A DNA stretch of 64,000 nt from Methanothrix sp. (GCA_963682135.1 OY821645.1:2464001-2528000); one strand, 5' to 3'; shown: positions 1-64,000, counted from the first letter of the stretch. Notes: generated from the letters alone by a model not told the origin. Translations and numbers: made by a program.

Positions 1-221
1 TTGGGACGGGCCAGATTGTCTAGAAGATTCAGGCCCCTGGTGGTACGCAAGAATATAGCGAGAGGAATGCCAAACAAGCTTCCTACTGAGATTCCCCGGC
101 TTTTCCATTTTTCGCTATCTTTCAGAGGCAAGAGTAGAATGGAATACAGGCCGATCAGTGCCACAGCTATGAGCAGCCAATCAACGAATTCCAGCTGAAA
201 CTGCAAGGACAAAAAATCCAA
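1..221 (-). CDS. 5' part of a probable site-2 protease (M50-family membrane metalloprotease), runs off the window edge
   Basis: Minus-strand frame reads (M)DFLSLQFQLEFVDWLLIAVALIGLYSILLLPLKDSEKWKSRGISVGSLFGIPLAIFLRTTRGLNLLDNLARP; the LRTTRGL..LD.LARP segment resembles archaeal S2P N-termini. Start is TTG at 221 or 212, uncertain. Confidence 0.55.
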   Translation of the reverse strand, partial: MDFLSLQFQLEFVDWLLIAVALIGLYSILLLPLKDSEKWKSRGISVGSLFGIPLAIFLRTTRGLNLLDNLARP

Positions 222-224
222 TCC

Positions 225-767
225 TCAGAGTAAGCCTTGCTCCCTCAGTTCTCCCTTGGCCAGCTCTTGATGTTTCTTCTCCAGGAAGCTATAGACATTC
301 CCATGCGGAGCACCATCAAGCAGCATCTCAATGGCTGTACGCGCCACTCGCATCTGCTCCGGATTGCCCAATATGGCTACTGTCTTGCCGTAAACAGATA
401 CCTTGGCGCCGGAGAGCCTCTCCATGATCTCGCGCGACCGTCCGTCTTTGCCGATGATGCGGCCCTTGATGCGTTCCATATCGCTCTTGGTGCCTGCCAT
501 CTTGGATAGGTCCATCACATCGAGCATCAACATCTCGTCATCAAGAATGGACAGAGCTCTCTCCGGTGAGAAGCCCCTTCCGATAGCCTTTACCAGGTCT
601 AATACTCGCAGGCCCTGCAATGGGTCCTCTGCCGATGCAATGGAGACCGCACCGGTCTCGCTGTCTATCTCAAGGGTGGTCTTGGTCTTCTCTTCGATAA
701 AGCGTTTCATGGACCCGCCCGGTCCCACCAGCACACCTACGCGCTCCTCTGGAATCTTGATATCCAA
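225..767 (-). CDS. KH-domain pre-rRNA processing protein (Dim2/Pno1-like)
   Basis: Two KH GxxG motifs (VGPGGS, IIGKDG), ending HGNVYSFLE; conserved aIF1A-RIO1-KH operon. Confidence 0.92.
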   Translation of the reverse strand: MDIKIPEERVGVLVGPGGSMKRFIEEKTKTTLEIDSETGAVSIASAEDPLQGLRVLDLVKAIGRGFSPERALSILDDEMLMLDVMDLSKMAGTKSDMERIKGRIIGKDGRSREIMERLSGAKVSVYGKTVAILGNPEQMRVARTAIEMLLDGAPHGNVYSFLEKKHQELAKGELREQGLL

Positions 768-772
768 TTTAA

Positions 773-1579
773 TCAGCCTTCTTTTTTGTTTATCTCTTCG
801 ATCTCTTCTTTGTCTTTGCGTAGCTTCTCCCAGATCTCTTCTGGAGAGCCCACATCATATTTTTTCTTAAAATAGTGGGCCACGTTGGCTATATCGCGCT
901 CCAGAAATCTTCTGGCCATGGGATGGTCCAGCGTGACAGACTGCCCCATATCTATTATCACAGGATCGCCTTCGTCATAGAGTATATTAAACTCGCTCAG
1001 ATCGGCATGAACGAGCTGTGCGCGATTATAGAGCACAGAGATATATTCCACGATTTTATCAAAAATCCGCTTGGCGTCCTCCGTCTCCAGTTCCACGTCT
1101 TTTAGCTGGGGAGCAACATTCTCGCCTTTGCCTATAAGATCCATAACCAGTATGTTTTCTCTCATGGCTATGGGATGAGGTACGGCTATACCTACCTCCT
1201 GCGCACGTGTCAGATTTCGAAATTCCTTTCTGGTCCAGGCAGCGACGATAGATCTCTTTGTGCCCTTTACATTTCCAAATCTCGGATCGCCATGCAAGTA
1301 ATCCTGCATTACATTGAAATTACTGGTAGAGATGCGATAAATCTTCAGGGCCAGCTCTTTTTCGCCCACGATGGCCCTAAAAATGTTGGCTTCTTTGCCG
1401 GTGCAGATGGACCCACCCAGAGCATCAATTACGCCCTTGCTGGCCAAGCTGTAAAGGTCCATAAGAGTGCGCTTATCGAACACCGCATCCTGGACGTTTA
1501 AATCATCGGAGTCCTTAATCCTGGTACGAATAACATCGATCTTGGTATCGAAATCTTCGTCCTTGGTACGCCTGCTCAT
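773..1579 (-). CDS. rio1: RIO1 serine/threonine kinase
   Basis: TGKEANIF, LVHADLSEFNIL and IIDMGQSV motifs. Confidence 0.95.
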   Translation of the reverse strand: MSRRTKDEDFDTKIDVIRTRIKDSDDLNVQDAVFDKRTLMDLYSLASKGVIDALGGSICTGKEANIFRAIVGEKELALKIYRISTSNFNVMQDYLHGDPRFGNVKGTKRSIVAAWTRKEFRNLTRAQEVGIAVPHPIAMRENILVMDLIGKGENVAPQLKDVELETEDAKRIFDKIVEYISVLYNRAQLVHADLSEFNILYDEGDPVIIDMGQSVTLDHPMARRFLERDIANVAHYFKKKYDVGSPEEIWEKLRKDKEEIEEINKKEG

Positions 1580-1604
1580 AATGTGCCTTTCAAGAAGATT
1601 CCCA

Positions 1605-1928
1605 TCAAGAGGTTCCTTTCAGGAATCCCTTACGTTGCAGCCAGTCCACCTGGGGACCGGTGTATCTCCAGACTACATCGGCTTTTTCATTCTCGATTTC
1701 CCAGGGAATGACAATGACCACATCACCCTGTCTGATCCAGATTCTCTTCTTCATCTTGCCAGGTATGCGGCCCATCCTGGTAACGCCATCGATGCATCTC
1801 ACTTTAATGCGATTAGCTCCAAGCAGACTTTCCACATGACCGAATATTTCTCGATCCTGTTTGCGGGGGAGACGGACCCTGGTAATTACAGCTCCTTCTT
1901 CTTCCCTGCCACGACCTCTATTATACAG
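1605..1928 (-). CDS. eif1a: Translation initiation factor aIF-1A, probable CTG start
   Basis: RVRLP...[42 protein letters not shown]. Conserved sequence extends upstream of the GTG at 1835 to a CTG at 1928, 4 nt after GAGGTGA. Confidence 0.93.
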
Positions 1929-2071
1929 CTTATCACCTCAAATAATAATTATGGACCTAATATTCATGGAATCTTCGGGGCCGCTTGCCCCGAGTAGCCA
2001 AAGTATTTCTTTCGCCCTTGCGCTAAAAACTACGCTTAAATAGTTAAAGCTTGTGTCGGCCAAAATACAAA

Positions 2072-2145
2072 TGGGCCCGACGCGATTCGAACGCGTGATC
2101 CCCGCCGTGTGAAGGCGATGTCATAACCAGCTAGACCACAGGCCC
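2072..2145 (-). tRNA. tRNA-Val(CAC)
   Basis: Reverse complement GGGCCTG...TCGCC-TTCACAC-GGCGG...ACGCG TTCGAAT CGCGT CGGGCCCA forms a cloverleaf. Confidence 0.95.
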
Positions 2146-2234
2146 TGAAGGTATGCAAGTAAGTCATCAGCTATTTGTATCTTGCCCTTGGGAAGAGAAT
2201 GGCAAATTCATATTTGTCCTGAGCAAAGGAATTA

Positions 2235-2242
2235 TTTAAATA
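2235..2242 (+). promoter_or_regulatory. Putative TATA box of uppS (likely leaderless transcript)
   Basis: TTTAAATA about 25 nt upstream of ATG 2268, preceded by purine-rich BRE-like sequence. Confidence 0.45.
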
Positions 2243-2267
2243 GTAATTCGCGAAGCTAATTAAACGA

Positions 2268-3053
2268 ATGAGTTTCATCTTGAGAAACCCTGCCTACATC
2301 TTTTATGAGCGGCTCTTAAAGTCACGCATTCTTGCCGGAGTTCCGGTGGAGCATGTGGCCATTATCCAGGATGGAAACCGCAGATATGCCCAGCAAAAAG
2401 GCCTTTCTCGATTCCTGGGGCACAGTCTTGGAGCCGACACCTCGGAGAAGGTCTCGGATTGGTGCCTGGAGGTCGGCATCAAACATCTCACTCTTTATGC
2501 TTTTTCTACTGAGAACTTCAATAGGGATGATACAGAGAAGCGCTATCTCTTTGATCTGATCAAAAACAAGTTTATGGAGCTGTGCAACTCCAAAAAGATT
2601 CATGCCAATGGTGTTCGGGTGAGGGCCATAGGCAGAGTGGAGATGCTGCCGCAAGACCTGCAAGAACAGATCAGTCGCACAGAGGAGGCCACGCGAAAAT
2701 ATGCGACCATGTACCTGAACGTGGCCCTGGCTTACGGCGGACAGCGCGAACTGGTTGACGCGGCGCGATCCCTGGCGCGCCAGGTTTCCGAGGGAATGAT
2801 AAGGGCGGCAGAGGTAGATGAGAATCTGATCGCCCAACATCTCTATCCGCAAGATGGAACCTCCGTGCCAAAAGTGGATCTGATTATCAGGACGGGCGGG
2901 GACTGTCGCACCTCCAACTTCCTGCCCTGGCAGGCTAACGGCAATGAGTGCGCCGCATACTTTTGCGCGCCCTACTGGCCGGAGTTTAGGAAGATAGACT
3001 TTCTGCGAGCCATTCGTACCGCCCAAACCCGGGGATCTGGCCAACAAGCTTAA
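2268..3053 (+). CDS. uppS: cis-prenyltransferase (tritrans,polycis-undecaprenyl diphosphate synthase)
   Basis: HVAIIQDGNRRYA, YAFSTENF, AYGG and DLIIRTGG..RTSNFLPWQ motifs. Confidence 0.95.
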   Translation: MSFILRNPAYIFYERLLKSRILAGVPVEHVAIIQDGNRRYAQQKGLSRFLGHSLGADTSEKVSDWCLEVGIKHLTLYAFSTENFNRDDTEKRYLFDLIKNKFMELCNSKKIHANGVRVRAIGRVEMLPQDLQEQISRTEEATRKYATMYLNVALAYGGQRELVDAARSLARQVSEGMIRAAEVDENLIAQHLYPQDGTSVPKVDLIIRTGGDCRTSNFLPWQANGNECAAYFCAPYWPEFRKIDFLRAIRTAQTRGSGQQA

Positions 3054-3083
3054 TTACCTGAAGCATGCCATGAGGGATGTTTT

Positions 3084-3172
3084 GTCCCGATGGGGTAGTG
3101 GACATCCCGGAGGCCTGCGGAGCCAAAAAGCGCAGAGAGCCTTCAACCCGGGTTCGAATCCCGGTCGGGACG
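3084..3172 (+). tRNA. tRNA-Arg(GCG) with 17-nt intron (3121-3137)
   Basis: Acceptor stem GTCCCGA/TCGGGAC; canonical 37/38 intron forms a bulge-helix-bulge (CTGC/GCAG helix, GG|A and AG|A bulges). Confidence 0.93.
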
Positions 3173-3293
3173 TTAGGTTGCTGGTAATGGAAACGCGGTT
3201 TTTTCATCTAAATCGCATCATACCAGTCAACTGCAACGACTCAAGAAGAGCTAGGTTTCACGAGGGTCATCGCTTTTATTACATCTGGAGTGC

Positions 3294-3998
3294 GGAGGGT
3301 CACGAATACCCCAACCTTCAGGTTGGGGATGAAGTGAACCCTCGCCGTTTTTTGCGTTAATTCATATCGATCAACCGTTGCTTCTTTTAAAATGAAATCG
3401 TATTTGGCACTTTAGCCACAGGTGGTGCCACCCACCTATGGCTAGGATGTGATAAGCGTTGGAATTGCGCAGTTTTAGCCATGGCTATGGTCAAATTACC
3501 TACCACATCGTACTGGTGCCAAAGTATCGATACAAGATATTCTATGATAAGCGAGTTAAAAAGGATTGCGAGCTAATTCTCATCAATATTTGCATGGAGC
3601 AAGGCTATAAAATTCATGCAATGGAAATTGTAGACGATCATGTTCACTTGTTTCTGGAATTCCACCCGAGCTCTTCTCTATCAAGAGTCGTTCAATTTTT
3701 GAAAGGAGGTAGTTCATATAGAATGTTCAAGCTTCATCCCGAATTGAAAAAAAGATATTGGGGCGGAAGCTTGTGGTCAAGTGGCAAATTCTTTCGATCC
3801 GTCGGAAATGTGACTGCTGACACAATAAAGCACTATATTAAGGAATCTCAGGGGAAAACAAAAGCAGAATCGCAATTTTGCAGATCAAAGGAATCTGGGC
3901 AAAGAAGGCTCGATGATTTCTGATCTCCAGCTAACTGGGCGTGCGTGCGGCCCGAAGCATACCCCATCCCTTTAGGGTGGGGTGGCCGCACGCAGTTT
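3294..3998 (+). mobile_element. IS200-type element (tnpA only, no tnpB); ends approximate
   Basis: Subterminal hairpins CCCCAACC-TTCA-GGTTGGGG (~3309-3328) and ACCCCATCCC-TTTA-GGGTGGGGT (3961-3983), each within a longer stem, flank a Y1 transposase. Confidence 0.8.
3459..3923 (+). CDS. tnpA: IS200/IS605 Y1 (HUH) transposase
   Basis: YHIVLVPKYR, DHVHLF (HUH), LWSSGKFFRSVG and IKHYI catalytic Tyr. Confidence 0.95.
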   Translation: MELRSFSHGYGQITYHIVLVPKYRYKIFYDKRVKKDCELILINICMEQGYKIHAMEIVDDHVHLFLEFHPSSSLSRVVQFLKGGSSYRMFKLHPELKKRYWGGSLWSSGKFFRSVGNVTADTIKHYIKESQGKTKAESQFCRSKESGQRRLDDF

Positions 3999-4226
3999 GA
4001 TTTTACCTAGGGCGTGCAATCAGCTCGGGCAAGCAACATCCTTCCCATTAGTGAATATTTGTCGCATCCCAACATGTCCATATAGGCAGCAATTTTGAGG
4101 ATTCGCTTCGGTCTCTTCTTGACCACATCACGGTTATATCACGACTTAAGATGCGGTGTAGTCCATCGCGTACCATCTAATGAGTTGGAAATCCTAATAA
4201 TCTCTGCAACGAGCTCAGTTCCTCTC

Positions 4227-5732
4227 CTATTCATCCACCGTAAAATACTCCGTCAGGATCTGACGATCATTTCGGGTAACATCTACATGAAATTCGTCAG
4301 ACGGAAGTTCCAGGTCCCACGTATCTCCATACAAGGTGCGGGTGTCTATGGAACACCAGATATTGTAGGATGGCCAATAACCTCCGCTTGGATTGGGGGG
4401 TATATCAATGGGGCCAACTCTATACGAGCTGCCATCTGGAGAATACCAGTACCAATAGAATGAAGCAGGTCCTGCATTGGCGAGGCTCACCCAGGAGTAG
4501 ACCTTGCTGTCGGTACTAAGGAAGAATCTGTCCGTTCTTGTGATCGGGCTGCGGGTGGCCTCGTCAATGTTGCTGGCCGTGCTATGATCAAGAATGCTGG
4601 TGCTGGATGTCTGTTCCTCATAACCGTTTTCGAGAGTAAATTGTTCCGTCAATTGCGTTACATAGGTAGGACCGATCAGGTAGACATTTACCTTCCAGTT
4701 TCCTGACAGGTAAGGCTCATCTGGTATATCTGCAATATCGATATAATACCAGATATTGTAAGTGGGCCAATGATCACCGTTGGGATTGGTAGGAATATCC
4801 GCAGAACCTGTCTTGTATAGGTTGCCATCCGGTGAATACCAATACCATTCTACTCTGCCGGGGGCAATATTTGCGAGGCTCACCCAGGAGTAAGCCTTAC
4901 TGTCGGCAGTGGTGAAATTGTAGGTTCTTGTGATCGGAATATGATTGGATTCGTCAACACTGCTTGCCATGCAGTGATCAAGAATGTGGGTGACAGGTGT
5001 GGCACTTGGGCTGCTGGTGGTCGTGTTGATCAAAGAGTGCATCCGTGTTGCCGTAGTCTCGGCCACCTCAGACTCTTCGCTGCCCAGGGCCTTTAGAGCA
5101 TCAGCTTTGCCGTTCCAGGCCTGCCAGATGTCGGCATTGTAGGGATCCAACCTGATAGCCTCATCGTAAGCGGTAATGGCCTCATCGTACTTGCCTTGAT
5201 TGTAGAGCTCAAGGCCTTCATTGATGCTCGTGGTTAAGTTTGTGCCAGGTGTAGCAATCGGACGGCCATTTAGTGTAATGGTCGCAGGCCTCCAGGTAGA
5301 GCCGCCAAATCCCAGCTCCTTTGCCCTGGTATAGGCCGCATCGGACTCGTTAGTTCGACCAAGTGCCTTTAGAGCATCGCCTTTGTAAGCCCAGGGGATG
5401 GCATTATTTGGCCATAGCTCTATGGCTTTATCATATGCTAAAATGGCCTGGTCGTATTTGCCCAGGCCATAGAGTGCATCGCCTTTGCCATTCCAGGCCT
5501 GCCAGGTCTGGGTACTGTTGGGATCTAGCTTGATCGCTGCATCGTAAGCGTTGATGGCCTCGTTGTATTTGCACTGATTGTAGAAATCGAGCGCTGTGTT
5601 AAGGGCCTTGTTGTATTGGGCTGAATTATCAAGATCAAAGCCGCTGAGGGTCCAGGTATTAGCAGTTGGCTGACATTGTGTGGGTACCATCAATACCAGC
5701 ATGAGAATAAAAACTATGCAGATCCCTCTCAT
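4227..5732 (-). CDS. Secreted TPR protein with two tandem C-terminal beta-rich domains
   Basis: Signal peptide, TPRs (AWNGKGDALYGLGKYDQAI), and a duplicated ILDH..AS..D...PITRT...YSWVSLAN...WYWYSPDG domain. Confidence 0.85.
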   Translation of the reverse strand: MRGICIVFILMLVLMVPTQCQPTANTWTLSGFDLDNSAQYNKALNTALDFYNQCKYNEAINAYDAAIKLDPNSTQTWQAWNGKGDALYGLGKYDQAILAYDKAIELWPNNAIPWAYKGDALKALGRTNESDAAYTRAKELGFGGSTWRPATITLNGRPIATPGTNLTTSINEGLELYNQGKYDEAITAYDEAIRLDPYNADIWQAWNGKADALKALGSEESEVAETTATRMHSLINTTTSSPSATPVTHILDHCMASSVDESNHIPITRTYNFTTADSKAYSWVSLANIAPGRVEWYWYSPDGNLYKTGSADIPTNPNGDHWPTYNIWYYIDIADIPDEPYLSGNWKVNVYLIGPTYVTQLTEQFTLENGYEEQTSSTSILDHSTASNIDEATRSPITRTDRFFLSTDSKVYSWVSLANAGPASFYWYWYSPDGSSYRVGPIDIPPNPSGGYWPSYNIWCSIDTRTLYGDTWDLELPSDEFHVDVTRNDRQILTEYFTVDE

Positions 5733-5886
5733 AGGAACGAAGAAGTGTCTAGAGTAGATAATATTTTCGATGACGATGTAGATGAAAGAACTGAATTGGC
5801 ATACCGAAAGACCTAATTACCTTAGTAGCGAAATAAAAGACATCCGTAGCTGCAAATCGCAGCGAAATTTAGTGTGATGGAGCGAG

Positions 5887-6621
5887 ATGGTTTTGGCATT
5901 ACAAAGCAGCAAATTTCCCAGGTCCAAGTCAGGCGTACCTGGATATGACGAACTGGTTGATGGCGGTTTTCACAAAGGGACAGTAAACACCGTCACCGGG
6001 TCTTCCGGTACGGGCAAGACCGTCTTTGCCTGCCAGTTTATAAATTACGGCATTAAGATGGGTGAGAAGGGAATGATCATCACTCCTTCCGAGAGTGCAG
6101 AGTACCTGAAGCGAGAGATGATGTCCTCTTTTGGCTGGGATTTCACTAAACTGGAAAACGATGGAAAACTGGCTATTGTCGATGTAACCGATCCGGTTTT
6201 GCGCCTGCAAAAGAGCATCGATGTCGATCCGGTGGATTTTCTTATAAACTTCAGAAAGCTGGTAGAGAGAAAGCTGGAGGAGGTAAAGCCCGACCGGCTT
6301 TTCATCGACGATCTCACTGCCTTCTTTATGGCTGTGGAGGCCCCATTCAAGGTTCGCTCTCTGACCGATGATCTCTTCGGCACCATTCGAGCCAGCGGCG
6401 TCACATCCCTGGTGACTATCGGCACGGCTTTTGGTACCAACCAGTTCCTGGAGTACGGAGCCGACTCGGCCACTATGCTCAGCCGTGAGCGCATCGGCAA
6501 TACATTAATCAGGTCGATATATATTATGAAGATGCGCGGCTCGAAGATTGCCAATAGCATCAGGGTCTTGGACATCACCGACGAGGGAATCGCTGTATCC
6601 TCGCTCTCGCCTTATTCCTGA
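5887..6621 (+). CDS. Single-domain KaiC/RAD55-family RecA-superfamily ATPase
   Basis: SGVPGYDELVDGG, GSSGTGKT (Walker A), FIDD and KMRGS motifs. Confidence 0.9.
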   Translation: MVLALQSSKFPRSKSGVPGYDELVDGGFHKGTVNTVTGSSGTGKTVFACQFINYGIKMGEKGMIITPSESAEYLKREMMSSFGWDFTKLENDGKLAIVDVTDPVLRLQKSIDVDPVDFLINFRKLVERKLEEVKPDRLFIDDLTAFFMAVEAPFKVRSLTDDLFGTIRASGVTSLVTIGTAFGTNQFLEYGADSATMLSRERIGNTLIRSIYIMKMRGSKIANSIRVLDITDEGIAVSSLSPYS

Positions 6622-6665
6622 TCGGATGAGTAGGTGAAGATCGGGAAATCAGAAGGTGCAAAAAA

Positions 6666-8450
6666 ATGATAGAAAGATGGATCGTCCTGGCGGCAGAGGA
6701 AGCAGGTCCCGTCTCGAATAAGATGGGCGGCATCTGGAATGTGGTGGATGCAGAGGCTACAATGCTGGCCCGGCTCGTAGCACAAGGCGATATTGAAAGC
6801 GGCCTGCATATTCTGGTGGCAGGTCCCAACTATGTTACCTCCGGTTCAGACTGGAATACAGGCAGAAACCGGGTCACAGATCTCACTGGATTCGAGAAAC
6901 TGGAGATGGGGCCGCAGCTAAGGGACGTTCTGGCAGCACTGAATGCGTCCGGCATTGAGACCGTCACCGGGCAAAGAATAGTAGAAGGCGTTCCTGTCGG
7001 CTATGTGCTCTTTAATACCAATTATTATCAGTCCCATATGGTGCGCTGGAATAATCTGGAGATGACACAGAATAACGCCATCAAGACCGAGGCATTTGAT
7101 TTGGTGGGCCTTGATTCCATGAACTTTGAGAGAGCTCACTATGGCTCGGAGTACAACCACTACCTAAATCTCTCCTATGCCGTATCTGAGCTGGTTAGGG
7201 GTCTGGCCCGCGCACCGGAAGAGATGGCGCAAAAGTACACTGACAGGGCAGTCTCGGAATTTGCCAAGTCGGTAATGCCCAAAGTTAGAGTTTGCATGCA
7301 CTGCCATGAGTTTGGAGTCTTCTATGCGGCAGCCAGGCTCAAGAAATTGGGAGTTCCTGTTAGAATGGTCTGCACATTGCACGCTACCGTTCCCGGTCGC
7401 ACGGCAGGCTATAAGTCTCTGCAAAAGATCGCCCAAAGCGACTCAAAGATGGAGCCGGGCACACCCCTCGGCTTTGCTACCTTAGAGGCTCTGGCACGCT
7501 ATGCCGATGCCGTTACATTCGTGGGCGATTCGACCATGAAAGAAGCCATGCTCTTTTACCGCTTGAAGGGCATTGTCATCAGAAATGGAATTGACGTTGA
7601 GACACAGGAGATCGACTGGGATAAGAAAGAACGCTGTCGTGCCAGGATTCAGCAATTTTTAACTGAAAACCTCTACAAATACTGCGATGGTAAATGCGTA
7701 AAATCCGAGAACTTAATTCCGGTCTTCACCATCTCCCGCATAGAGATCGAGAATAAAGGGTACATTCATCTTCTTGATGCCCTGGTGCTTCAAGACCACC
7801 TGCTCAAGCATAGATTGACCGGTCAGCGTCATGCCGAGGAGACCAGGGTGGTATGCTTCCTTATAGCCTCGCACGGTCCCAAAGATAAGGAGAAACTGCC
7901 TGATGGATTTCCCATTAACCTCACGCCGGAGGTTTTAGTGGGTGAGGAGATTCGCCTGGAGAATATGATCAAGGAGCGCGGCCTGGATGAATCCGAGCTG
8001 ATCTCCGGCAAACGAATGGTCGCAGCATTGCTCTATCCTCAGTGGGTGGGACCGGATGACGGCGGCCTGGGAATGAGCGTGGATGAGATCATGGCCGGCT
8101 GCGTTGCCGGGATATTTCCCTCTCAATATGAGCCCTTTCTTCTCACCGCCCTGGAAGCAGGCCGGGAAGGCACACCCAATATCGTCAGTCGGGCGGCAGG
8201 ATACAGCGATGCTCTAAAGAAGATCAAACGTCGCGTGCCGGGCCTGGGGGGCGTGGTAATTGTGGACAACATTGAGGCGCAGCGCCAGGAGACCGTACTG
8301 GATTATGCCCTGGCTCTGGACTACTTCACCTGGACCTATCTGGATGATGAGGTCAAATACCGGCTGCTCTGCGAAGAGTCATTCTCTTTGGCTAGGCAGT
8401 TTAGCTGGAAGGAGCCGGTACTGGAGTATTACAAGAATCTGGTAGCTTAG
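6666..8450 (+). CDS. Glycogen synthase-like glycosyltransferase, GT3 (eukaryote-type) family
   Basis: NKMGGIWNV, HCHEF, TLHAT..GR, SRIEIENKG, LYPQWV and GIFPSQYEPF parallel the yeast/animal GT3 motifs. Confidence 0.8.
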   Translation: MIERWIVLAAEEAGPVSNKMGGIWNVVDAEATMLARLVAQGDIESGLHILVAGPNYVTSGSDWNTGRNRVTDLTGFEKLEMGPQLRDVLAALNASGIETVTGQRIVEGVPVGYVLFNTNYYQSHMVRWNNLEMTQNNAIKTEAFDLVGLDSMNFERAHYGSEYNHYLNLSYAVSELVRGLARAPEEMAQKYTDRAVSEFAKSVMPKVRVCMHCHEFGVFYAAARLKKLGVPVRMVCTLHATVPGRTAGYKSLQKIAQSDSKMEPGTPLGFATLEALARYADAVTFVGDSTMKEAMLFYRLKGIVIRNGIDVETQEIDWDKKERCRARIQQFLTENLYKYCDGKCVKSENLIPVFTISRIEIENKGYIHLLDALVLQDHLLKHRLTGQRHAEETRVVCFLIASHGPKDKEKLPDGFPINLTPEVLVGEEIRLENMIKERGLDESELISGKRMVAALLYPQWVGPDDGGLGMSVDEIMAGCVAGIFPSQYEPFLLTALEAGREGTPNIVSRAAGYSDALKKIKRRVPGLGGVVIVDNIEAQRQETVLDYALALDYFTWTYLDDEVKYRLLCEESFSLARQFSWKEPVLEYYKNLVA

Positions 8451-8468
8451 CCTGGATGTGAGAAAATA

Positions 8469-9707
8469 ATGAGAATTGCCTACTTGAGCCTGGAGTTTCC
8501 GCCCAGGATCTTCGGCGGCCTGGGTGTGTACGTCGATGAAATATCCCGCGAAATGGTCCGCCTGGGTGAGAGTATCTCGGTATTTACCCTGGGAGACGGC
8601 AAACTGAAACGATATCAGGAGATGAACGGGGTCGAAGTATTCAGAATGTATCCCGTTCCCATCCGGGACGGGCTTGATGTATTCTTCTCTATCCAGACTC
8701 TCTCCTGGGGAGAAGGACTGCGTTTCCTTGAGGATCTCATCAGTCTAAACCAGCTGTGTGCGGCAAGCGTTATGGAGAATGGACCTTTCCATCTCTGTGT
8801 AGCCCACGACTGGCTCGGCTTGCTGGGCGCTATGGCTGTTAAGAGGGAAGGAATTCCCATGATCTATCACGTACATGGCCTGGAGATCGGTCGAACGGAT
8901 ACTCCTAATCCGCAGCTCGTGACTCTGGAAAAGATGGGCGCCGAAGTAGCAGATCTGGTCATTACCGTTTCACAGGCCATGAAGCAGCAGTTGGTCGGCC
9001 TGGGAGTCAGCCAGGAAAAGGTTCGCGTCTGCTACCATGGTGTGGACGCCTCATTTTTCAATCCCGACCGGGCAGATGCCAAGCGCTTGGCGGAGTTGAA
9101 GGAGAGATACGGCTTTGCGCCGGATGATCTCATCGTCCTCTTCATGGGTCGGCTGGAGAGTGTAAAAGGGGTTGTACAGCTCTTTTCTGCCATCCCACAG
9201 GTCTTGGCAAAGCATCCCAGGGTGAAGCTGCTGGTAGTGGGCAAAGGCAGCCTGGAGAGCTGGGCGGCATCGGAGGCAAAGCGGCTTGGCTGCGTCACGC
9301 TGGTCACTGATTTTCTGGACGGCGAAGAGAAGATGCTCACTTATGCTCTGGCGGACCTGTGCGTATTTCCCAGCATCTATGAGCCCTTTGGCATAGTCGC
9401 TCTCGAGGCGGCGGCCATGGGCAAGGTGGCAGTAGTGGGCGCCTCCGGCACATCCGGTCTGGCAGAGATTGTGAAGAACCCAGGAGATGAGCGGCCTACG
9501 GGTGTTCATGTCAATGCTCGTGATCCCCAGGATATCGCCTGGGGCATTAATCTCGCCCTGGAGGACATGGACCGCCTAAGATCCTGGGGAGAGAATGCCA
9601 GGGCAAGAGTGCTGGAGGAGTTCACCTGGCAGAAGGCGGCGGAGAGAACCCGGGAGATTTATGAGGAATTGACCGGAAGGGAAGCTGCTGGAAAAAAGGA
9701 AACGTGA
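8469..9707 (+). CDS. GT4 glycosyltransferase (glycogen/starch-synthase-associated type)
   Basis: EFPPRIFGGLG, AHDW, GRLESVKG and PSIYEPFGIVALEA. Confidence 0.9.
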   Translation: MRIAYLSLEFPPRIFGGLGVYVDEISREMVRLGESISVFTLGDGKLKRYQEMNGVEVFRMYPVPIRDGLDVFFSIQTLSWGEGLRFLEDLISLNQLCAASVMENGPFHLCVAHDWLGLLGAMAVKREGIPMIYHVHGLEIGRTDTPNPQLVTLEKMGAEVADLVITVSQAMKQQLVGLGVSQEKVRVCYHGVDASFFNPDRADAKRLAELKERYGFAPDDLIVLFMGRLESVKGVVQLFSAIPQVLAKHPRVKLLVVGKGSLESWAASEAKRLGCVTLVTDFLDGEEKMLTYALADLCVFPSIYEPFGIVALEAAAMGKVAVVGASGTSGLAEIVKNPGDERPTGVHVNARDPQDIAWGINLALEDMDRLRSWGENARARVLEEFTWQKAAERTREIYEELTGREAAGKKET

Positions 9708-9711
9708 GGTC

Positions 9712-10707
9712 ATGACGGAGCTAAGGAGACATTATTTCCTGGATGAATACTGCATCATTTCCCCAACGCGCGGGAAGAGGCCGTCTGATTTCCAGATAGA
9801 GAAGGCGGGCCCTGGAGACGAGGCAGCTTGCCCGTTTTGTCCGGGAAACGAGGAGATGACCCCGCCATCTGATGCCGTCTACACCAAGCAAGGGGTATTA
9901 TCTGATGGCCCGGCGAGGATCTCCGGCTGGGAGATGCGTGTCTTTCCCAATGTTTTTGCTGCCATGGTCCCATGCCCTGGGCCCGCCACTACAGAATGGA
10001 TAGCTCTGCCCGGGAAAGGCTTTCACGAGGTGATTGTAGACAGTCCGCGCCACAGAGAAAATCCGGCAGACTTCAGCCAGGAGCACATGGAAAAGCTCAT
10101 CATGGTCTACAAGGATCGCTATGTCCATTACTCGGGAAATGGCCTTGTGAAATATGTATCCATCTTCAAGAATTGGGGCAAGGAGGCGGGAGCATCGTTA
10201 TCTCACAGCCATTCCCAGCTCATCACCCTCCCTATTCTTCCCCCACGGATCAAAAGAGAGCTGGATGTCATCAGCCGTGCTTCGCGCTGTCCGTTCTGCA
10301 ATATCGTAGAGCAAGAGAAGAAGTCATGCCGGCTTGTCGGCGAGAACGAAGACTGGATTCTAATTGCACCCTTCTATTCTCTGGCACCCTATGAGACCTG
10401 GATCTTGCCTAAGAGGCATTTTTCCAACCTGGGAGAGATGCATGAGGCGGAAGGCAAAAGCCTGGCAGCTCTATTAAAGCAGGCCCTGGTGAGCATGCGA
10501 TCCGTCTTGAACGATCCGCCCTCAAACTCCATGATCTTCCAGCTTCCTCTCGGCTATCATCTCAATATCAGAATTCAGCCGGCTATTTCCAGGATCGCGG
10601 GTTTTGAGAGGGGTACCGGTGTTTACATCAACTCCGTTGCCCCGGAGTATGCAGCCGCACAGCTTTCGGCATTAGCAAAAAGTGATCTAATAGCGCCGAA
10701 AAGTTAA
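9712..10707 (+). CDS. galT: GalT-like hexose-1-phosphate nucleotidylyltransferase (HIT superfamily)
   Basis: RGKRP, CPFCPGNE, GASLSHSHSQ (HxHxQ), second CPFC. Confidence 0.88.
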   Translation: MTELRRHYFLDEYCIISPTRGKRPSDFQIEKAGPGDEAACPFCPGNEEMTPPSDAVYTKQGVLSDGPARISGWEMRVFPNVFAAMVPCPGPATTEWIALPGKGFHEVIVDSPRHRENPADFSQEHMEKLIMVYKDRYVHYSGNGLVKYVSIFKNWGKEAGASLSHSHSQLITLPILPPRIKRELDVISRASRCPFCNIVEQEKKSCRLVGENEDWILIAPFYSLAPYETWILPKRHFSNLGEMHEAEGKSLAALLKQALVSMRSVLNDPPSNSMIFQLPLGYHLNIRIQPAISRIAGFERGTGVYINSVAPEYAAAQLSALAKSDLIAPKS

Positions 10708-10831
10708 TCAATTATCCGACCCTAATAATCTGTAATTTGCCTATTTCATTCCTAATGTATTTCATGAAGCGTATCGTATGGATGAAAGATCAATAACAAT
10801 AGCTGCAGAGCAAGAAAATACCGGTGAATAG

Positions 10832-12007
10832 ATGCGAATTGGAATGCTCTCCTGGGAGAGTCTATACTCAATAAAGGTCGGCGGGGTGGCCCCCCACGTC
10901 TCGGAGATCTCGGAAGCGCTGGCCAGAAGGGGCCATGAAGTACACATCTTTACGCGCAGAGGTGATTTTGAATCTTATGACAAGATCAACGGCGTCCATT
11001 ACCAAAGGGTCGATGTAGATAGTTCGGGAGATGTTCTGGCTCAGATGAACCGCATGTGTGATGCACTCTATGAGCGCTTCGCAGCAGTGCAAAAGCTCTT
11101 CGGCAAATTCGACATAGTTCATGGTCATGATTGGCATCCGGTGTGCGCGTTGACCCGCATAAAGGAGGACTATGGCTTGCCATTCCTCCTGACCATGCAT
11201 AGCTCGGAATGGGGCCGGAATGGAAATCACTTCGGTTACGGCATATCTCAGGAGATCTCCCATCGTGAGTGGCTGGGCTGTTACGAAGCCTCCCAGGTGA
11301 TTGTGACCACCAGGCGCATGCAAGACGAGCTGATGTGGATATACAGCCTGCCTGAAGACAAAATTCGCATCATACCAAACGGCATCATTATGGGAAAGAT
11401 GAGAAAGGGGCGGGACGCCGGCCGGGTCAAGGAGAAATACGGCATTCACCCCATGTCTCCAATGGTGCTCTTCTGCGGCAGGATGAGCATCCAGAAGGGA
11501 CCGGACCTGCTGGTTGAGGCGGTGCCTCATATCTTGAGAAACAGATCCGATGTTCATTTTGTCTTCATGGGGGAGGGAGGCATGAGGCCGGACTGCGAGA
11601 GGAGGGCTCGCGAGCTTGGTGTAGCGGATGCCTGCCGATTCCTGGGATACACATCCAGCGCCGAGAAAGAGGAACTGGTCAATGCTTGCGATCTGATGTG
11701 CGTTCCCAGCAGGAACGAGCCTTTTGGCGTTGTGGTCCTGGAGGCCTGGGATGCCTGCAAGCCGGTGGTAGCGACGGAGGCGGTGAGCATAATAAACAAT
11801 TTTGAGGACGGTCTCCTGGCCTATATTCAACCGGAGTCCATCGCCTGGTGCATAAACCGGCTGTTGGCCAATCCCGAAGAGATGACGAAGTTAGCCCGAG
11901 CAGGATGCAGCCGGATTGATACCGAGTTTAGCTGGGATCGTATTGCCAAGAGGACGGAAGACGTTTACGAAGAGGCGAGAAGACATAACCAACCGAAAGG
12001 TTCTTGA
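10832..12007 (+). CDS. GT4 glycosyltransferase
   Basis: KVGGVAPHV, HGHDW, QKGPD and PSRNEPFGVVVLEAW; GGTGA SD 4 nt upstream. Confidence 0.9.
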   Translation: MRIGMLSWESLYSIKVGGVAPHVSEISEALARRGHEVHIFTRRGDFESYDKINGVHYQRVDVDSSGDVLAQMNRMCDALYERFAAVQKLFGKFDIVHGHDWHPVCALTRIKEDYGLPFLLTMHSSEWGRNGNHFGYGISQEISHREWLGCYEASQVIVTTRRMQDELMWIYSLPEDKIRIIPNGIIMGKMRKGRDAGRVKEKYGIHPMSPMVLFCGRMSIQKGPDLLVEAVPHILRNRSDVHFVFMGEGGMRPDCERRARELGVADACRFLGYTSSAEKEELVNACDLMCVPSRNEPFGVVVLEAWDACKPVVATEAVSIINNFEDGLLAYIQPESIAWCINRLLANPEEMTKLARAGCSRIDTEFSWDRIAKRTEDVYEEARRHNQPKGS

Positions 12008-12035
12008 AGGGTGAGCAGCACAAGGGGCTCTTGGC

Positions 12036-12109
12036 GCCTCGATAGCTTAGCCCGGTATAGCGCGTCCTTGGTAAGGACGAGGTCGCGGGTTCGAATCCCG
12101 TCCGAGGCT
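12036..12109 (+). tRNA. tRNA-Thr(GGT)
   Basis: GCCTCGA...CGTCC-TTGGTAA-GGACG...GCGGG TTCGAAT CCCGT CCGAGGC T, followed by an oligo-T terminator-like run. Confidence 0.92.
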
Positions 12110-12154
12110 TTAATTTTTTTTTGTTTTGATTGGCTTTATAGTGGGGGAGTTGAT

Positions 12155-12580
12155 ATGGATAAGAAATGCATATTGATTATTGACGATGATAGAGGCATAC
12201 TCGAGGGCTTCAAGCTAATCTTAGAGCGGAAAGGTTATCTAACTGATACGGCAGAGACCGGCAGTGAAGCCATAGAAAAGGTGCAAAGCAATTATTTTAA
12301 CCTGGCATTAATCGATACCAAGCTTCCTGATATGGATGGTACTGCTCTTCTCTCGGAATTTCGCCAGCTTAATCCGGAGATGAAAAAGATCATCATTACG
12401 GGTTTTTCCACTCGAGAAAATGCCATTCTATGCCTGAACCTGGGGGCAGACGCATATTTAGAAAAGCCTGTAACTCCTGGAAAATTGCTGGAGTTCGTTG
12501 CAGCGAAATTGGCAGAACAGGAATATGAGATCAAGTATCATGAGGATACTGTGAATAAGTTGCTCCAATCTCGCAAGTAA
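12155..12580 (+). CDS. Stand-alone response regulator receiver protein
   Basis: ILIIDDD, LIDTKLPDMDG, IIITG and YLEKP; start moved to ATG 12155 because the upstream part of the ORF is the tRNA. Confidence 0.9.
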   Translation: MDKKCILIIDDDRGILEGFKLILERKGYLTDTAETGSEAIEKVQSNYFNLALIDTKLPDMDGTALLSEFRQLNPEMKKIIITGFSTRENAILCLNLGADAYLEKPVTPGKLLEFVAAKLAEQEYEIKYHEDTVNKLLQSRK

Positions 12581-12606
12581 TTTTATTAACCTAAATAATA
12601 TACAAA

Positions 12607-12785
12607 TCCTCCGTCAGCCCATAAAGCCGGGACCCCGTCGATCAGCCCGTCCGTGGCCTCGATCTGGCGCAGCAGGGCAGTTTTTTCGTGAGGAGTGCCG
12701 GCTTGGGGGAGCCGCTTGTGCGAGAAGCGAGCAATCTCTGCACCAGGGAGACCATGCGGTCATGACGAGCGATGTCGGCGGGATC
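12607..12785 (-). repeat. Array repeat R7 (degenerate 3' end of type IIG RM gene)
   Basis: Minus strand encodes DPADIARHDRMVSLVQRLLA / KRLPQAGTPHEKTALLRQIEATDG / RLYGLTE with frameshifts. Confidence 0.9.
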
Positions 12786-12844
12786 CTCCAATAGTTTAAA
12801 ATTATTTTTTAAGGTAGGATATAACTCTCTCTGCCCTGATCAAA

Positions 12845-14575
12845 CCCAACCTCCCGGATCAAGTAGACACATTAACCGGTCGATCTCAATTATAAAGCTC
12901 CTATTTTGAAAAACAACCCTGACTAAGCCCACTTAGCGAAAGATATTTATACTATATGCGCCTACTATTATTGAGGCGCATAATGCAAACCACTCGACGA
13001 ATCAAAGTGAAAAATGGGATCGAATATTGGTACGAAGAAACACCTTACTATGACAAGGAGAAAAAACAGATCAGACATAAATCAAAATATTTAGGAAGAA
13101 ACGTAGATGGCCAGCCGGTCCGGATGCGTTCCGCCCCTGACGAGGTCAAAGAGAAGACGAAAAAGAAAACAGAGGCGATCAAGTCATCATTTGATTATGG
13201 CTCCATATTCGTTCTTCAGTCAATTATGGAAGAGCTTCATATGGATCGCTATCTGGAAGTTTTGTTGTCTCCTTCGGAAGTGTCCATGGTTCGCGCATTG
13301 GCATTTAACCGGATTATACGACCTACTGCAATGAGGAATGTAGATTCATGGTACGAAGGAACCTCTCTTGCCCTCGAATCTCCGCAAATCAATCTTACCA
13401 GTCAGCGAGTAAGTGAGCTTCTCGGTCGATTGGGTGAAAGCAATATTCCAGACAGATTCATGTCCCAGCTTATCGAAGGAACCGGTACGAAAGACACACT
13501 CATTTACGATATTACGAGCCTGTCAAGTTACTCTCAACTCATCAATATTCTTGAGTACGGGTACAATCGTGATGGCGAGTCTCTTCCGCAAATCAATCTG
13601 TCCCTGATTCTGGATAAGGATAAAGGGATACCCGTGATGTATGACATCTTCCCCGGCAGTATTTCCGATGTCAGTACGCTTTCCGGCACTCTAAAAAAGA
13701 TAAAAGCGCATGGCATCCAAAATTATGTTGCTGTGATGGATTGTGGATTTTTCAGCTTGAGCAACCTTCGCGAGCTGATGACGAATAAAATCTCATTTAT
13801 TATGGCGGCCAGATTGCAGTTGAATGATTTGAAGCACCTGCTGACGGAAGTGCAAAAGGATCTTGATGATGTAAAATATCTCCACAAGTTTAACAAGGAT
13901 CCCATTTTTGCCAAACCAATTTCATATATTATTGATTCAATTGAAATCAGGGGGTATGTTTATTATGATCCCAAATTAGAGCAAACCGAGAAGCAGACAC
14001 TCCTAAGCAGACTCTATGATATTCGTGAAGAGTTGCTCAAGGTGCGCTTGAATAAGAACAGTAACCCCCACGTAGTTTTCAAAGATAAAGCACACGGATT
14101 TGGAAACTTCTTCGACTGGAATGTTATGGATAATCGCTTTGAAGTTACGATAAAACAAAACGCAGTTGCACAAAGAATGAACAAAATGGGCAAGTATATT
14201 ATATTCTACTCAGGAAACTTTGACGAGATGAAGTGCCTTTCTCTCTATCGCGAACGCGATGAAATTGAAAAGAGCTTCAAGGCATTGAAAAGCGAAATTG
14301 ACATCCTTCCATTGAATACTCATGGCGAAGAGACAACAAGAGGATTCATTTTTATCGCTTTCCTGAGTCTGATTATAAGGTCACGACTGATAAATATGAT
14401 GAAGGATGCAGAGATACTAGACAAATATTCTGTTGAACTTCTTCTGCTGCAATTGGAGAAATTAAGAAAAATTGCTCTTGCAGACGGACAGATAATAGTC
14501 ACCGAAATGACAAAAAAACAGAGGGAAATTCTTCAGGCGCTAGACTTGTGCGCCTGAACTTTTCGGGAGGTTGGG
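12845..14575 (+). mobile_element. IS1634-family insertion sequence
   Basis: Terminal inverted repeats CCCAACCTCCCG / CGGGAGGTTGGG; 6-bp target duplication ATCAAA at 12839-12844 and 14576-14581. Confidence 0.93.
12956..14557 (+). CDS. IS1634-family DDE transposase (start possibly 12983)
   Basis: YDITS, GYNRDG..LPQINL, VMDCGF and YRERDEIEKSFKALK. Confidence 0.92.
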   Translation: MRLLLLRRIMQTTRRIKVKNGIEYWYEETPYYDKEKKQIRHKSKYLGRNVDGQPVRMRSAPDEVKEKTKKKTEAIKSSFDYGSIFVLQSIMEELHMDRYLEVLLSPSEVSMVRALAFNRIIRPTAMRNVDSWYEGTSLALESPQINLTSQRVSELLGRLGESNIPDRFMSQLIEGTGTKDTLIYDITSLSSYSQLINILEYGYNRDGESLPQINLSLILDKDKGIPVMYDIFPGSISDVSTLSGTLKKIKAHGIQNYVAVMDCGFFSLSNLRELMTNKISFIMAARLQLNDLKHLLTEVQKDLDDVKYLHKFNKDPIFAKPISYIIDSIEIRGYVYYDPKLEQTEKQTLLSRLYDIREELLKVRLNKNSNPHVVFKDKAHGFGNFFDWNVMDNRFEVTIKQNAVAQRMNKMGKYIIFYSGNFDEMKCLSLYRERDEIEKSFKALKSEIDILPLNTHGEETTRGFIFIAFLSLIIRSRLINMMKDAEILDKYSVELLLLQLEKLRKIALADGQIIVTEMTKKQREILQALDLCA

Positions 14576-14900
14576 ATCAAAGCATCCTGAGACATTGAAG
14601 ACAAACCACTGATCGAATCGTCATAATCAGCTCTATTACGATGATTTCGCAAACGCCTTAATTCTAAGGCCAGTTTCCTTCCATTACTTCTTTTGCCCAA
14701 GCAGTAGAGCTGGCTAATGACATAACTATGGACGCTTTCATCGGGAATGATCTTATGCTCCTCATCTCTAAGATGGTTTCTAGCGGTACAAAAGGCCGCG
14801 TAGTATGCCCTGCTGATTGATGAGCGAAGCCTTGCCTCATCTTTCTCGTCGGATGATGCCAGACTTTTTGCCAGGCTCAAGTAGCGACACCATTCGAAGC

Positions 14901-15272
14901 CTATTCGTACTCCACCTGGATGAGCAGCTTAGAGTCTGACGCATCTGAGACATTGAGCAACCAATTATCGTCCAGTTGATCCAATTTATCAATGGCATCT
15001 TGCGGTGATAGATCGGTGCAGATATAGACGACCAACTGTTTGTCGCCGATCTCGTCTGGATCAGTCACTACTTCTAAGAATAGGATCTCTGAAGGGAAAA
15101 AATTTCGTATTCGACTGTAGGCCTCCATTAGCAAAGGCAAAAGATGCGGATTGCTGCCAACAAAGTCGTACACATCTGCCGCGGTCTTCAGTGTATACTT
15201 GTTATTTAGGTGTACCATGTCATGATTTCGCATGGTATCTCCTCGGTCTCCAACATCCGCCTCAGTGATCAT
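14901..15272 (-). CDS. Putative antitoxin partner of the HEPN toxin
   Basis: Acidic 123-aa protein (LEVVTDPDE...LDQLDDNW) whose stop overlaps the HEPN start. Confidence 0.65.
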   Translation of the reverse strand: MITEADVGDRGDTMRNHDMVHLNNKYTLKTAADVYDFVGSNPHLLPLLMEAYSRIRNFFPSEILFLEVVTDPDEIGDKQLVVYICTDLSPQDAIDKLDQLDDNWLLNVSDASDSKLLIQVEYE

Positions 15273-15357
15273 CAGAATTCCTCTTCGTCGGCATGAAATA
15301 AATAGATTTCATCGGCAAATCAGTCTGCCATATCCAGGGTGTCTACCTGGGACTTCC

Positions 15358-15514
15358 GCTTCCCCAATCCCGATCTCCTCTTCCGGCAGACCGTAAAGCT
15401 GGTCTCCCGTCGATCAGCCCGTCCGTGGCCTCGATCCGGCGCTGCATGGCAGTTTTCTCGTGAGGCTTGGCAGCTTCGGGGAGCTGTTTGTGCGAGAGCG
15501 AGCATTTTATCCAC
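15358..15514 (-). repeat. Array repeat R6
   Basis: VDKMLA / KQLPEAAKPHEKTAMQRRIEATDG / LYGLPEEEIGI, frameshifted. Confidence 0.9.
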
Positions 15515-15590
15515 TTTGGATTATCATTTTAACGATCGCAAGGTTAAAATTGCTGCAACCCATTAGTAGGAATAGGGGGAATAGTGCACT

Positions 15591-15851
15591 GTGCCGTTTA
15601 CCAAAGTTGATGAAAAAGGCAGAATGGTTCTACCTAATGAAATCAGGCGCAAGATGAAGATCTCACCTGGTGATGAATTTGTTGTGGACGAGGTCGGGCC
15701 GGACACAATTCTAATTAGAAAAGTGGATGTAAGATCCATGATTCATGATGCGATTGAGCGTGCCAAGTCTGTAGACCTCGATAAGCTCCAAAAAGAGATG
15801 GACGAAGAGGGAAACAGAGTTGCCAGAAAGATGTACAAGGTTCTTGATTGA
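15591..15851 (+). CDS. AbrB/MazE-type antitoxin
   Basis: TKVDEKGRMVLPNEIRRKMKISPGDE signature. Confidence 0.9.
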   Translation: MPFTKVDEKGRMVLPNEIRRKMKISPGDEFVVDEVGPDTILIRKVDVRSMIHDAIERAKSVDLDKLQKEMDEEGNRVARKMYKVLD

Positions 15852-16233
15852 CTCCAATCTATTTATTGCGGCGGTAAAGAGCGGTTGGACGAATAGTTCA
15901 AAGCTTCTCTCTGTCCTCCTGGATGGCTCTTTCGAATTGGTTGCAAACAAATCTTTGTTTGCGGAGTATGAGAAGTATGCTCAGCAACTTGATGCACAAT
16001 ATATCTTCTATTACATGAAAAGCAGGATTATTTTGACTGATCAGTCCGAAAACGAGGTGCAGAGATGCAAGCCATTCTTTCCTGAAAGTCAGGCCGCTGA
16101 TGTGGTTCATGCTGCAACCTGTCTTCATACCGCAGCGGTCTTAATCACAAATGATAAACATTTTGATAAAATAAGAGATGCAGGCCTCATAAGAGTTTGG
16201 AGCATCTCCGAGGCTATTAAGAATCTACTTTGA
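15820..16233 (+). CDS. PIN-domain (VapC-like) toxin
   Basis: FLIDSNLF, EYE, ADVVHAAT and LITNDKHF; overlaps the AbrB gene. Confidence 0.88.
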   Translation: MPERCTRFLIDSNLFIAAVKSGWTNSSKLLSVLLDGSFELVANKSLFAEYEKYAQQLDAQYIFYYMKSRIILTDQSENEVQRCKPFFPESQAADVVHAATCLHTAAVLITNDKHFDKIRDAGLIRVWSISEAIKNLL

Positions 16234-16265
16234 ATATCTCAAACTGAATTATCTTCAACCATGTT

Positions 16266-16500
16266 CTATCCTGCATCTTCCACAATCCTGATCTCCTCTT
16301 CAGTCAGCCCGTATAGCTCGTAGACCAGCGCGTCGATCTGTCCGTCCGTGGCCTCGATCTGCCGCTGCAGGGCAGTTTTTTCGTGAGGCATGGCAGCTTC
16401 GAGGAGCTGTTTATGCAGGGCGAGCATCTTCTCCACCAGGGAGACAAGCGAATCGTGGCGGGCGACGTCGGCGGGGTCGGAGAAAGCGATGGTGCGGATT
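16266..16500 (-). repeat. Array repeat R5 (only fully in-frame copy)
   Basis: IRTIAFSDPADVARHDSLVSLVEKMLALHKQLLEAAMPHEKTALQRQIEATDGQIDALVYELYGLTEEEIRIVEDAG*, the typical C-terminal helical segment of Eco57I-like type IIG RM enzymes. Confidence 0.92.
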
Positions 16501-16578
16501 AGGAAAATTTCTGCTTGAAATATTTCATGGGTCGCGTAGGTCCAGACTGTTGCAGTTCTCGGCAAGTTGGCAAAAGAA

Positions 16579-16872
16579 TTAGATTTTGAGCTTGCCCCTT
16601 GCCTCCAGCAAAGACACTAAACTCTCTGCTGACATAGGACATTCTATCAGATCATCGAGTTCGCGGATCGACTCAAGATGCAACTCTTTTTTCATAGCAT
16701 TCAAGAGTCGATCCTCGTATTCATCCAGGCCGTGACTGATCCAAGTAAATATGCTGGTCTTTTTTCCACTAACATATAATGTATATTTTATATGTTTTGA
16801 TTTGCCTTTTTTTGGAGAGAATCCTTTTTTCGTCAGAGATGCTACGATCTTCCTGGTCTTATACGCTGGCAT
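16579..16872 (-). CDS. HicA-like toxin
   Basis: Basic 97 aa; LTKKGF...SKH...T.ISHG pattern. Confidence 0.7.
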   Translation of the reverse strand: MPAYKTRKIVASLTKKGFSPKKGKSKHIKYTLYVSGKKTSIFTWISHGLDEYEDRLLNAMKKELHLESIRELDDLIECPMSAESLVSLLEARGKLKI

Positions 16873-17923
16873 TTGACTTTTCTACTCCAAACGAGGCGAT
16901 CAATTCCTTTCGAAAATCCATAGCATCCCGGCTAAGCAGTTCGAGGCCGGTTTCCACATAATCTTCCCATAGAATTTCTATTTCTTCGTTCAAATCTTCA
17001 ATTGCAGCCTTGAGGGTCGAGCCATATCCTCGCAAATGGAACTTATCATTTGAGACCCAATATTGATCATCCTCGTAGATCACTTCAAGCAAAATAGGCA
17101 CCTTCAAATTCAGCGATCTTCCCTTCATTCTGATCTTATCCAACGGCACCAATTCCAGATACTCGATAGATTTTTCGTTCACCAGGCGGAGGGCATACTT
17201 GCCTCCCTTCTCCAGTGCCATTATGCCTCTAATGAGAACCAAACGACCAATATTTTCAATGATCCTGTCTTCAAGGTCTTGGGCATATGTACAGGTAACT
17301 ACGCCTTCAAAAGTATCTATTTGAAAGCTCCTTCTCTGATCTACCCTCACTTCCATCAGTCGTCCAACAACTGATTTCTCAACGTTTTCCGGCTGCCTGG
17401 AAAGCACATTTCGAAATACATGCTTATGAGATGGCTGCAACCTCATTATGTCATGTTTTCCAAAGCCAAGACCAACATTATATTCAGATTGCTCATCCGG
17501 CCATATCGCATCAAGCTCATGAAGTACTCTAGTAAGCCGATGCTCATTTTTCATAGTCTCTGAAAGCGCGTGGGCAATATCCCTCTCTTGGGAGACGTTG
17601 ACAAGGATTTTATCCGCGATCAAAAGTGCCTTTTCACCATAAGTCACACCGCCGGGAAGACACATCTGCGAATCCGAAATCATCAATTCAGCTTCGACGC
17701 TACCGATATGCATTCCACTGATGACCAGTTCAGCTTTCTCCTTAACACTGTTTGGGAAATCCCCTGCTTTGCGTGTAGGGTTTCCTTCCAGCTCATCAAT
17801 GATATAAAAAAGAATATTCTGCAATCTCTGAAATATTCCTGCTACAAAAAGGGCTGAAATTTGACCATTATTCCTGGTCTTTGACTCAACTAACAATTTT
17901 ATCCGTTTAGTTTCATCGCCCAT
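16859..17923 (-). CDS. 354-aa protein with C-terminal HicB-like domain (putative antitoxin)
   Basis: C-terminal LEVIYEDDQYWVSNDKFHLRGYGSTLKAAIEDL resembles the HicB fold; overlaps the HicA-like gene. Confidence 0.6.
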   Translation of the reverse strand: MGDETKRIKLLVESKTRNNGQISALFVAGIFQRLQNILFYIIDELEGNPTRKAGDFPNSVKEKAELVISGMHIGSVEAELMISDSQMCLPGGVTYGEKALLIADKILVNVSQERDIAHALSETMKNEHRLTRVLHELDAIWPDEQSEYNVGLGFGKHDIMRLQPSHKHVFRNVLSRQPENVEKSVVGRLMEVRVDQRRSFQIDTFEGVVTCTYAQDLEDRIIENIGRLVLIRGIMALEKGGKYALRLVNEKSIEYLELVPLDKIRMKGRSLNLKVPILLEVIYEDDQYWVSNDKFHLRGYGSTLKAAIEDLNEEIEILWEDYVETGLELLSRDAMDFRKELIASFGVEKSNASV

Positions 17924-18000
17924 AGGTCCACCGTTTATTTATGCCCTTATTTCTACATATCCTTATCGTTTCAGTTTCTGAAAGTTCTTTATTGAAGTTT

Positions 18001-18192
18001 CTACTTGTTCGCCTTCTCCACAATCCCGATCTCCTCTTCCGTCAGCCCGTAAAGCCGGAACCCCGTCGATCAGCCCGTGCGTGGCCTCGATCTGTCGCTC
18101 CAGGGCAGTTTTTTCGTGAGGCGTGGCAGCTTCGGGGAGCTGTTTATGCGAGAAGCGAGCATTCTCTCCACGAGGGAGACCATGCGATATGC
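18001..18192 (-). repeat. Array repeat R4
   Basis: RMVSLVERMLA / KQLPEAATPHEKTALERQIEAT / RLYGLTEEEIGIVEKANK*, frameshifted. Confidence 0.9.
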
Positions 18193-18197
18193 CATTT

Positions 18198-18584
18198 TTA
18201 GTTCTGTTTTCCCACAGATCTCACAACATTGATAAAATCTTCGATTTGAATATTCGAGATGTCAAGCGCGGCAAGAAGCCCTTCATCATCCATTAAGCGC
18301 TTCATCAGCCGTCTCGTGACCTCTGAGTCGTATGCTTTATCGTGATGATCCAAATTTATAAACACGACGGCGTTTTCAAAAATTAAATAAACGACAACGA
18401 AGTGCTCTGAAATATGTAATGCTCTCAGTCCTCTGAGATTATGGCTCTTGGGCTCGCCTATCTCTGGATTTTGCCGAATACACTTCATTTTATTTATTAC
18501 TTGAAGCTTAAACGTTCTATTTTTACCAGTTAATTTAGAAAATTTCTTGTCAAAATAACCGGTAGTAATGGATTTAAATGCCAT
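18198..18584 (-). CDS. RelE/ParE-family toxin
   Basis: FDKKFSKL...NPEIGEPKSHNLRGLRALHI..FVVVY...LDHHDKAY. Confidence 0.85.
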   Translation of the reverse strand: MAFKSITTGYFDKKFSKLTGKNRTFKLQVINKMKCIRQNPEIGEPKSHNLRGLRALHISEHFVVVYLIFENAVVFINLDHHDKAYDSEVTRRLMKRLMDDEGLLAALDISNIQIEDFINVVRSVGKQN

Positions 18585-18603
18585 TTGTGATCAAAATTGA
18601 GAT

Positions 18604-18777
18604 TTATAGGCGCATCAAGTGGGCTTCCATCTCCTCGTCATCCTCAAAGACTGTGTAGCGTCCCCCAGCAAAATCCTTTAGACCTTTCACAATACCTTCA
18701 ATGAAGTCTTCCTCTTTCTTTGCTTCTTTATTTGGGATAACTTCCATTTCTGCATTAAGAGGATGTGAACATGCCAT
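18604..18777 (-). CDS. 57-aa putative antitoxin (not in ORF track)
   Basis: MACSHPLNAEMEVIPNKEAKKEEDFIEGIVKGLKDFAGGRYTVFEDDEEMEAHLMRL*; acidic, directly upstream of RelE, TTTAAATA about 25 nt upstream. Confidence 0.7.
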   Translation of the reverse strand: MACSHPLNAEMEVIPNKEAKKEEDFIEGIVKGLKDFAGGRYTVFEDDEEMEAHLMRL

Positions 18778-18961
18778 GCTCTTATGATATCGTCATGATC
18801 GTATTTAAATCCATTGTGCTCTGAGGGCTTTGCTGCATCTCTCCCAATGTTATCCTTCTAGTTTATGCATCTGCAAATATTCGTATTGGAAACCAACATC
18901 ATCCTCATCAAGGCAATCTATTTCTTCCTTATCACGGCGTCGGTCTGTCGTGCCTCGTTTT

Positions 18962-19154
18962 TCATTGAGTCGCTTTCGCCTCCACAATCCCTATCTCCTC
19001 CTCCGTCAGCCCGTATAGCTCGTAGACCAGGGCATCGATCTGCCCGTCCGAGGCTTCGATCCGGCGCTGCAGGGCAGTTTTCTCGTGAGGCGTGGCAGCT
19101 TCGGGGAGCTGTTTATGCGAGATGCGAGAAATCTTTGCACCAGGAGGGCCATGA
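18962..19154 (-). repeat. Array repeat R3
   Basis: KQLPEAATPHEKTALQRRIEASDGQIDALVYELYGLTEEEIGIVEAKATQ*; degenerate 5' part. Confidence 0.9.
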
Positions 19155-19186
19155 GATCCGCTATCAATCGTTTCTCAAGTTCATAA

Positions 19187-19594
19187 TCATAATAGATTCA
19201 TCAGTTCTCTTGTGGTAAAAACTTTGACGACATCCTGCCTCTTGAAATGTCCATCGTTGCTCCAGATCGGACAGTCTAAATACATTGCCAGAGCCAGGAA
19301 TGGAGAGTCATCGATATCAATTTCAGACATCACTTCAATTGCACTATCTTTGAAGGGGGCCAAGTCTTCAAGAGGGATAAAACTGATTTTGCTGAAGATA
19401 AAATCTTTTAAATAATCAAAGGACTTTTCATCTAGCTTTGACTTGGATAATAATTCGTCTTTGTGTCTTTCTATCTCACGATTGGCATATTCAACTGTAT
19501 ACATTTTAAAAGGTGATACGGATATTATATCTCTGGTCAAACCATTCCTTAGGAGAGAAGATATCAGGATATTCGTATCCGGCACTATCTCCAT
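19187..19594 (-). CDS. PIN-domain toxin
   Basis: IVPDTNILIS, DIDDSPFLALA and IWSNDGHF. Confidence 0.9.
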   Translation of the reverse strand: MEIVPDTNILISSLLRNGLTRDIISVSPFKMYTVEYANREIERHKDELLSKSKLDEKSFDYLKDFIFSKISFIPLEDLAPFKDSAIEVMSEIDIDDSPFLALAMYLDCPIWSNDGHFKRQDVVKVFTTRELMNLL

Positions 19595-19824
19595 CCTAAT
19601 TTCTCCATTATTTCCCGCTTCATCTTGTGGTCTAATTCATTCACGTCATCTTCAGAAAGATCGCTTTTTTCCAGGAGCGTGTCAAAAATTATTGAAATGA
19701 ATATATCATTTTTTATATCTTCTAGAATATCCCGCTCTATTCTTTTTCGCACTAGTGCATCCAAATCTCTGTTGGCCTTTATCGATAACTCAATCTCTCG
19801 GGGAAGCTCAACTTCTATCGACAT
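19585..19824 (-). CDS. Putative antitoxin of the PIN toxin
   Basis: 79-aa acidic ORF (SDLSEDDVNELDHKMK) overlapping the PIN start. Confidence 0.7.
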   Translation of the reverse strand: MSIEVELPREIELSIKANRDLDALVRKRIERDILEDIKNDIFISIIFDTLLEKSDLSEDDVNELDHKMKREIMEKLGWR

Positions 19825-19864
19825 TTTATTGCCCGTATCCTAAATGCTGGAAAAGAATATAAAA

Positions 19865-20062
19865 CTACTTGCTCGCCTTCTGCACAATCCCGATCTCCTC
19901 TTCCGTCAGCCCGTACAGCCGGTCCCCCGTCGATCTGCCCGTCCGTGGCCTCGATCTGGCGCTGCATGGCCGTCTTCTCATGAGGCGTGCTGGCTTGGGG
20001 GAGCTGCTTGTGCGAGAAGCGAGCAATCTCTGCACCAGGGAGACCATGCGATCATGACGGGC
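19865..20062 (-). repeat. Array repeat R2
   Basis: ARHDRMVSLVQRLLA / KQLPQASTPHEKTAMQRQIEATDG / RLYGLTEEEIGIVQKASK*, frameshifted. Confidence 0.9.
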
Positions 20063-20549
20063 TAGCATTCCAAAGACCTATCGTTTCCCGCGCATCTTTC
20101 AGCGATACAATTTTGAGCTGAAAGCCATATGGAACCTGATAGTTCAGAAGAATTTTGTCGGTGGTTATGAGGTAATTCATATTATACGCCAGAGCATAAC
20201 CAAGATGAGTACGATCAGTTGGCTGCAATCGATCTTTGCATTCGTCCACAAGATGCCAGCAGACTTCAGCTACCCTATTTGTAGGCGGCAGGAATCTGAT
20301 ATCAAGTTTCCTCCATAGCTCGATCAAAGAGGCAATCGTCTCCATTTTGTGAGGATCGCTTCCCTCTTTTTCGCGAGTCAGACTCTTAAAAACAGTTTCT
20401 GCAAGCACTGAGAATGGGACACAAAGCTCCAGCGTGGGGTGATTATCGATGTGGTCGAGAAGGCCGATTGCAAGCTGCGACTTTCTATCTTTTTTTTCAG
20501 TGCTAACAGAATAAAAGAAGATATCAGCGTCTATGGCAACGTGATTCAT
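20052..20549 (-). CDS. PIN-domain toxin (divergent, 165 aa)
   Basis: VAIDADIF, VLAET, PTDRTHLGYA and LITTDK; its stop codon is supplied by repeat R2. Confidence 0.8.
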   Translation of the reverse strand: MNHVAIDADIFFYSVSTEKKDRKSQLAIGLLDHIDNHPTLELCVPFSVLAETVFKSLTREKEGSDPHKMETIASLIELWRKLDIRFLPPTNRVAEVCWHLVDECKDRLQPTDRTHLGYALAYNMNYLITTDKILLNYQVPYGFQLKIVSLKDARETIGLWNASPS

Positions 20550-20704
20550 TTCTTGCCAAAAGCCTTCTCTATTCTTTCCTTCGTCGCCTTATCTTCTTCT
20601 TCGGTAACAGCCCATACGATCCTGCCGTTGATATCCACAGCACCGCCGTAAGGCAACTGATTCTTGTCCGAGTCATAGATCTGCCCGACTACATATTCTG
20701 CCAT
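20546..20704 (-). CDS. 52-aa putative antitoxin (not in ORF track)
   Basis: MAEYVVGQIYDSDKNQLPYGGAVDINGRIVWAVTEEEDKATKERIEKAFGKK*; ATGA overlap with the PIN gene, GAGG upstream. Confidence 0.65.
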   Translation of the reverse strand: MAEYVVGQIYDSDKNQLPYGGAVDINGRIVWAVTEEEDKATKERIEKAFGKK

Positions 20705-20756
20705 TCATTTCCTCGATCTGAGTTTGGCTTTTTTCGATAATATAGTTTTCGCCGGT

Positions 20757-21000
20757 TCATTTGTCTGCCTGCGATCCTTCTACGATTCTTATCTCCTATT
20801 CCGTCAGCCCGTACAGCTCGTAGACCAGGGCATCTATCTGCCCGTCCGTGGCTCGATCTGTCGCTACAGGGCAGTTTTTTCGTGAGGCGTGGCAGCTTCG
20901 GGGAGCTGTCTATGCAAGGCGAGCATCTTCTCCACCAGGGAGACAAGCGAATCGTGGCGGGCGACATCGGCGGGGTCGGTGCAGAATGGGAGCAGCTATG
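20757..21000 (-). repeat. Array repeat R1 (probable native 3' end of the decayed RM gene)
   Basis: LLPI / TDPADVARHDSLVSLVEKMLALHRQLPEAATPHEKTAL*RQIE / TDGQIDALVYELYGLTE*EIRIVEGSQADK*. Confidence 0.88.
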
Positions 21001-21043
21001 ATACGGGATCAAGAAATGGATATACAGACTTTCGACTATGATT

Positions 21044-21162
21044 TTACCACAAAGGCACAAAGCTCACAAAGAACGCACAAAGACTAATCGGCAAAATATA
21101 TCCTAACCAGAATTTAATAATTTTCTTTGTGAGTCCTTTGTGCGCGTTGTGTCTTTGTGGTG
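21044..21162. repeat. REP-like inverted pair built from CACAAAG units
   Basis: ACCACAAAGGCACAAAGCTCACAAAGAACGCACAAAG (21046-21082) and the inverted CTTTGTGAGTCCTTTGTGCGCGTTGTGTCTTTGTGGT (21125-21161), about 40 nt apart. Confidence 0.8.
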
Positions 21163-21226
21163 ATAGTAGTAGTAAGTACTAACACCCCATCCTGCCAAAA
21201 TATATTTGACAATTATGATACTAATT

Positions 21227-21460
21227 TCCTTCGACATCGACTGCCTCCTCCTCTTTGACCTATCTCTTGTCGGCCCGGCATTCCTGCTTGTGGTAGACAT
21301 CCCAGCCCAGCGCCTCAAAAAAGGGATTGATGAACTCCGTTCTCAGCTCGGTCTCATTGTACTGACTGGATCGATAGATGTCCTGGTCACGCTCGAACTT
21401 CTCCATCAGCTCGAGGATCTTTGCTGGTGCCTGTGCTTGTGTCGGTGCCTCTGCCTGCAA
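21227..21460 (-). pseudogene. 5' remnant of a type IIG (Eco57I-like) restriction-modification gene
   Basis: APAKILELMEKFERDQDIYRSSQYNETELRTEFINPFFEALGWDV...KR*VKEEEAVDVEG, the N-terminal PD-(D/E)XK (HsdR_N-like) segment; GGAGG before TTG 21460; internal stop, remainder missing. Confidence 0.8.
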
Positions 21461-21676
21461 TTTCTTTGCCCTCCGGCGCACTCATTGACTGCTCTCCCGA
21501 AAAAGCTTCTGGCAGGAATGCAGAGAAAACGAGACTTGAGGCAAATCATCAAGTCTCAAGGCGGCATAGTCAGCTCAAAATTTTTAAAAATCCATACGGA
21601 TTCCCTAAGCTATTGCCAAAAGACCACAAAGCCGATATACCTCCTTATCTTAGCGCATATCGAAAGGCGAGATAAA

Positions 21677-23377
21677 ATGCTTATAGGAATTGATGTGGGC
21701 GGCACCACCACGGATGCCGTTGTCGTGGACGGCAATAAGGTGGTCAAGACCGCATATGTGCCGACAGATCACGATAACCTGTTGAAGTGCTTGCTTATGG
21801 CCTTGGACGAACTGGTGCAGGGCATCGACACCAGCAAGATCGAGCGAGTGGTTCTGAGCACTACTCTGATTACCAATATGATCGCCGAGGGCAAGACCGA
21901 TCCCGTGGCTCTGGTGCTCATACCGGGACCTGGAACCAATCCCCGAGACTACGCTCTGGGCGAGAGCGTCATCCTGGATGGAGCTATCGATTTTCGTGGC
22001 AAAGAGATTGATAGGCTAAAAGAGTCCCAGATCAAAGAGGCCGCCTCCCGCATCCGTGGCCAGGGCCTCTCCCGCGTGGCTGTGGTAGGCAAATTCTGCC
22101 AGAGAAATCATGCCCACGAGCTGAAGGTTGGCGAGATAATGGCCGCAACTCTGCCGGGCAGCAAGATTGAGCTGGGGCACAGAGTATCCGGCCAGCTCAA
22201 CTTCCCCCGCCGGGCAGCGACTACCATGCTCACCGCCGCAACCATTGACAGCTATGAGCTCTTTGCCGGAGATGTGGCTACAGCTCTCAAGGAGCGCAAG
22301 ATCAATTCACCAGTCTATATCCTCAAGGCGGACGGCGGGACACTACCCCTGGACAAATCCGTGCAAATGCCGGTGGAGACCATCTTCTCTGGGCCCGCCG
22401 CCAGCATCATGGGAGTAATGGCCCTGACGGACCCTGGCCAGAGCAGCGTGGTCGTGGACATCGGCGGCACCACCACCGACCTGGCTCTCATCCTCACCGG
22501 CAAGCCCCTACTCTCAGCTAAAGGGGCACGGGTCGGCTCTCTTCTCACCCACGTGCGGGCCTTTGCCGTCAAGTCGATAGCCATTGGTGGAGACAGCGCC
22601 GTTGCTGTCTGCGGCCAGAAGGACAGCGGCGAGGGCCGCGGCTGCGGCAGCCTGGCCGTCGGTCCCCACCGGGACGGACCGCCGATGTGCATGGGCGGAA
22701 ACGGACCCACGCCCACCGATGCCTTGCGGGTTTTGGGGCTATCTCAGATCGGCGATCTCGCCAAGGCTGAAAAGGCCATGCAGATCGTGGCACAGAGCCT
22801 GGGCTGCACTGCCAGAGAGGCGGCCCAAAAGGTGGTTGACGGCGTGGTGGACAAAATCGTCTTCGAGGTTAATGAGATGTTCCGGGAATGGGAACAGGAG
22901 CCCGCTTATCGCATCTGGGAGATCGTGAAGAGAGCGTCGCTCTCCGCTCAGAGCGTCGTGGGCGTAGGTGGAGGCGCTCCCCCCCTCGTGCCTCTGGTGG
23001 CCGCCCGGCTCAAAGCCGTGGCAATCGTGCCCCAGTATGCGAATGTGGCCAATGCCATTGGTGCTGCCGTGGCCCGGCCCACCTTAACCCTGAACCTGCA
23101 CATCGACACCGAGAACAAAGAGTATTCTGTGGCCGAAGATGGTCTAACCGGCAGAGTGACAGACCAAAAAATGACTCTAGAGGATGCACAGCGTCTGGCC
23201 CGCCGGCTATTAGCGGAACGGTCGGAGCTTCTCGGTATCAGCGAGTACGCCGCTGAGGCTGAAGTTACTTACAGCGAGGTTTTCAATATGATTCGAGGCT
23301 GGTCAACTGTGGGAAGACTGATGGACGTGCGAATGGAAATTCCGGCGGGTCTTCTACCTTCCTGGGGGAGGTGCTGA
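21677..23377 (+). CDS. Hydantoinase/oxoprolinase-family protein
   Basis: IGIDVGGTTTDA, SGPAAS, DIGGTTTD, PTPTDA and ANAIGAA; true start at MLIGID. Confidence 0.9.
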   Translation: MLIGIDVGGTTTDAVVVDGNKVVKTAYVPTDHDNLLKCLLMALDELVQGIDTSKIERVVLSTTLITNMIAEGKTDPVALVLIPGPGTNPRDYALGESVILDGAIDFRGKEIDRLKESQIKEAASRIRGQGLSRVAVVGKFCQRNHAHELKVGEIMAATLPGSKIELGHRVSGQLNFPRRAATTMLTAATIDSYELFAGDVATALKERKINSPVYILKADGGTLPLDKSVQMPVETIFSGPAASIMGVMALTDPGQSSVVVDIGGTTTDLALILTGKPLLSAKGARVGSLLTHVRAFAVKSIAIGGDSAVAVCGQKDSGEGRGCGSLAVGPHRDGPPMCMGGNGPTPTDALRVLGLSQIGDLAKAEKAMQIVAQSLGCTAREAAQKVVDGVVDKIVFEVNEMFREWEQEPAYRIWEIVKRASLSAQSVVGVGGGAPPLVPLVAARLKAVAIVPQYANVANAIGAAVARPTLTLNLHIDTENKEYSVAEDGLTGRVTDQKMTLEDAQRLARRLLAERSELLGISEYAAEAEVTYSEVFNMIRGWSTVGRLMDVRMEIPAGLLPSWGRC

Positions 23378-24744
23378 AGATGTCGTCCCTTGGAAAGAAG
23401 GGCAGGACGGGCCTCATATTCTTCCCGGCCTTTGATTGGGCCATCTCACCCACCCACCCGGAACGGGAAGAGAGGCTGCTCTACACCCGTGACCAGATCT
23501 TTGAGGAAGGGCTGATGGACCTACCCCAAATTGAGGAGTACAAACCCCGCCTGGCCGAGAAAAAGGACGTGGCTCGGGCCCATTTCTGCGTTCCCGATGT
23601 GGAAAGTCAGGTAACGGAGGCCCACCTCATCGCCGCCGGCAGCACCCTTACTCTGGCTGACGCCCTGGAGAAGGGCGAGATCAGGAACGGCTTTGCGCTG
23701 GTCAGGCCGCCGGGCCACCACAGCATGCGCGTGGTGCACGGCAACCGCGGCTTTTGCAATATCAACAACATGGCCATCATGGTCGAGTACCTTAGAACCA
23801 AGTACGGCCACAAGAGGATCGCCGTTATCGATACCGATGTTCACCACGGCGACGGGACCCAGGAGATATTCTGGCACGACCCGGATGTGCTCTGCCTGTC
23901 CTTCCATCAGGACGGCCACACCCTCTATCCCGGCTCGGGCTTCGTCAACGAGATGGGTGGACCGCAGGCGCTGGCCCGCACCCTTAACGTTCCCCTGCCG
24001 CCGGGTACAACGGACGAGGGTATTCACTACGTCCTGGACAATCTCATCCTGCCCATCCTCGATGAATTTAAGCCTGATTTGATCTTGAATTCGGCAGGCC
24101 AGGACAATCACTACACGGATCCGCTGGCCAATATGCGCTTCTCAGCCAACGGCTATGCCCGGCTCAACGAAAAGCTGGCACCTGACCTTTGCGTCCTGGA
24201 GGGCGGCTATGCCGTGGAGACGGCCCTGCCCTACGTCAATACGGGCATCATCCAGGCTATGGCAGGTCTTGATTACTCTCATGTCAAGGAGCCGGACTAT
24301 GTGCCCGGTCGCTTCGAGCAGTCGCCGGCAATGGTGCGGGAGATCGAGCACACTGTCTCCCAGGTGCAGAAAATCTGGGATCAGAGAGATGAACTGGTAG
24401 AAGAAGCGCTGGCGGACTCTGGCGATTTCTACCGTCGCAAGAGACGCATCTTTTACGACACTGACATGATCAACGAGAACCAGGAAGAGGTAGTTCGCCT
24501 CTGCCCGGACTGCGCCGGATACATGACCATCACCACTTCAGCCCAGCGCGGCTACGGCATCCTGAACAGCGCCTTTTGCGTCTCTATTCCCCGCAAAGCC
24601 TGCTCCTCCTGCCGGGAAGACGCCAAAGAGGAGTATGCTGAGCATCTGGACGATAAGAGGATCGGTTATGTCTTGATGCAGGATAAGGACAAAGACAAGT
24701 TCAAGTTCTACAACAACATGACGAGGACGGAGAAAGGGTACTGA
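23371..24744 (+). CDS. Histone deacetylase-family protein
   Basis: HPE, RPPGHH, GFC, DTDVHHGDGTQ, SAGQD and LEGGY. Confidence 0.93.
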   Translation: MLKMSSLGKKGRTGLIFFPAFDWAISPTHPEREERLLYTRDQIFEEGLMDLPQIEEYKPRLAEKKDVARAHFCVPDVESQVTEAHLIAAGSTLTLADALEKGEIRNGFALVRPPGHHSMRVVHGNRGFCNINNMAIMVEYLRTKYGHKRIAVIDTDVHHGDGTQEIFWHDPDVLCLSFHQDGHTLYPGSGFVNEMGGPQALARTLNVPLPPGTTDEGIHYVLDNLILPILDEFKPDLILNSAGQDNHYTDPLANMRFSANGYARLNEKLAPDLCVLEGGYAVETALPYVNTGIIQAMAGLDYSHVKEPDYVPGRFEQSPAMVREIEHTVSQVQKIWDQRDELVEEALADSGDFYRRKRRIFYDTDMINENQEEVVRLCPDCAGYMTITTSAQRGYGILNSAFCVSIPRKACSSCREDAKEEYAEHLDDKRIGYVLMQDKDKDKFKFYNNMTRTEKGY

Positions 24745-24797
24745 GTCTTTAGTGGCGCAAAAAGCATCTTAACGGCTTCTTGCGCCAATTTCTATTT

Positions 24798-25208
24798 TCA
24801 ATATCCGCAATGCTCAGTTCTCTTGATGACAACGGTATCAGATATTCGATTGAATAGACGCTGCCTGTTCTCCCGAAAACCAAACCATCCGATAAGACAG
24901 TCGATGGGAAGCAGAAATGCTTTTCCAAATGCCTCAATAGCTGCGTCTCTAAACCGAATGCTCTCGCCAAGAGGGCCTGTTACAACTATGTTAAGGAGCA
25001 TCTTTCCCAGCGACTGACCTCTATAACCCTCCAATGCAGTCCAATAAATGAATAATATTGCTGCCAGAAGAAGGACTCCACCAATGCCCAGCGCATCCAT
25101 TTTTAGGACAATCGCAACTCTTGACCAGAGTATGCCCATGAGCAGTACATCGATCAGCCAGGCCCAGAAACGATCATTCCAGCTTGACAACACAATTTTC
25201 TCATCCAT
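24798..25208 (-). CDS. RDD-family membrane protein
   Basis: RFWAWLID, GQSLGKMLLNI and QRLFNRISDT. Confidence 0.85.
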   Translation of the reverse strand: MDEKIVLSSWNDRFWAWLIDVLLMGILWSRVAIVLKMDALGIGGVLLLAAILFIYWTALEGYRGQSLGKMLLNIVVTGPLGESIRFRDAAIEAFGKAFLLPIDCLIGWFGFRENRQRLFNRISDTVVIKRTEHCGY

Positions 25209-25261
25209 AAGAACTCCTTCTAGATTGCTTTATCACCCTAAAGGAGAAGGCCATGTGATGA

Positions 25262-26317
25262 TTAGCTGGCCTTCTTCTGTCTCTTTCGATATAAGTATCC
25301 ACCCGCTGCTATTATGATGACCAGGACAATTCCTGCAGGCAGAAGCAGTGATGTCGGGGCGGCCTTGACCACAACCGGTATCTTCATGCTCTCGGAGATG
25401 ACGCTGTCGCCATTCAGGTCGGTATACTTGATCTCGCTGTTGATCCCATATTCCTTGGGCGTGGCATCTGAGTCCACATCCAGCCGGAAGACCACGGTTT
25501 TCTCTTCCCCCGGCTGCAATGTGCCTATGAAGGCCTGGTCATCTGTGGATGAGAAGGGCTTGAAGATGGACAGCCTTGCCACTGCATCCTTGATAGGATC
25601 CTCACCGATATTCTTGTAGGTGGCAGAAATTGGCGCCTTTTTATCTCCGGCGGAGAGTTCTCCTGAGTTGTTCAGGATCTCAAAGTCTGCTTGCCTCTTG
25701 ACAATTACCATGATGGGCAGCGTCTGGTTGGCCTTCTGGTAGATATAGGATTCTCGGAAATTTGCCAGAGTGGGAGAGACACCGCTGGTGACAAGGGTCG
25801 AGGCGTAGACTCGAACATTATCCTGATAGTCGTAAGAGATATTCAGATTGAGCGGATATTTTCCGGCAGGAGCATGCTCTCCAATCTTCAGGGTGAACTT
25901 CAAGGGTGATTGGGTCTTATCTCCTGATTTGAGTGACTGTACCACCTGGTCGCCGGACTTAATGTCGATTTGCCGGTTTTCTGAGTTGAGGCTGGTGGTG
26001 ATACCCAAAGCAGTAGGCTTCTTATACTCCTCTTGCAGCTCAGCCGCAGCCAGTGCGAACTCTTTAGGGTTTTGGGGTGTCAGATCCTCTTTAAAGCCGA
26101 TGATTCTTCCATAGTTGGTCAGATCCAAGTAAAGTGCAACGGTATCTCCCCTCTCAAACTCATTTGTACCGGAAATGCTGGCTGAAAGATCCGGACTACC
26201 GTACATGGTATAATAATTGTCTCCACCTAGCTCATAGGGTATGTAGGTGTTCTGGGCCTGACTTGTAGCCAGAAGTGTCAACAAGATGGCTATGGTTATG
26301 GCAGATTTAATATCCAT
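25262..26317 (-). CDS. COG1361-type S-layer-domain protein with C-terminal membrane anchor
   Basis: Signal peptide, APAGKYPL, IGTLQPGEEK; C-terminal TM helix plus RKRQKK; adjacent to HAE3 transporter. Confidence 0.8.
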   Translation of the reverse strand: MDIKSAITIAILLTLLATSQAQNTYIPYELGGDNYYTMYGSPDLSASISGTNEFERGDTVALYLDLTNYGRIIGFKEDLTPQNPKEFALAAAELQEEYKKPTALGITTSLNSENRQIDIKSGDQVVQSLKSGDKTQSPLKFTLKIGEHAPAGKYPLNLNISYDYQDNVRVYASTLVTSGVSPTLANFRESYIYQKANQTLPIMVIVKRQADFEILNNSGELSAGDKKAPISATYKNIGEDPIKDAVARLSIFKPFSSTDDQAFIGTLQPGEEKTVVFRLDVDSDATPKEYGINSEIKYTDLNGDSVISESMKIPVVVKAAPTSLLLPAGIVLVIIIAAGGYLYRKRQKKAS

Positions 26318-28634
26318 TGATTTTTCTCCCTGATTTGTTGTTGATTAACGAAATTGCTTTTTTAAGGTCCTGTTTAGCATTCTCAAATACTTCACGTTGA
26401 ATTTCCATTCGAATCGCTAAGACAACGAATACTGTGAAGGTGGTGATGAGAGCGAGTACTACTGACATCACAGTCACCACCCCGAAGTTGCTGATGATGT
26501 TGAAGGGCGATGCGATCAGGGCGGCAAAACCAAAGATCACGGTCATTCCCGACGCCATCAGAGCCGAACCTATACGGTTGGCAGTGATCTTCATTGCCTC
26601 ATAGGGGTCGCCGACATTGCCTAGCTCCTCATAGAAGCGTTCCATCATCAGTATGGCATACTCCGAGCCTACTCCCAGAACCAGAGCGCCTAACGTGGCC
26701 GTGAGAGGGGTGTACTTCATTCCGCCATAGTACATAACCAGGCCCATCCAGCCGATCACTACGAGCATGGGCAGCACAGGCAATAAGGCCTTGATGAGAT
26801 CTCTGTATATTATCAGGAGCAGGATGAATATCAGGACTAAGCCGAGCAGCGACATCTCCACTCTGCCTGATGTCAGAGCAGTCATGACCGTGGTCATAAG
26901 CACCGACTGGCCAGTTATCCTGACCGAAATCCCAGGTGGCGGGGTATTCCAGGCCAGGTCGTCTTCGTACGACGCGATCAATCGTGACATGCCCTCCGTA
27001 CCCAGATTGCTCTTGACATCGCCTATATTTACATCAACGACTGCGAGGTTATGGCCGCTCAGGTATGCATTGGTTACGGACGAAGGCAGAGTGGCAATTA
27101 TCTCCCTTATTCTCGTTTTATCATCCGGCAGCTCTCCACCATTGGCTGCTTTGACATAGGTGGCGATGCTTGTAGTTGCTTGCGTCCGGTCTTCTCTGGC
27201 TGTCAACAGGTAGCTCTGGAAATCATCTATCCACCTGAGATTTTCCGGGTCCGTAACATCGTCCGCCTGGATTAAAAAATTAATTGAGTCCGTCCCGCCA
27301 TAGATATTTTTCATATGTTTCAGATCAATCAGAGGGCCCAGGTCCTGGGGAATGTATTTCTCAGAATTCGTCTCTATGGGGACCAGTGTGTCTGCATAAT
27401 TTCCGGCAAGGGCGAAGATCAAAGCTACAGCCAGCACGGGTTTCCATTTTTCGATACTGTATGTTGCCATCTTCTGGACGATTGCCCCGAATGATGAGCC
27501 ATCCTCAGAATGGCCTCCCATCTTCTTCTTTCTGGGGGATCTTTTTTCTGACTGATAAAGGATTGTCACGTTCACAAAGAGGGCGGAGAGGTAGCACATG
27601 ATAAGGCCGATGATGCAGATCTTTCCGAAATCGTTGATCATAGGCACAGAGGAGCTGAGAAGCGAGACAAAGCCTGCCACAGTCACAGTCAGAGCGATTA
27701 TTACAGGAAATGCCACATGGTTTATGGTATTTATGGAAGCGTCTAGAATGGTTTCTCCTTTGCTCAACTCTTCATCTATCCGGTTGTGGAATTGTATGGC
27801 ATAGTCTATGCCTATTCCGATCATAATGGGAAACGCGGCAAATGTGACCATGCTCATCTTTATATGGAATAGACCCATGGCCCCGAAGGTCCAGATTATG
27901 CCCAGTAAGACTACGGGTATGGGAAGGAGAGACCATCTGACATGCCTGAAGAACAAAAGCAGAGCGACAACCATCAGCACCCCACACAGTGCAAGGATCG
28001 AGCCATTGCTACTGTTCATCAGCCCCGTAATTGATGCCTGGAAAGATGGGTCGCCCGTGACGATGGTGCTATACCCCGCAGGAAATTCTGCGAAATCTAG
28101 TGCATTATTTATTTCGAGGAGGAGCTTGCTTCGTTGTGCCTCAGAAAGGACGCCTGAAGTAGGCATGCCCACAATCATTCTGGAATGTTTGCGATCAGGC
28201 ATTAGGCTTTGGACAGCTGTGCCTGCGTTGGCCAGGATCTCGTCTATCCTCTCTTGAGAGGGGATACGGCGGATGCCGCTTATCTCATATTCCGCATCGG
28301 CTACGATGTCGGCTATGCTCGATACACCAGTAACATGTTCAACCTTCTTCATGTGATCGGACAGGCGCAGGCTGGCCGAAAGAACTTCGGCTTTTGCCAC
28401 ATCGTCGCCCTCTATCAGTATCATATTGCCATCAGAGCCGAAGTTTTCCTGATAGAGATGATCATATAGCTGATAGAGGGCCGAATCTTTTGACACAAAC
28501 GTCTCCGTAGTCATGCCCTGGCTCTCTATATTTTGTGCGTAGTGAAGAGAACCTAAAGTCATGAGAACTGTTATGGCTATGATTATTATCGGATTTCTGG
28601 TTATCCACGCACCTAATTGTTCCATGCCAATCAT
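26307..28634 (-). CDS. RND-superfamily (HAE3/MMPL) transporter
   Basis: Two repeats with GIGIDYAIQF and GVGSEYAILM, two extracellular loops. Confidence 0.9.
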   Translation of the reverse strand: MIGMEQLGAWITRNPIIIIAITVLMTLGSLHYAQNIESQGMTTETFVSKDSALYQLYDHLYQENFGSDGNMILIEGDDVAKAEVLSASLRLSDHMKKVEHVTGVSSIADIVADAEYEISGIRRIPSQERIDEILANAGTAVQSLMPDRKHSRMIVGMPTSGVLSEAQRSKLLLEINNALDFAEFPAGYSTIVTGDPSFQASITGLMNSSNGSILALCGVLMVVALLLFFRHVRWSLLPIPVVLLGIIWTFGAMGLFHIKMSMVTFAAFPIMIGIGIDYAIQFHNRIDEELSKGETILDASINTINHVAFPVIIALTVTVAGFVSLLSSSVPMINDFGKICIIGLIMCYLSALFVNVTILYQSEKRSPRKKKMGGHSEDGSSFGAIVQKMATYSIEKWKPVLAVALIFALAGNYADTLVPIETNSEKYIPQDLGPLIDLKHMKNIYGGTDSINFLIQADDVTDPENLRWIDDFQSYLLTAREDRTQATTSIATYVKAANGGELPDDKTRIREIIATLPSSVTNAYLSGHNLAVVDVNIGDVKSNLGTEGMSRLIASYEDDLAWNTPPPGISVRITGQSVLMTTVMTALTSGRVEMSLLGLVLIFILLLIIYRDLIKALLPVLPMLVVIGWMGLVMYYGGMKYTPLTATLGALVLGVGSEYAILMMERFYEELGNVGDPYEAMKITANRIGSALMASGMTVIFGFAALIASPFNIISNFGVVTVMSVVLALITTFTVFVVLAIRMEIQREVFENAKQDLKKAISLINNKSGRKINGY

Positions 28635-28717
28635 GCCAATAAAACCTTCTATTCGGAGTTTGTAGAACGAACCGAATAAGCGCAAAATACTTAAACTTTG
28701 TGATCGATTAGCATAAT

Positions 28718-29242
28718 GTGAACGATGAAGAAAAGCTGGCGCTAAAGAAGCCCATCATTGATGCTTGCGTTAAATCCGCCCAAAAAAATGGGTGGAGCGA
28801 TGCGATGGGGATACTCAGGGGCACCCTTTTCCTGGAAAGCGAACCTGTGTCTCTCGATACACTGGCCGAGAAGACCGGCTACAGTAAAACGACAGTGCGC
28901 TCCAATATGAGCTATCTGGAAAACCTCGGCATGGTGCGACGCGTGGTAGGTCAGGCTGGCAAGCAGCACCGATATAAACAGCATCGTTATGCACTGGAGA
29001 CGGAAACGGAAGCAATGAGGCCGGTGGTTCTGTCTGCGGCAAAAGTGGAGGTCCAATCGGTTTTGCAGGCGCTTAATCAGATTGAGAAGAATCTAGAGGG
29101 CCATAGAGATGTGGCTGAAGAAATGAGCACCATCGTGCTAAAGACAAGGCAATTTTATGAGGAAATGGATAGAATTTTGCGCCTCATGGACCGGTACACT
29201 CTGAAAGAGCTGATTGAGATCTTAGAGAGAAATAAGAAATGA
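28718..29242 (+). CDS. GbsR/MarR-type transcriptional regulator
   Basis: EPVSLDTLAEKTGYSKTTVRSNMSYLENLGMV winged HTH; divergent from the transporter. Confidence 0.85.
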   Translation: MNDEEKLALKKPIIDACVKSAQKNGWSDAMGILRGTLFLESEPVSLDTLAEKTGYSKTTVRSNMSYLENLGMVRRVVGQAGKQHRYKQHRYALETETEAMRPVVLSAAKVEVQSVLQALNQIEKNLEGHRDVAEEMSTIVLKTRQFYEEMDRILRLMDRYTLKELIEILERNKK

Positions 29243-29878
29243 ATGGCTAACGCCGATAGAATGACCGACCGCGCCAAAGAGCTTGAGGCGGCAGCCAAGG
29301 ACATTAATCCGGCAACCTTGCAGGCGGCCAAAGCTGCTATCGATATAAACTGCCGGGAATATCTGCGCTGGGCTCTGCTCTTCTCCCGCCGCCTGGAGAC
29401 AATAAAACCTGAGGAGCTGCATAATTTCGCCCGCGCTTTGAGCCTCACAATGCTGGGCCACCTGCCCACCCGGCCTTCCACCTGTCCATTTTGCATCCAG
29501 TATGGACATGAAAAGAGCTGCAAGGGATGCGGCTATGCGGCCACGCACGGGCGCTGCGATGCAGACGATTCCGCTTTCAGCCTTTTCATCGAGGCTTTCC
29601 AGGAGCTGGGAAGGTTGATCTACCAGGATATGACTGCAAGCCAATCAGCATGCCTTCCAGTCGATACAAAGAGACTGCTATTTGCGCTCCTGCAAGCATC
29701 CCAAGAACTGGCAAGAGAGATGCAAGAAGATCTTCCATTATTCTCAGCCTTACAGCTCATGAGGCAAAAGCAAATTTACATAAATCGTATGATTTTGCAG
29801 CTGCCGTTATGTCTCTTCTCGGAAGATGTGCAAAAGCAGTGCAGCGTCTTGCAGTATCGTCTGGAAGGATACTGGTAA
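29243..29878 (+). CDS. Hypothetical protein with Cys cluster
   Basis: CPFC-x8-CxxC-x8-C; abuts the regulator. Confidence 0.7.
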   Translation: MANADRMTDRAKELEAAAKDINPATLQAAKAAIDINCREYLRWALLFSRRLETIKPEELHNFARALSLTMLGHLPTRPSTCPFCIQYGHEKSCKGCGYAATHGRCDADDSAFSLFIEAFQELGRLIYQDMTASQSACLPVDTKRLLFALLQASQELAREMQEDLPLFSALQLMRQKQIYINRMILQLPLCLFSEDVQKQCSVLQYRLEGYW

Positions 29879-29952
29879 GTACTTTAAAAAAATAAAGAGG
29901 GAAACGTCAAGAACGGAGGAAGATGATGGAGCAATCTATTCTTGATCGCTCC

Positions 29953-30555
29953 TCATGCTGCATTTTCCAGATAGGCTCCCACCTCCTCTGATTCGGCGGC
30001 TTCAAAGCTAAGGTTAATTACAGACTCATAGCCTGCTTTGGACAAGCTCAATTCCCATGATCCGGGTGTTCCGCTGATGGCCGCAGCCCCGTTCGCATCT
30101 GTTATTGCGCTTATTTCGCTGCCGGCGGCATCTCGGCCCGTAATCTGAACGCCGGAAAGCTCGGTTCCATTCAAGCTTCCATCATAAACGTAGACTGTTA
30201 GCGTAATTGGCTGCGAAGATACCGTCTTTTTCAGATAAGCGGCAACTTCCTCGGTCTGCAGAGCATCATAAGACAGCTCGAGTGGCTGGTAGTTTGATTT
30301 TTCAAAGTCCAGCTGCCAGGTTCCGGGGCTGCCCTTAATAACGGCAACGCCGTCGGCGTCAGTTGTGGATGTCAGCGAATTTCCCTCTGCATCCTGACCT
30401 GTAATCCGGACGTCGGATAGCATAGTTCCGTTAAGATTGCCCTCGTGGACATAGATGCTTAGAGCGATCTCATCCTGAGCAGATGCAGCCAGCGCTGCAT
30501 AGCAGCCTATTAAGAGAAATGCCGCCAGCGCTGCCAGCAAGCGAAACGATTTCAT
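29953..30555 (-). CDS. Secreted protein with two carboxypeptidase-regulatory-like (transthyretin-fold) repeats
   Basis: Signal peptide; duplicated LNGT.LS.V.ITG.DA.G...TDA.G.A.I.G.PG.W.L. Confidence 0.75.
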   Translation of the reverse strand: MKSFRLLAALAAFLLIGCYAALAASAQDEIALSIYVHEGNLNGTMLSDVRITGQDAEGNSLTSTTDADGVAVIKGSPGTWQLDFEKSNYQPLELSYDALQTEEVAAYLKKTVSSQPITLTVYVYDGSLNGTELSGVQITGRDAAGSEISAITDANGAAAISGTPGSWELSLSKAGYESVINLSFEAAESEEVGAYLENAA

Positions 30556-30567
30556 TTTAGTCCACCT

Positions 30568-31152
30568 TTATCTCCCGTGGTCCATCATCGACTTCATGGG
30601 CGGATGTTCTGGGAAATGCTTCTCATCCAAAGGCCTGAGAGGTCCGTTATGCATCTTATGATGCCAACCTTCCATCAGGGACTTCTTGGGGGGAACTTTC
30701 GAGTGATCATGGTCCATTATCGACCTATGCGGAGCATTTCCGTCGGGACCAGCGAAGCCGAAATTGGCGCCATCATGCTGCCCATCGCCCGGTTCGAGAT
30801 GCGACCAGGGGGCCGGTTCGTCATGCGGCGCGCCTTGCGTGCCTGGTTCATTACCTGATCCATCTGGTGCATCGGAAGGAGGCTTGATAGGACCTTTGGC
30901 AACCATATTCTGAGGGAGTGTATTGCAGCCTTTGAATTTGGGCGCATCAGGTGCCTGATCCTGCATCATGCCGTTGCCTTGACCGAAAGGCGCACCATTT
31001 CCCCCAGACATCATGGCATTATCCTGCCCTGGTCCCATATTGCTTCCCTGATTGCCATTTCGTCCATCTCTCTCGCCGCCTTGGGAAAAGGCTGGCGTGA
31101 CGAGAATGCACATGGCAACCATCATTAAAATGCACTTTGCTTTTGTTTCCAT
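30568..31152 (-). CDS. Secreted low-complexity Gly/Pro/His/Met-rich protein
   Basis: Signal peptide (PAFS); GGAG/GGTGG upstream. Confidence 0.7.
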   Translation of the reverse strand: METKAKCILMMVAMCILVTPAFSQGGERDGRNGNQGSNMGPGQDNAMMSGGNGAPFGQGNGMMQDQAPDAPKFKGCNTLPQNMVAKGPIKPPSDAPDGSGNEPGTQGAPHDEPAPWSHLEPGDGQHDGANFGFAGPDGNAPHRSIMDHDHSKVPPKKSLMEGWHHKMHNGPLRPLDEKHFPEHPPMKSMMDHGR

Positions 31153-31510
31153 TTTTCCACCACTCTCCTAAGATATGCTCTCCTTAATGGGGCGCATATC
31201 ACCTTTGCTGCTGCCACTGAACGATATATTAAGTTGTAACAGAACGAACGATAGATTTCGCCTAAAGCAAGAATCGAATATCAAAGGCAATTTATGCGCA
31301 AACATCTAAAAAGGAACATTTAGGAACCATTGGGCTGCATTTAGAACCATTAAACGGCTTATGAAAACATTCTTCACAAAATCAACCTCGGCTGGCATCG
31401 TATTCGAGCTAACGAGAAAACGACAACAAGCAAGTGCGCACTTAAATAGTCGATAGGCTCGTCGCAATGAGGCAAAAGGTTAATCCCCATGGCCTTCAAT
31501 TCAGAGATCA

Positions 31511-32905
31511 ATGAGTGCATGTCCCAGCCCAGACATCCGAAGGTGCGCCCTGGTCATCGCCACTTTGACCTCTTTCCTGCCGCCCTTCATGGCATCCTCC
31601 ATAAACATTGCTCTCCCCGCCATTGGAGACGAGTTCTCCATGGATGCCATCCTATTGAGCTGGATTGCCACCAGCTATCTGCTTTCTGCTGCAGTCTTCA
31701 TGGTGCCCTTCGGAAAAGTGGCTGACATCTACGGCATGAAGAAGGTCTTTTTCATAGGCCTTTTCATATTCACGGCATCATCCCTGGTCGCCTTCTTTGC
31801 TCCAACTTCCATGATCCTTATCGGCTCAAGGGTGTTGCAGGGCATCGGCAGCGCTATGATCTTCGGCACGGGAACTGCCATTCTGGTCAGCGTATTCCCC
31901 TTGCAGGAGCGGGGCAAGATATTGGGAATCAACGCCGCTTCCGTCTACCTGGGACTATCATTGGGGCCTTTCTTGGGGGGACTTCTCACCGAATATTTTG
32001 GCTGGAGAAGCCTATTTCTGATCAACGTTCCCCTGGGACTGATTCCACTGGCGCTGGGACTGTGGAAACTTAAAGGCGAGTGGGCCGGAGCCAGGGAAGA
32101 CAGCTTTGATATGATCGGATCGGCAGTCTACAGCTTGATGCTCGTGGCCGTTATGTTCGGCTTCTCACTCCTTCCCGCGTGGGAAGGGGCAGCGTTGGTA
32201 CTGGCGGGAATCGTGACCTTTTTCCTGTTCATCCGCTGGGAATCGGGTGTGTCCTGTCCTGTGCTGGATGTGAGACTCTTTAAAAAAAATCGCGTCTATG
32301 CTTACTCCAATCTGGCGGCACTCATCAGCTACAGCGCCACCTTTGCCATAACCTTTCTGCTCAGCCTCTATCTGCAGTATATCAAGGGGCTCGCCCCCGA
32401 TCAGGCCGGGCTGATCATGCTGGCCCAGCCGGCGGTGATGGCCATATTCTCACCTTTTACGGGAAAGCTCTCCGACAGAATGGAGCCACGCCTCGTGGCT
32501 ACCGCAGGAATGGCACTCACATTTGTGGCCGTCTTAGCATTCGTGTCTTTAAACGGGGAGACAAGCATCTTTTTCATCGTAGGCTGTCTCATCACTCTGG
32601 GATTTGGGCTGGCATTATTCACCTCGCCCAACACCAACGCCATCATGTCTTCCGTAGAGCCGCGCCACTACGGCGTAGGGTCCGCCACTCTGGGAACCAT
32701 GCGTCTGGTGGGGCAGGTGGCCAGCATGAGCTTTGTCATGATGGTCTTCTCGCTGTATCTGGGGAAGGTGGAGATCACGCCCCTGTACTATCCGCAGTTT
32801 CTTTCAAGCGTCAGGGTGGCCTTTGCCGTCTTCTCTGCTCTGTGCATCCTGGGCATTTTTGCCTCTCTGGCCAGGGGCAAATTGAGAAAAGGAGAACAGG
32901 GATGA
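31511..32905 (+). CDS. MFS transporter (DHA2/EmrB-like, 14 TM)
   Basis: INIALPAI, GKVADIYG, RVLQGIG, WRSLFLINVPLG and GKLSDR. Confidence 0.93.
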   Translation: MSACPSPDIRRCALVIATLTSFLPPFMASSINIALPAIGDEFSMDAILLSWIATSYLLSAAVFMVPFGKVADIYGMKKVFFIGLFIFTASSLVAFFAPTSMILIGSRVLQGIGSAMIFGTGTAILVSVFPLQERGKILGINAASVYLGLSLGPFLGGLLTEYFGWRSLFLINVPLGLIPLALGLWKLKGEWAGAREDSFDMIGSAVYSLMLVAVMFGFSLLPAWEGAALVLAGIVTFFLFIRWESGVSCPVLDVRLFKKNRVYAYSNLAALISYSATFAITFLLSLYLQYIKGLAPDQAGLIMLAQPAVMAIFSPFTGKLSDRMEPRLVATAGMALTFVAVLAFVSLNGETSIFFIVGCLITLGFGLALFTSPNTNAIMSSVEPRHYGVGSATLGTMRLVGQVASMSFVMMVFSLYLGKVEITPLYYPQFLSSVRVAFAVFSALCILGIFASLARGKLRKGEQG

Positions 32906-33243
32906 TGAGAAAATAGGCGAGTGTCAAATGCAATAGTAATGTACGAAAGCGGCGAAAGCAGTGGCGGAGCACCCATCACAGGAATGTCTCTCAAGCCAAT
33001 TATTTTAATAATCTAAGATTAATGGTAATAGATAAAAATGGAAAGATTTCGCTAGAGGAATGGAATCCAAATGCGATTTAAACTATGACTTTACACGATC
33101 CATGCCCAGCCGAGAAGTTAATATAAACGATCCTGATCCCAATAAACCCTGAGACAAAACCCGCTCGGCGTACCGTGGCTCACGGTAATGACAAATACAA
33201 CAGGCACGCTGGTCCGGGGTGTAAGCCATCAACAGGAGAAGAC

Positions 33244-33588
33244 ATGACACAAACACCAAATCGCCGGATCGAAGAGCTATTATGTATGTCGGAGGAGCAG
33301 CTTTTCGCCGAATTGGGAAAGGCTGCGTTCGCTGATGAGTTTCTAGACTTTGGCCAACAGGTATCACGCGGAAAGATGTGGTTTAAACAGCAACATCAGA
33401 GAGTTTACAACACATTATGCATAGATTGGCAGCTCTGTAGGCGGATTGATGAGCCAAAACTAACTGATCAAACAGTGCTTGTTTCCACGTTGGCGGATGT
33501 TTTGGGTGAGCACTATGTGGGTATTCCGCTTTTTGCGATAAGTACCCTCATAGTAAAACTTGGTGCTCGAGAGTTTTGTCATTGCTAA
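33244..33588 (+). CDS. Hypothetical 114-aa protein, first gene of a two-gene unit
   Basis: AGGAG SD before ATG 33244; ends LIVKLGAREFCHC. Confidence 0.65.
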   Translation: MTQTPNRRIEELLCMSEEQLFAELGKAAFADEFLDFGQQVSRGKMWFKQQHQRVYNTLCIDWQLCRRIDEPKLTDQTVLVSTLADVLGEHYVGIPLFAISTLIVKLGAREFCHC

Positions 33589-33639
33589 ATATCCTAACCT
33601 CGGAGGAAAGTCAATGTCAGAATTCTGCGACTATGCTGC

Positions 33640-34896
33640 TAGTGTTTAGCTTCCAAAATAACATAGCAATATATTAATACTTGGAACTCAATCAGAGATC
33701 ATGCCATTTGTGAGTAAGCGGCCTGCTCTGCAATTAACTGAAGAAGAGCTTGAGTGCCTTAATAAAGCTAGCAAGTCAAGAACGCTCCCTGAAAGAGCAG
33801 TAGATCATTCCAAAATCCTTCTTGAGTATTATGAGGGCAAATCAATTTCGCAAATTGCACGAGACTTAGAAACCAATCGGCCTAAAATTGAGCGTACGAT
33901 TGACAAAGCCTTCGCCTATGGAATATATGCAGCATTGGAAGATCTTCCAAGAAGTGGCAGACCACGAAAAATATCCTCAGGCGCAAGAACATGGATTCGT
34001 CTCTTGCTTGCTCAAAACCACTAGACCTTGGATATTCATATGAATTATGGACACAAAGTTTATTAGCAGAACATATTCGGAACCATTGTTTAAATAATGG
34101 GTTTCCAGAATTATCAAAGTTATCTCGCGGAACCGTCTCAAAAATACTTGGCGCTAGCAACGTAAAGCCTCATAAAATTTCATCATACCTTGCTCCAATC
34201 GATCCGGAATTTGAGCCGAAGAGCGTGGTTGTACTACATACCTACAAGCAGGTAGAATTGCTTCAACAGATGTCCAAAGAAAATAAGCCGCTCGACATGG
34301 TTATCATTTCATACGATGAGAAGCCAGGAATTCAAGCTATTGAAAATAAATATCCCGATTTAATGCCTGAGTCAGGTGAATATGCCACGCTTTCTCGCGA
34401 CTATGAATATATAAGGCACGGAACAATATCCCTACTTGCAGGGATTGATCTCTTAACCGGGACTGTCCATTATAAGATATTCGACAGGCATAGAAGTAGG
34501 GAGTTCATTGAATTCTTAAAATGCGTCGATTCAGCCTATCTGAAAGATATAAAAATAATTATTATTCTTGATAATGTTCGCGTACACACATCTAAGGAAA
34601 CCAGGAGATATCTCAAAACAGTTCCGCAACGCTTTCATTTTGTCTTTACACCAAAACATGCCTCATGGCTAAACATAATCGAGAGCCTATTCAGCAAAAT
34701 GACTCGAAGCATGCTGAGAGGGATTCGTGTATCATCCAAAAAAGAGTTGAAAGATCGCATGAGTCAATATATAGACGACATGAATGAAACTCCAACAATA
34801 TTTAAATGGAAGTACAAAATGGATAAAATGGCTGGCGGGATTGTTGCTGACAAGGACGGCGGAGTATTGATATGTTAATTTAGAACTGTAATACTA
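33640..34896 (+). mobile_element. IS630-family insertion sequence
   Basis: Imperfect terminal inverted repeats TAGTGTTTAGCTTCCAAAATAAC / GTTAATTTAGAACTGTAATACTA; TA duplication. Confidence 0.9.
33701..34878 (+). pseudogene. IS630 transposase with frameshift near 33995-34000
   Basis: HTH (LEDLPRSGRPRKI) in one frame and DDE (SYDEKPGIQA, ILDN, SWLNIIE) in another; no obvious slippery site. Confidence 0.85.
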
Positions 34897-36481
34897 GTAA
34901 TAGATACGCTGCCCCAGTAACAAGTGTTTTTCTTAACCTCACTTTAGATCAGTTCGAACAGGCTCTCAATGCAAATGAAGGAGAAGATACGCGTAAAGTT
35001 TGGCATGAGATTGCTCACTTCTGGCTCTTATCTGGTACTAGTTTTGGATACCTATCGCAAGTTAACCATCAGTGGATACAGATGGCACGAGTAATCGCAA
35101 TGCTTCGCTTTTTTAAGGATGGAAGAATTAAATTACCCATTATGGACACTGAGCCTGAATTTAACGGTGGTTCGTTCAAAAAGGCAAAAAAGTATATCAC
35201 CATAGCCGATCAGTTGGCTGGAGCAAACCCAGTGCTGTCAGAAGAGACTTCTGCCGATAATTTCCAACTATTAAATGGATATTCTCCTGGACAATCCCCA
35301 TTACTAAAACTCGCTGTCGACGCTCCTGGATGCGAATTGCATGCGACACTAGGCATAAGGGCACTAGTAGAGGGTTTCGCTGAGGCGGCAACTAGGTTTT
35401 TGCTTAATGGAGACGAAAGAATAAAAAGACAAGAGCGTTTAGATCCTCCGCGACAGGATAATGGATTTACCAGTGTGGATTATATACTTGCCGAGGAGTA
35501 CTTTTTTTTTGAGTTGGGGGATATTATTTCGCCCGATCTCCGTACGATCGTGTTTCTAGAGTTGGTACGGCTCGCGTTAATGATTCAATCGTCAGATCTG
35601 ACCGAGGTTTGTAACAATCCAGGTTATCGCTTTCTTATCCTGCTGACTGCCGCCAAGACAATCGAAGGTCCTAAATCCATTGGGCAAGAATTGAGGCATT
35701 ATTTGGATCGTATATGTAAACAAGCTAATCTGTTATCCGCAAAGGATTGTCAAGAATACTGGCGTGATGTGGCTTCAAAGGATAATTTACGATTCGCAAG
35801 ATTCAAATTCATGGGATTCTCGGGAGAACGCGTTGTCAATGCATTCCATGAGTTGATGGAACCAGAACTAAGGGATTCTTGGACTTCATTCCAATTCTTA
35901 AAAGAAGGTAGACATGCTCTTTTTCGAAGAGTTCCTCCAAGGCTTGTGCATTTAAAGGATACCCTTTGGCATCCAGACATGGAACCTGAAATGGGCGCCT
36001 ACAATCCATATCCAGATCATACAGCGTTCTTGTTTTACTCAATTTGCGAGCAGCTCGGACAGCAGAAATTTGTTGAATGCCCTTACAAACGTTCACAGTC
36101 ATCGTATCTTTGTGGCTGTGATTTCGAAAAAATTGCCAACGAACGCTCTATTCAATGCTCTATTCCAACCAAGATAACGGTAGATAACGTAAAGTGCTCC
36201 TTTTTAAAGACATGGTCTCAATTGGATTTCTCCAAGAATACTAAAATACCATTTGATTTCTGATTTTCATTGTGATAGGAAAACTCAAATCTTGACATCC
36301 ATTATAGGGTATTCCGGGTACAGAGGAAGGACAAACGTCCTTCCACTTGACCTTTCTTTTTCTATTGATTTCTTTGTCCAGTTTTGAGGCACCAAGTGCA
36401 ATTTCTGCTTAGTTCCTTATATACCACCATACAAACTCTAATCTGTATATGAACTGATGGTACAATGCTATCGGTCATAAT

Positions 36482-36754
36482 TTGGAGCACCGTTTAGTCC
36501 CAGAGGGTAGGTATAAAGCCCTGGCAGAGGCCGAGGCCCTCAAGCTGCGGGCCCGGCTGGAGGACCTGACCGTGTGGGAGATGAAGAAGGTCAAGCAGAG
36601 CCGTAAGGGCTCCAGGACCTACAGCTACTGGATGGCCTCCTGGCGCGAGGGCGGCAAGATGCGCAACGTGCACCTGGGGGGCAGCAGGAAGATGGATGCC
36701 GAGGCTGCCAGGCAGAAGGCCAGGGCGATGAAGGCGGAGGCGCTGGGGATATAG
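36482..36754 (+). CDS. Small basic protein or fragment, putative nucleic-acid binding (beta-sheet plus helix, arm-binding-like)
   Basis: YSYWMASWREGGKMRNVHLG...AARQKARAMKAEALG; sharply GC-rich, probably 5'-truncated. Confidence 0.55.
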   Translation: MEHRLVPEGRYKALAEAEALKLRARLEDLTVWEMKKVKQSRKGSRTYSYWMASWREGGKMRNVHLGGSRKMDAEAARQKARAMKAEALGI

Positions 36755-36785
36755 GCGTCGTGGTTGAGCGTATATTGTGATAAGA

Positions 36786-37244
36786 ATGGAAAACATGGCG
36801 GGTAAAATAAGCAAAAGATATCAAACTCAATGGGCTGCTCAATTCTTCGTTGCTGCCGAGCTAACACGTCGAGGATACCAGGTGGCTCTAACATTAGGCA
36901 ATGCAGTATTCACAGATCTTATGGTTGAAAGCCCTAGCGGTCGCCATTTCGACGTGGATGTAAAAGGCCAGTCCACCAAAGGCTATTGGTTGATCAAGCA
37001 GCAAATGCCCGATGATAATAGGTACTATATTCTTGTCTACATCCCCCGAGACTCAACAGAAGCTCCACAATACTTCATTATCTCTTCATCAGGGATAGAC
37101 AAACTCATAATTCAAGAGATACATGATTCCCATAAAAGACTTGAAGAAAAAGGAAAAATATGGGATCCCAAAGACAATAGGTTCTCAGGAATCAAGTGGA
37201 TTAAAGCGCTTGAATACAAGGATTGGGAAATACTTCCAAAATAG
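36786..37244 (+). CDS. PD-(D/E)XK restriction-like endonuclease
   Basis: FFVAAELTRRGY..., TDLMVES...DVDVKG pattern. Confidence 0.7.
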   Translation: MENMAGKISKRYQTQWAAQFFVAAELTRRGYQVALTLGNAVFTDLMVESPSGRHFDVDVKGQSTKGYWLIKQQMPDDNRYYILVYIPRDSTEAPQYFIISSSGIDKLIIQEIHDSHKRLEEKGKIWDPKDNRFSGIKWIKALEYKDWEILPK

Positions 37245-37342
37245 CCAAAGATCGATTATTGGTGATGATCTCCAAAGTGATGGATCTGAAAAGCACTCCT
37301 GCTGAAATTATGTAGGCTTGTCCTCGCATCTCCAGGGCCACC

Positions 37343-37790
37343 TCATGAGTATGCCTCCAGCGTTCTTTGGGCTCCTGCCGTCTTGGCCTCCCTTTGCGCG
37401 GCCTGCTCACTGTAGATGCAGAACACCAGGGTTAGCCATCTCCGTCATCTTCTGCAGGTGTGGGTCCAGTGCCGGCGCGTAGAGCAGGATAGTGGCCTCC
37501 CTGGAGGTCTGCTTCAGGGCCGGGGGCCCTGGTACTCGACCATCTCGCCGGCATCCTCGTAGAGAATGGGATCGTGCTCCACGATCTGGAAGCTGTGGTG
37601 GTTCTCCTCCAGGATGGTCATGAGCTGAAAGGAGGTAAAGGCGCGGCGCACCTCAAGCTCAGTGAAGTTGCGGTTCAGCCGATTGAGGATGCGGGAGTAG
37701 TTGCCGCTGATGAAGAGGATCTTGTAGCGCTGCAATTCCAGGTGGCTGCTCTGGGCTACGGCGAGCACCTCCACGGGGGCGATGAGGCGG
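37343..37790 (-). pseudogene. Frameshifted remnant of the RecA/Rad51-like protein of archaeal PolB2 operons
   Basis: LQRYKILFISGNYSRIL...VRRAFTSFQLMTILEE...HDP.LYED, continuing in other frames to QRTLEAYS* (PIP-like motif). Confidence 0.6.
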
Positions 37791-37931
37791 CTGTTGGTCT
37801 CAGGTGGAGGTATACGGCGGGGAGGAGTTCGATTTCCGGGGGAGAATGTCAAGGAAAACTATGTGAATAATCCATGATGATATTGTGATAAAAAGAGCCA
37901 GCTCATCGCTGGCGTTTTGAAATGGCGGTCA

Positions 37932-39626
37932 CTATTTGATATCCGTGGCCTGATAGACCTGCCTTCCGCCGACATAAGTCGCCAGAACCTTCGGATTGTC
38001 ATTGGAAAATTTATCCAATGGCACAGAGTAAAGATCCTGGTCATACACAACTATATCCGCTTTATAGCCAGGATATAGGACGCCTGTATCGTTTCTCGAC
38101 GTGGTAGCCGTACTGCCGATAGTGAAGCCGTGAACAATCTCTTTAACACTAAGAGGCAAGTGCTTTTTCGGATCTCCTCCACCAGTTACTGCAACGCCGA
38201 TCACCATCGTAGCAGGAGAATATTCTGGTGGAGAAGTGCTAAAATCGGTGCTGATTCCAACGGGGATTTCGCTGTCGATAAGCTTTTTGATGGGAAACGC
38301 TAGGGCACTTTTTTTTCCATAATAATAGGCAGTATCGTCTTCCACAGACCAAAAAGCCGGCTGGACCGTCATAGCGATATGGCCTTTGAATTTTTTGATC
38401 TTTTCGATCAACTCATCGTTCGAGAATCCCATATGTATCAGGGTGTGAACTCCGGTGAGCTTTCCTTTTTTGGCTACCACTTTATCGAGTGCATCAAGTA
38501 CTGCATCGATGGCTAGATCTCCCTGCACATGATAGTGCATGTTCATCCCGTACTCTTCAACCTTTTCGACTATGCGCGTGAGGTTTTTCTCTGGTCCGCC
38601 TGTATCATTGGTATAAATTTCCTGGAGACCGTGATTGCCTTGAAGATTTTGCCAACTGGTCCAGGCTTGGCCTCCCCCAAAAGCTCCGTCCACAAAAATT
38701 TTGCATCCCAGAAATCGCACCATGTCGGTATCATTGCCGCGGCATTTCGCAGCATCGTCCACATCGCCCAAGTTAAATATAGTATAACAGTAATTGATGC
38801 GCAACGGCAGGATCCCTTCTTTTTCCATCTCGTAAAAAAGCTCAGGTCTCATAAACCGCACACCAGGTACACCCATCAGGTCCACTGCTCCTGTGTAACC
38901 AAAAGATGCCCAGCGTTTTAGCATAAAAAGCGTACCGGCCTTTATATATCCATCTTCGAATCTGGCGAACATTTTATTTCCCGGCAGCGTCATGGCGGAT
39001 TCCCGTAGCATGCCCGTAAGCTTGCCACCTTCCATACCCATCTTTCCACCAATAGGCACTCCACTAGCAGGAGTAAGGCCCGTCAGGTTCATCGCGGCAG
39101 TATTTATAATAGTATTATGCCCAAGTTTATCACCTAAGAATGCAGGTCGGTTGCCGGTCACTTTATCTATTTTAGCGAGATCTTCAAGCGACCAATTATC
39201 GTAATCTCGAAGCGAGAAGCCAGCTCCAAGGATCTGTCCGTTTTCCGGGATGGATTTAACTTTTTCCGCCAAGACACTTGCTATGGAATCTGTATTGTTA
39301 CAGCCAATCAGGCTCGCTCCGACATAGAAGAAGTACCCTGCCTCCATCAGGTGTACGTGGCTATCGATAAAACCGGGATACGCAGCAGACCCATTTAGAT
39401 CAATAACTGTGGCATTATTATATTGCATAGTGCTGACATTTGATGCCTTAACCACCCCGTCTAATACCAAGAGGTTATCAACTTTTCGTTCTTCATCAAT
39501 GTAAATCGATCCATTAGTAAAAAGCTGAACATTGTCTTGTGTCATCGCATTTCCGAGAAAAGGCCACAAGAAAAGCGCGACCAAGACAAGACAAAAACAG
39601 CTATCGAGTTTCTTCATATTTTGCAT
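37932..39626 (-). CDS. Secreted amidohydrolase (family 3, YtcJ-like)
   Basis: PGFIDSHVH, KIFVDG, HYHVQGD, STD, G.L.PGYKADIVV; signal peptide. Confidence 0.9.
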   Translation of the reverse strand: MQNMKKLDSCFCLVLVALFLWPFLGNAMTQDNVQLFTNGSIYIDEERKVDNLLVLDGVVKASNVSTMQYNNATVIDLNGSAAYPGFIDSHVHLMEAGYFFYVGASLIGCNNTDSIASVLAEKVKSIPENGQILGAGFSLRDYDNWSLEDLAKIDKVTGNRPAFLGDKLGHNTIINTAAMNLTGLTPASGVPIGGKMGMEGGKLTGMLRESAMTLPGNKMFARFEDGYIKAGTLFMLKRWASFGYTGAVDLMGVPGVRFMRPELFYEMEKEGILPLRINYCYTIFNLGDVDDAAKCRGNDTDMVRFLGCKIFVDGAFGGGQAWTSWQNLQGNHGLQEIYTNDTGGPEKNLTRIVEKVEEYGMNMHYHVQGDLAIDAVLDALDKVVAKKGKLTGVHTLIHMGFSNDELIEKIKKFKGHIAMTVQPAFWSVEDDTAYYYGKKSALAFPIKKLIDSEIPVGISTDFSTSPPEYSPATMVIGVAVTGGGDPKKHLPLSVKEIVHGFTIGSTATTSRNDTGVLYPGYKADIVVYDQDLYSVPLDKFSNDNPKVLATYVGGRQVYQATDIK

Positions 39627-39998
39627 TGGTTCCCTCCCAGCTTACATTCTATATTTGCATTAAATGTATTTTAGCTTTTGCAGAACAATCTGTGCGGAAA
39701 GCCTCCACTCTTAAGACTTCTATCTAAAATTGTCCCGATTGCACCGGAGTACTAGCACGGATATGCGGCCTATTTTTCAGCCTACAAACAGAACGTTTAT
39801 AGCATGTAAACATAATGCTATGCATGCTTGTAGAGCTGTTCAAGACCAAGGAACGAGCCAAGGTTCTGCGCTGAATGAGATCGAGCCAGCCAAAGAGACT
39901 AACGAGGTACGCAGGATGTGACGGTGATATCCATGAACATCTCTCAGGGAGTATATTCTATGGGAAATCGAGGTGCATTTGAGAATCGAAGCGTGATT

Positions 39999-42095
39999 AT
40001 GGGTGCAAAGTATATCGTGCTCATGCTGCTAATCATCTTATCATCATTGCTCGGAGCCACAGCTAGCGCCTCCAACGCAAGATCGAACGAGGTATTAGAT
40101 GCCAACGCATCAGAAAGCCTCCACGATTTCAAGATAGAGCAGGAATGGCTGACGATGCATGACGGCGTTCGTTTGTCTGTCACTTACTACCTTCCAATCC
40201 CAAGATCGCCATCTGAGACGTTCCCTGTGATCCTTGAAATGAATCCCTACAGAAAAGACGACCAGTCCTACATCGGTGATTACGATTATTATACCTTCTT
40301 TGCCAGGCATGGATTTGCCGGGGCAAGGGTCGATATCCGCGGCACTGGTTCATCGGAAAGCGTCACCATTTCTCACGAGTACTCTCCAATCGAGCTTTCA
40401 GACTGTGAAGAAGTCATCGCACAGATTGCCCGCCTTCCCTGGTGCAACGGCAACGTTGGAATGCTCGGCATCTCCTGGAGCGCCAACAACGCCATCATGA
40501 TGGCGCGAAGAGGGCCCCCTGCCCTAAAAGCCATCATCGTAGCTCACATGTGTGACGATCTATTCCACGACCATGCCCAGTACATCGACGGGATCAAGCA
40601 GGTGAACGAGTGGGAGGCCTACATGGAGGGCGACAACATCGCACCTCGCTCTCCTGAGTACAGGCTGGACGAGGATTATTTCCGGGATCGCTTTTTGGCA
40701 TATCCATGGTTCCTGACAAACCTCAAGCATCAGCACGAGGACTCCTTCTGGATGAACGAGTCGGTGCGCTATCACTACGAGAACCTGACCATTCCAATCT
40801 TCATTCTAGGTGGACTTCTGGACGGCTATCGAGATTCAGTCAAACGGTTGCTGGAGGGTTCTCCTGGAGTTGTGCGGGCGGAGATTGGGCCCTACAACCA
40901 TGCATTTCCTGACTACGGAGTGCCTGGCCCTAATTACGAGTGGCGCTATGATGCCCTGCGATGGTACGACCGCTGGCTGAATGGAGCTCAAAATGGCATA
41001 GAGGATGAGCCGCGATTCAAGGTCTTCGTACGCGCCGGGCATCCGCCTGATCCGATGATGAACACCACACCAGGAAAGTGGCGCTACGAGGACTGGCCCA
41101 TCAATAGGACCAGATGGACAGCATTTTATCCTTCTGCGGAAGGCCTGCTCTCTTTTCAGAAGGGAGAGCCTACCACCCACGATCTGCCATATCAGGCAGG
41201 GTCCGGGATTGAGGCATCAGGGCTTCGGTTCTGGTGGGGGGAGCCCTCTCAAGATGTCGCTGCCTCAGATGAAGGAGCCCTGGTGTATGACTCCCCTGAG
41301 ATGAATAGGTCTTTGGAGATCATTGGCTACCCTGAGGTCGCGCTCTGCACAGCGGCGGACGCGCCGCTTGCCAACTGGATAGTGCGACTTGAAGATGTGC
41401 AGCCGGACGGGAAAGTGACTCTTATAACTGGAGCCGGGCTGAGCGGAGCGCAGCGCAACTCCTCTGCAAATCCTGATGCACTTGTACCGGGGACATTCTA
41501 CAATCTCTCATTCAAGCTTCATTTCACCACCTGGACCTTCCAGCCCGGACATAAGATCCGCCTGGCGATCACCAACGCCCAGTTTCCTGCATTCTGGCCG
41601 ACTCCCTATCCAATGACAATGATGCTCAAATTGGGTGTCAATGAGACCCGCCTCGTTCTGCCGGTCATCCCCTACGAGAAGCGGCCAGTTCCTGTGTACC
41701 AGCCGCCAGAGGCCCCGAAAAATGCCCCTGATGCGAAGTCGCTTCCTGGTGGAGGGGACCCGATCTACACCCTCGTCTCCCACAATCAGGAGACAGGAAT
41801 CGTCTCAGTGGAGCAGAAGTCTGAGCACTACTTCACCGTTTTGGATCGCTCCTATTACCGGATGGACTGGCGATACTATGAGACAAATGAGGCAGATCCC
41901 GCGAATTCTCGATTTCTGGGAATCTCAGAGGGGAAAGTCACAATGAAGGAGAGATCTGTGTTGCATCGAACGAAAATTGACATGCATTCTTCAGTCAGTG
42001 ACTTCCATGTGATCATTTTGCGAAGGATCTACGAAAACGATCATCTCATGCGGGAAAAAGTCTTCGATGAGGTGATACCAAGGGACTTCCAGTGA
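39999..42095 (+). CDS. CocE/NonD-family hydrolase (peptidase S15), secreted
   Basis: DGVRL, PYRKD, DIRGTGSSE, GMLGISW and IGPYNH; start chosen at the signal peptide. Confidence 0.9.
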   Translation: MGAKYIVLMLLIILSSLLGATASASNARSNEVLDANASESLHDFKIEQEWLTMHDGVRLSVTYYLPIPRSPSETFPVILEMNPYRKDDQSYIGDYDYYTFFARHGFAGARVDIRGTGSSESVTISHEYSPIELSDCEEVIAQIARLPWCNGNVGMLGISWSANNAIMMARRGPPALKAIIVAHMCDDLFHDHAQYIDGIKQVNEWEAYMEGDNIAPRSPEYRLDEDYFRDRFLAYPWFLTNLKHQHEDSFWMNESVRYHYENLTIPIFILGGLLDGYRDSVKRLLEGSPGVVRAEIGPYNHAFPDYGVPGPNYEWRYDALRWYDRWLNGAQNGIEDEPRFKVFVRAGHPPDPMMNTTPGKWRYEDWPINRTRWTAFYPSAEGLLSFQKGEPTTHDLPYQAGSGIEASGLRFWWGEPSQDVAASDEGALVYDSPEMNRSLEIIGYPEVALCTAADAPLANWIVRLEDVQPDGKVTLITGAGLSGAQRNSSANPDALVPGTFYNLSFKLHFTTWTFQPGHKIRLAITNAQFPAFWPTPYPMTMMLKLGVNETRLVLPVIPYEKRPVPVYQPPEAPKNAPDAKSLPGGGDPIYTLVSHNQETGIVSVEQKSEHYFTVLDRSYYRMDWRYYETNEADPANSRFLGISEGKVTMKERSVLHRTKIDMHSSVSDFHVIILRRIYENDHLMREKVFDEVIPRDFQ

Positions 42096-42114
42096 AGCAC
42101 AAGTGGTCCTGCAT

Positions 42115-42490
42115 GCATCCGGTGGCCCTCATAGAGCCGGGGCGCCATCTTCGGGCCAGGAGGAGGGCAGCTTTGCGGGCTATCTACTATCTGCGCCGCT
42201 TCCAACGAGTGCGATCCCCTGGACCCGCAGACCGTCTACGGCCTCGCCTTCGCCTATATGGAGCTGGGCGACATGGAGCTGGCCCAGAAGCACTTTAGAC
42301 TGGTGCTGGAAATGCAGGCACCCGAGGAGCTGCGCGCTCTGGCCAGGAACGGGCTCTCGAAGATTGCGGCCCGCGAACTCAAGGCCCGTGGACCACGCAT
42401 GGACGCCGTCTTCTATCCGGCTGGGCCATGCGGCTGTTTCGCGGCAAGTCGCAGGAGGAGATCCGGGAGATCACCTTCGAGATCGGCACT
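42115..42490 (+). pseudogene. Frameshifted fragment of a TPR protein
   Basis: Pieces across frames: DPLDPQTVYGLAFAYMELGDMELAQKHFRLVLEM...GPRMDAVFY / AMRLFRGKSQEEIREITFEIG; GC-rich. Confidence 0.6.
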
Positions 42491-42770
42491 TTTAATTACA
42501 TCGTCTGGCCAAAGCTGAAGGATTTCGTAGTCGCTTTGCTGGAATTCCAGATGCTGCGACTCGTCCCCCGCGAGGCTCTGTTCATCAAGAGCTACGGTAA
42601 CAGTGTGCTCTTCGAGAGCCTGAGGCCACAGGATGCCACGCCTACGTCCTTTTCCGCCTACAACGAGTACGGGATCCTGCTGGGCTTGCTGGACAATTAC
42701 TATACCCTGCCCAAAGGGAGCTTTCTATTGAGGATATCTTCATTCATTCCCTCGACTATTAAAATAGCCC

Positions 42771-43865
42771 TCAGCTCAGATGCCGCCTGAATACATCCTC
42801 ATAAAGCCTCTTTACGTTCTCTCGGGTCTTGGCCATCTCCGGAAAGCCCTGGAACTGCCTGGCCTCTGCCACGTCTTCGGACAGCCGGAGCTTATACTGG
42901 CTGCGTGACAAGAACCAGCCATTTCTGGCATAGTAGCGGGAGAGGTATTCTTGCTCAGTCTGGCCGGGGGTGGGTGTAAAGAGCCCATGCCTTGTCTCCA
43001 GCTCCGCCAGCTCCATCATAGTAGTATAGCCGGACCTGGCAATGATGAACCTGGCCCGGTTCATAAGCTCTGTCTTCTCCTCTGTGGAGACGTAGGAGTG
43101 CACAGTGGTGTGCTCGTCCAATTTTCGATGCGACTCCTCTTGCGGGCTTCCCAGAAGGACCACTTTCTCACCGGGCAGCTTTTGCACCTGTTTCAAGATA
43201 ATCTCCTCCAGGCGGGTCCTCTGCGGCTCGGGACCGGATGCAATTGCCAGAAAGTCCAGATCCCTGTCCACCGCCATTTTTTTGGTGCTGGTCAAAATTC
43301 CGGCGTAATAGACCCTGCGATTAGTGGCATTCACATAGGAGCGACAGAGCTTGCCGCTCAGGTTATTGCTGCCGCCATTGGGATTGATATCCGGCACAAT
43401 CACCCCTTCGAATTTGCTGTGAAAGAAGCTGTTGAAGGGCATGGTCATCATCTCAAATGGATAGAGATAGCTGGGCATGCTGTAGCGAAGCTGGTGAGAT
43501 ATGAAATAGCTGGAGACCTTGTCGCTGTAGACGCTCATGCGGTTGTCGCTGATGATCAGGTCGAATCTATTCTCTGCCAGAATCGCTTCAAACCTTTTTT
43601 TCTCCTGGGCAATAGCCCTCAGAAGGCCAGGAATGCCGGCGACAAATGTTGGCAGAAAGAATCGAGAGTCACTATAGGGCACAGGATAGTCTTTGAAGTG
43701 GATGAAATTACACTGCGGGCATTCTCTCTGCAAGAGGGCCAGAGCATTGCCGCTGGTGCCGACGGTTACCTCATGCCCCCGGCGCAAAAGTTCCTCGATG
43801 AGGGGAATGTCTCGGGTAGCGTGGCCCAGACCCCAATTGAGAGGACTTACAAAAACATGTCCCAT
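42771..43865 (-). CDS. GT-B glycosyltransferase (GT28/MJ1255-like)
   Basis: LNWGLGHATR, DLIISDNR, ARSGYTTMME and PTPGQTEQ. Confidence 0.88.
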   Translation of the reverse strand: MGHVFVSPLNWGLGHATRDIPLIEELLRRGHEVTVGTSGNALALLQRECPQCNFIHFKDYPVPYSDSRFFLPTFVAGIPGLLRAIAQEKKRFEAILAENRFDLIISDNRMSVYSDKVSSYFISHQLRYSMPSYLYPFEMMTMPFNSFFHSKFEGVIVPDINPNGGSNNLSGKLCRSYVNATNRRVYYAGILTSTKKMAVDRDLDFLAIASGPEPQRTRLEEIILKQVQKLPGEKVVLLGSPQEESHRKLDEHTTVHSYVSTEEKTELMNRARFIIARSGYTTMMELAELETRHGLFTPTPGQTEQEYLSRYYARNGWFLSRSQYKLRLSEDVAEARQFQGFPEMAKTRENVKRLYEDVFRRHLS

Positions 43866-44095
43866 GAACCAGAATAGTGCAGCTAGATTGTATAAACCAT
43901 TCTCTCGGAGATGGGCTGCCCGGCAGGGGCTAGCTTGCCAAATCTTGTGCACGATGTGACGGCTTTGCTACTATCTAATCATTTCCTTGTAGCAGACCAT
44001 TCTGCCGGGATGCCGCGCGCGGGTTAGCCCGGGCACCCTCAACGCCAGGCAGGCTTGGAAACACACGCTGGAAACGATTTATGGGACTGACCTAT

Positions 44096-47000
44096 TCAGG
44101 AAATGACGGCAGTTCCCTTCTCCAGCCGCACCCCGTCTGCTCCGCCCAGCTTGACCACAGCAATTCCGGTAGAGCTGCTCATAGCCACTGTTTCCGCCTG
44201 GAATGCCTGCGGGTCCATATCCACTGAGCTCCAGGCTTCATCTCTTCTCTCCAGCGTCCTTCCCTCTCGGCTCAAGACCAGATCCACCAGATGCACCGCC
44301 GAGACTTCCCCCTGCCTTATGAACGACGTGGGATCAAACTGCAGCAGCATGGTAGCATTGCCGGCAGACAGATCGTCCTCTACGCTCGCTTCTCCCATCT
44401 CGTCACCAGCGTCATCCACAATGATTCCTTGCAGCTCATACCGACCTGGCTTGACTACAGTTACATTTACTCCGATAGCGATGGAAGTGGGGGTCGTCCT
44501 GTTCAGATACTCGTCGGGGAGATAGGCAGCAGGCGGCTGGAACTCCTTTGGCTCCCGGTTAATGATGATATCTTTGTCGAATCTATCGATGTAGCTGCCA
44601 CTTCTATCGTAGAGTATTAGATTTTGAATTCGCAGCGGCCCACACTTGCCGTATCTCCAAATATCGGTACCGCTGGCATTGACCATTATGCTGCCGCTCT
44701 CATTGAGCGCAAATCTGCGATCTATTGCCCCAATCCAGCCGCCGCTGCAATCTACCATCACCCCTTTTAGTTGAAACTCTCCCGGCGCTGTGATGTTCAG
44801 GCCGAAGCCCAAGGAAAGCACATCAAAGAGGCTGTCGTTGTCGAGGTCTATGGCCTCATCTTTTGTGAGACCTGTCAGCCTTGTGCCGGCAATGGTCACA
44901 CTCACCGGAATCTCAAAGGTGTGACTGTCCGAAGAGATTTTTATGTATCCATCCAGCCTGGGAAGCGATGTGCCTTGCGGGATGGTGAGATTGGCCTGTA
45001 CCGTCCCATTAGAGTCACTCTCCAATCGTTTTGGTCCACTGGTTGCGATCCAGCTCCAATTCTCCTCGGCATATTCCTTGATACGAACTTTAAAGGACTT
45101 TCCTTGCAAGGGAACATTGTATCCGTAAACCTTCAGCGTCCAGTTTCCCAACTCCGGATTGCTGATCTCCAAGGGACCGAGATTATCTGCCCCCAAAGCC
45201 GCATTCTCCTCACTGGCAGTGCCCCTGGGATTCTCAAAGACCAGGGCAACCTCGCTCTCGTTATTGCCATCCAAGGAACTCAACTCTGCCGAGATCTTCT
45301 TTGTGCTCTCTGTGACATTTACAGTTTTATTCCATGTCTCTTTGTATCCCACATGACCCTCAGATTCCCAGATAGCAGTATCCTCAATCATCCCGGTGTA
45401 GCTTAGGTTTTGCAGAGACAGACCGAGATTTCTTATGAAAAACTGTGTTTTGCTGCTCGTACCGGATGATGCCGACTCCAGGCTCCAGCGCATAGGAGAA
45501 GTCTCTAACTGAGATCGTTCTACCTGCAGCGTGTAGTTTGCATGGTGAGTTGCATTCTCACTGTGAACGGCAATAAGCCATCTTCCCGAAGAAGGTCCTG
45601 CGATCTTCTTATTGGCCTGCCGGATGATCGTCTCACCAGTATTCTCACCTGTGTAATACTCGCTGGTAGGAGAGAGCAGGAAGAGATCGAGGTTGGTGCC
45701 ATTGTCTTGCTTCCACTTTAAAGATGCTTCAAACTCAGTCGTTCCGGGCTGCATCTTCAGGTAGTAGTAATGCCATTCGCTCCCGTTAAGCGATCCTGTA
45801 CTATTGGCCACGCCCCGAGAGATATTTAAGGGCACGGCCACATTCACACTGATGGGAATGTGCAGAATATTCTCATTTCCGTTTGCGATCTCAATGGTGC
45901 CGTTATAAGTCCCAGGAGCGGTATCCTGCGGCACAGTTATCGATGCCGCAAAGACCTTCTGATCATTGGCCATAACAGTCTTCGGCAAGAGCTGCAGGCT
46001 TACCCAATCAGCCACCTCACCTTGCGCCGACGTTTTAAGGTCTTTTATCTCCTGATTGCAAAAGAACACAAAACGCAAGTTCCAGTCTTCATCACCAGGA
46101 GCTAACGCATATATCTTCTTTTGCGGCCTGTCTGCGCCCGTATCCAGCCCAACGTATACTCCCTTTCCCGCAGGCAGATATGCCCAGCGGCCTGCCGTCC
46201 AGCGATCCGGAATCACTGCGCAGATATTACTATTGTTTGCCAAAAGCTCATAGGAAGAGAGAGCATCCAGCATTCCTGCACCTTGATAGTACTCTTCATA
46301 ACTCTCACCCAGGGTGCTGCTCAGTTTTGCTGCGCCCCTGGTCATGGCCGCCTTGACACCTGCGGCGCTGAGGTTTCCCTCTGCCTGCAAGAGCAGCGCT
46401 GACAATCCCGCAGCCACAGGTGCGGAAAGACTGGTCCCCGACTCGCGAGAATAATAGATGTCCACGGGGCTTGGCCGTTTCACGCTGACCGGCACAATGG
46501 AGATGATATCAACGCCCGGCGCCACAACGTCCGGCTTGATCCGATCGTCCCTGGTGGGCCCCGAACCGGAAAAGCTGGCGATGTGGCCATTGGCATCTGT
46601 GGCTCCCACGGTGATTACCTTTACACCATCACCCGGAGAGTCGATCAAACCTGGCGGCAACGCCAGGACGATTGGTACGAGGAGATAATACACATCCTTT
46701 TTGGCGCTATCAGTCTGGGATAATTTGACGGGAGCCTTGTTCTGGCCAACCTGGCTGCTGGAGGTCCCTGCAACCTGGCCTCCTGTTTCGCTGCTGTTGC
46801 GATTGCCTGCCGCCACGCAGACCACGACACCGTCGCTTGCCGCATTATCGGCAGCCATGGTTATGGGCGGATTGGTCTCGCCCAGGTTTATGCCGCCCAG
46901 GCTGAGGCTGAGGACATCAGCCCCATTGTAAACGGCCCACTCAATTCCCGCTATGATATCCGATACTTTGCCGTCCCCTTTGCCATCTATCACTTTGACA

Positions 47001-47776
47001 CTGATCAGCTTTGCTCCGGGAGCAATTCCCTTGAAGCTACCATTGGAGGCCGCACCTGAGCCGGCAATTATCCCTGCCACCATTGTTCCGTGTCCCAGCA
47101 GATCGTCTGCCGTGATCTCATCCGCCAGGAAATTCTTCTCGGCTACCACCTTGCCGATCAGGTCCGGATGATTTTTGTCGATCCCGGAATCAATTACCGC
47201 CACGGTTATCCCCGTACCATTGATCCCCTTCTCCCAGAGCTTGTCTGCCTTTATAATTTGAGCAGGAGATCTATAACTTTCATAATATCTATCATATCCA
47301 TCCTGCGAGACGGAACCTTCCTTTGATAAATTAAAAGATGAATTTAAGGGTAAATCGAAAGACGAATTCCTATCGGGTGACGATACTTGAGTTATGCCAT
47401 CAAGATAAATTCCCGATACCCATTCGTTTTCCGCCATCTTTCTAATGGCTTTGCAGGTAGCTTCTCCAGCGAGACCGGGTATCAGTTGAAATCGATACTT
47501 GACAGAGAGGTCTTTGGAAATTAGATCATCAGAAATAAGACGGTCTGAGCTACTTGGGGCATCTGCATTGAACATCACAATCACAGGGACCTTTTCCCCG
47601 GGTGTCTTTTCATATTCATTGGCAGAAAGCAATTCTTCAAGCCTGGAATCTATCTTCTGGTCGGCAGCAGAAGAAAGCTTGGCAGCCTGTGCAGAAGATT
47701 CCTGGACGGATGATGAGACCGCCAGAATTATGCATGCAGCCGAAAAAATAATTAAAATATTTCTATTCATATTCAA
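44096..47776 (-). CDS. Large secreted subtilisin-like (S8) serine protease
   Basis: VAVIDSG, HGTMVAG, AAGN and GTSLSAP catalytic motifs; propeptide, PPC-like and C-terminal beta domains. Confidence 0.93.
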   Translation of the reverse strand: MNMNRNILIIFSAACIILAVSSSVQESSAQAAKLSSAADQKIDSRLEELLSANEYEKTPGEKVPVIVMFNADAPSSSDRLISDDLISKDLSVKYRFQLIPGLAGEATCKAIRKMAENEWVSGIYLDGITQVSSPDRNSSFDLPLNSSFNLSKEGSVSQDGYDRYYESYRSPAQIIKADKLWEKGINGTGITVAVIDSGIDKNHPDLIGKVVAEKNFLADEITADDLLGHGTMVAGIIAGSGAASNGSFKGIAPGAKLISVKVIDGKGDGKVSDIIAGIEWAVYNGADVLSLSLGGINLGETNPPITMAADNAASDGVVVCVAAGNRNSSETGGQVAGTSSSQVGQNKAPVKLSQTDSAKKDVYYLLVPIVLALPPGLIDSPGDGVKVITVGATDANGHIASFSGSGPTRDDRIKPDVVAPGVDIISIVPVSVKRPSPVDIYYSRESGTSLSAPVAAGLSALLLQAEGNLSAAGVKAAMTRGAAKLSSTLGESYEEYYQGAGMLDALSSYELLANNSNICAVIPDRWTAGRWAYLPAGKGVYVGLDTGADRPQKKIYALAPGDEDWNLRFVFFCNQEIKDLKTSAQGEVADWVSLQLLPKTVMANDQKVFAASITVPQDTAPGTYNGTIEIANGNENILHIPISVNVAVPLNISRGVANSTGSLNGSEWHYYYLKMQPGTTEFEASLKWKQDNGTNLDLFLLSPTSEYYTGENTGETIIRQANKKIAGPSSGRWLIAVHSENATHHANYTLQVERSQLETSPMRWSLESASSGTSSKTQFFIRNLGLSLQNLSYTGMIEDTAIWESEGHVGYKETWNKTVNVTESTKKISAELSSLDGNNESEVALVFENPRGTASEENAALGADNLGPLEISNPELGNWTLKVYGYNVPLQGKSFKVRIKEYAEENWSWIATSGPKRLESDSNGTVQANLTIPQGTSLPRLDGYIKISSDSHTFEIPVSVTIAGTRLTGLTKDEAIDLDNDSLFDVLSLGFGLNITAPGEFQLKGVMVDCSGGWIGAIDRRFALNESGSIMVNASGTDIWRYGKCGPLRIQNLILYDRSGSYIDRFDKDIIINREPKEFQPPAAYLPDEYLNRTTPTSIAIGVNVTVVKPGRYELQGIIVDDAGDEMGEASVEDDLSAGNATMLLQFDPTSFIRQGEVSAVHLVDLVLSREGRTLERRDEAWSSVDMDPQAFQAETVAMSSSTGIAVVKLGGADGVRLEKGTAVIS

Positions 47777-47877
47777 CCAAACCCCATCTAACGATTTATC
47801 CCCGGGCCTATCCCAAAATCACAACTAATGAGTGCAAGTAGATAATGCTAAATAAACCTGTGGTACTTGTAGGATGG

Positions 47878-48657
47878 ATGATGCTGGAATGGCTGGTTTC
47901 CTATCTGCTCTGGATTAGTTTGGCTCTACTCCTGGCATCCGCTCTGACCGGGATCAGCCGTATTGCAGTTCCTGGATGGGCCCTCTTTGCATTATTCTGG
48001 CTCGGTCAGATCAATCACTATCTCACCATAGAGGACTACTTCAATGTGGCTCTCTTTTTAGGAGCAGGTCTCTTGAGCTTCTACATGGCCTGGATTGTGA
48101 TGAGCCGGGGCTTTTCATCAAAGGCATGCTATTGGGCGAGCTATGCCGCAGCCGTCTGCGGGATAGTCTATTTCCCATTTGCCGAAATTCCAGCTCTTCA
48201 AGTCGGATTGATTGGGCTTACCACCCAGATAACCGCAAAGATGCTGCAATTTCTCTCCGTCCCCGTGATCATGGAGAGCTGGAATATAATGAGCCTCAAC
48301 GGTCGATCGGTGCAGATCATCCTGGCCTGCACGGCCATTGAGAGCATTGCCCTGTTTGCCGGAGTGATTTTATCGGTTCAGGCGCCACGAGGTCGCAGGC
48401 TGGCAGCTCTGACCGCATCTACATTATCCATATATATCTTGAACATTGTAAGAAATGGATTTGTACTCATGGCCTACGGTTGGAGCTGGTTCGGGGAAGG
48501 CAGCTTTGATATAGCTCATAATATAATTGCGAAGATTGGATCGACAATAGCGCTCCTGGCTATATCTTACCTGGTATTTCTGCTCTTGCCGGAGCTTTTA
48601 TCAATCATTGATGAGCTTGCAGCAGAGATCAAACCAGGGAGAGGAGATACCGCATGA
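47878..48657 (+). CDS. artA: Archaeosortase A
   Basis: IILACTAIES (catalytic Cys), LNIVRN and FDIAHNIIAK; multi-TM. Confidence 0.9.
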   Translation: MMLEWLVSYLLWISLALLLASALTGISRIAVPGWALFALFWLGQINHYLTIEDYFNVALFLGAGLLSFYMAWIVMSRGFSSKACYWASYAAAVCGIVYFPFAEIPALQVGLIGLTTQITAKMLQFLSVPVIMESWNIMSLNGRSVQIILACTAIESIALFAGVILSVQAPRGRRLAALTASTLSIYILNIVRNGFVLMAYGWSWFGEGSFDIAHNIIAKIGSTIALLAISYLVFLLLPELLSIIDELAAEIKPGRGDTA

Positions 48658-49241
48658 AGCTGGCGAAAAATTCCACGGCATGGGTAATGGCGCCCATTTT
48701 TCTCACTGCAGGCCTCGCCGCCGCAGGAATTTGGCTATTGTCAGCCGTGGCTTTGGCGGGCTTTGTTTTCATGATCTTTTTTCATAGGGACCCGGATCGC
48801 CTTCCCAGAGGGGATGGCATGCTTTCGCCGGCAGACGGAAAGATCATCCAGGCCATGCCTGACAGAATCAGCATCTTTATGAGTCCTTCCAATGTGCACG
48901 TTAACCGGGCTCCCCTGGATGGATTTGTACGCAATATCGAATACAGGAAGGGCACCCATTTGCCTGCTTTCATGGGACGGGCATGCAAGAATCAGCAGAA
49001 CAGGATGTATTTAGAAACAGATGACGGAGACATGGAGCTGCGCCAGATTACGGGAACTCTGGTCAGGGAGATCGTCTGCTACGTTCACCCCGGAGATCAG
49101 GTGTCGCGAGGGGAAAGAATCGGCATGATCCGCTTCGGCTCAAGGGTAGAAATCAGCATTCCCGCGGGCTACAGTCTGCGAGTAAATAAGGGCGACAAGG
49201 TTCGAGCCGGAGAGACGGTGGTTGCGGTGAGGAATTCATGA
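48654..49241 (+). CDS. psd: Phosphatidylserine/archaetidylserine decarboxylase proenzyme
   Basis: FFHRDPDR, SPADG, NVHVNRAP and IRFGSRV cleavage motif. Confidence 0.92.
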   Translation: MKLAKNSTAWVMAPIFLTAGLAAAGIWLLSAVALAGFVFMIFFHRDPDRLPRGDGMLSPADGKIIQAMPDRISIFMSPSNVHVNRAPLDGFVRNIEYRKGTHLPAFMGRACKNQQNRMYLETDDGDMELRQITGTLVREIVCYVHPGDQVSRGERIGMIRFGSRVEISIPAGYSLRVNKGDKVRAGETVVAVRNS

Positions 49242-49912
49242 ATGTCTTCCGGGTTATCCGGCTGCCGGACTTATTCACGCTTTTAAACGTCGTTTTCGGA
49301 TTCCTGGCACTTCTTGCCGCGGGCGGGGCCTGGGGCGCTATTTATCCCCAGTATGCCGTAGTGTTCATCCTCCTGGCGGCAATGGCCGACGGCCTGGATG
49401 GGTTCCTGGCGAGAAAAGTGGGCGGCAGCCCCCTGGGAGCCAACCTTGACTCGTTAGCTGACCTGATATCCTTTGGAACGGCACCTGTCTTTCTGGCCAT
49501 CACTGCCTTTCACCTGCCGCCTCACATCTGGCTGCTGGGCATCTTATTCCTGCTATGCGGAACGTTACGTCTGGCCAGATTCAACGTGATCTCTGGAAAA
49601 AGCGATGCTTTCTTTGAGGGGCTCCCCATTCCTGCCGCCGGCATAGCTCTTTCTGCCAGCGTTCTCCTGGGCAGGCCGCCGCTCACCATCGCGCTCATGC
49701 TCTTCTTAGCACTGCTCATGGTAAGCAGCATCTCCTATCCCAAAATCAGAGACCTTCGCGTCATGATAATACTGGGCAGCATTTTTCTTGTGGTGGGATT
49801 GTTCCTCTTTCGCCAGCACGATATTCTAGAGGCCACCCTTGTGGTCATAGTTCTTATCACCCTTTATCTCACCAGTCCGGTGGTGATCTCACGCCTACGA
49901 AAAAAGAGATAG
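49238..49912 (+). CDS. pssA: Archaetidylserine synthase (CDP-alcohol phosphatidyltransferase)
   Basis: DGLDGFLAR...GANLDSLADLISFG, RLARFN and FEGLP. Confidence 0.92.
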   Translation: MNVFRVIRLPDLFTLLNVVFGFLALLAAGGAWGAIYPQYAVVFILLAAMADGLDGFLARKVGGSPLGANLDSLADLISFGTAPVFLAITAFHLPPHIWLLGILFLLCGTLRLARFNVISGKSDAFFEGLPIPAAGIALSASVLLGRPPLTIALMLFLALLMVSSISYPKIRDLRVMIILGSIFLVVGLFLFRQHDILEATLVVIVLITLYLTSPVVISRLRKKR

Positions 49913-50226
49913 CCGCTTTTGAGGCGGGAATCAAGCTGGGAGCGCTCTACCATCAGTTCGTGGGAGCGCCTGTAAGCCTGAAGACGGCAGCCAGCCTGGA
50001 AGAGGCCATGGAGAAGAGCATCTCCCTCCAGCCTTATGTGAAAAAGGTAAGCGTTCGCATAGACCGAGAGAGGCTGTTGGAGAACTGTTTTGGCTATGGC
50101 GAGCTGGAGGGGCGCATGATAATCGCCCAGGTGCAGATAGATTATGAGGGCGAGGTCGTGAACGCCAAATTGGAGTACGACGCAGAAAAAAAATATCCGC
50201 TTATGAGCTTAGTGGACTCCGATTAA
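49891..50226 (+). CDS. mptD: Archaeal dihydroneopterin aldolase, probable ACG start
   Basis: Frame upstream of GTG 49960 encodes the conserved AFEAGIKLGALYHQF; also SISLQPY, YGEL and YPLM. Confidence 0.85.
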   Translation, partial: TPTKKEIAAFEAGIKLGALYHQFVGAPVSLKTAASLEEAMEKSISLQPYVKKVSVRIDRERLLENCFGYGELEGRMIIAQVQIDYEGEVVNAKLEYDAEKKYPLMSLVDSD

Positions 50227-50258
50227 CTTAAGGTCGATGGTACCCATAACGAACTCCG

Positions 50259-51170
50259 TCAATATCTTGACGCTTTCGCTCTATTTTTGGATACATTCAC
50301 CCAGAGATGCAGATCCCTGTAAGGACCGGTGAAGTTTCCATCCCTGTAAAGCAAAAACTCCAGCTTCTGGCGATCGCCGGTATGATTGAGGACATAAGAT
50401 ACCGGCTTTTCCCATGTCTCGTTATGGACAAGCGTTAGATTCATGCTCATAAGAGTATTATTCAGAGGAGTGTTGTTCAGAGAAAGGCTCATGGTATAGT
50501 TAACGAGCGCATATTCATGATTTACCACGCCCACAATAACGGTGCTATGATTTCCTGCCTGAACGCTTGTCGGGTAGTCATAGGCTTTGCCTCCCGGGCC
50601 CAGGATATAAAACTCAGTGAATTTCTCGCCCTGCTTGGGGGTTACTATCACATATACCAGAGCGGCAATAGATAATAGGATAGTTATTATTAAAATAATA
50701 GATAGGGCCTTATCAAGCCGGCTCTTATCGTCCTGCAGAATTTCTCCCTTCCAGGTGATTATAGTCTCGCGAAATTGGATAGAGAACCTCTCCGCGGCAG
50801 GCAGACTCATCCGCCGCCAATAGGCCGCCGCAGCCATGACCATGGTGAATATAGCCAGAGAGACTACCACCGGAGTCAGTCTGATTCCCCAAGGTGTGTA
50901 ATTGAGGCCAAGGCCAATGAGTGGCACCACGGCTATGGAAAGACCAAAGGAGAGAGCCGTCCTCTCGATTCCCTCTAAATCAGCCTTCTTGGGAAAAAGG
51001 GCTGCGATGAGAGTGTAGCCCGGCACAAATAGCACCATAAGCAGACCTAGAGGTATGCGCACAGGGAGAATTGAAAGAGGTGTCAGGGTAAAGAGCAGTA
51101 TAGCTAACGCTAAAATTACTGCGGCTAACAGGTCGGACGGAATTTTCATGATCTTATCAAACATCTTCAT
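50259..51170 (-). CDS. DUF1616-family membrane protein
   Basis: LFVPGY...ERTALSFGLS..., EKFTEFYILG, YP, NHE and YRDLHLWV. Confidence 0.85.
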   Translation of the reverse strand: MKMFDKIMKIPSDLLAAVILALAILLFTLTPLSILPVRIPLGLLMVLFVPGYTLIAALFPKKADLEGIERTALSFGLSIAVVPLIGLGLNYTPWGIRLTPVVVSLAIFTMVMAAAAYWRRMSLPAAERFSIQFRETIITWKGEILQDDKSRLDKALSIILIITILLSIAALVYVIVTPKQGEKFTEFYILGPGGKAYDYPTSVQAGNHSTVIVGVVNHEYALVNYTMSLSLNNTPLNNTLMSMNLTLVHNETWEKPVSYVLNHTGDRQKLEFLLYRDGNFTGPYRDLHLWVNVSKNRAKASRY

Positions 51171-51496
51171 CTCTCTACCGTTCACAGCTACAATAGCCGC
51201 ATACCTGGCAGTCCCCCAATCTAATCAGCGACTTTGCGAATGGGCTGTTCCATCTCTGCGATGAGTATGTTCCTGGAAGCATTGTAGTCTCGATCGCATG
51301 AGAATTTGCAATCTTATCAGCTTTCGACCCAGCACTTTGAGCCTCGTAAGAACGCATGAATATTAACTATGACCGGGATTCATCTTGTTTGGGAGAATGG
51401 GATACTTGTAGCTGATCATCATACGAATACTGATATGCATGCCTATTATTTATATAGGTTGAGGGCGGCGCGAAAGTAATCATGGTAAAGGGCTTT

Positions 51497-51662
51497 GGCT
51501 TTCATCCGTTGCGACTGCATCGCAACTCCCGCAGACTCTGCGCAGTTAGCTGGATCACCCTGAAGGATGGGAACTTACCGATGTTTTGACTTCTCGGTCG
51601 AAACTCTCGCGGACGCGCGGTCAGCAAGATCAGACCTTGGCGATCCCACAAGCTAAAAAGCC
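51497..51662. repeat. MITE-like or structured-RNA element
   Basis: Termini GGCTTT...AAAGCC enclose several hairpins and a long nested stem. Confidence 0.55.
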
Positions 51663-51726
51663 GCCACTCGGCACGGACTTTCCAAAACGTCAAGTTTTTA
51701 TATTTCGCATCTTGATAAAGAGATAC

Positions 51727-53490
51727 ATGAGCACCTGGACCATATCCACAATTTTAATCTTTTTATTCTTTATTTCTACACCCAGTACCCTGGCGATAGC
51801 AGTTGAAGAGAACATCGAGCCCGATATTCCAACTTGCAGTCAGCTAGACACGTTAGCGTCCCTGAATTATACGGTTACTATAGGTCCGGATATATCCACA
51901 GCCAGCTTTGCTCTCAACTGGAAAAATGAGGCCGGCAAAATCAAGATGGATCTTCAGACACCAGGGGGCCAATGGATAAGATCTGAAGGAAATTCATTTG
52001 CGATCTACAAAGAGAGCAATACATCCTTGACATATTTGATAGAAAGGCCCGCCACAGGTAGATGGGTCATGAGGATTAGCCCTGGAAATCAACAAACCGT
52101 GCATGAGGACTACTGTATCACCGCACATCTTGTGAAAATGAAGAGCGCTGATCAGTACACGGCTCGATTTAGTGGACTATTCAGCGACAATGCGAGAGAC
52201 GAAGATAAGGATGGGATCGACGACCACATAGCTATTGAAGCAAGCGTCAGCGTTAAGGCCGCAGAAAAATATTCCGCAATGGGAGTTCTCGTCAATGTGC
52301 AAAATGGAGAAAAGATCCGGATCAATAATGCAGCTTTCTTGAATATTGGCGCCCATAATATCAGGTTTGATCTCTTTGATTTGAAATCCCCTGGACCATA
52401 CCGTATTGAGAGCCTATCACTCTATGATGAAAACGGAAATGAGATCGATAAATTTGTAGGAGATTATATAACTAAAATATATAAAACTAACAATGATAAT
52501 CGTACTGCATCAGGCCAGAGGGCCAAGCTCACAGGCAGAAACTCTGATTACGGATCAGACATAAATAACGATGGGCTCTTCGAATACCTGACCGTAGATG
52601 TGGGAGTTATGGTTTATGATCCTGGAAACTATAGCGTAATGGGATATTTATACGACGAAAATGGCAAAGATGTGGTCTGGTCCTTAGGATCTGGAATTTT
52701 GCCGATAGGGTCCAATACCTTGCATATGGATTTTGACGGTAAGAGCATTGAACGGCACAAATTCAATGGCACTTACCGCCTCAAAGAGCTGCAACTTGTA
52801 AGAGGAGACTCGGCCATAGAGAATCTATCAATGGTGGATATTATGATGGATGCAACAATCACCCACCCCTATGATTATAGAGAGTTCGTGGATCCGGTGT
52901 GGCCAGAAAAAAGCCTTTCAGGGGACGGGAAGGGAGAGATACTTCTTACAATCCAGGTTAGTAGCATACTTCCGGTCTTTCATGGCAGATACAGTATGGA
53001 TATTGTAGGTGCCAGTATGCCACCGATATCATCTAACTGGACGGTTACGGGAACAGAGAAGGGATACAGCTACGATCTTCCAGGAATTCATATGCCAAGC
53101 AAACCCAACAACTTTACAATACAAGCAAGCAATGTGAAGAACCTCAATGTTGGCGTAAAAAAAGACCCAGTGGAAGGCAGGTCCAATATTACACGAACCT
53201 GGATTTCAACTCGAGCAAATGCTGACAAGGATGGAATAGCGAGAATCGATAATGATATGATCTCACCAGGAAGATATCAGTTCAAGATATTTGGAGATGC
53301 AATCGATAATGCTACCCAGGTTGCCCTAGAGATGAAAGTGGTCAAGAAGCTGTTGATCAACGGTAGATTCGATCTGGCCCTGAACACAAGTGGATTTCCT
53401 ACCAGCAACTATTCTATCAATGCCAAAGCAATCAATGAATCCGTTCGCTTCGACGAGATAAATCTGAACGGGCCTTCAAGTGGTTTCTAA
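51727..53490 (+). CDS. Secreted protein: PPC-like domain, two DxDxDG beta-sandwich repeats, C-terminal domain
   Basis: Signal peptide MSTWTIS...; DEDKDGIDD and DINNDGLFEYL repeats. Confidence 0.78.
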   Translation: MSTWTISTILIFLFFISTPSTLAIAVEENIEPDIPTCSQLDTLASLNYTVTIGPDISTASFALNWKNEAGKIKMDLQTPGGQWIRSEGNSFAIYKESNTSLTYLIERPATGRWVMRISPGNQQTVHEDYCITAHLVKMKSADQYTARFSGLFSDNARDEDKDGIDDHIAIEASVSVKAAEKYSAMGVLVNVQNGEKIRINNAAFLNIGAHNIRFDLFDLKSPGPYRIESLSLYDENGNEIDKFVGDYITKIYKTNNDNRTASGQRAKLTGRNSDYGSDINNDGLFEYLTVDVGVMVYDPGNYSVMGYLYDENGKDVVWSLGSGILPIGSNTLHMDFDGKSIERHKFNGTYRLKELQLVRGDSAIENLSMVDIMMDATITHPYDYREFVDPVWPEKSLSGDGKGEILLTIQVSSILPVFHGRYSMDIVGASMPPISSNWTVTGTEKGYSYDLPGIHMPSKPNNFTIQASNVKNLNVGVKKDPVEGRSNITRTWISTRANADKDGIARIDNDMISPGRYQFKIFGDAIDNATQVALEMKVVKKLLINGRFDLALNTSGFPTSNYSINAKAINESVRFDEINLNGPSSGF

Positions 53491-53524
53491 GCATTTTCAT
53501 ATTAGGGCGGGATAAAAAGAGATT

Positions 53525-53543
53525 GAAGGGCGATTCGCCCTTC
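53525..53543. terminator. Inverted repeat between convergent genes
   Basis: GAAGGGCGA-T-TCGCCCTTC. Confidence 0.45.
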
Positions 53544-53557
53544 TTCGATAGTTGCAT

Positions 53558-56104
53558 CTACGAGACAAGGGTGTTGCCAGTTACTTGCGTTACTGGATTG
53601 AAACCACCAGTAATTGTCGGTATTCCTGAATTGATGTATACCCCCCATCCTTGATACCAACTTAATTCGTTTGGTGACGGCTGGCTTGCCCGGTTAGATG
53701 TAACGAGAACTTGTGGGCCATCAAATGTAACATGCGAGTTGGTGGAGAACAACCCGCCACCATTGCCTGCAACGTTCCCGGTTATGCTAACATCGTTAAG
53801 GTGCACGGTGCCATCCCAGTTGTAAATACCGCCGCCGTTGCCTGCTGTATTTCCTGTCAATAAGATGCCAGTTAGATCCAGCGTGCCTTTGTTCAAAATG
53901 CCGCCACCATTCAGAGCATTACCGTTCTCAATGGTCATATCCAACAGGCTTACATGCGCGGAGGGATTATTGAGGCCGACGGTGAACACCGAACCGGCTA
54001 GCTGGCCATTAACTATTGTATTAGCTTTCCCAGCTCCCTTCACAGTCAACGACTTGTCTATTTGCACATTCTCATCGTAGGTTCCACTGAGCACCTTCAC
54101 TATTCCGCCTGCGCTTATTGCATCTACTGCAGACTGGATCTTATTATAGTCGCAGGCAAAGGAACCAACAAGAGTTGTAGGTGTGGCGCCAATTCCAACC
54201 GTGTTGACCCACAATCCATTATCTCCTCCAACTGCCGCCACATGCAGTTTTCCTTCCTTATCCCGGATCGCGTTGGGATTGGATTTGATGAATCCACCCA
54301 AGTTATACCATGCGCCACCCGCATTATCCCATAGACCGCCATCGCCGCCCCGCACGAAGTTATGTAACACACCATCAGTATCCACAACGGGTGCTGGATT
54401 GCCCTGAATAAATCCACTCAGACCGGTCCAGGTTGCAGTGCCCAAAGTTGTATCCAGGGTATTGTACCACAAAGATCCGTCACCGCCTCGAACAGAGGTA
54501 TAGATTAAATCGGGATTAAATGGGTCCAAAACCGGCATGACATCGGATGTTATGTAACCACCCAGGCTGCGCCAATCTCCTTCATAAAAGTGAGCGTCTT
54601 TCTTAATCAAATTGAGGTCCCATACAGCGCCGTCGCCTCCTCGGGCAAATGTGTGCATATTTCCCTGACTATCAAAGACTATTTGTGGATTGGAGGTGAT
54701 ATATCCAGAGCCAGAATACCAGTCACCAGACATATCTGCCGTATCGAGCTCTCTGGCCCAGAGCCCGTTGTCACCACCACGAACAACGATATACATATAT
54801 CCATTTGGTGATGATTCGACTGCTGCACTGGGATTTGAGGTTATTATTCCCCCGAGGTTCCACCAGCTACCACCAAAGACTCTATCCCATAAGCCTCCAT
54901 CACTTCCTTTGACAAGAATATGGATCTTGCCTTGAGCGTCTTCTAATGCAAAGGGGTCCGAGGCAATTATGCCACCCAATCCCTGCCAGTCTCCGTCTAC
55001 GTTATCCCACAATCCGTTATCGCCACCTTTTGCGAAGATATGCTTCTTGCCATCAGCCTGCAGCTGATACGGATTAGATGTTAAAACGCCTCCAAATCCA
55101 TTCCATACCCATGAACCGGGAGTAGGGATAAAGCCAGCCGTTGAACCCTGAAGATCGCCCACGAGATTGGTATCTACGACGGCCGGGCTTCCAGCCGATG
55201 CTGACATACTGCCCGAAACGCTCTCCCCTTCGACATCATAACTTTCGGAAGAAGAATCATCAGAGGTGCTGGATGCATATATCCTTACATCTCCATTTGC
55301 ATCTAATTCCTGGTTTGAGGTCACATGGCCGTTAGCACTACCAGTCATGCTCGATTCCAGATGACCAGCAGAGGAAAGGTAGGAATATGCATCTCCATCT
55401 GCAGAAGTAGACTTAACCGCAGAATATGCCTTCGATTCAAGGCTATCTGCCTGGAAAGATCCAGAAGCGCTAACACCATCGGATGCAGTAGTATCTAGGA
55501 AGCCGCTCATGCCTCCCACGCCGTTCAATCCACTAGTTAGATGGACGATATTATCTGAGGATTGGACCACGCCATCCACATATCCCAGAGCCCCGGCTAA
55601 ATTCGTGGCTTGGAAAGCGTTAACCGTGCCAGATCCGGCCGTTATCATCTGGGATGACGTCATGTATCCCTCCAGTATACCTGCATTCTGAGTGGTAGAG
55701 ACAGAACCGCTCGCGCCTGAAACAGAACTATCCGATTGGCCGGAGGATTGGAGATTCTGTCCCACTCGAACGATATCTGAAGAAGCATAGCTGGATGCAG
55801 TTGAGCTCATTGCACCTATTGAGTTAATGCTGCTCGAAACGCTAGCCTTTTCGTTGCCAGCCGTCTGATCAATTTTGTTGCTGCCATCGCCTTCCACTGA
55901 TAGGCTCGATGAGATCCAACCGTCACCAAGAGTCAGTCTCTGGGCCAGATCAGTGTCGATCTCTACTTCATATTTCGCGCTGACTGAGGATGCTCCTTTG
56001 TCGTCACCTGATGAACTGCTGACGTATACAGCAGCAGCTGAGACATTTGTTAAAAAAAAAATCAGTATGATGAGTTTACAAATGGTATTTTGCTTCCTAT
56101 TCAT
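53558..56104 (-). CDS. Secreted Ser/Gly-rich protein with lectin-like beta-propeller and C-terminal beta-helix
   Basis: About 7 repeats of W..LGG.I.S.P...H..VRGGD..LW; then IQSAVD..G.Y.EN and N.A.NGGGI repeats. Confidence 0.85.
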   Translation of the reverse strand: MNRKQNTICKLIILIFFLTNVSAAAVYVSSSSGDDKGASSVSAKYEVEIDTDLAQRLTLGDGWISSSLSVEGDGSNKIDQTAGNEKASVSSSINSIGAMSSTASSYASSDIVRVGQNLQSSGQSDSSVSGASGSVSTTQNAGILEGYMTSSQMITAGSGTVNAFQATNLAGALGYVDGVVQSSDNIVHLTSGLNGVGGMSGFLDTTASDGVSASGSFQADSLESKAYSAVKSTSADGDAYSYLSSAGHLESSMTGSANGHVTSNQELDANGDVRIYASSTSDDSSSESYDVEGESVSGSMSASAGSPAVVDTNLVGDLQGSTAGFIPTPGSWVWNGFGGVLTSNPYQLQADGKKHIFAKGGDNGLWDNVDGDWQGLGGIIASDPFALEDAQGKIHILVKGSDGGLWDRVFGGSWWNLGGIITSNPSAAVESSPNGYMYIVVRGGDNGLWARELDTADMSGDWYSGSGYITSNPQIVFDSQGNMHTFARGGDGAVWDLNLIKKDAHFYEGDWRSLGGYITSDVMPVLDPFNPDLIYTSVRGGDGSLWYNTLDTTLGTATWTGLSGFIQGNPAPVVDTDGVLHNFVRGGDGGLWDNAGGAWYNLGGFIKSNPNAIRDKEGKLHVAAVGGDNGLWVNTVGIGATPTTLVGSFACDYNKIQSAVDAISAGGIVKVLSGTYDENVQIDKSLTVKGAGKANTIVNGQLAGSVFTVGLNNPSAHVSLLDMTIENGNALNGGGILNKGTLDLTGILLTGNTAGNGGGIYNWDGTVHLNDVSITGNVAGNGGGLFSTNSHVTFDGPQVLVTSNRASQPSPNELSWYQGWGVYINSGIPTITGGFNPVTQVTGNTLVS

Positions 56105-56601
56105 ATTTGTTCTTCCTCAGTTATAGTCATTAATGTTGTTATAAATAGTTTATGTCGATAATTTATAAGATATAAATGATTATCATAAAAACATTTATTT
56201 TAGATCTATAATTGGCATTAATTCAAGCTGCACAGCCTGAGAGATAATACGTAGATCTTGCCAAGGACTTAATAGATTCTAGAAAAACACATCAACTATA
56301 AGATTATATCATAAATATTATAATACTTAATATGAACTCCGCCTTGAATTATCATATCAATAGAAATTGTTACATAATTTGATAATGCCGCACATGCGTC
56401 TCGAAATGATCTATAGCTCGATACAGATCTCTTATTAATGAGAAGGCCCTATGGATAAACATAGGTGGGGAAAGTTTCTTATATCTAGAAAGAATAAGAC
56501 GTACTAACATTTTAGTTGGAGAGATAGCAGTAAAACTGAATTATGGGCAAGCATCAATTGCGCCTAATGTCATCGATCTAGGAGATTAATGCTGCAAGGC
56601 G

Positions 56602-57036
56602 ATGAGGGATATGGTTGTGAAATTGGGACAAGAAGGCAAGACAATCGGTAGAATATTCATTGTCCTAATGATGGTTCTCTTGATTATCTTCTTGGCAACT
56701 CCTTCGAGTGCAATATCTTTTGGGAGAAATTCCAAGACGATCGATAATTGTGAAGTTAAATGCACGAAATTCGAGAAAGTCATAGATTATAATTATAAAA
56801 ATGAAAGAACTATCGTGATATATTCTTTCATCGTGGGTGGGATAAAGAAGAACCTCTATGTCAAATACGCTCAAGACTGCAAGGATGGGCATTATAGCAG
56901 AACTTGCACCCCATTTGCCCGGTGCAGTGTAAACAAGTTATGTGAGCAAAGTGGCCCTATTAGAACAGAATCCAAAGGCTATTGGAATGAGTGTGGCAGA
57001 TGGGATATTATAGACATTTGGGTGGCTACAGCCTAA
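56602..57036 (+). CDS. Small secreted Cys-rich hypothetical protein
   Basis: Signal peptide followed by 7 Cys. Confidence 0.65.
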   Translation: MRDMVVKLGQEGKTIGRIFIVLMMVLLIIFLATPSSAISFGRNSKTIDNCEVKCTKFEKVIDYNYKNERTIVIYSFIVGGIKKNLYVKYAQDCKDGHYSRTCTPFARCSVNKLCEQSGPIRTESKGYWNECGRWDIIDIWVATA

Positions 57037-57051
57037 GAGTTCTGATAATAA

Positions 57052-57549
57052 ATGATATATCCAAGATTAATGCTGGCCATGGTATTGGTAATCAGCAGTC
57101 TATCTAGTTCTTTTGCGGCGGAAAATGCCGGAAATTTGCCGGAAATATCGACATATATTCCTGAGAGCGGACAGATACATGCCAAGCAGACAATATTGTC
57201 GAATGCAACTATTGAGACCAATATATCATCCTTTTTATTTGTTTTGACCTGGCTTAATGCCACAAGCAACCTGGAAGCTGCCTTGATCGCCCCCAATGGC
57301 GCCAGGATAGACTCGACTGCTCAATCGCCAGTTATCTACGGCGTGAATAAGAGCCTGATATTCTATATCCTACCAAATGCAGAGGTAGGAAAATGGACTG
57401 CGGTGATAACTGCAAAAGATGTGCCGGATGTGGGTGAGTCTTATTGGGCCCTATTTAGCACGATTCCAGAAAATGAATATACAAACCAAGATCTGAACGA
57501 TTTGGAGAACACCGACGAAGAGTGCCAAAACTGCGCAGAAAAAAGTTAA
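57052..57549 (+). CDS. Secreted PPC-like single-domain protein
   Basis: Signal peptide; FVLTW.....L...L.APNG...Y.LPNAEVGKW. Confidence 0.7.
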   Translation: MIYPRLMLAMVLVISSLSSSFAAENAGNLPEISTYIPESGQIHAKQTILSNATIETNISSFLFVLTWLNATSNLEAALIAPNGARIDSTAQSPVIYGVNKSLIFYILPNAEVGKWTAVITAKDVPDVGESYWALFSTIPENEYTNQDLNDLENTDEECQNCAEKS

Positions 57550-57558
57550 TAATATGCT

Positions 57559-58518
57559 TTATATTATCAGAACCTCGCTCTGTTTTATACCCAGCAAACC
57601 CTTTCCTGGGGAATATATCCCCCCAGTCAAGATGTATTCACCCTTCTCCCAGGATTGATCCGGCAAGAGGATAAGGTCGACACCCTGTTGAGTTGATTCC
57701 TGCAGGCCGATTGCACTGTTTGCCGGCAGAAGGGGCAGCAGATCCATGAGAAGCTCGCTGGAAATTTTGAGAGGACCATCTATCTGTAACGATTTAGAGC
57801 CCAGGGACAGAGTAATATCAAAACTGTTTGTCGTCTCATTCTTGGCTACACCCAAGCTGGCGTTTTCATAATCATTCCGAGAGATCAGAATTGCCGCAAA
57901 GAATTTGTTCTGATTGCCTGGCACAGTTGTATTCATCACCACCTGAATGAACGGCTCTTCCGCTTCTACAATACTTGGCACCTGCAGGACTGTTTGTCCT
58001 TCTGTTATCAGCAATGGCATAGAGATGAGCAATGATTTTTTTTCATCAAAGAAATTCAGTGAATGCAGGCCGCTACTGGTTATAGATAGCAGGAAAGATC
58101 TACAATTGGTGCCATTGAGGTCATTGGCGTTAATGGTATAATTGCTGCCATATAACGCGAGATTTTTTTTTGCGCAATCTTTACCACTAAAGCCGGTTCC
58201 ATGATAGTCGGAAAGGTAGAATGAGAGATCGAATGGAGATGTGCACACAGAGATATTGGATGCGTCTGCTTGGAGAGGAGAGAGAAAAGCGCCAACAATT
58301 GATTGGTTGATGGAATAAACCGGAATAAGGTCAAAAAGATCTATCCTACCAGCTCCCTCTGGAAAGCTCATCTTCGGCATTAATAGAGTATCATTTCCAT
58401 CAAGGCTGATTGAACACTTTCCGGAAGAGTCCCCAAAAAATGCCGCCGATGAGTTGCCCAATGCGGTCACATTAACAGGAAAGATAAGGAGCAAAAGCAG
58501 AATAATTATGCCAACCAT
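57559..58518 (-). CDS. Secreted methanogen extracellular protein (TIGR04279-like)
   Basis: Signal peptide; ...MPLLITE...FFAAILISR.DY...GEYIL..GIYSPGKGL.G..Q. Confidence 0.6.
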   Translation of the reverse strand: MVGIIILLLLLIFPVNVTALGNSSAAFFGDSSGKCSISLDGNDTLLMPKMSFPEGAGRIDLFDLIPVYSINQSIVGAFLSPLQADASNISVCTSPFDLSFYLSDYHGTGFSGKDCAKKNLALYGSNYTINANDLNGTNCRSFLLSITSSGLHSLNFFDEKKSLLISMPLLITEGQTVLQVPSIVEAEEPFIQVVMNTTVPGNQNKFFAAILISRNDYENASLGVAKNETTNSFDITLSLGSKSLQIDGPLKISSELLMDLLPLLPANSAIGLQESTQQGVDLILLPDQSWEKGEYILTGGIYSPGKGLLGIKQSEVLII

Positions 58519-58630
58519 AGCTTCGTAAAAGAGATTATGAAAGTATATATGGCTTTTCCGTCATGGAAAAGAGCTTAGATACTACGAGGGGAAGCTATTA
58601 GATCTGTAAGGAGAACGGGTCTGGATTAGG

Positions 58631-59482
58631 ATGAACACAAAGGATATTACAAGATATAACCTTGATCTTATACTTCCGGTAATCTTGATTCTTCTGGCAG
58701 AGTCTCTTATCTATCTAGGCAAACCAAATGCAGCAATGCCCATTCATGCTGTGAACTTGATCTTCCTAATTCTATCATCTATTTTTATAAATAACAGAAT
58801 ATACCCCGCATTAATGCTTTTACCTCTTTTCCGTCTTTTAAATGTTGCTATGCCCGTTTTTTTCAATTTAACCCTGTACTCCTATTCCATGGTTTACGCC
58901 CCTATGTTCATACCCATCTATTTTCTTGTGAAGGATGGTTTTATAAGCCGCTCAGAAGCGGGAATGACCTTTAAAAGTTTCTTGTATTATTTTCCTCTGG
59001 CGATTGCTGTTGGCTTCGCCCTGGGTTGGGGCGAATATAATGTGATACATCCCCAAATTCTGACACCGAGCGCCAATATCAAAGATGTCTTTATTCTTAC
59101 TGTGACCATGATATTCTTTGTCGGAATTGTGGAGGAGTTTATCTTCCGATCGTCTCTGCAAACCGTACTGGAAGAAAGACTGGGCTCAATTGCAGGACTT
59201 CTATTAGCAAGCATAATATTCGGATTCATGCATAGCGGCTACCAAATGCCCCTGGAGCTTCTTTATGTCTCTTTTGCAGGAGTTGTCTTCGGACTGCTCT
59301 TCTGGCTAACAAAAAGCCTGCCGATCATCTCTCTCGCGCACGGCGTTACTAATATCTCTCTATTTCTGGTGGTACCTATGAAACCCGAGATCTTGATTTA
59401 TTTCGTCTCGGTCCCGGCTCTTATCTTTGTGTTCTACGCCTATGTTTTCAAGCGAAAATCCGGCGTAGGTGGGAGCGATTAG
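58631..59482 (+). CDS. CPBP (CAAX/Abi) family intramembrane metalloprotease
   Basis: EEFIFR, FGFMH and AHGVTN motifs. Confidence 0.9.
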   Translation: MNTKDITRYNLDLILPVILILLAESLIYLGKPNAAMPIHAVNLIFLILSSIFINNRIYPALMLLPLFRLLNVAMPVFFNLTLYSYSMVYAPMFIPIYFLVKDGFISRSEAGMTFKSFLYYFPLAIAVGFALGWGEYNVIHPQILTPSANIKDVFILTVTMIFFVGIVEEFIFRSSLQTVLEERLGSIAGLLLASIIFGFMHSGYQMPLELLYVSFAGVVFGLLFWLTKSLPIISLAHGVTNISLFLVVPMKPEILIYFVSVPALIFVFYAYVFKRKSGVGGSD

Positions 59483-59564
59483 GTATAAGATTCTGATTGG
59501 CATTGCTGCTTTGAAAAGACCAAAAACCGCGCGAGCTAAAAGCTCAATTTGAAATTATAGGCAC

Positions 59565-59891
59565 TTATCTGCCTACAACATCGATGACTTTGTAGCCTAC
59601 AATCAGGAAGAATGTGAGTACCATTGGCACAATGGCCAAGTTCAACATGGTTGACAGGCGCTTATTCCATTGTGATGAAGCCGACAAAATTTCTGAGGCA
59701 CTGAGCAGAACAATAAGACAGATGACACTTATAACACTGATTTCGGAGACACCGACAGTAGCAAAAGTGGTAACCACTGATGTCGTGCTGGCCGCGCTCA
59801 TGGTGCTAGCTGCGCTCATGGTGCTAGCTGCGCTCATGGTGCTGGCTGCGCTCATGGTGCTACTTACCGTACTCAACATTGAGGATAACAT
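59565..59891 (-). CDS. Small two-TM membrane protein with Ser/Thr-rich repeat N-terminus
   Basis: (STMSAA)x4 followed by two hydrophobic helices. Confidence 0.7.
   Translation of the reverse strand: MLSSMLSTVSSTMSAASTMSAASTMSAASTMSAASTTSVVTTFATVGVSEISVISVICLIVLLSASEILSASSQWNKRLSTMLNLAIVPMVLTFFLIVGYKVIDVVGR
59785..59862. repeat. 18-bp tandem repeat, about 4.3 copies
   Basis: GTGCTRGCYGCGCTCATG units. Confidence 0.95.
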
Positions 59892-60136
59892 GATTACTCT
59901 CTGATAATTTATTCTAGACCCTTATTAGAGTAAATCCTTATCTATGTTCTACTTGCATGTCATATTTATAGATGTCCCATTTAAAATTAGGACTGATATT
60001 ATTTAAGTTACTAAATGTGCGGATCAATCCTGGAAATCGGTTTTGGATTGATCTCCCTCTAAGTTCCCATTTTGATTGCGCAGATGATGCTAAACATTAT
60101 GGAATCGCTTAATGCCTTAATAGCCGAAGCCTCTTG

Positions 60137-60481
60137 CTAGTGGTAGAATTGCCTGAATGGTTTTCGGTACTCATCCTGCAGCTCGTATTTTAATACTATC
60201 TTTTCCGGCATAATTTGAACCTCTCTTATCGACTGTGTGAAGAGATACCAGATAAAGCCCCTGTCCGGGAGCCTATACCTATCCGGCAAGGTCTGTGTAA
60301 ACTCAGATTGGCCCATGATATAAGTTCTAAGCATCTCGCTTCCCGATGCAAAGAGGAAGGGGAAGCTTACGTTTTCAATCTCTCGCTGGCAGTTGCCCTG
60401 CAGGCGCAGGCGCTGGGCCAGAAATACCAGGTATTCTTCTTTGGTTACCACCAACTCTCTGTACTCGCTCATTGCAGTCAC
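60137..60481 (-). CDS. Hypothetical protein
   Basis: 114-aa ORF following aroD. Confidence 0.65.
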   Translation of the reverse strand: MTAMSEYRELVVTKEEYLVFLAQRLRLQGNCQREIENVSFPFLFASGSEMLRTYIMGQSEFTQTLPDRYRLPDRGFIWYLFTQSIREVQIMPEKIVLKYELQDEYRKPFRQFYH

Positions 60482-60552
60482 GCCTATTTTAACGCCAGAT
60501 GGTGAGATAAAAGTTGTCGTCGCTTGAATTGCAATCGATTATTTAGAACTAT

Positions 60553-61203
60553 TCAAGATATCAGCTTTCTTGCCAGGCATAACTCAGACAGGCTCATCTG
60601 TCCTGGAGCCGTGCTCTGTGTGACAAAGCCGTAGGTAAGAGCCGAGCCATAGAGAGGAGCCACAGCACGCATATGCCGCCCCATCCGGCCCATGGCGATC
60701 ATGCAAAGGGGCATATCAGCATCCAGCAAGAACTTCAATATCCTCAAATTATCATGGAGGCTCTTGGGCGTCACGGCAATCTTGGCAATAGCAGCTTTTG
60801 TCTTCTTCATATCCTCGTAGATACCAATCAATTGTGACTGCTCGGGCATTCCCTGAAAGTCATGATAAGAGACTATCACCGGTTTCATTATTTTGGATAT
60901 GGCATAATCTCTCTGATCCGCCAAGAGTTCCATATCCACGTAGTCGGCATAGTAGGCGGCTTTGATGAGCAGATCAATTCTCTCTCTTTCGCTGCCCTGG
61001 AACATTCCCCCTTCAGTCCGGAGGCGAGCTGTAGCGATGATCGGCTTGGCGGTGGCCTTTCGCACAGCCTTTATGGTTTGCAGGGGATCGCTTGCAGAGA
61101 GCAGGTCCAGTCGTAGCTCGATCATATCTGCATCGCCTGTGGCCTGGACATCATTTTCTGCATCCCTTCCCAGTACGGCTACTATGCGCGACTTGTGATT
61201 CAT
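60553..61203 (-). CDS. aroD: Type I 3-dehydroquinate dehydratase
   Basis: ELRLD, R..EGG, SYHDF, KIA, IAMG and APGQ. Confidence 0.93.
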   Translation of the reverse strand: MNHKSRIVAVLGRDAENDVQATGDADMIELRLDLLSASDPLQTIKAVRKATAKPIIATARLRTEGGMFQGSERERIDLLIKAAYYADYVDMELLADQRDYAISKIMKPVIVSYHDFQGMPEQSQLIGIYEDMKKTKAAIAKIAVTPKSLHDNLRILKFLLDADMPLCMIAMGRMGRHMRAVAPLYGSALTYGFVTQSTAPGQMSLSELCLARKLIS

Positions 61204-61207
61204 AGTA

Positions 61208-62329
61208 TTACTGCTCCACAATGCTCTCCTCAATCTTCATTCCGAAGTGGCGGGCCGTCTCTTCCAGATGCACCAGCACCTCGTTGCCGGCCTTGAGATC
61301 AGTCACTGGCTTTGGTAAACCATCGGAGCCTACCAGCTTTATGGTCTCGGCATTTTGCAGCAGAGTGCTTATCTTCAGTCCATTGGCCTCCGCCTCAATG
61401 AGGATCATGGGCCTCTTCTCGATCTTGGCCCGGCCAACTATGGCCGTTCTGGCCAGCCCCTCCTTGCTGACTATGGTAACCTCATCTCCCGATTTTAGCT
61501 CGGAGAGGTAACGCGTCTTCTCTCCCACCCGGATGTAAGCGTGCACCGCGCCGGCATTCACCCGGAAGGGGCGCGCTGCCACGTAGGGGCTGTCTTCCGA
61601 CTCGCTGTGAACCAGGAAGAATCCTTTTGCCTGAGAGCCGATGAGCATGCCCTCTCCCAGAGACATCATGCTGGCTGTGTCCACGCATACCCGATCGCCC
61701 ATACCCACGGCCTTGACGGCAGTCACCTTCGCTGAAATCAGCTCTATTCGACCTTTTTGAGACTGATCGACAGCATCCATGACCCTCTTGACCTCAGAAG
61801 GATCATTGCTTTCCAGCAGCACACCGTCTGATCCCTTTTCCAGAGTAGCCAGTGCTAAACGCGTCTCCTCAGCCGTCTTGACACCGCTTATAATCATAAC
61901 TCGCGCACCCTGTAATCCGGCAATCATGTTCTCCAGGGGAATGACCTTCCAGTCCGTGCCGATGACGAGAAGATAGTCAACAATCTTGCCCATCTCCACA
62001 GCGAACTCTTCATACTTCTTGTTGGCAATAACCACATAAGCTGCCTTTGTTCCGGAAACAGTCTTGGCGAGAGCCCCGTCTAGAGAGCTGCCCTGCTCTT
62101 TAGGAAGAGCTACAGTCCCATCGCCTTCTCCGCCCTTGCCCACAACGAAAATATCCTCAGTCCCTCTCCCTACACCAAAGCAGGCCACCTTGATCTTGCC
62201 CAGTTCTCTCACCCGCTCGATGTTCTCTCTGTCTACCAGCACGCAGTCGAAGCCAGACTCGAGAGCGGTAGTGATCATGGGCTTGATCTCCTGCCAAGGC
62301 CCTTGTGCCATGAGCCACTTCTCTTTCAT
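61208..62329 (-). CDS. aroB': 3-dehydroquinate synthase II (archaeal)
   Basis: DWKVIPLEN, GDRVCVDT, RPFRVNAG, QNAET and RHFG. Confidence 0.93.
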   Translation of the reverse strand: MKEKWLMAQGPWQEIKPMITTALESGFDCVLVDRENIERVRELGKIKVACFGVGRGTEDIFVVGKGGEGDGTVALPKEQGSSLDGALAKTVSGTKAAYVVIANKKYEEFAVEMGKIVDYLLVIGTDWKVIPLENMIAGLQGARVMIISGVKTAEETRLALATLEKGSDGVLLESNDPSEVKRVMDAVDQSQKGRIELISAKVTAVKAVGMGDRVCVDTASMMSLGEGMLIGSQAKGFFLVHSESEDSPYVAARPFRVNAGAVHAYIRVGEKTRYLSELKSGDEVTIVSKEGLARTAIVGRAKIEKRPMILIEAEANGLKISTLLQNAETIKLVGSDGLPKPVTDLKAGNEVLVHLEETARHFGMKIEESIVEQ

Positions 62330-62402
62330 GTGCTACACCAGGGCATTCCATTACTAATCTCTTATGCTTAAAAAATTTATACAAGGAGCTGAGAATGAGT
62401 CT

Positions 62403-63110
62403 ATGGGAAATCGATTGGTTTATAGCCCTGTAAGCTTGCTCTTTATGCTACTACTTGCATTCTTGCTCTTTGCTGTGGTGGGCTTTCTATTTCTGGACCT
62501 GGCCAGGACGGCCTTCACCAAGATAGGCTTCTCCTGGAGCCAGGCGCTCTTTGTCCTGCTCGCCTCACTCCTGGGCAGCAGCATCAATATACCTCTGACC
62601 AATCTGCAGTGCAGCACTCCAATGGTGCAGGAGCGACAGATAAGGGCCTTCGGCATCAGTTACCGGGTGCCTGTGGTGGAGGTCGTAAGCTGCCATACAC
62701 TGCTGGCAGTCAACCTGGGCGGAGCGGTGATACCATCTCTGATATCCATAGCGCTAATCCACCGCTTCCCGGAGTCTCTAAATTATGCCCTCATGGGTAT
62801 CGCTTTCGTGACCATCTTAACCAATCTTGTAGCCAAGCCCGTTAAAGGTTTGGGAATTGTTACACCCGCTCTTCTTCCGCCTCTAGCTGCGGCGTTGGCC
62901 GCGATCCTGCTCGTTTATTTTGGGGGAGCGCCGCATGATCTCATCTTTCTCATTGCCTATGTGAGCGGAACTTTGGGGGCGCTCATTGGCGCTGATATCT
63001 TGAACCTCAACAAGATCCGTGATCTTGGGGCGCCAGTGGCCAGCATAGGCGGAGCCGGGACCTTTGACGGTGTCTTCCTGTCCGGCCTGATCGCAGTCTT
63101 GCTGCTGTGA
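62403..63110 (+). CDS. DUF1614-family membrane protein
   Basis: GSSINIP, AVNLGGAVIP, GALIGAD and SIGGAGTFDG. Confidence 0.85.
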   Translation: MGNRLVYSPVSLLFMLLLAFLLFAVVGFLFLDLARTAFTKIGFSWSQALFVLLASLLGSSINIPLTNLQCSTPMVQERQIRAFGISYRVPVVEVVSCHTLLAVNLGGAVIPSLISIALIHRFPESLNYALMGIAFVTILTNLVAKPVKGLGIVTPALLPPLAAALAAILLVYFGGAPHDLIFLIAYVSGTLGALIGADILNLNKIRDLGAPVASIGGAGTFDGVFLSGLIAVLLL

Positions 63111-63150
63111 ATGGAAAAAAGCTTTAAGATAGACGTTAGGGAGGTAAAGC

Positions 63151-64000
63151 ATGAGCTTTAGGGGTTTCCTGGAGGACCTGGAGAAGGACGGGCTGCTAAA
63201 AAATGTGCATGAATCCGTATCTCCCATCCATGAGGTTACGGATCGTGCCTGGGGAAAAGGCCCCATATTATTTGATAATGTAGATGGCCATAAGTGCTGC
63301 CTGAATATCCTGGGAACGCGCCCTCTGCTGGCACGAGCCCTGGGAATTGCGGCTCATGATATGGTCACTCATCTCGCCACCGTCGGCTACGAGGGGCCCG
63401 TTCGCGAGGTGGACTGCGCGCCCTTTATGGAGTGCGCGAGCATTCCCGATCTCTCCCGGCTGCCCGTTCTCACTCATTTCAAGGGGGATGGCGGGCCTTA
63501 CATCACCTCTGCAGTAGTTGTAAGCCAGTTTGCTGGGAAATTCAATGCCTGCGTGCACCGTCTTCAGGTACTGGGAAAAGATCGTCTGGCGGCACGTCTC
63601 GTTCCTGGAAGGCATACTCATCAGTTCTACCAGGCGGCAGTGGCCAAGGGAGTAGAGGTGCCGGTGGCCATTGCCATAGGAGTGGACCCGCTGCTGCTCA
63701 TAGCTGCATCCACGCGCGTTCCCCCGGAGAAGGAGTTTTCCTATGCTGCGGCTCTGCGAGGCTCTCCCGTGGAGCTGGTGCGCCTGGAGAACGGCTCTTT
63801 AGCCCCCCATGCCGAGATAGTGCTGGAGGGCTACATTACCGGCGAGCGGGCCAGCGAAGGGCCGTTTGTGGATATTACCGGTACTGCTGATCTCGTACGG
63901 CAGGAGCCTGTCATCCGGCTGACCAGGATGATGACCCGCGAGGATCCCATCTACCACGGCCTGCTTCCCGCGGGCGGCGAGCACAAGATGCTCATGGGCG
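63151..64000 (+). CDS. UbiD-family decarboxylase (possibly anhydromevalonate phosphate decarboxylase), partial
   Basis: ATG 63151 after GGAGGT; LPVLTHF..DGGPYIT, HRL, AEIVLEG and EGPFVDITG; runs off the window edge. Confidence 0.88.
   Translation, partial: MSFRGFLEDLEKDGLLKNVHESVSPIHEVTDRAWGKGPILFDNVDGHKCCLNILGTRPLLARALGIAAHDMVTHLATVGYEGPVREVDCAPFMECASIPDLSRLPVLTHFKGDGGPYITSAVVVSQFAGKFNACVHRLQVLGKDRLAARLVPGRHTHQFYQAAVAKGVEVPVAIAIGVDPLLLIAASTRVPPEKEFSYAAALRGSPVELVRLENGSLAPHAEIVLEGYITGERASEGPFVDITGTADLVRQEPVIRLTRMMTREDPIYHGLLPAGGEHKMLMG

Follow-up and report, generated by a model that had tools for sequence, protein, structure and literature searches.

In the 64,000-nucleotide stretch of Methanothrix sp. 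DNA analysed here (the window; 2.46-2.53 Mb of the genome), positions 12607-21460 were found to hold seven co-oriented, minus-strand copies (R1 to R7) of a 157-255 nt sequence corresponding to the 3' tail of an Eco57I/MmeI-like type IIG restriction-modification (RM) gene. Six different two-gene cassettes (c1 to c6) occupy the six intervals between these tails (Table 1). All seven repeats listed in the original prediction were recovered, at coordinates that are exact or within about 20 nt, and its one different two-gene module per interval is borne out by the open reading frames (ORFs) and Pfam matches. The GC content peaks at 0.57-0.615 on the repeats and lies at 0.33-0.47 in the intervals, as had been described. 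It had also been supposed that all copies encode the same peptide, but only R5 is intact in one frame, the other six carrying indels. E-values for the matches of these repeats to one another in the genome range from 1e-31 to 1e-120, and chance is therefore excluded. R7 forms the distal end of the array, adjoining a response-regulator gene. Five further tail copies were found at three other places in the genome; these are also tied to RM remnants or toxin-antitoxin (TA) genes, rather than scattered without such a link, which the prediction had named as counting against it.

Table 1. Features of the tail-cassette array, listed from the RM gene remnant to the distal end (positions in the window).
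Feature	Position	Strand	Description
Type IIG RM N-terminal remnant	21227-21481	-	73-aa ORF 21260-21481, in-frame TAG, homology to about 21227
MITE-like palindromic element	21035-21182	.	Deletion junction between RM remnant and R1; inverted arms
R1 RM tail	20757-21000	-	Type A1A2; TAG and 1-nt deletion
Cassette 1 (c1)	20052-20704	-	52-aa putative antitoxin (20546-20704) and PIN toxin (20052-20549)
R2 RM tail	19865-20068	-	Type B1B2; +2 and -5 indels; mosaic relative to G001
Cassette 2 (c2)	19187-19824	-	79-aa putative antitoxin (19585-19824) and PIN_2 toxin (19187-19594)
R3 RM tail	18962-19167	-	Type B1A2, recombinant marker combination; +2 only
Cassette 3 (c3)	18198-18777	-	57-aa putative antitoxin (18604-18777) and ParE/RelE/YafQ-like toxin (18198-18584)
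R4 RM tail	18001-18195	-	Type B1B2; +2 and -5 indels
Cassette 4 (c4)	16579-17923	-	354-aa protein (16859-17923) and HicA-like protein (16579-16872)
R5 RM tail	16266-16520	-	Type A1A2; inside 99-aa ORF 16266-16565
Cassette 5 (c5), inverted	15591-16233	+	MazE/AbrB antitoxin (15591-15851) and PIN_3 toxin (15820-16233); Pfam above cut-off
R6 RM tail	15358-15514	-	5'-truncated; +1 and -5 variant
Cassette 6 (c6)	14581-15272	-	123-aa protein (14901-15272) and HEPN-like protein (ORF 14533-14880)
IS1634-family insertion sequence	12840-14580	+	Transposase 12956-14557; NCBIfam transpos_IS1634 E 1.8e-91
R7 RM tail	12607-12785	-	Type B1B2; +2 and -5 indels; last ~25 nt absent

The cassettes measure 0.58-1.35 kb each, and five of the six are co-oriented with the tails. 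Four of them are putative type II TA modules, judged by a recognised toxin domain above the Pfam cut-off. With regard to the toxin families named in the original prediction, PIN in c1 (30.4 bits), PIN in c2 (PIN_2, E 1.1e-26), RelE in c3 (ParE_toxin, 25.3 bits; the NCBIfam YafQ/RelE match is below its cut-off) and AbrB with PIN in c5 pass Pfam, whereas HicA in c4 (HicA_toxin, E 0.0064) and HEPN in c6 (E 0.0031; PADLOC HEPN_IX, E 0.0013) stay below the Pfam cut-off. The 354-aa protein of c4, which had been called HicB-like, has no family match in Pfam, NCBIfam or PADLOC, and its Atlas neighbours are only hypothetical proteins. The 3' end of the HEPN-like ORF is broken by the insertion sequence (IS) at 14580, whose ends were set by a 1741-nt copy elsewhere in the genome that is 99.8% identical. 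As a side observation, several cassettes belong to no named family and others match candidate PADLOC families only (PDC-S65 and PDC-S11).

The intact RM protein of a congener (1063 aa) matches the Pfam families Eco57I (1e-48), N6_Mtase (5.8e-18), MmeI_Mtase (3e-15), TaqI_C (2.4e-16) and HSDR_N (1.7e-05), and its relatives in the PDB are BseCI and other adenine methylases. The source of the repeat is thus predicted to be a nuclease, a gamma-class N6-adenine methylase and a TaqI_C recognition domain fused in one protein of ~1000 aa. TaqI_C spans residues 822-984 and the repeat covers roughly the 75 residues that follow, in agreement with the proposal that the peptide is the C-terminal segment past the recognition domain of an Eco57I-like type IIG enzyme. 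Among five RM genes, identity is 24-66% in the recognition-domain region and 85-94% over the last 90 nt in all 10 pairs, and the first ~2 kb are 77-97% identical among three of the genes. The tail makes up the final 0.2-0.27 kb of the RM gene, a conserved 3' arm after the hypervariable target-recognition domain (TRD), and is therefore the crossover site required when specificity domains are swapped. In the genome studied here (G000), the RM body has been deleted and about 85-90 N-terminal codons remain, which are 87-96% identical to the N-termini of congener RM genes and give a weak HSDR_N match; in tblastn, the intact protein of congener G001 matches over its residues 6-90 at 82%. The arms of the MITE-like element at the deletion junction have 24 other partial matches in the genome. 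The array is orphaned here after loss of the RM body.

Repeat DNA was matched in 21 of 24 congeners, with at least three copies on one contig in seven of them. At the orthologous locus, defined by its hydantoinase/deacetylase flank, G001 carries a 1063-aa RM gene followed by c1 and c2, whereas G012 carries a 1038-aa RM gene followed by RelE86, c1, c2, c5 and a GNAT gene; in G000, the deleted RM gene is followed by c1 to c6 in order, and in G024 (L060) the RM gene has one tail and zero cassettes. Intact type IIG RM genes with arrays that differ in number and order, which the original prediction proposed to look for, are thus present in G001 and G012, and cassette content differs among congeners instead of being identical in all relatives. 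At a second locus, the order is RM, c5, IS605, Mrr, PIN147 and RelE89 in G024, and RM, an empty tail, c1 and RelE86 in G015. An assembly artefact, another explanation that had been raised beforehand, is unlikely because the layout is seen again in no fewer than seven congeners and in a genome assembled as one contig. Overall, c1 was also found in G001, G012, G015 and G010, c2 in G001 and G012, and c5, inverted likewise, in G012 and G024 at 93-94% amino acid identity. By contrast, c3 and c6 were not found at the 10 congener loci examined, and their status as cassettes therefore derives from this array alone. Finally, c4 was found in a metagenome contig (L153) behind a different intact RM gene of 989 aa, with the cassette 90-97% identical at the amino acid level; the two sequences are about 88-97% identical between the RM stop codon and the HicA stop, compared with 57-75% in the tail before it.

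Comparison of these loci revealed that each tail is chimeric, with a 5' start characteristic of the cassette upstream of it and with final codons and a leader characteristic of the cassette downstream. Wherever c1, c2, c5 or RelE86 comes next, the same final RM-like codons and leader precede it, and the tail following a cassette begins in the same way after c1 in four of five genomes and after c5 in two of three, the third being cut by an IS. The cassettes of G000 and G001 share about 93-95% identity, while the 5' two-thirds of R2 are only 62-80% identical, with indels, and its last ~60 nt are 95-100% identical. A pair of indel markers separated by about 95 nt was followed in 38 tails; 8 were unscorable at one marker, and the remaining 30 include all four combinations (A1A2 19, A1B2 6, B1A2 1 and B1B2 4). 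The -5 variant is present in 12 copies, namely 11 orphan tails and one tail of a broken RM gene. A 90-nt junction score was higher for same-family than for different-family pairs, both upstream (0.69 vs 0.51) and downstream (0.57 vs 0.39), but separates families only moderately, and several same-family pairs scored low. Where the tails begin at their 5' ends differs from copy to copy, ranging from 16 codons upstream of 'DPAD' in R5 to 'KML' in R6, and this variation agrees better with illegitimate joining or subsequent deletion than with simple reciprocal crossovers.

The layout is not confined to the genus. At least two tails are present in 26 of 79 loci sampled from other species (13 archaeal and 13 bacterial), all 51 extra tails are co-oriented, and arrays reach eight or nine tails. 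The cargo consists of TA, Mrr, GmrSD, SIR2 and Schlafen-like genes. One locus (L118) contains pairs of tails that are 100% identical and lie about 3.9 kb from each other, as would be expected from recent unequal crossover, and such an internal duplication would represent a gain. The layout occurs in methanogens relevant to anaerobic digestion and, going by record titles, in about ten or more bacterial groups. No published description of repeated RM tails with cassettes between them was found in the literature searched, consistent with the earlier statement that no system with this layout had been described.

We infer, as the probable mechanism, that the array has been shaped by homologous recombination on the type IIG RM 3' tail, which shuffles the cassettes. 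A crossover between two tails by the host RadA/RecA machinery would delete the cassette between them and release a circle with one tail and one cassette, and this unit could then be re-inserted by crossover into any tail. Crossovers between tails would also join cassettes in new orders, and cassettes could travel together with a newly acquired specificity domain. Neither a dedicated integrase nor an attC-like site would be necessary, and the outcome would be a small, self-renewing defence islet 3' of the RM gene. Recombination inside the repeats is apparent from the data; the stepwise addition of units and the integration of circles by single crossover, as originally suggested, are proposals drawn from sequence comparison. 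We further infer that the recombination is homologous and host-driven, that circles take part, a direction of growth, and a role of the cassettes in defence or addiction. The layout points to the collection of defence genes without a dedicated recombinase.

Differential decay alone, in which one long array in an ancestor of the genus, or several RM genes each with a TA neighbour, became a fossil through later deletions by recombination between tails and without any further gain, is in our view unlikely. In its favour, the order c1-c2 is kept in G000, G001 and G012, and the amino acid identities between G000 and G001 (96-100% for c1 and 89-92% for c2) are close to those of the flanking hydantoinase (89%) and deacetylase (97%). 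Moreover, many tails are frameshifted, G000 has a deleted RM gene, a broken one is present in G004 and at one G024 locus (G024:C8), and deletion between tails alone would make chimeric tails. Most differences between arrays could accordingly reflect differential deletion from a longer ancestral array, and gain or transfer would be required only by the conflicting order of RelE86 and c1, by the two loci that share cassettes and by c4 behind a different RM gene. These cases do argue against decay: RelE86 stands before c1 in G012 and after it in G015; c1, c5 and RelE86 occur at two places on the chromosome, behind RM genes that differ in their recognition domains; and in L153, c4 lies directly behind an RM gene whose N-terminus is 48% identical, with the break in similarity at the RM stop codon. 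In addition, zero N-terminal or methylase remnants were found between the cassettes, the recent duplication in L118 is a gain, and descent from one array is impossible for 13 bacterial loci of different phyla with the same layout. Homologous recombination on the tail nevertheless leaves the origin of the first tail duplication without an account.

It is also conceivable, although highly improbable, that each TA cassette entered a tail alone and duplicated about 200 nt of it, by the poorly understood route reported for RM units by Kobayashi's group, the tails being by-products and not the substrate of recombination. TA modules and RM systems alike behave as addiction modules, and this shared behaviour would favour such a route. 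So would the isolated bacterial loci, where tails are 87-96% alike within a locus and 72-85% alike to tails elsewhere, as local duplication predicts. Insertion with long target duplication was reportedly described by Nobusato et al. in 2000. The available text of Furuta, Abe and Kobayashi 2010 (PMC2853133) describes units without mobility genes, flanked by direct repeats of 46-423 bp that are single-copy in the empty allele. The likeness is clear: a unit without mobility genes, long direct repeats and a link to RM. Direct repeats above 30 bp with a single-copy empty allele are found here as well, as tails of 157-255 nt and as the G024 (L060) locus with one tail and no cassette. The inserts, however, lack the R and M genes expected by Furuta et al. 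and are TA pairs or, elsewhere, Mrr, GmrSD, SIR2 and Schlafen-like genes. Furthermore, the cases in the available text are single insertions of RM units into an arbitrary target, not TA pairs and not arrays, whereas here the RM gene's own tail serves as the target every time and the process is iterated. Target duplication accounts neither for the -5 variant in orphan tails of six species beside different cassettes nor for tail ends that co-vary with the neighbouring cassettes.

A whole-genome search limited to tyrosine recombinases (PF00589) gave four matches, at 0.91, 1.63 and 2.81 Mb (two). Three of these contain internal stop codons, and all four lie more than 280 kb away from the array. 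No attC-like fold was found in five single-strand DNA folds of tails, covering both strands, relative to shuffles (z-scores +0.32, +1.16, +1.09, -0.14 and +0.95). The remark in the original prediction that no integrase or attC is visible holds to this extent. Site-specific recombination in trans, by a distant recombinase acting on a core site in the tail, is the least probable explanation: short, mostly co-oriented cassettes without mobility genes and extra tails that all share one strand would suit it, and the final 90 nt, more conserved than the rest of the gene, might be a recognition site, but the four PF00589 matches are remote and mostly interrupted, the tail has no excess single-strand structure, 5' starts and similarity breakpoints are scattered within tails with no single core, and a recombinase common to archaea and many bacterial phyla would be needed. 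TA cassettes are a common cargo of chromosomal integrons, and the array resembles an integron in its short, mostly co-oriented cassettes without mobility genes, bounded by repeats and placed 3' of a fixed platform. It differs from the IntI, attI and attC arrangement in having no PF00589 integrase near the array, in a repeat that is a coding gene end of 157-255 nt rather than a folded attC of 60-140 nt, and in boundaries without a fixed core.

Homologous recombination on the RM tail can also be compared with other systems. Orphan toxin-immunity modules of rhs/cdiA genes are thought to be swapped by homologous recombination on a conserved main-gene fragment. In both cases, displaced modules lie behind a main gene, and a conserved piece of that gene stands before each of them; however, the rhs/cdiA fragment precedes an alternative variable end of the same protein, whereas the fragment in the present array is itself the conserved end, and the modules consist of unrelated genes. 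The fragments here start at or after the end of TaqI_C, with at most about 16-30 codons preceding the tail, and contain no recognition domain, which sets them apart from rhs/cdiA orphans. Movement of domains has reportedly been observed for the recognition domains of type IIG and type I RM genes. Allelic TRD diversity is documented in the available text of Furuta et al. 2010 (PMC2853133). Conserved arms for recombination, flanking a hypervariable recognition domain, are the profile of the RM genes here too, but those reports cover the domain swap, and multiplied 3' arms with foreign cassettes are undescribed there. TA islets without mobile-element genes have been proposed, in the accessible part of PMC13617665, to spread via recombination in flanking core genes. 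These islets share compact TA loci and movement by flanking homology with the array; their homology lies in ordinary core genes, whereas here it is one portable 0.2-kb tail, itself multiplied.

We tentatively suggest, as a possibility somewhat short of even chances, that the type IIG RM tail is a general recombinase-free platform for cassette capture across Archaea and Bacteria. Each specificity swap could then also add, remove or reorder the TA and defence genes that lie between copies of the tail, and diversifying selection on RM specificity would drive the turnover of these linked genes. This touches on two open questions, namely how TA modules and small defence genes travel when no mobility genes accompany them, and why they are clustered near RM systems. 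The layout provides a tangible, testable substrate in the form of a portable 0.2-kb homology arm at which recombination already occurs in specificity swapping. If this is true, orphan RM tails would be a cheap genomic signpost to new defence genes, and integron-like arrays could come from ordinary homologous recombination.

This analysis confirmed a tail-repeat array in the window, in which seven co-oriented repeats separate six different two-gene modules between a response-regulator gene and a hydantoinase-family gene. All seven repeats are copies of the 3' end, or tail, of an Eco57I/MmeI-like type IIG restriction-modification (RM) gene, in minus-strand sense. They matched one another with E-values of 1e-31 to 1e-120 and had a GC content of 0.57-0.615, the intervals being AT-richer. 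According to the original prediction, every copy encodes a variant of the same peptide. The common origin stood, but only R5 was found to be uninterrupted in frame, the other copies carrying indels or a stop codon. R2 forms an open ORF of 67 aa, its +2 and -5 indels jointly restoring the frame and leaving the middle 31 codons out of frame. As R4 and R7 have stops within the stretch between these two indels, the restored frame of R2 looks like a coincidence.

Features of the tail array and its surroundings in the window
Feature	Coordinates	Strand	Description
Response-regulator gene	12011-12580	+	array flank
R7	12607-12785	-	tail copy; +2 and -5 indels
IS1634-family element	12840-14580		interrupts 3' end of HEPN-like gene
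R6	15358-15514	-	tail copy; +1 and -5 indels
R5	16266-16520	-	tail copy; single open frame throughout
R4	18001-18195	-	tail copy; +2 and -5 indels
R3	18962-19167	-	tail copy; +2 alone
R2	19865-20068	-	tail copy; +2 and -5 indels
R1	20757-21000	-	tail copy; TAG and 1-nt deletion
MITE-like palindrome	~21035-21182		inverted arms of ~45 nt
RM gene remnant	21227-21481		~85-90 N-terminal codons, in-frame TAG
Hydantoinase-family gene	from ~21680	+	array flank

Each interval holds one distinct module (c1 to c6, with c1 nearest R1 and c5 inverted). Above the Pfam cut-offs, toxin or antitoxin domains were detected in four of them, namely PIN, PIN_2, ParE/RelE, and MazE/AbrB with PIN_3; HicA (E = 0.0064) and HEPN (E = 0.0031) matched below the cut-offs. 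The 354-aa protein paired with the HicA-like one matched no named family in Pfam, NCBIfam, PADLOC or Atlas, the last returning hypothetical-protein clusters only, and the 123-aa protein and the short antitoxins had no family match in NCBIfam and PADLOC. The IS1634-family element has a full copy elsewhere in the genome (1570810-1572550, 99.8% identical) and a partial one (1440147-1441499, 97%); given these near-identical copies, it was probably active in the recent past.

With regard to the nature of the repeat, an intact RM gene of a congener (1063 aa) was used as reference. It contains the Pfam domains Eco57I, N6_Mtase, MmeI_Mtase and TaqI_C (residues 822-984), plus HSDR_N as a weak match, and the repeat corresponds to the ~75 residues beyond TaqI_C, in agreement with its predicted identity as the C-terminal segment past the recognition domain. 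Five RM genes of the genus were compared pairwise (ten pairs). The first ~2 kb are 77-97% identical among three of the five, and the recognition domain, in the next ~1.3 kb, is 24-66% identical. Conservation returns in the last ~270 nt, the final 90 nt reaching 85-94% in all ten pairs, the highest of any part. Judged from this profile, the repeat is the conserved 3' arm beside a hypervariable recognition domain, which is evidently exchangeable. The identity of the final 90 nt persists even where the methylase parts share just 55-75%; such high values suggest either homogenisation between paralogues or constraint at the DNA level.

The RM gene body itself is missing from this genome. Only the N-terminal remnant is left upstream of R1, followed by the MITE-like palindrome and then by R1, and a tblastn search with the intact congener enzyme found the other parts of the gene to be absent genome-wide. 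In that search, each repeat returned tail residues only (~984 onward). We therefore rejected the possibility that the tails are remnants of separate full RM genes, because the N-terminal residues match only once. The MITE-like element lies exactly at the junction of the missing RM body, and its arms have 24 further partial matches in the genome. According to ORF translations, similar sequence adjoins tails in the arrays of two congeners (G004 and G015).

Five more tail matches were found at three sites outside the array. Genome positions 626300-631652 contain an intact type IIG gene of 1308 aa that belongs to another subfamily; downstream of it lie a c1-like antitoxin, a PIN gene with a frameshift, and a duplicate of the gene's own, longer tail. 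This duplicate covers ~150 codons and begins at the structural boundary seen in the array, immediately past the recognition domain. The second site is a mini-array of two tails around a RelE gene (RelE86). The third comprises two tiny ORFs in which ~25 N-terminal RM codons are fused directly to the tail (genome 1158769-1159017 and 1162424-1162654); they look like an in-frame deletion of the whole RM body, and the two ORFs are separated by a RelE-like and a winged-helix gene.

The repeat DNA had matches in 21 of the 24 congeners and in no genome among 16 drawn from other families of the class; in seven congeners, at least three copies share one contig. As predicted, an intact type IIG RM gene followed by arrays differing in cassette number and order was observed at orthologous loci, recognised by their hydantoinase and deacetylase flank. 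In one congener (G001), c1 and c2 follow the intact RM gene; in a second (G012), the intact RM gene precedes RelE86, c1, c2, c5 in inverted orientation and a GNAT cassette; a third (G024) has an RM gene with a single tail and is cassette-free. A second locus, with a different flank, is occupied in G024 by an RM gene that precedes c5, an element of IS605 type, an Mrr gene and two cassettes, PIN147 and RelE89; in G015 this second locus carries an RM gene, an empty tail, c1 and RelE86. The c3 and c6 cassettes were absent from the ten congener loci examined. The c4 cassette was found once in a metagenome collection, immediately 3' of a different intact RM gene (989 aa); similarity is ~88-97% from the RM stop codon to the HicA-like stop, the preceding tail being just 57-75% identical.

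Homologous putative antitoxins of 55-70 aa occur in G012 (locus L053, oriented 10798-11541) and G024 (L052, oriented 11015-11667), where, by appearance only, one array pairs them with a GNAT-like acetyltransferase and another with a PIN-like protein. A related antitoxin-toxin pair follows an RM gene on a Methanolinea contig (L080). Together, these three loci offer hints of toxin swapping on one antitoxin family.

Printed alignments showed that the final RM-like codons of a tail, together with its stop and leader, are specific to the downstream cassette. Its 5' start is specific to the upstream cassette; this was seen in four of the five genomes with a tail after c1, and in two of the three with one after c5, an IS having cut the remaining one. 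From this specificity at both ends, each tail is read as a hybrid whose ends belong to its two neighbouring cassettes. Junction identity scored over 90 nt was noisy, and it agreed only moderately with the chimeric ends; some same-family values were very low, partly through coordinate choices and alignment mode, and the printed alignments were relied on instead. Between this genome and G001, the cassettes are ~93-95% identical; in R2 the 5' two-thirds are 62-80% identical with indels and the last ~60 nt 95-100%.

Within the genus, 38 tails were scored for two indel markers ~95 nt apart, each with states A and B; one of the two markers was unscorable in eight of them. The remaining 30 include all four combinations (A1A2 in 19, A1B2 in six, B1A2 in one and B1B2 in four). 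The frameshifting -5 variant occurs in 11 orphan tails, which lack an RM gene body of their own and come from six species, and once in the tail of a broken RM gene; among the 38 tails it was never found ending an unbroken RM reading frame. We conclude from this distribution that orphan tails arise from other orphan tails. A role of orphan tails as functional small proteins is unsupported within the genus, given these 11 frameshifted copies and the stop codon in R1. In other lineages, where such a role is conceivable, orphan tails form uninterrupted ORFs of 54-81 aa.

The RM 3' end had been proposed as a landing pad to which tail-plus-cassette units are added, and this interpretation was supported in its testable parts. 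We consider it probable that the arrays were shaped by homologous recombination on the tail, because the tails are chimeric, all four marker combinations exist, breakpoints shift, and neither a nearby tyrosine recombinase nor a folded site was found. The tail would serve as a recombination arm in recognition-domain exchange. Once two tail copies surround one cassette, ordinary crossovers would suffice: they could delete the cassette, the resulting circle could re-insert, and unequal exchange could accompany domain swaps. The varying 5' ends of the tails suggest a further contribution from illegitimate joins or subsequent deletions.

A fossil history of deletions only would account for much of the pattern; we regard it as unlikely, since it fails on the conflict in cassette order, on cassette sharing between loci and on the position of c4 downstream of a different RM gene. 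Separate insertions, each with long target duplication, seem improbable. Insertion of this kind, as reported in PMC2853133, is the nearest described event to the tail arrays, yet in that case an RM unit is inserted, and only once. The lack of a visible integrase and of attC was borne out for tyrosine recombinases and for tail structure: of four tyrosine recombinase matches in the genome, three have internal stop codons and none lies within 280 kb of the array, and tails folded as single strands are no stabler than shuffles. Recombination of the tails by a site-specific enzyme acting in trans is likewise improbable. An assembly artefact is also unlikely, as the genome is a single 3.04-Mb contig of 99.87% completeness and the layout recurs in independent assemblies.

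Beyond the genus, a 72-aa tail peptide had matches in 137 of the 401 genomes that represented the phylum in this sample. Many matches, among the ~150 of ~340 listed, comprise a ~1000-aa RM frame with short orphan tails 1-3 kb downstream; they are examples rather than rates. Genes between tails in the fetched examples include GmrSD, Schlafen/AlbA_2, SIR2 (PADLOC PDC-S65), membrane proteins and TA pairs. In a genome of another family (G424:C16, L064 3759-10399), the orphan tails form uninterrupted ORFs (66-81 aa) and the cassettes are large, encoding a 526-aa protein with a weak Cas13-ApeA match, a DUF2254-like membrane protein, a SIR2 protein (1.9e-69 against PDC-S65) and a 362-aa protein. The tail peptide gave weak tblastn matches in seven plasmid records. 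In a Methanotrichaceae contig (L118 7155-13714), eight tails include two pairs that are 100% identical and ~3.9 kb apart, which suggests a recent tandem duplication of a several-cassette block inside the array.

A cross-species scan with an alignment of 12 tails, one genome per species, retained 79 loci from the best 80 of 533 matches. The resulting counts are rough, as these loci are the best matches to the query, many contigs are cut, and archaea and bacteria were separated by record title. At least two tails were present in 26 of the 79 loci (13 of 28 archaeal, 13 of 51 bacterial) and at least three in ten. All 51 extra tails lie on the same strand as the first, with gaps mostly of 0.5-1.0 kb. 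By sequence reading, a Caldilineaceae genome has the order RM-VapBC-tail, and one Chloroflexi and one Planctomycetota genome have four tails each. In isolated bacterial loci, tails are 87-96% alike within a locus versus 72-85% to tails elsewhere, which speaks for duplication or homogenisation within the locus.

Full-text searches, which covered the main text of non-subscription articles, found no account of cassette arrays on RM tails, although an earlier one may exist. The passages covered from a review of RM biology (2025) and from a study of how TA modules are acquired (2026) are silent on such arrays. The arrays share their cassette logic with integrons, from which they differ in enzyme and site. 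They share the look of displaced modules with rhs/cdiA orphan arrays, whose fragments bear alternative protein ends, unlike RM tails. The layout of RM-tail arrays is far more widespread than a single window suggested.
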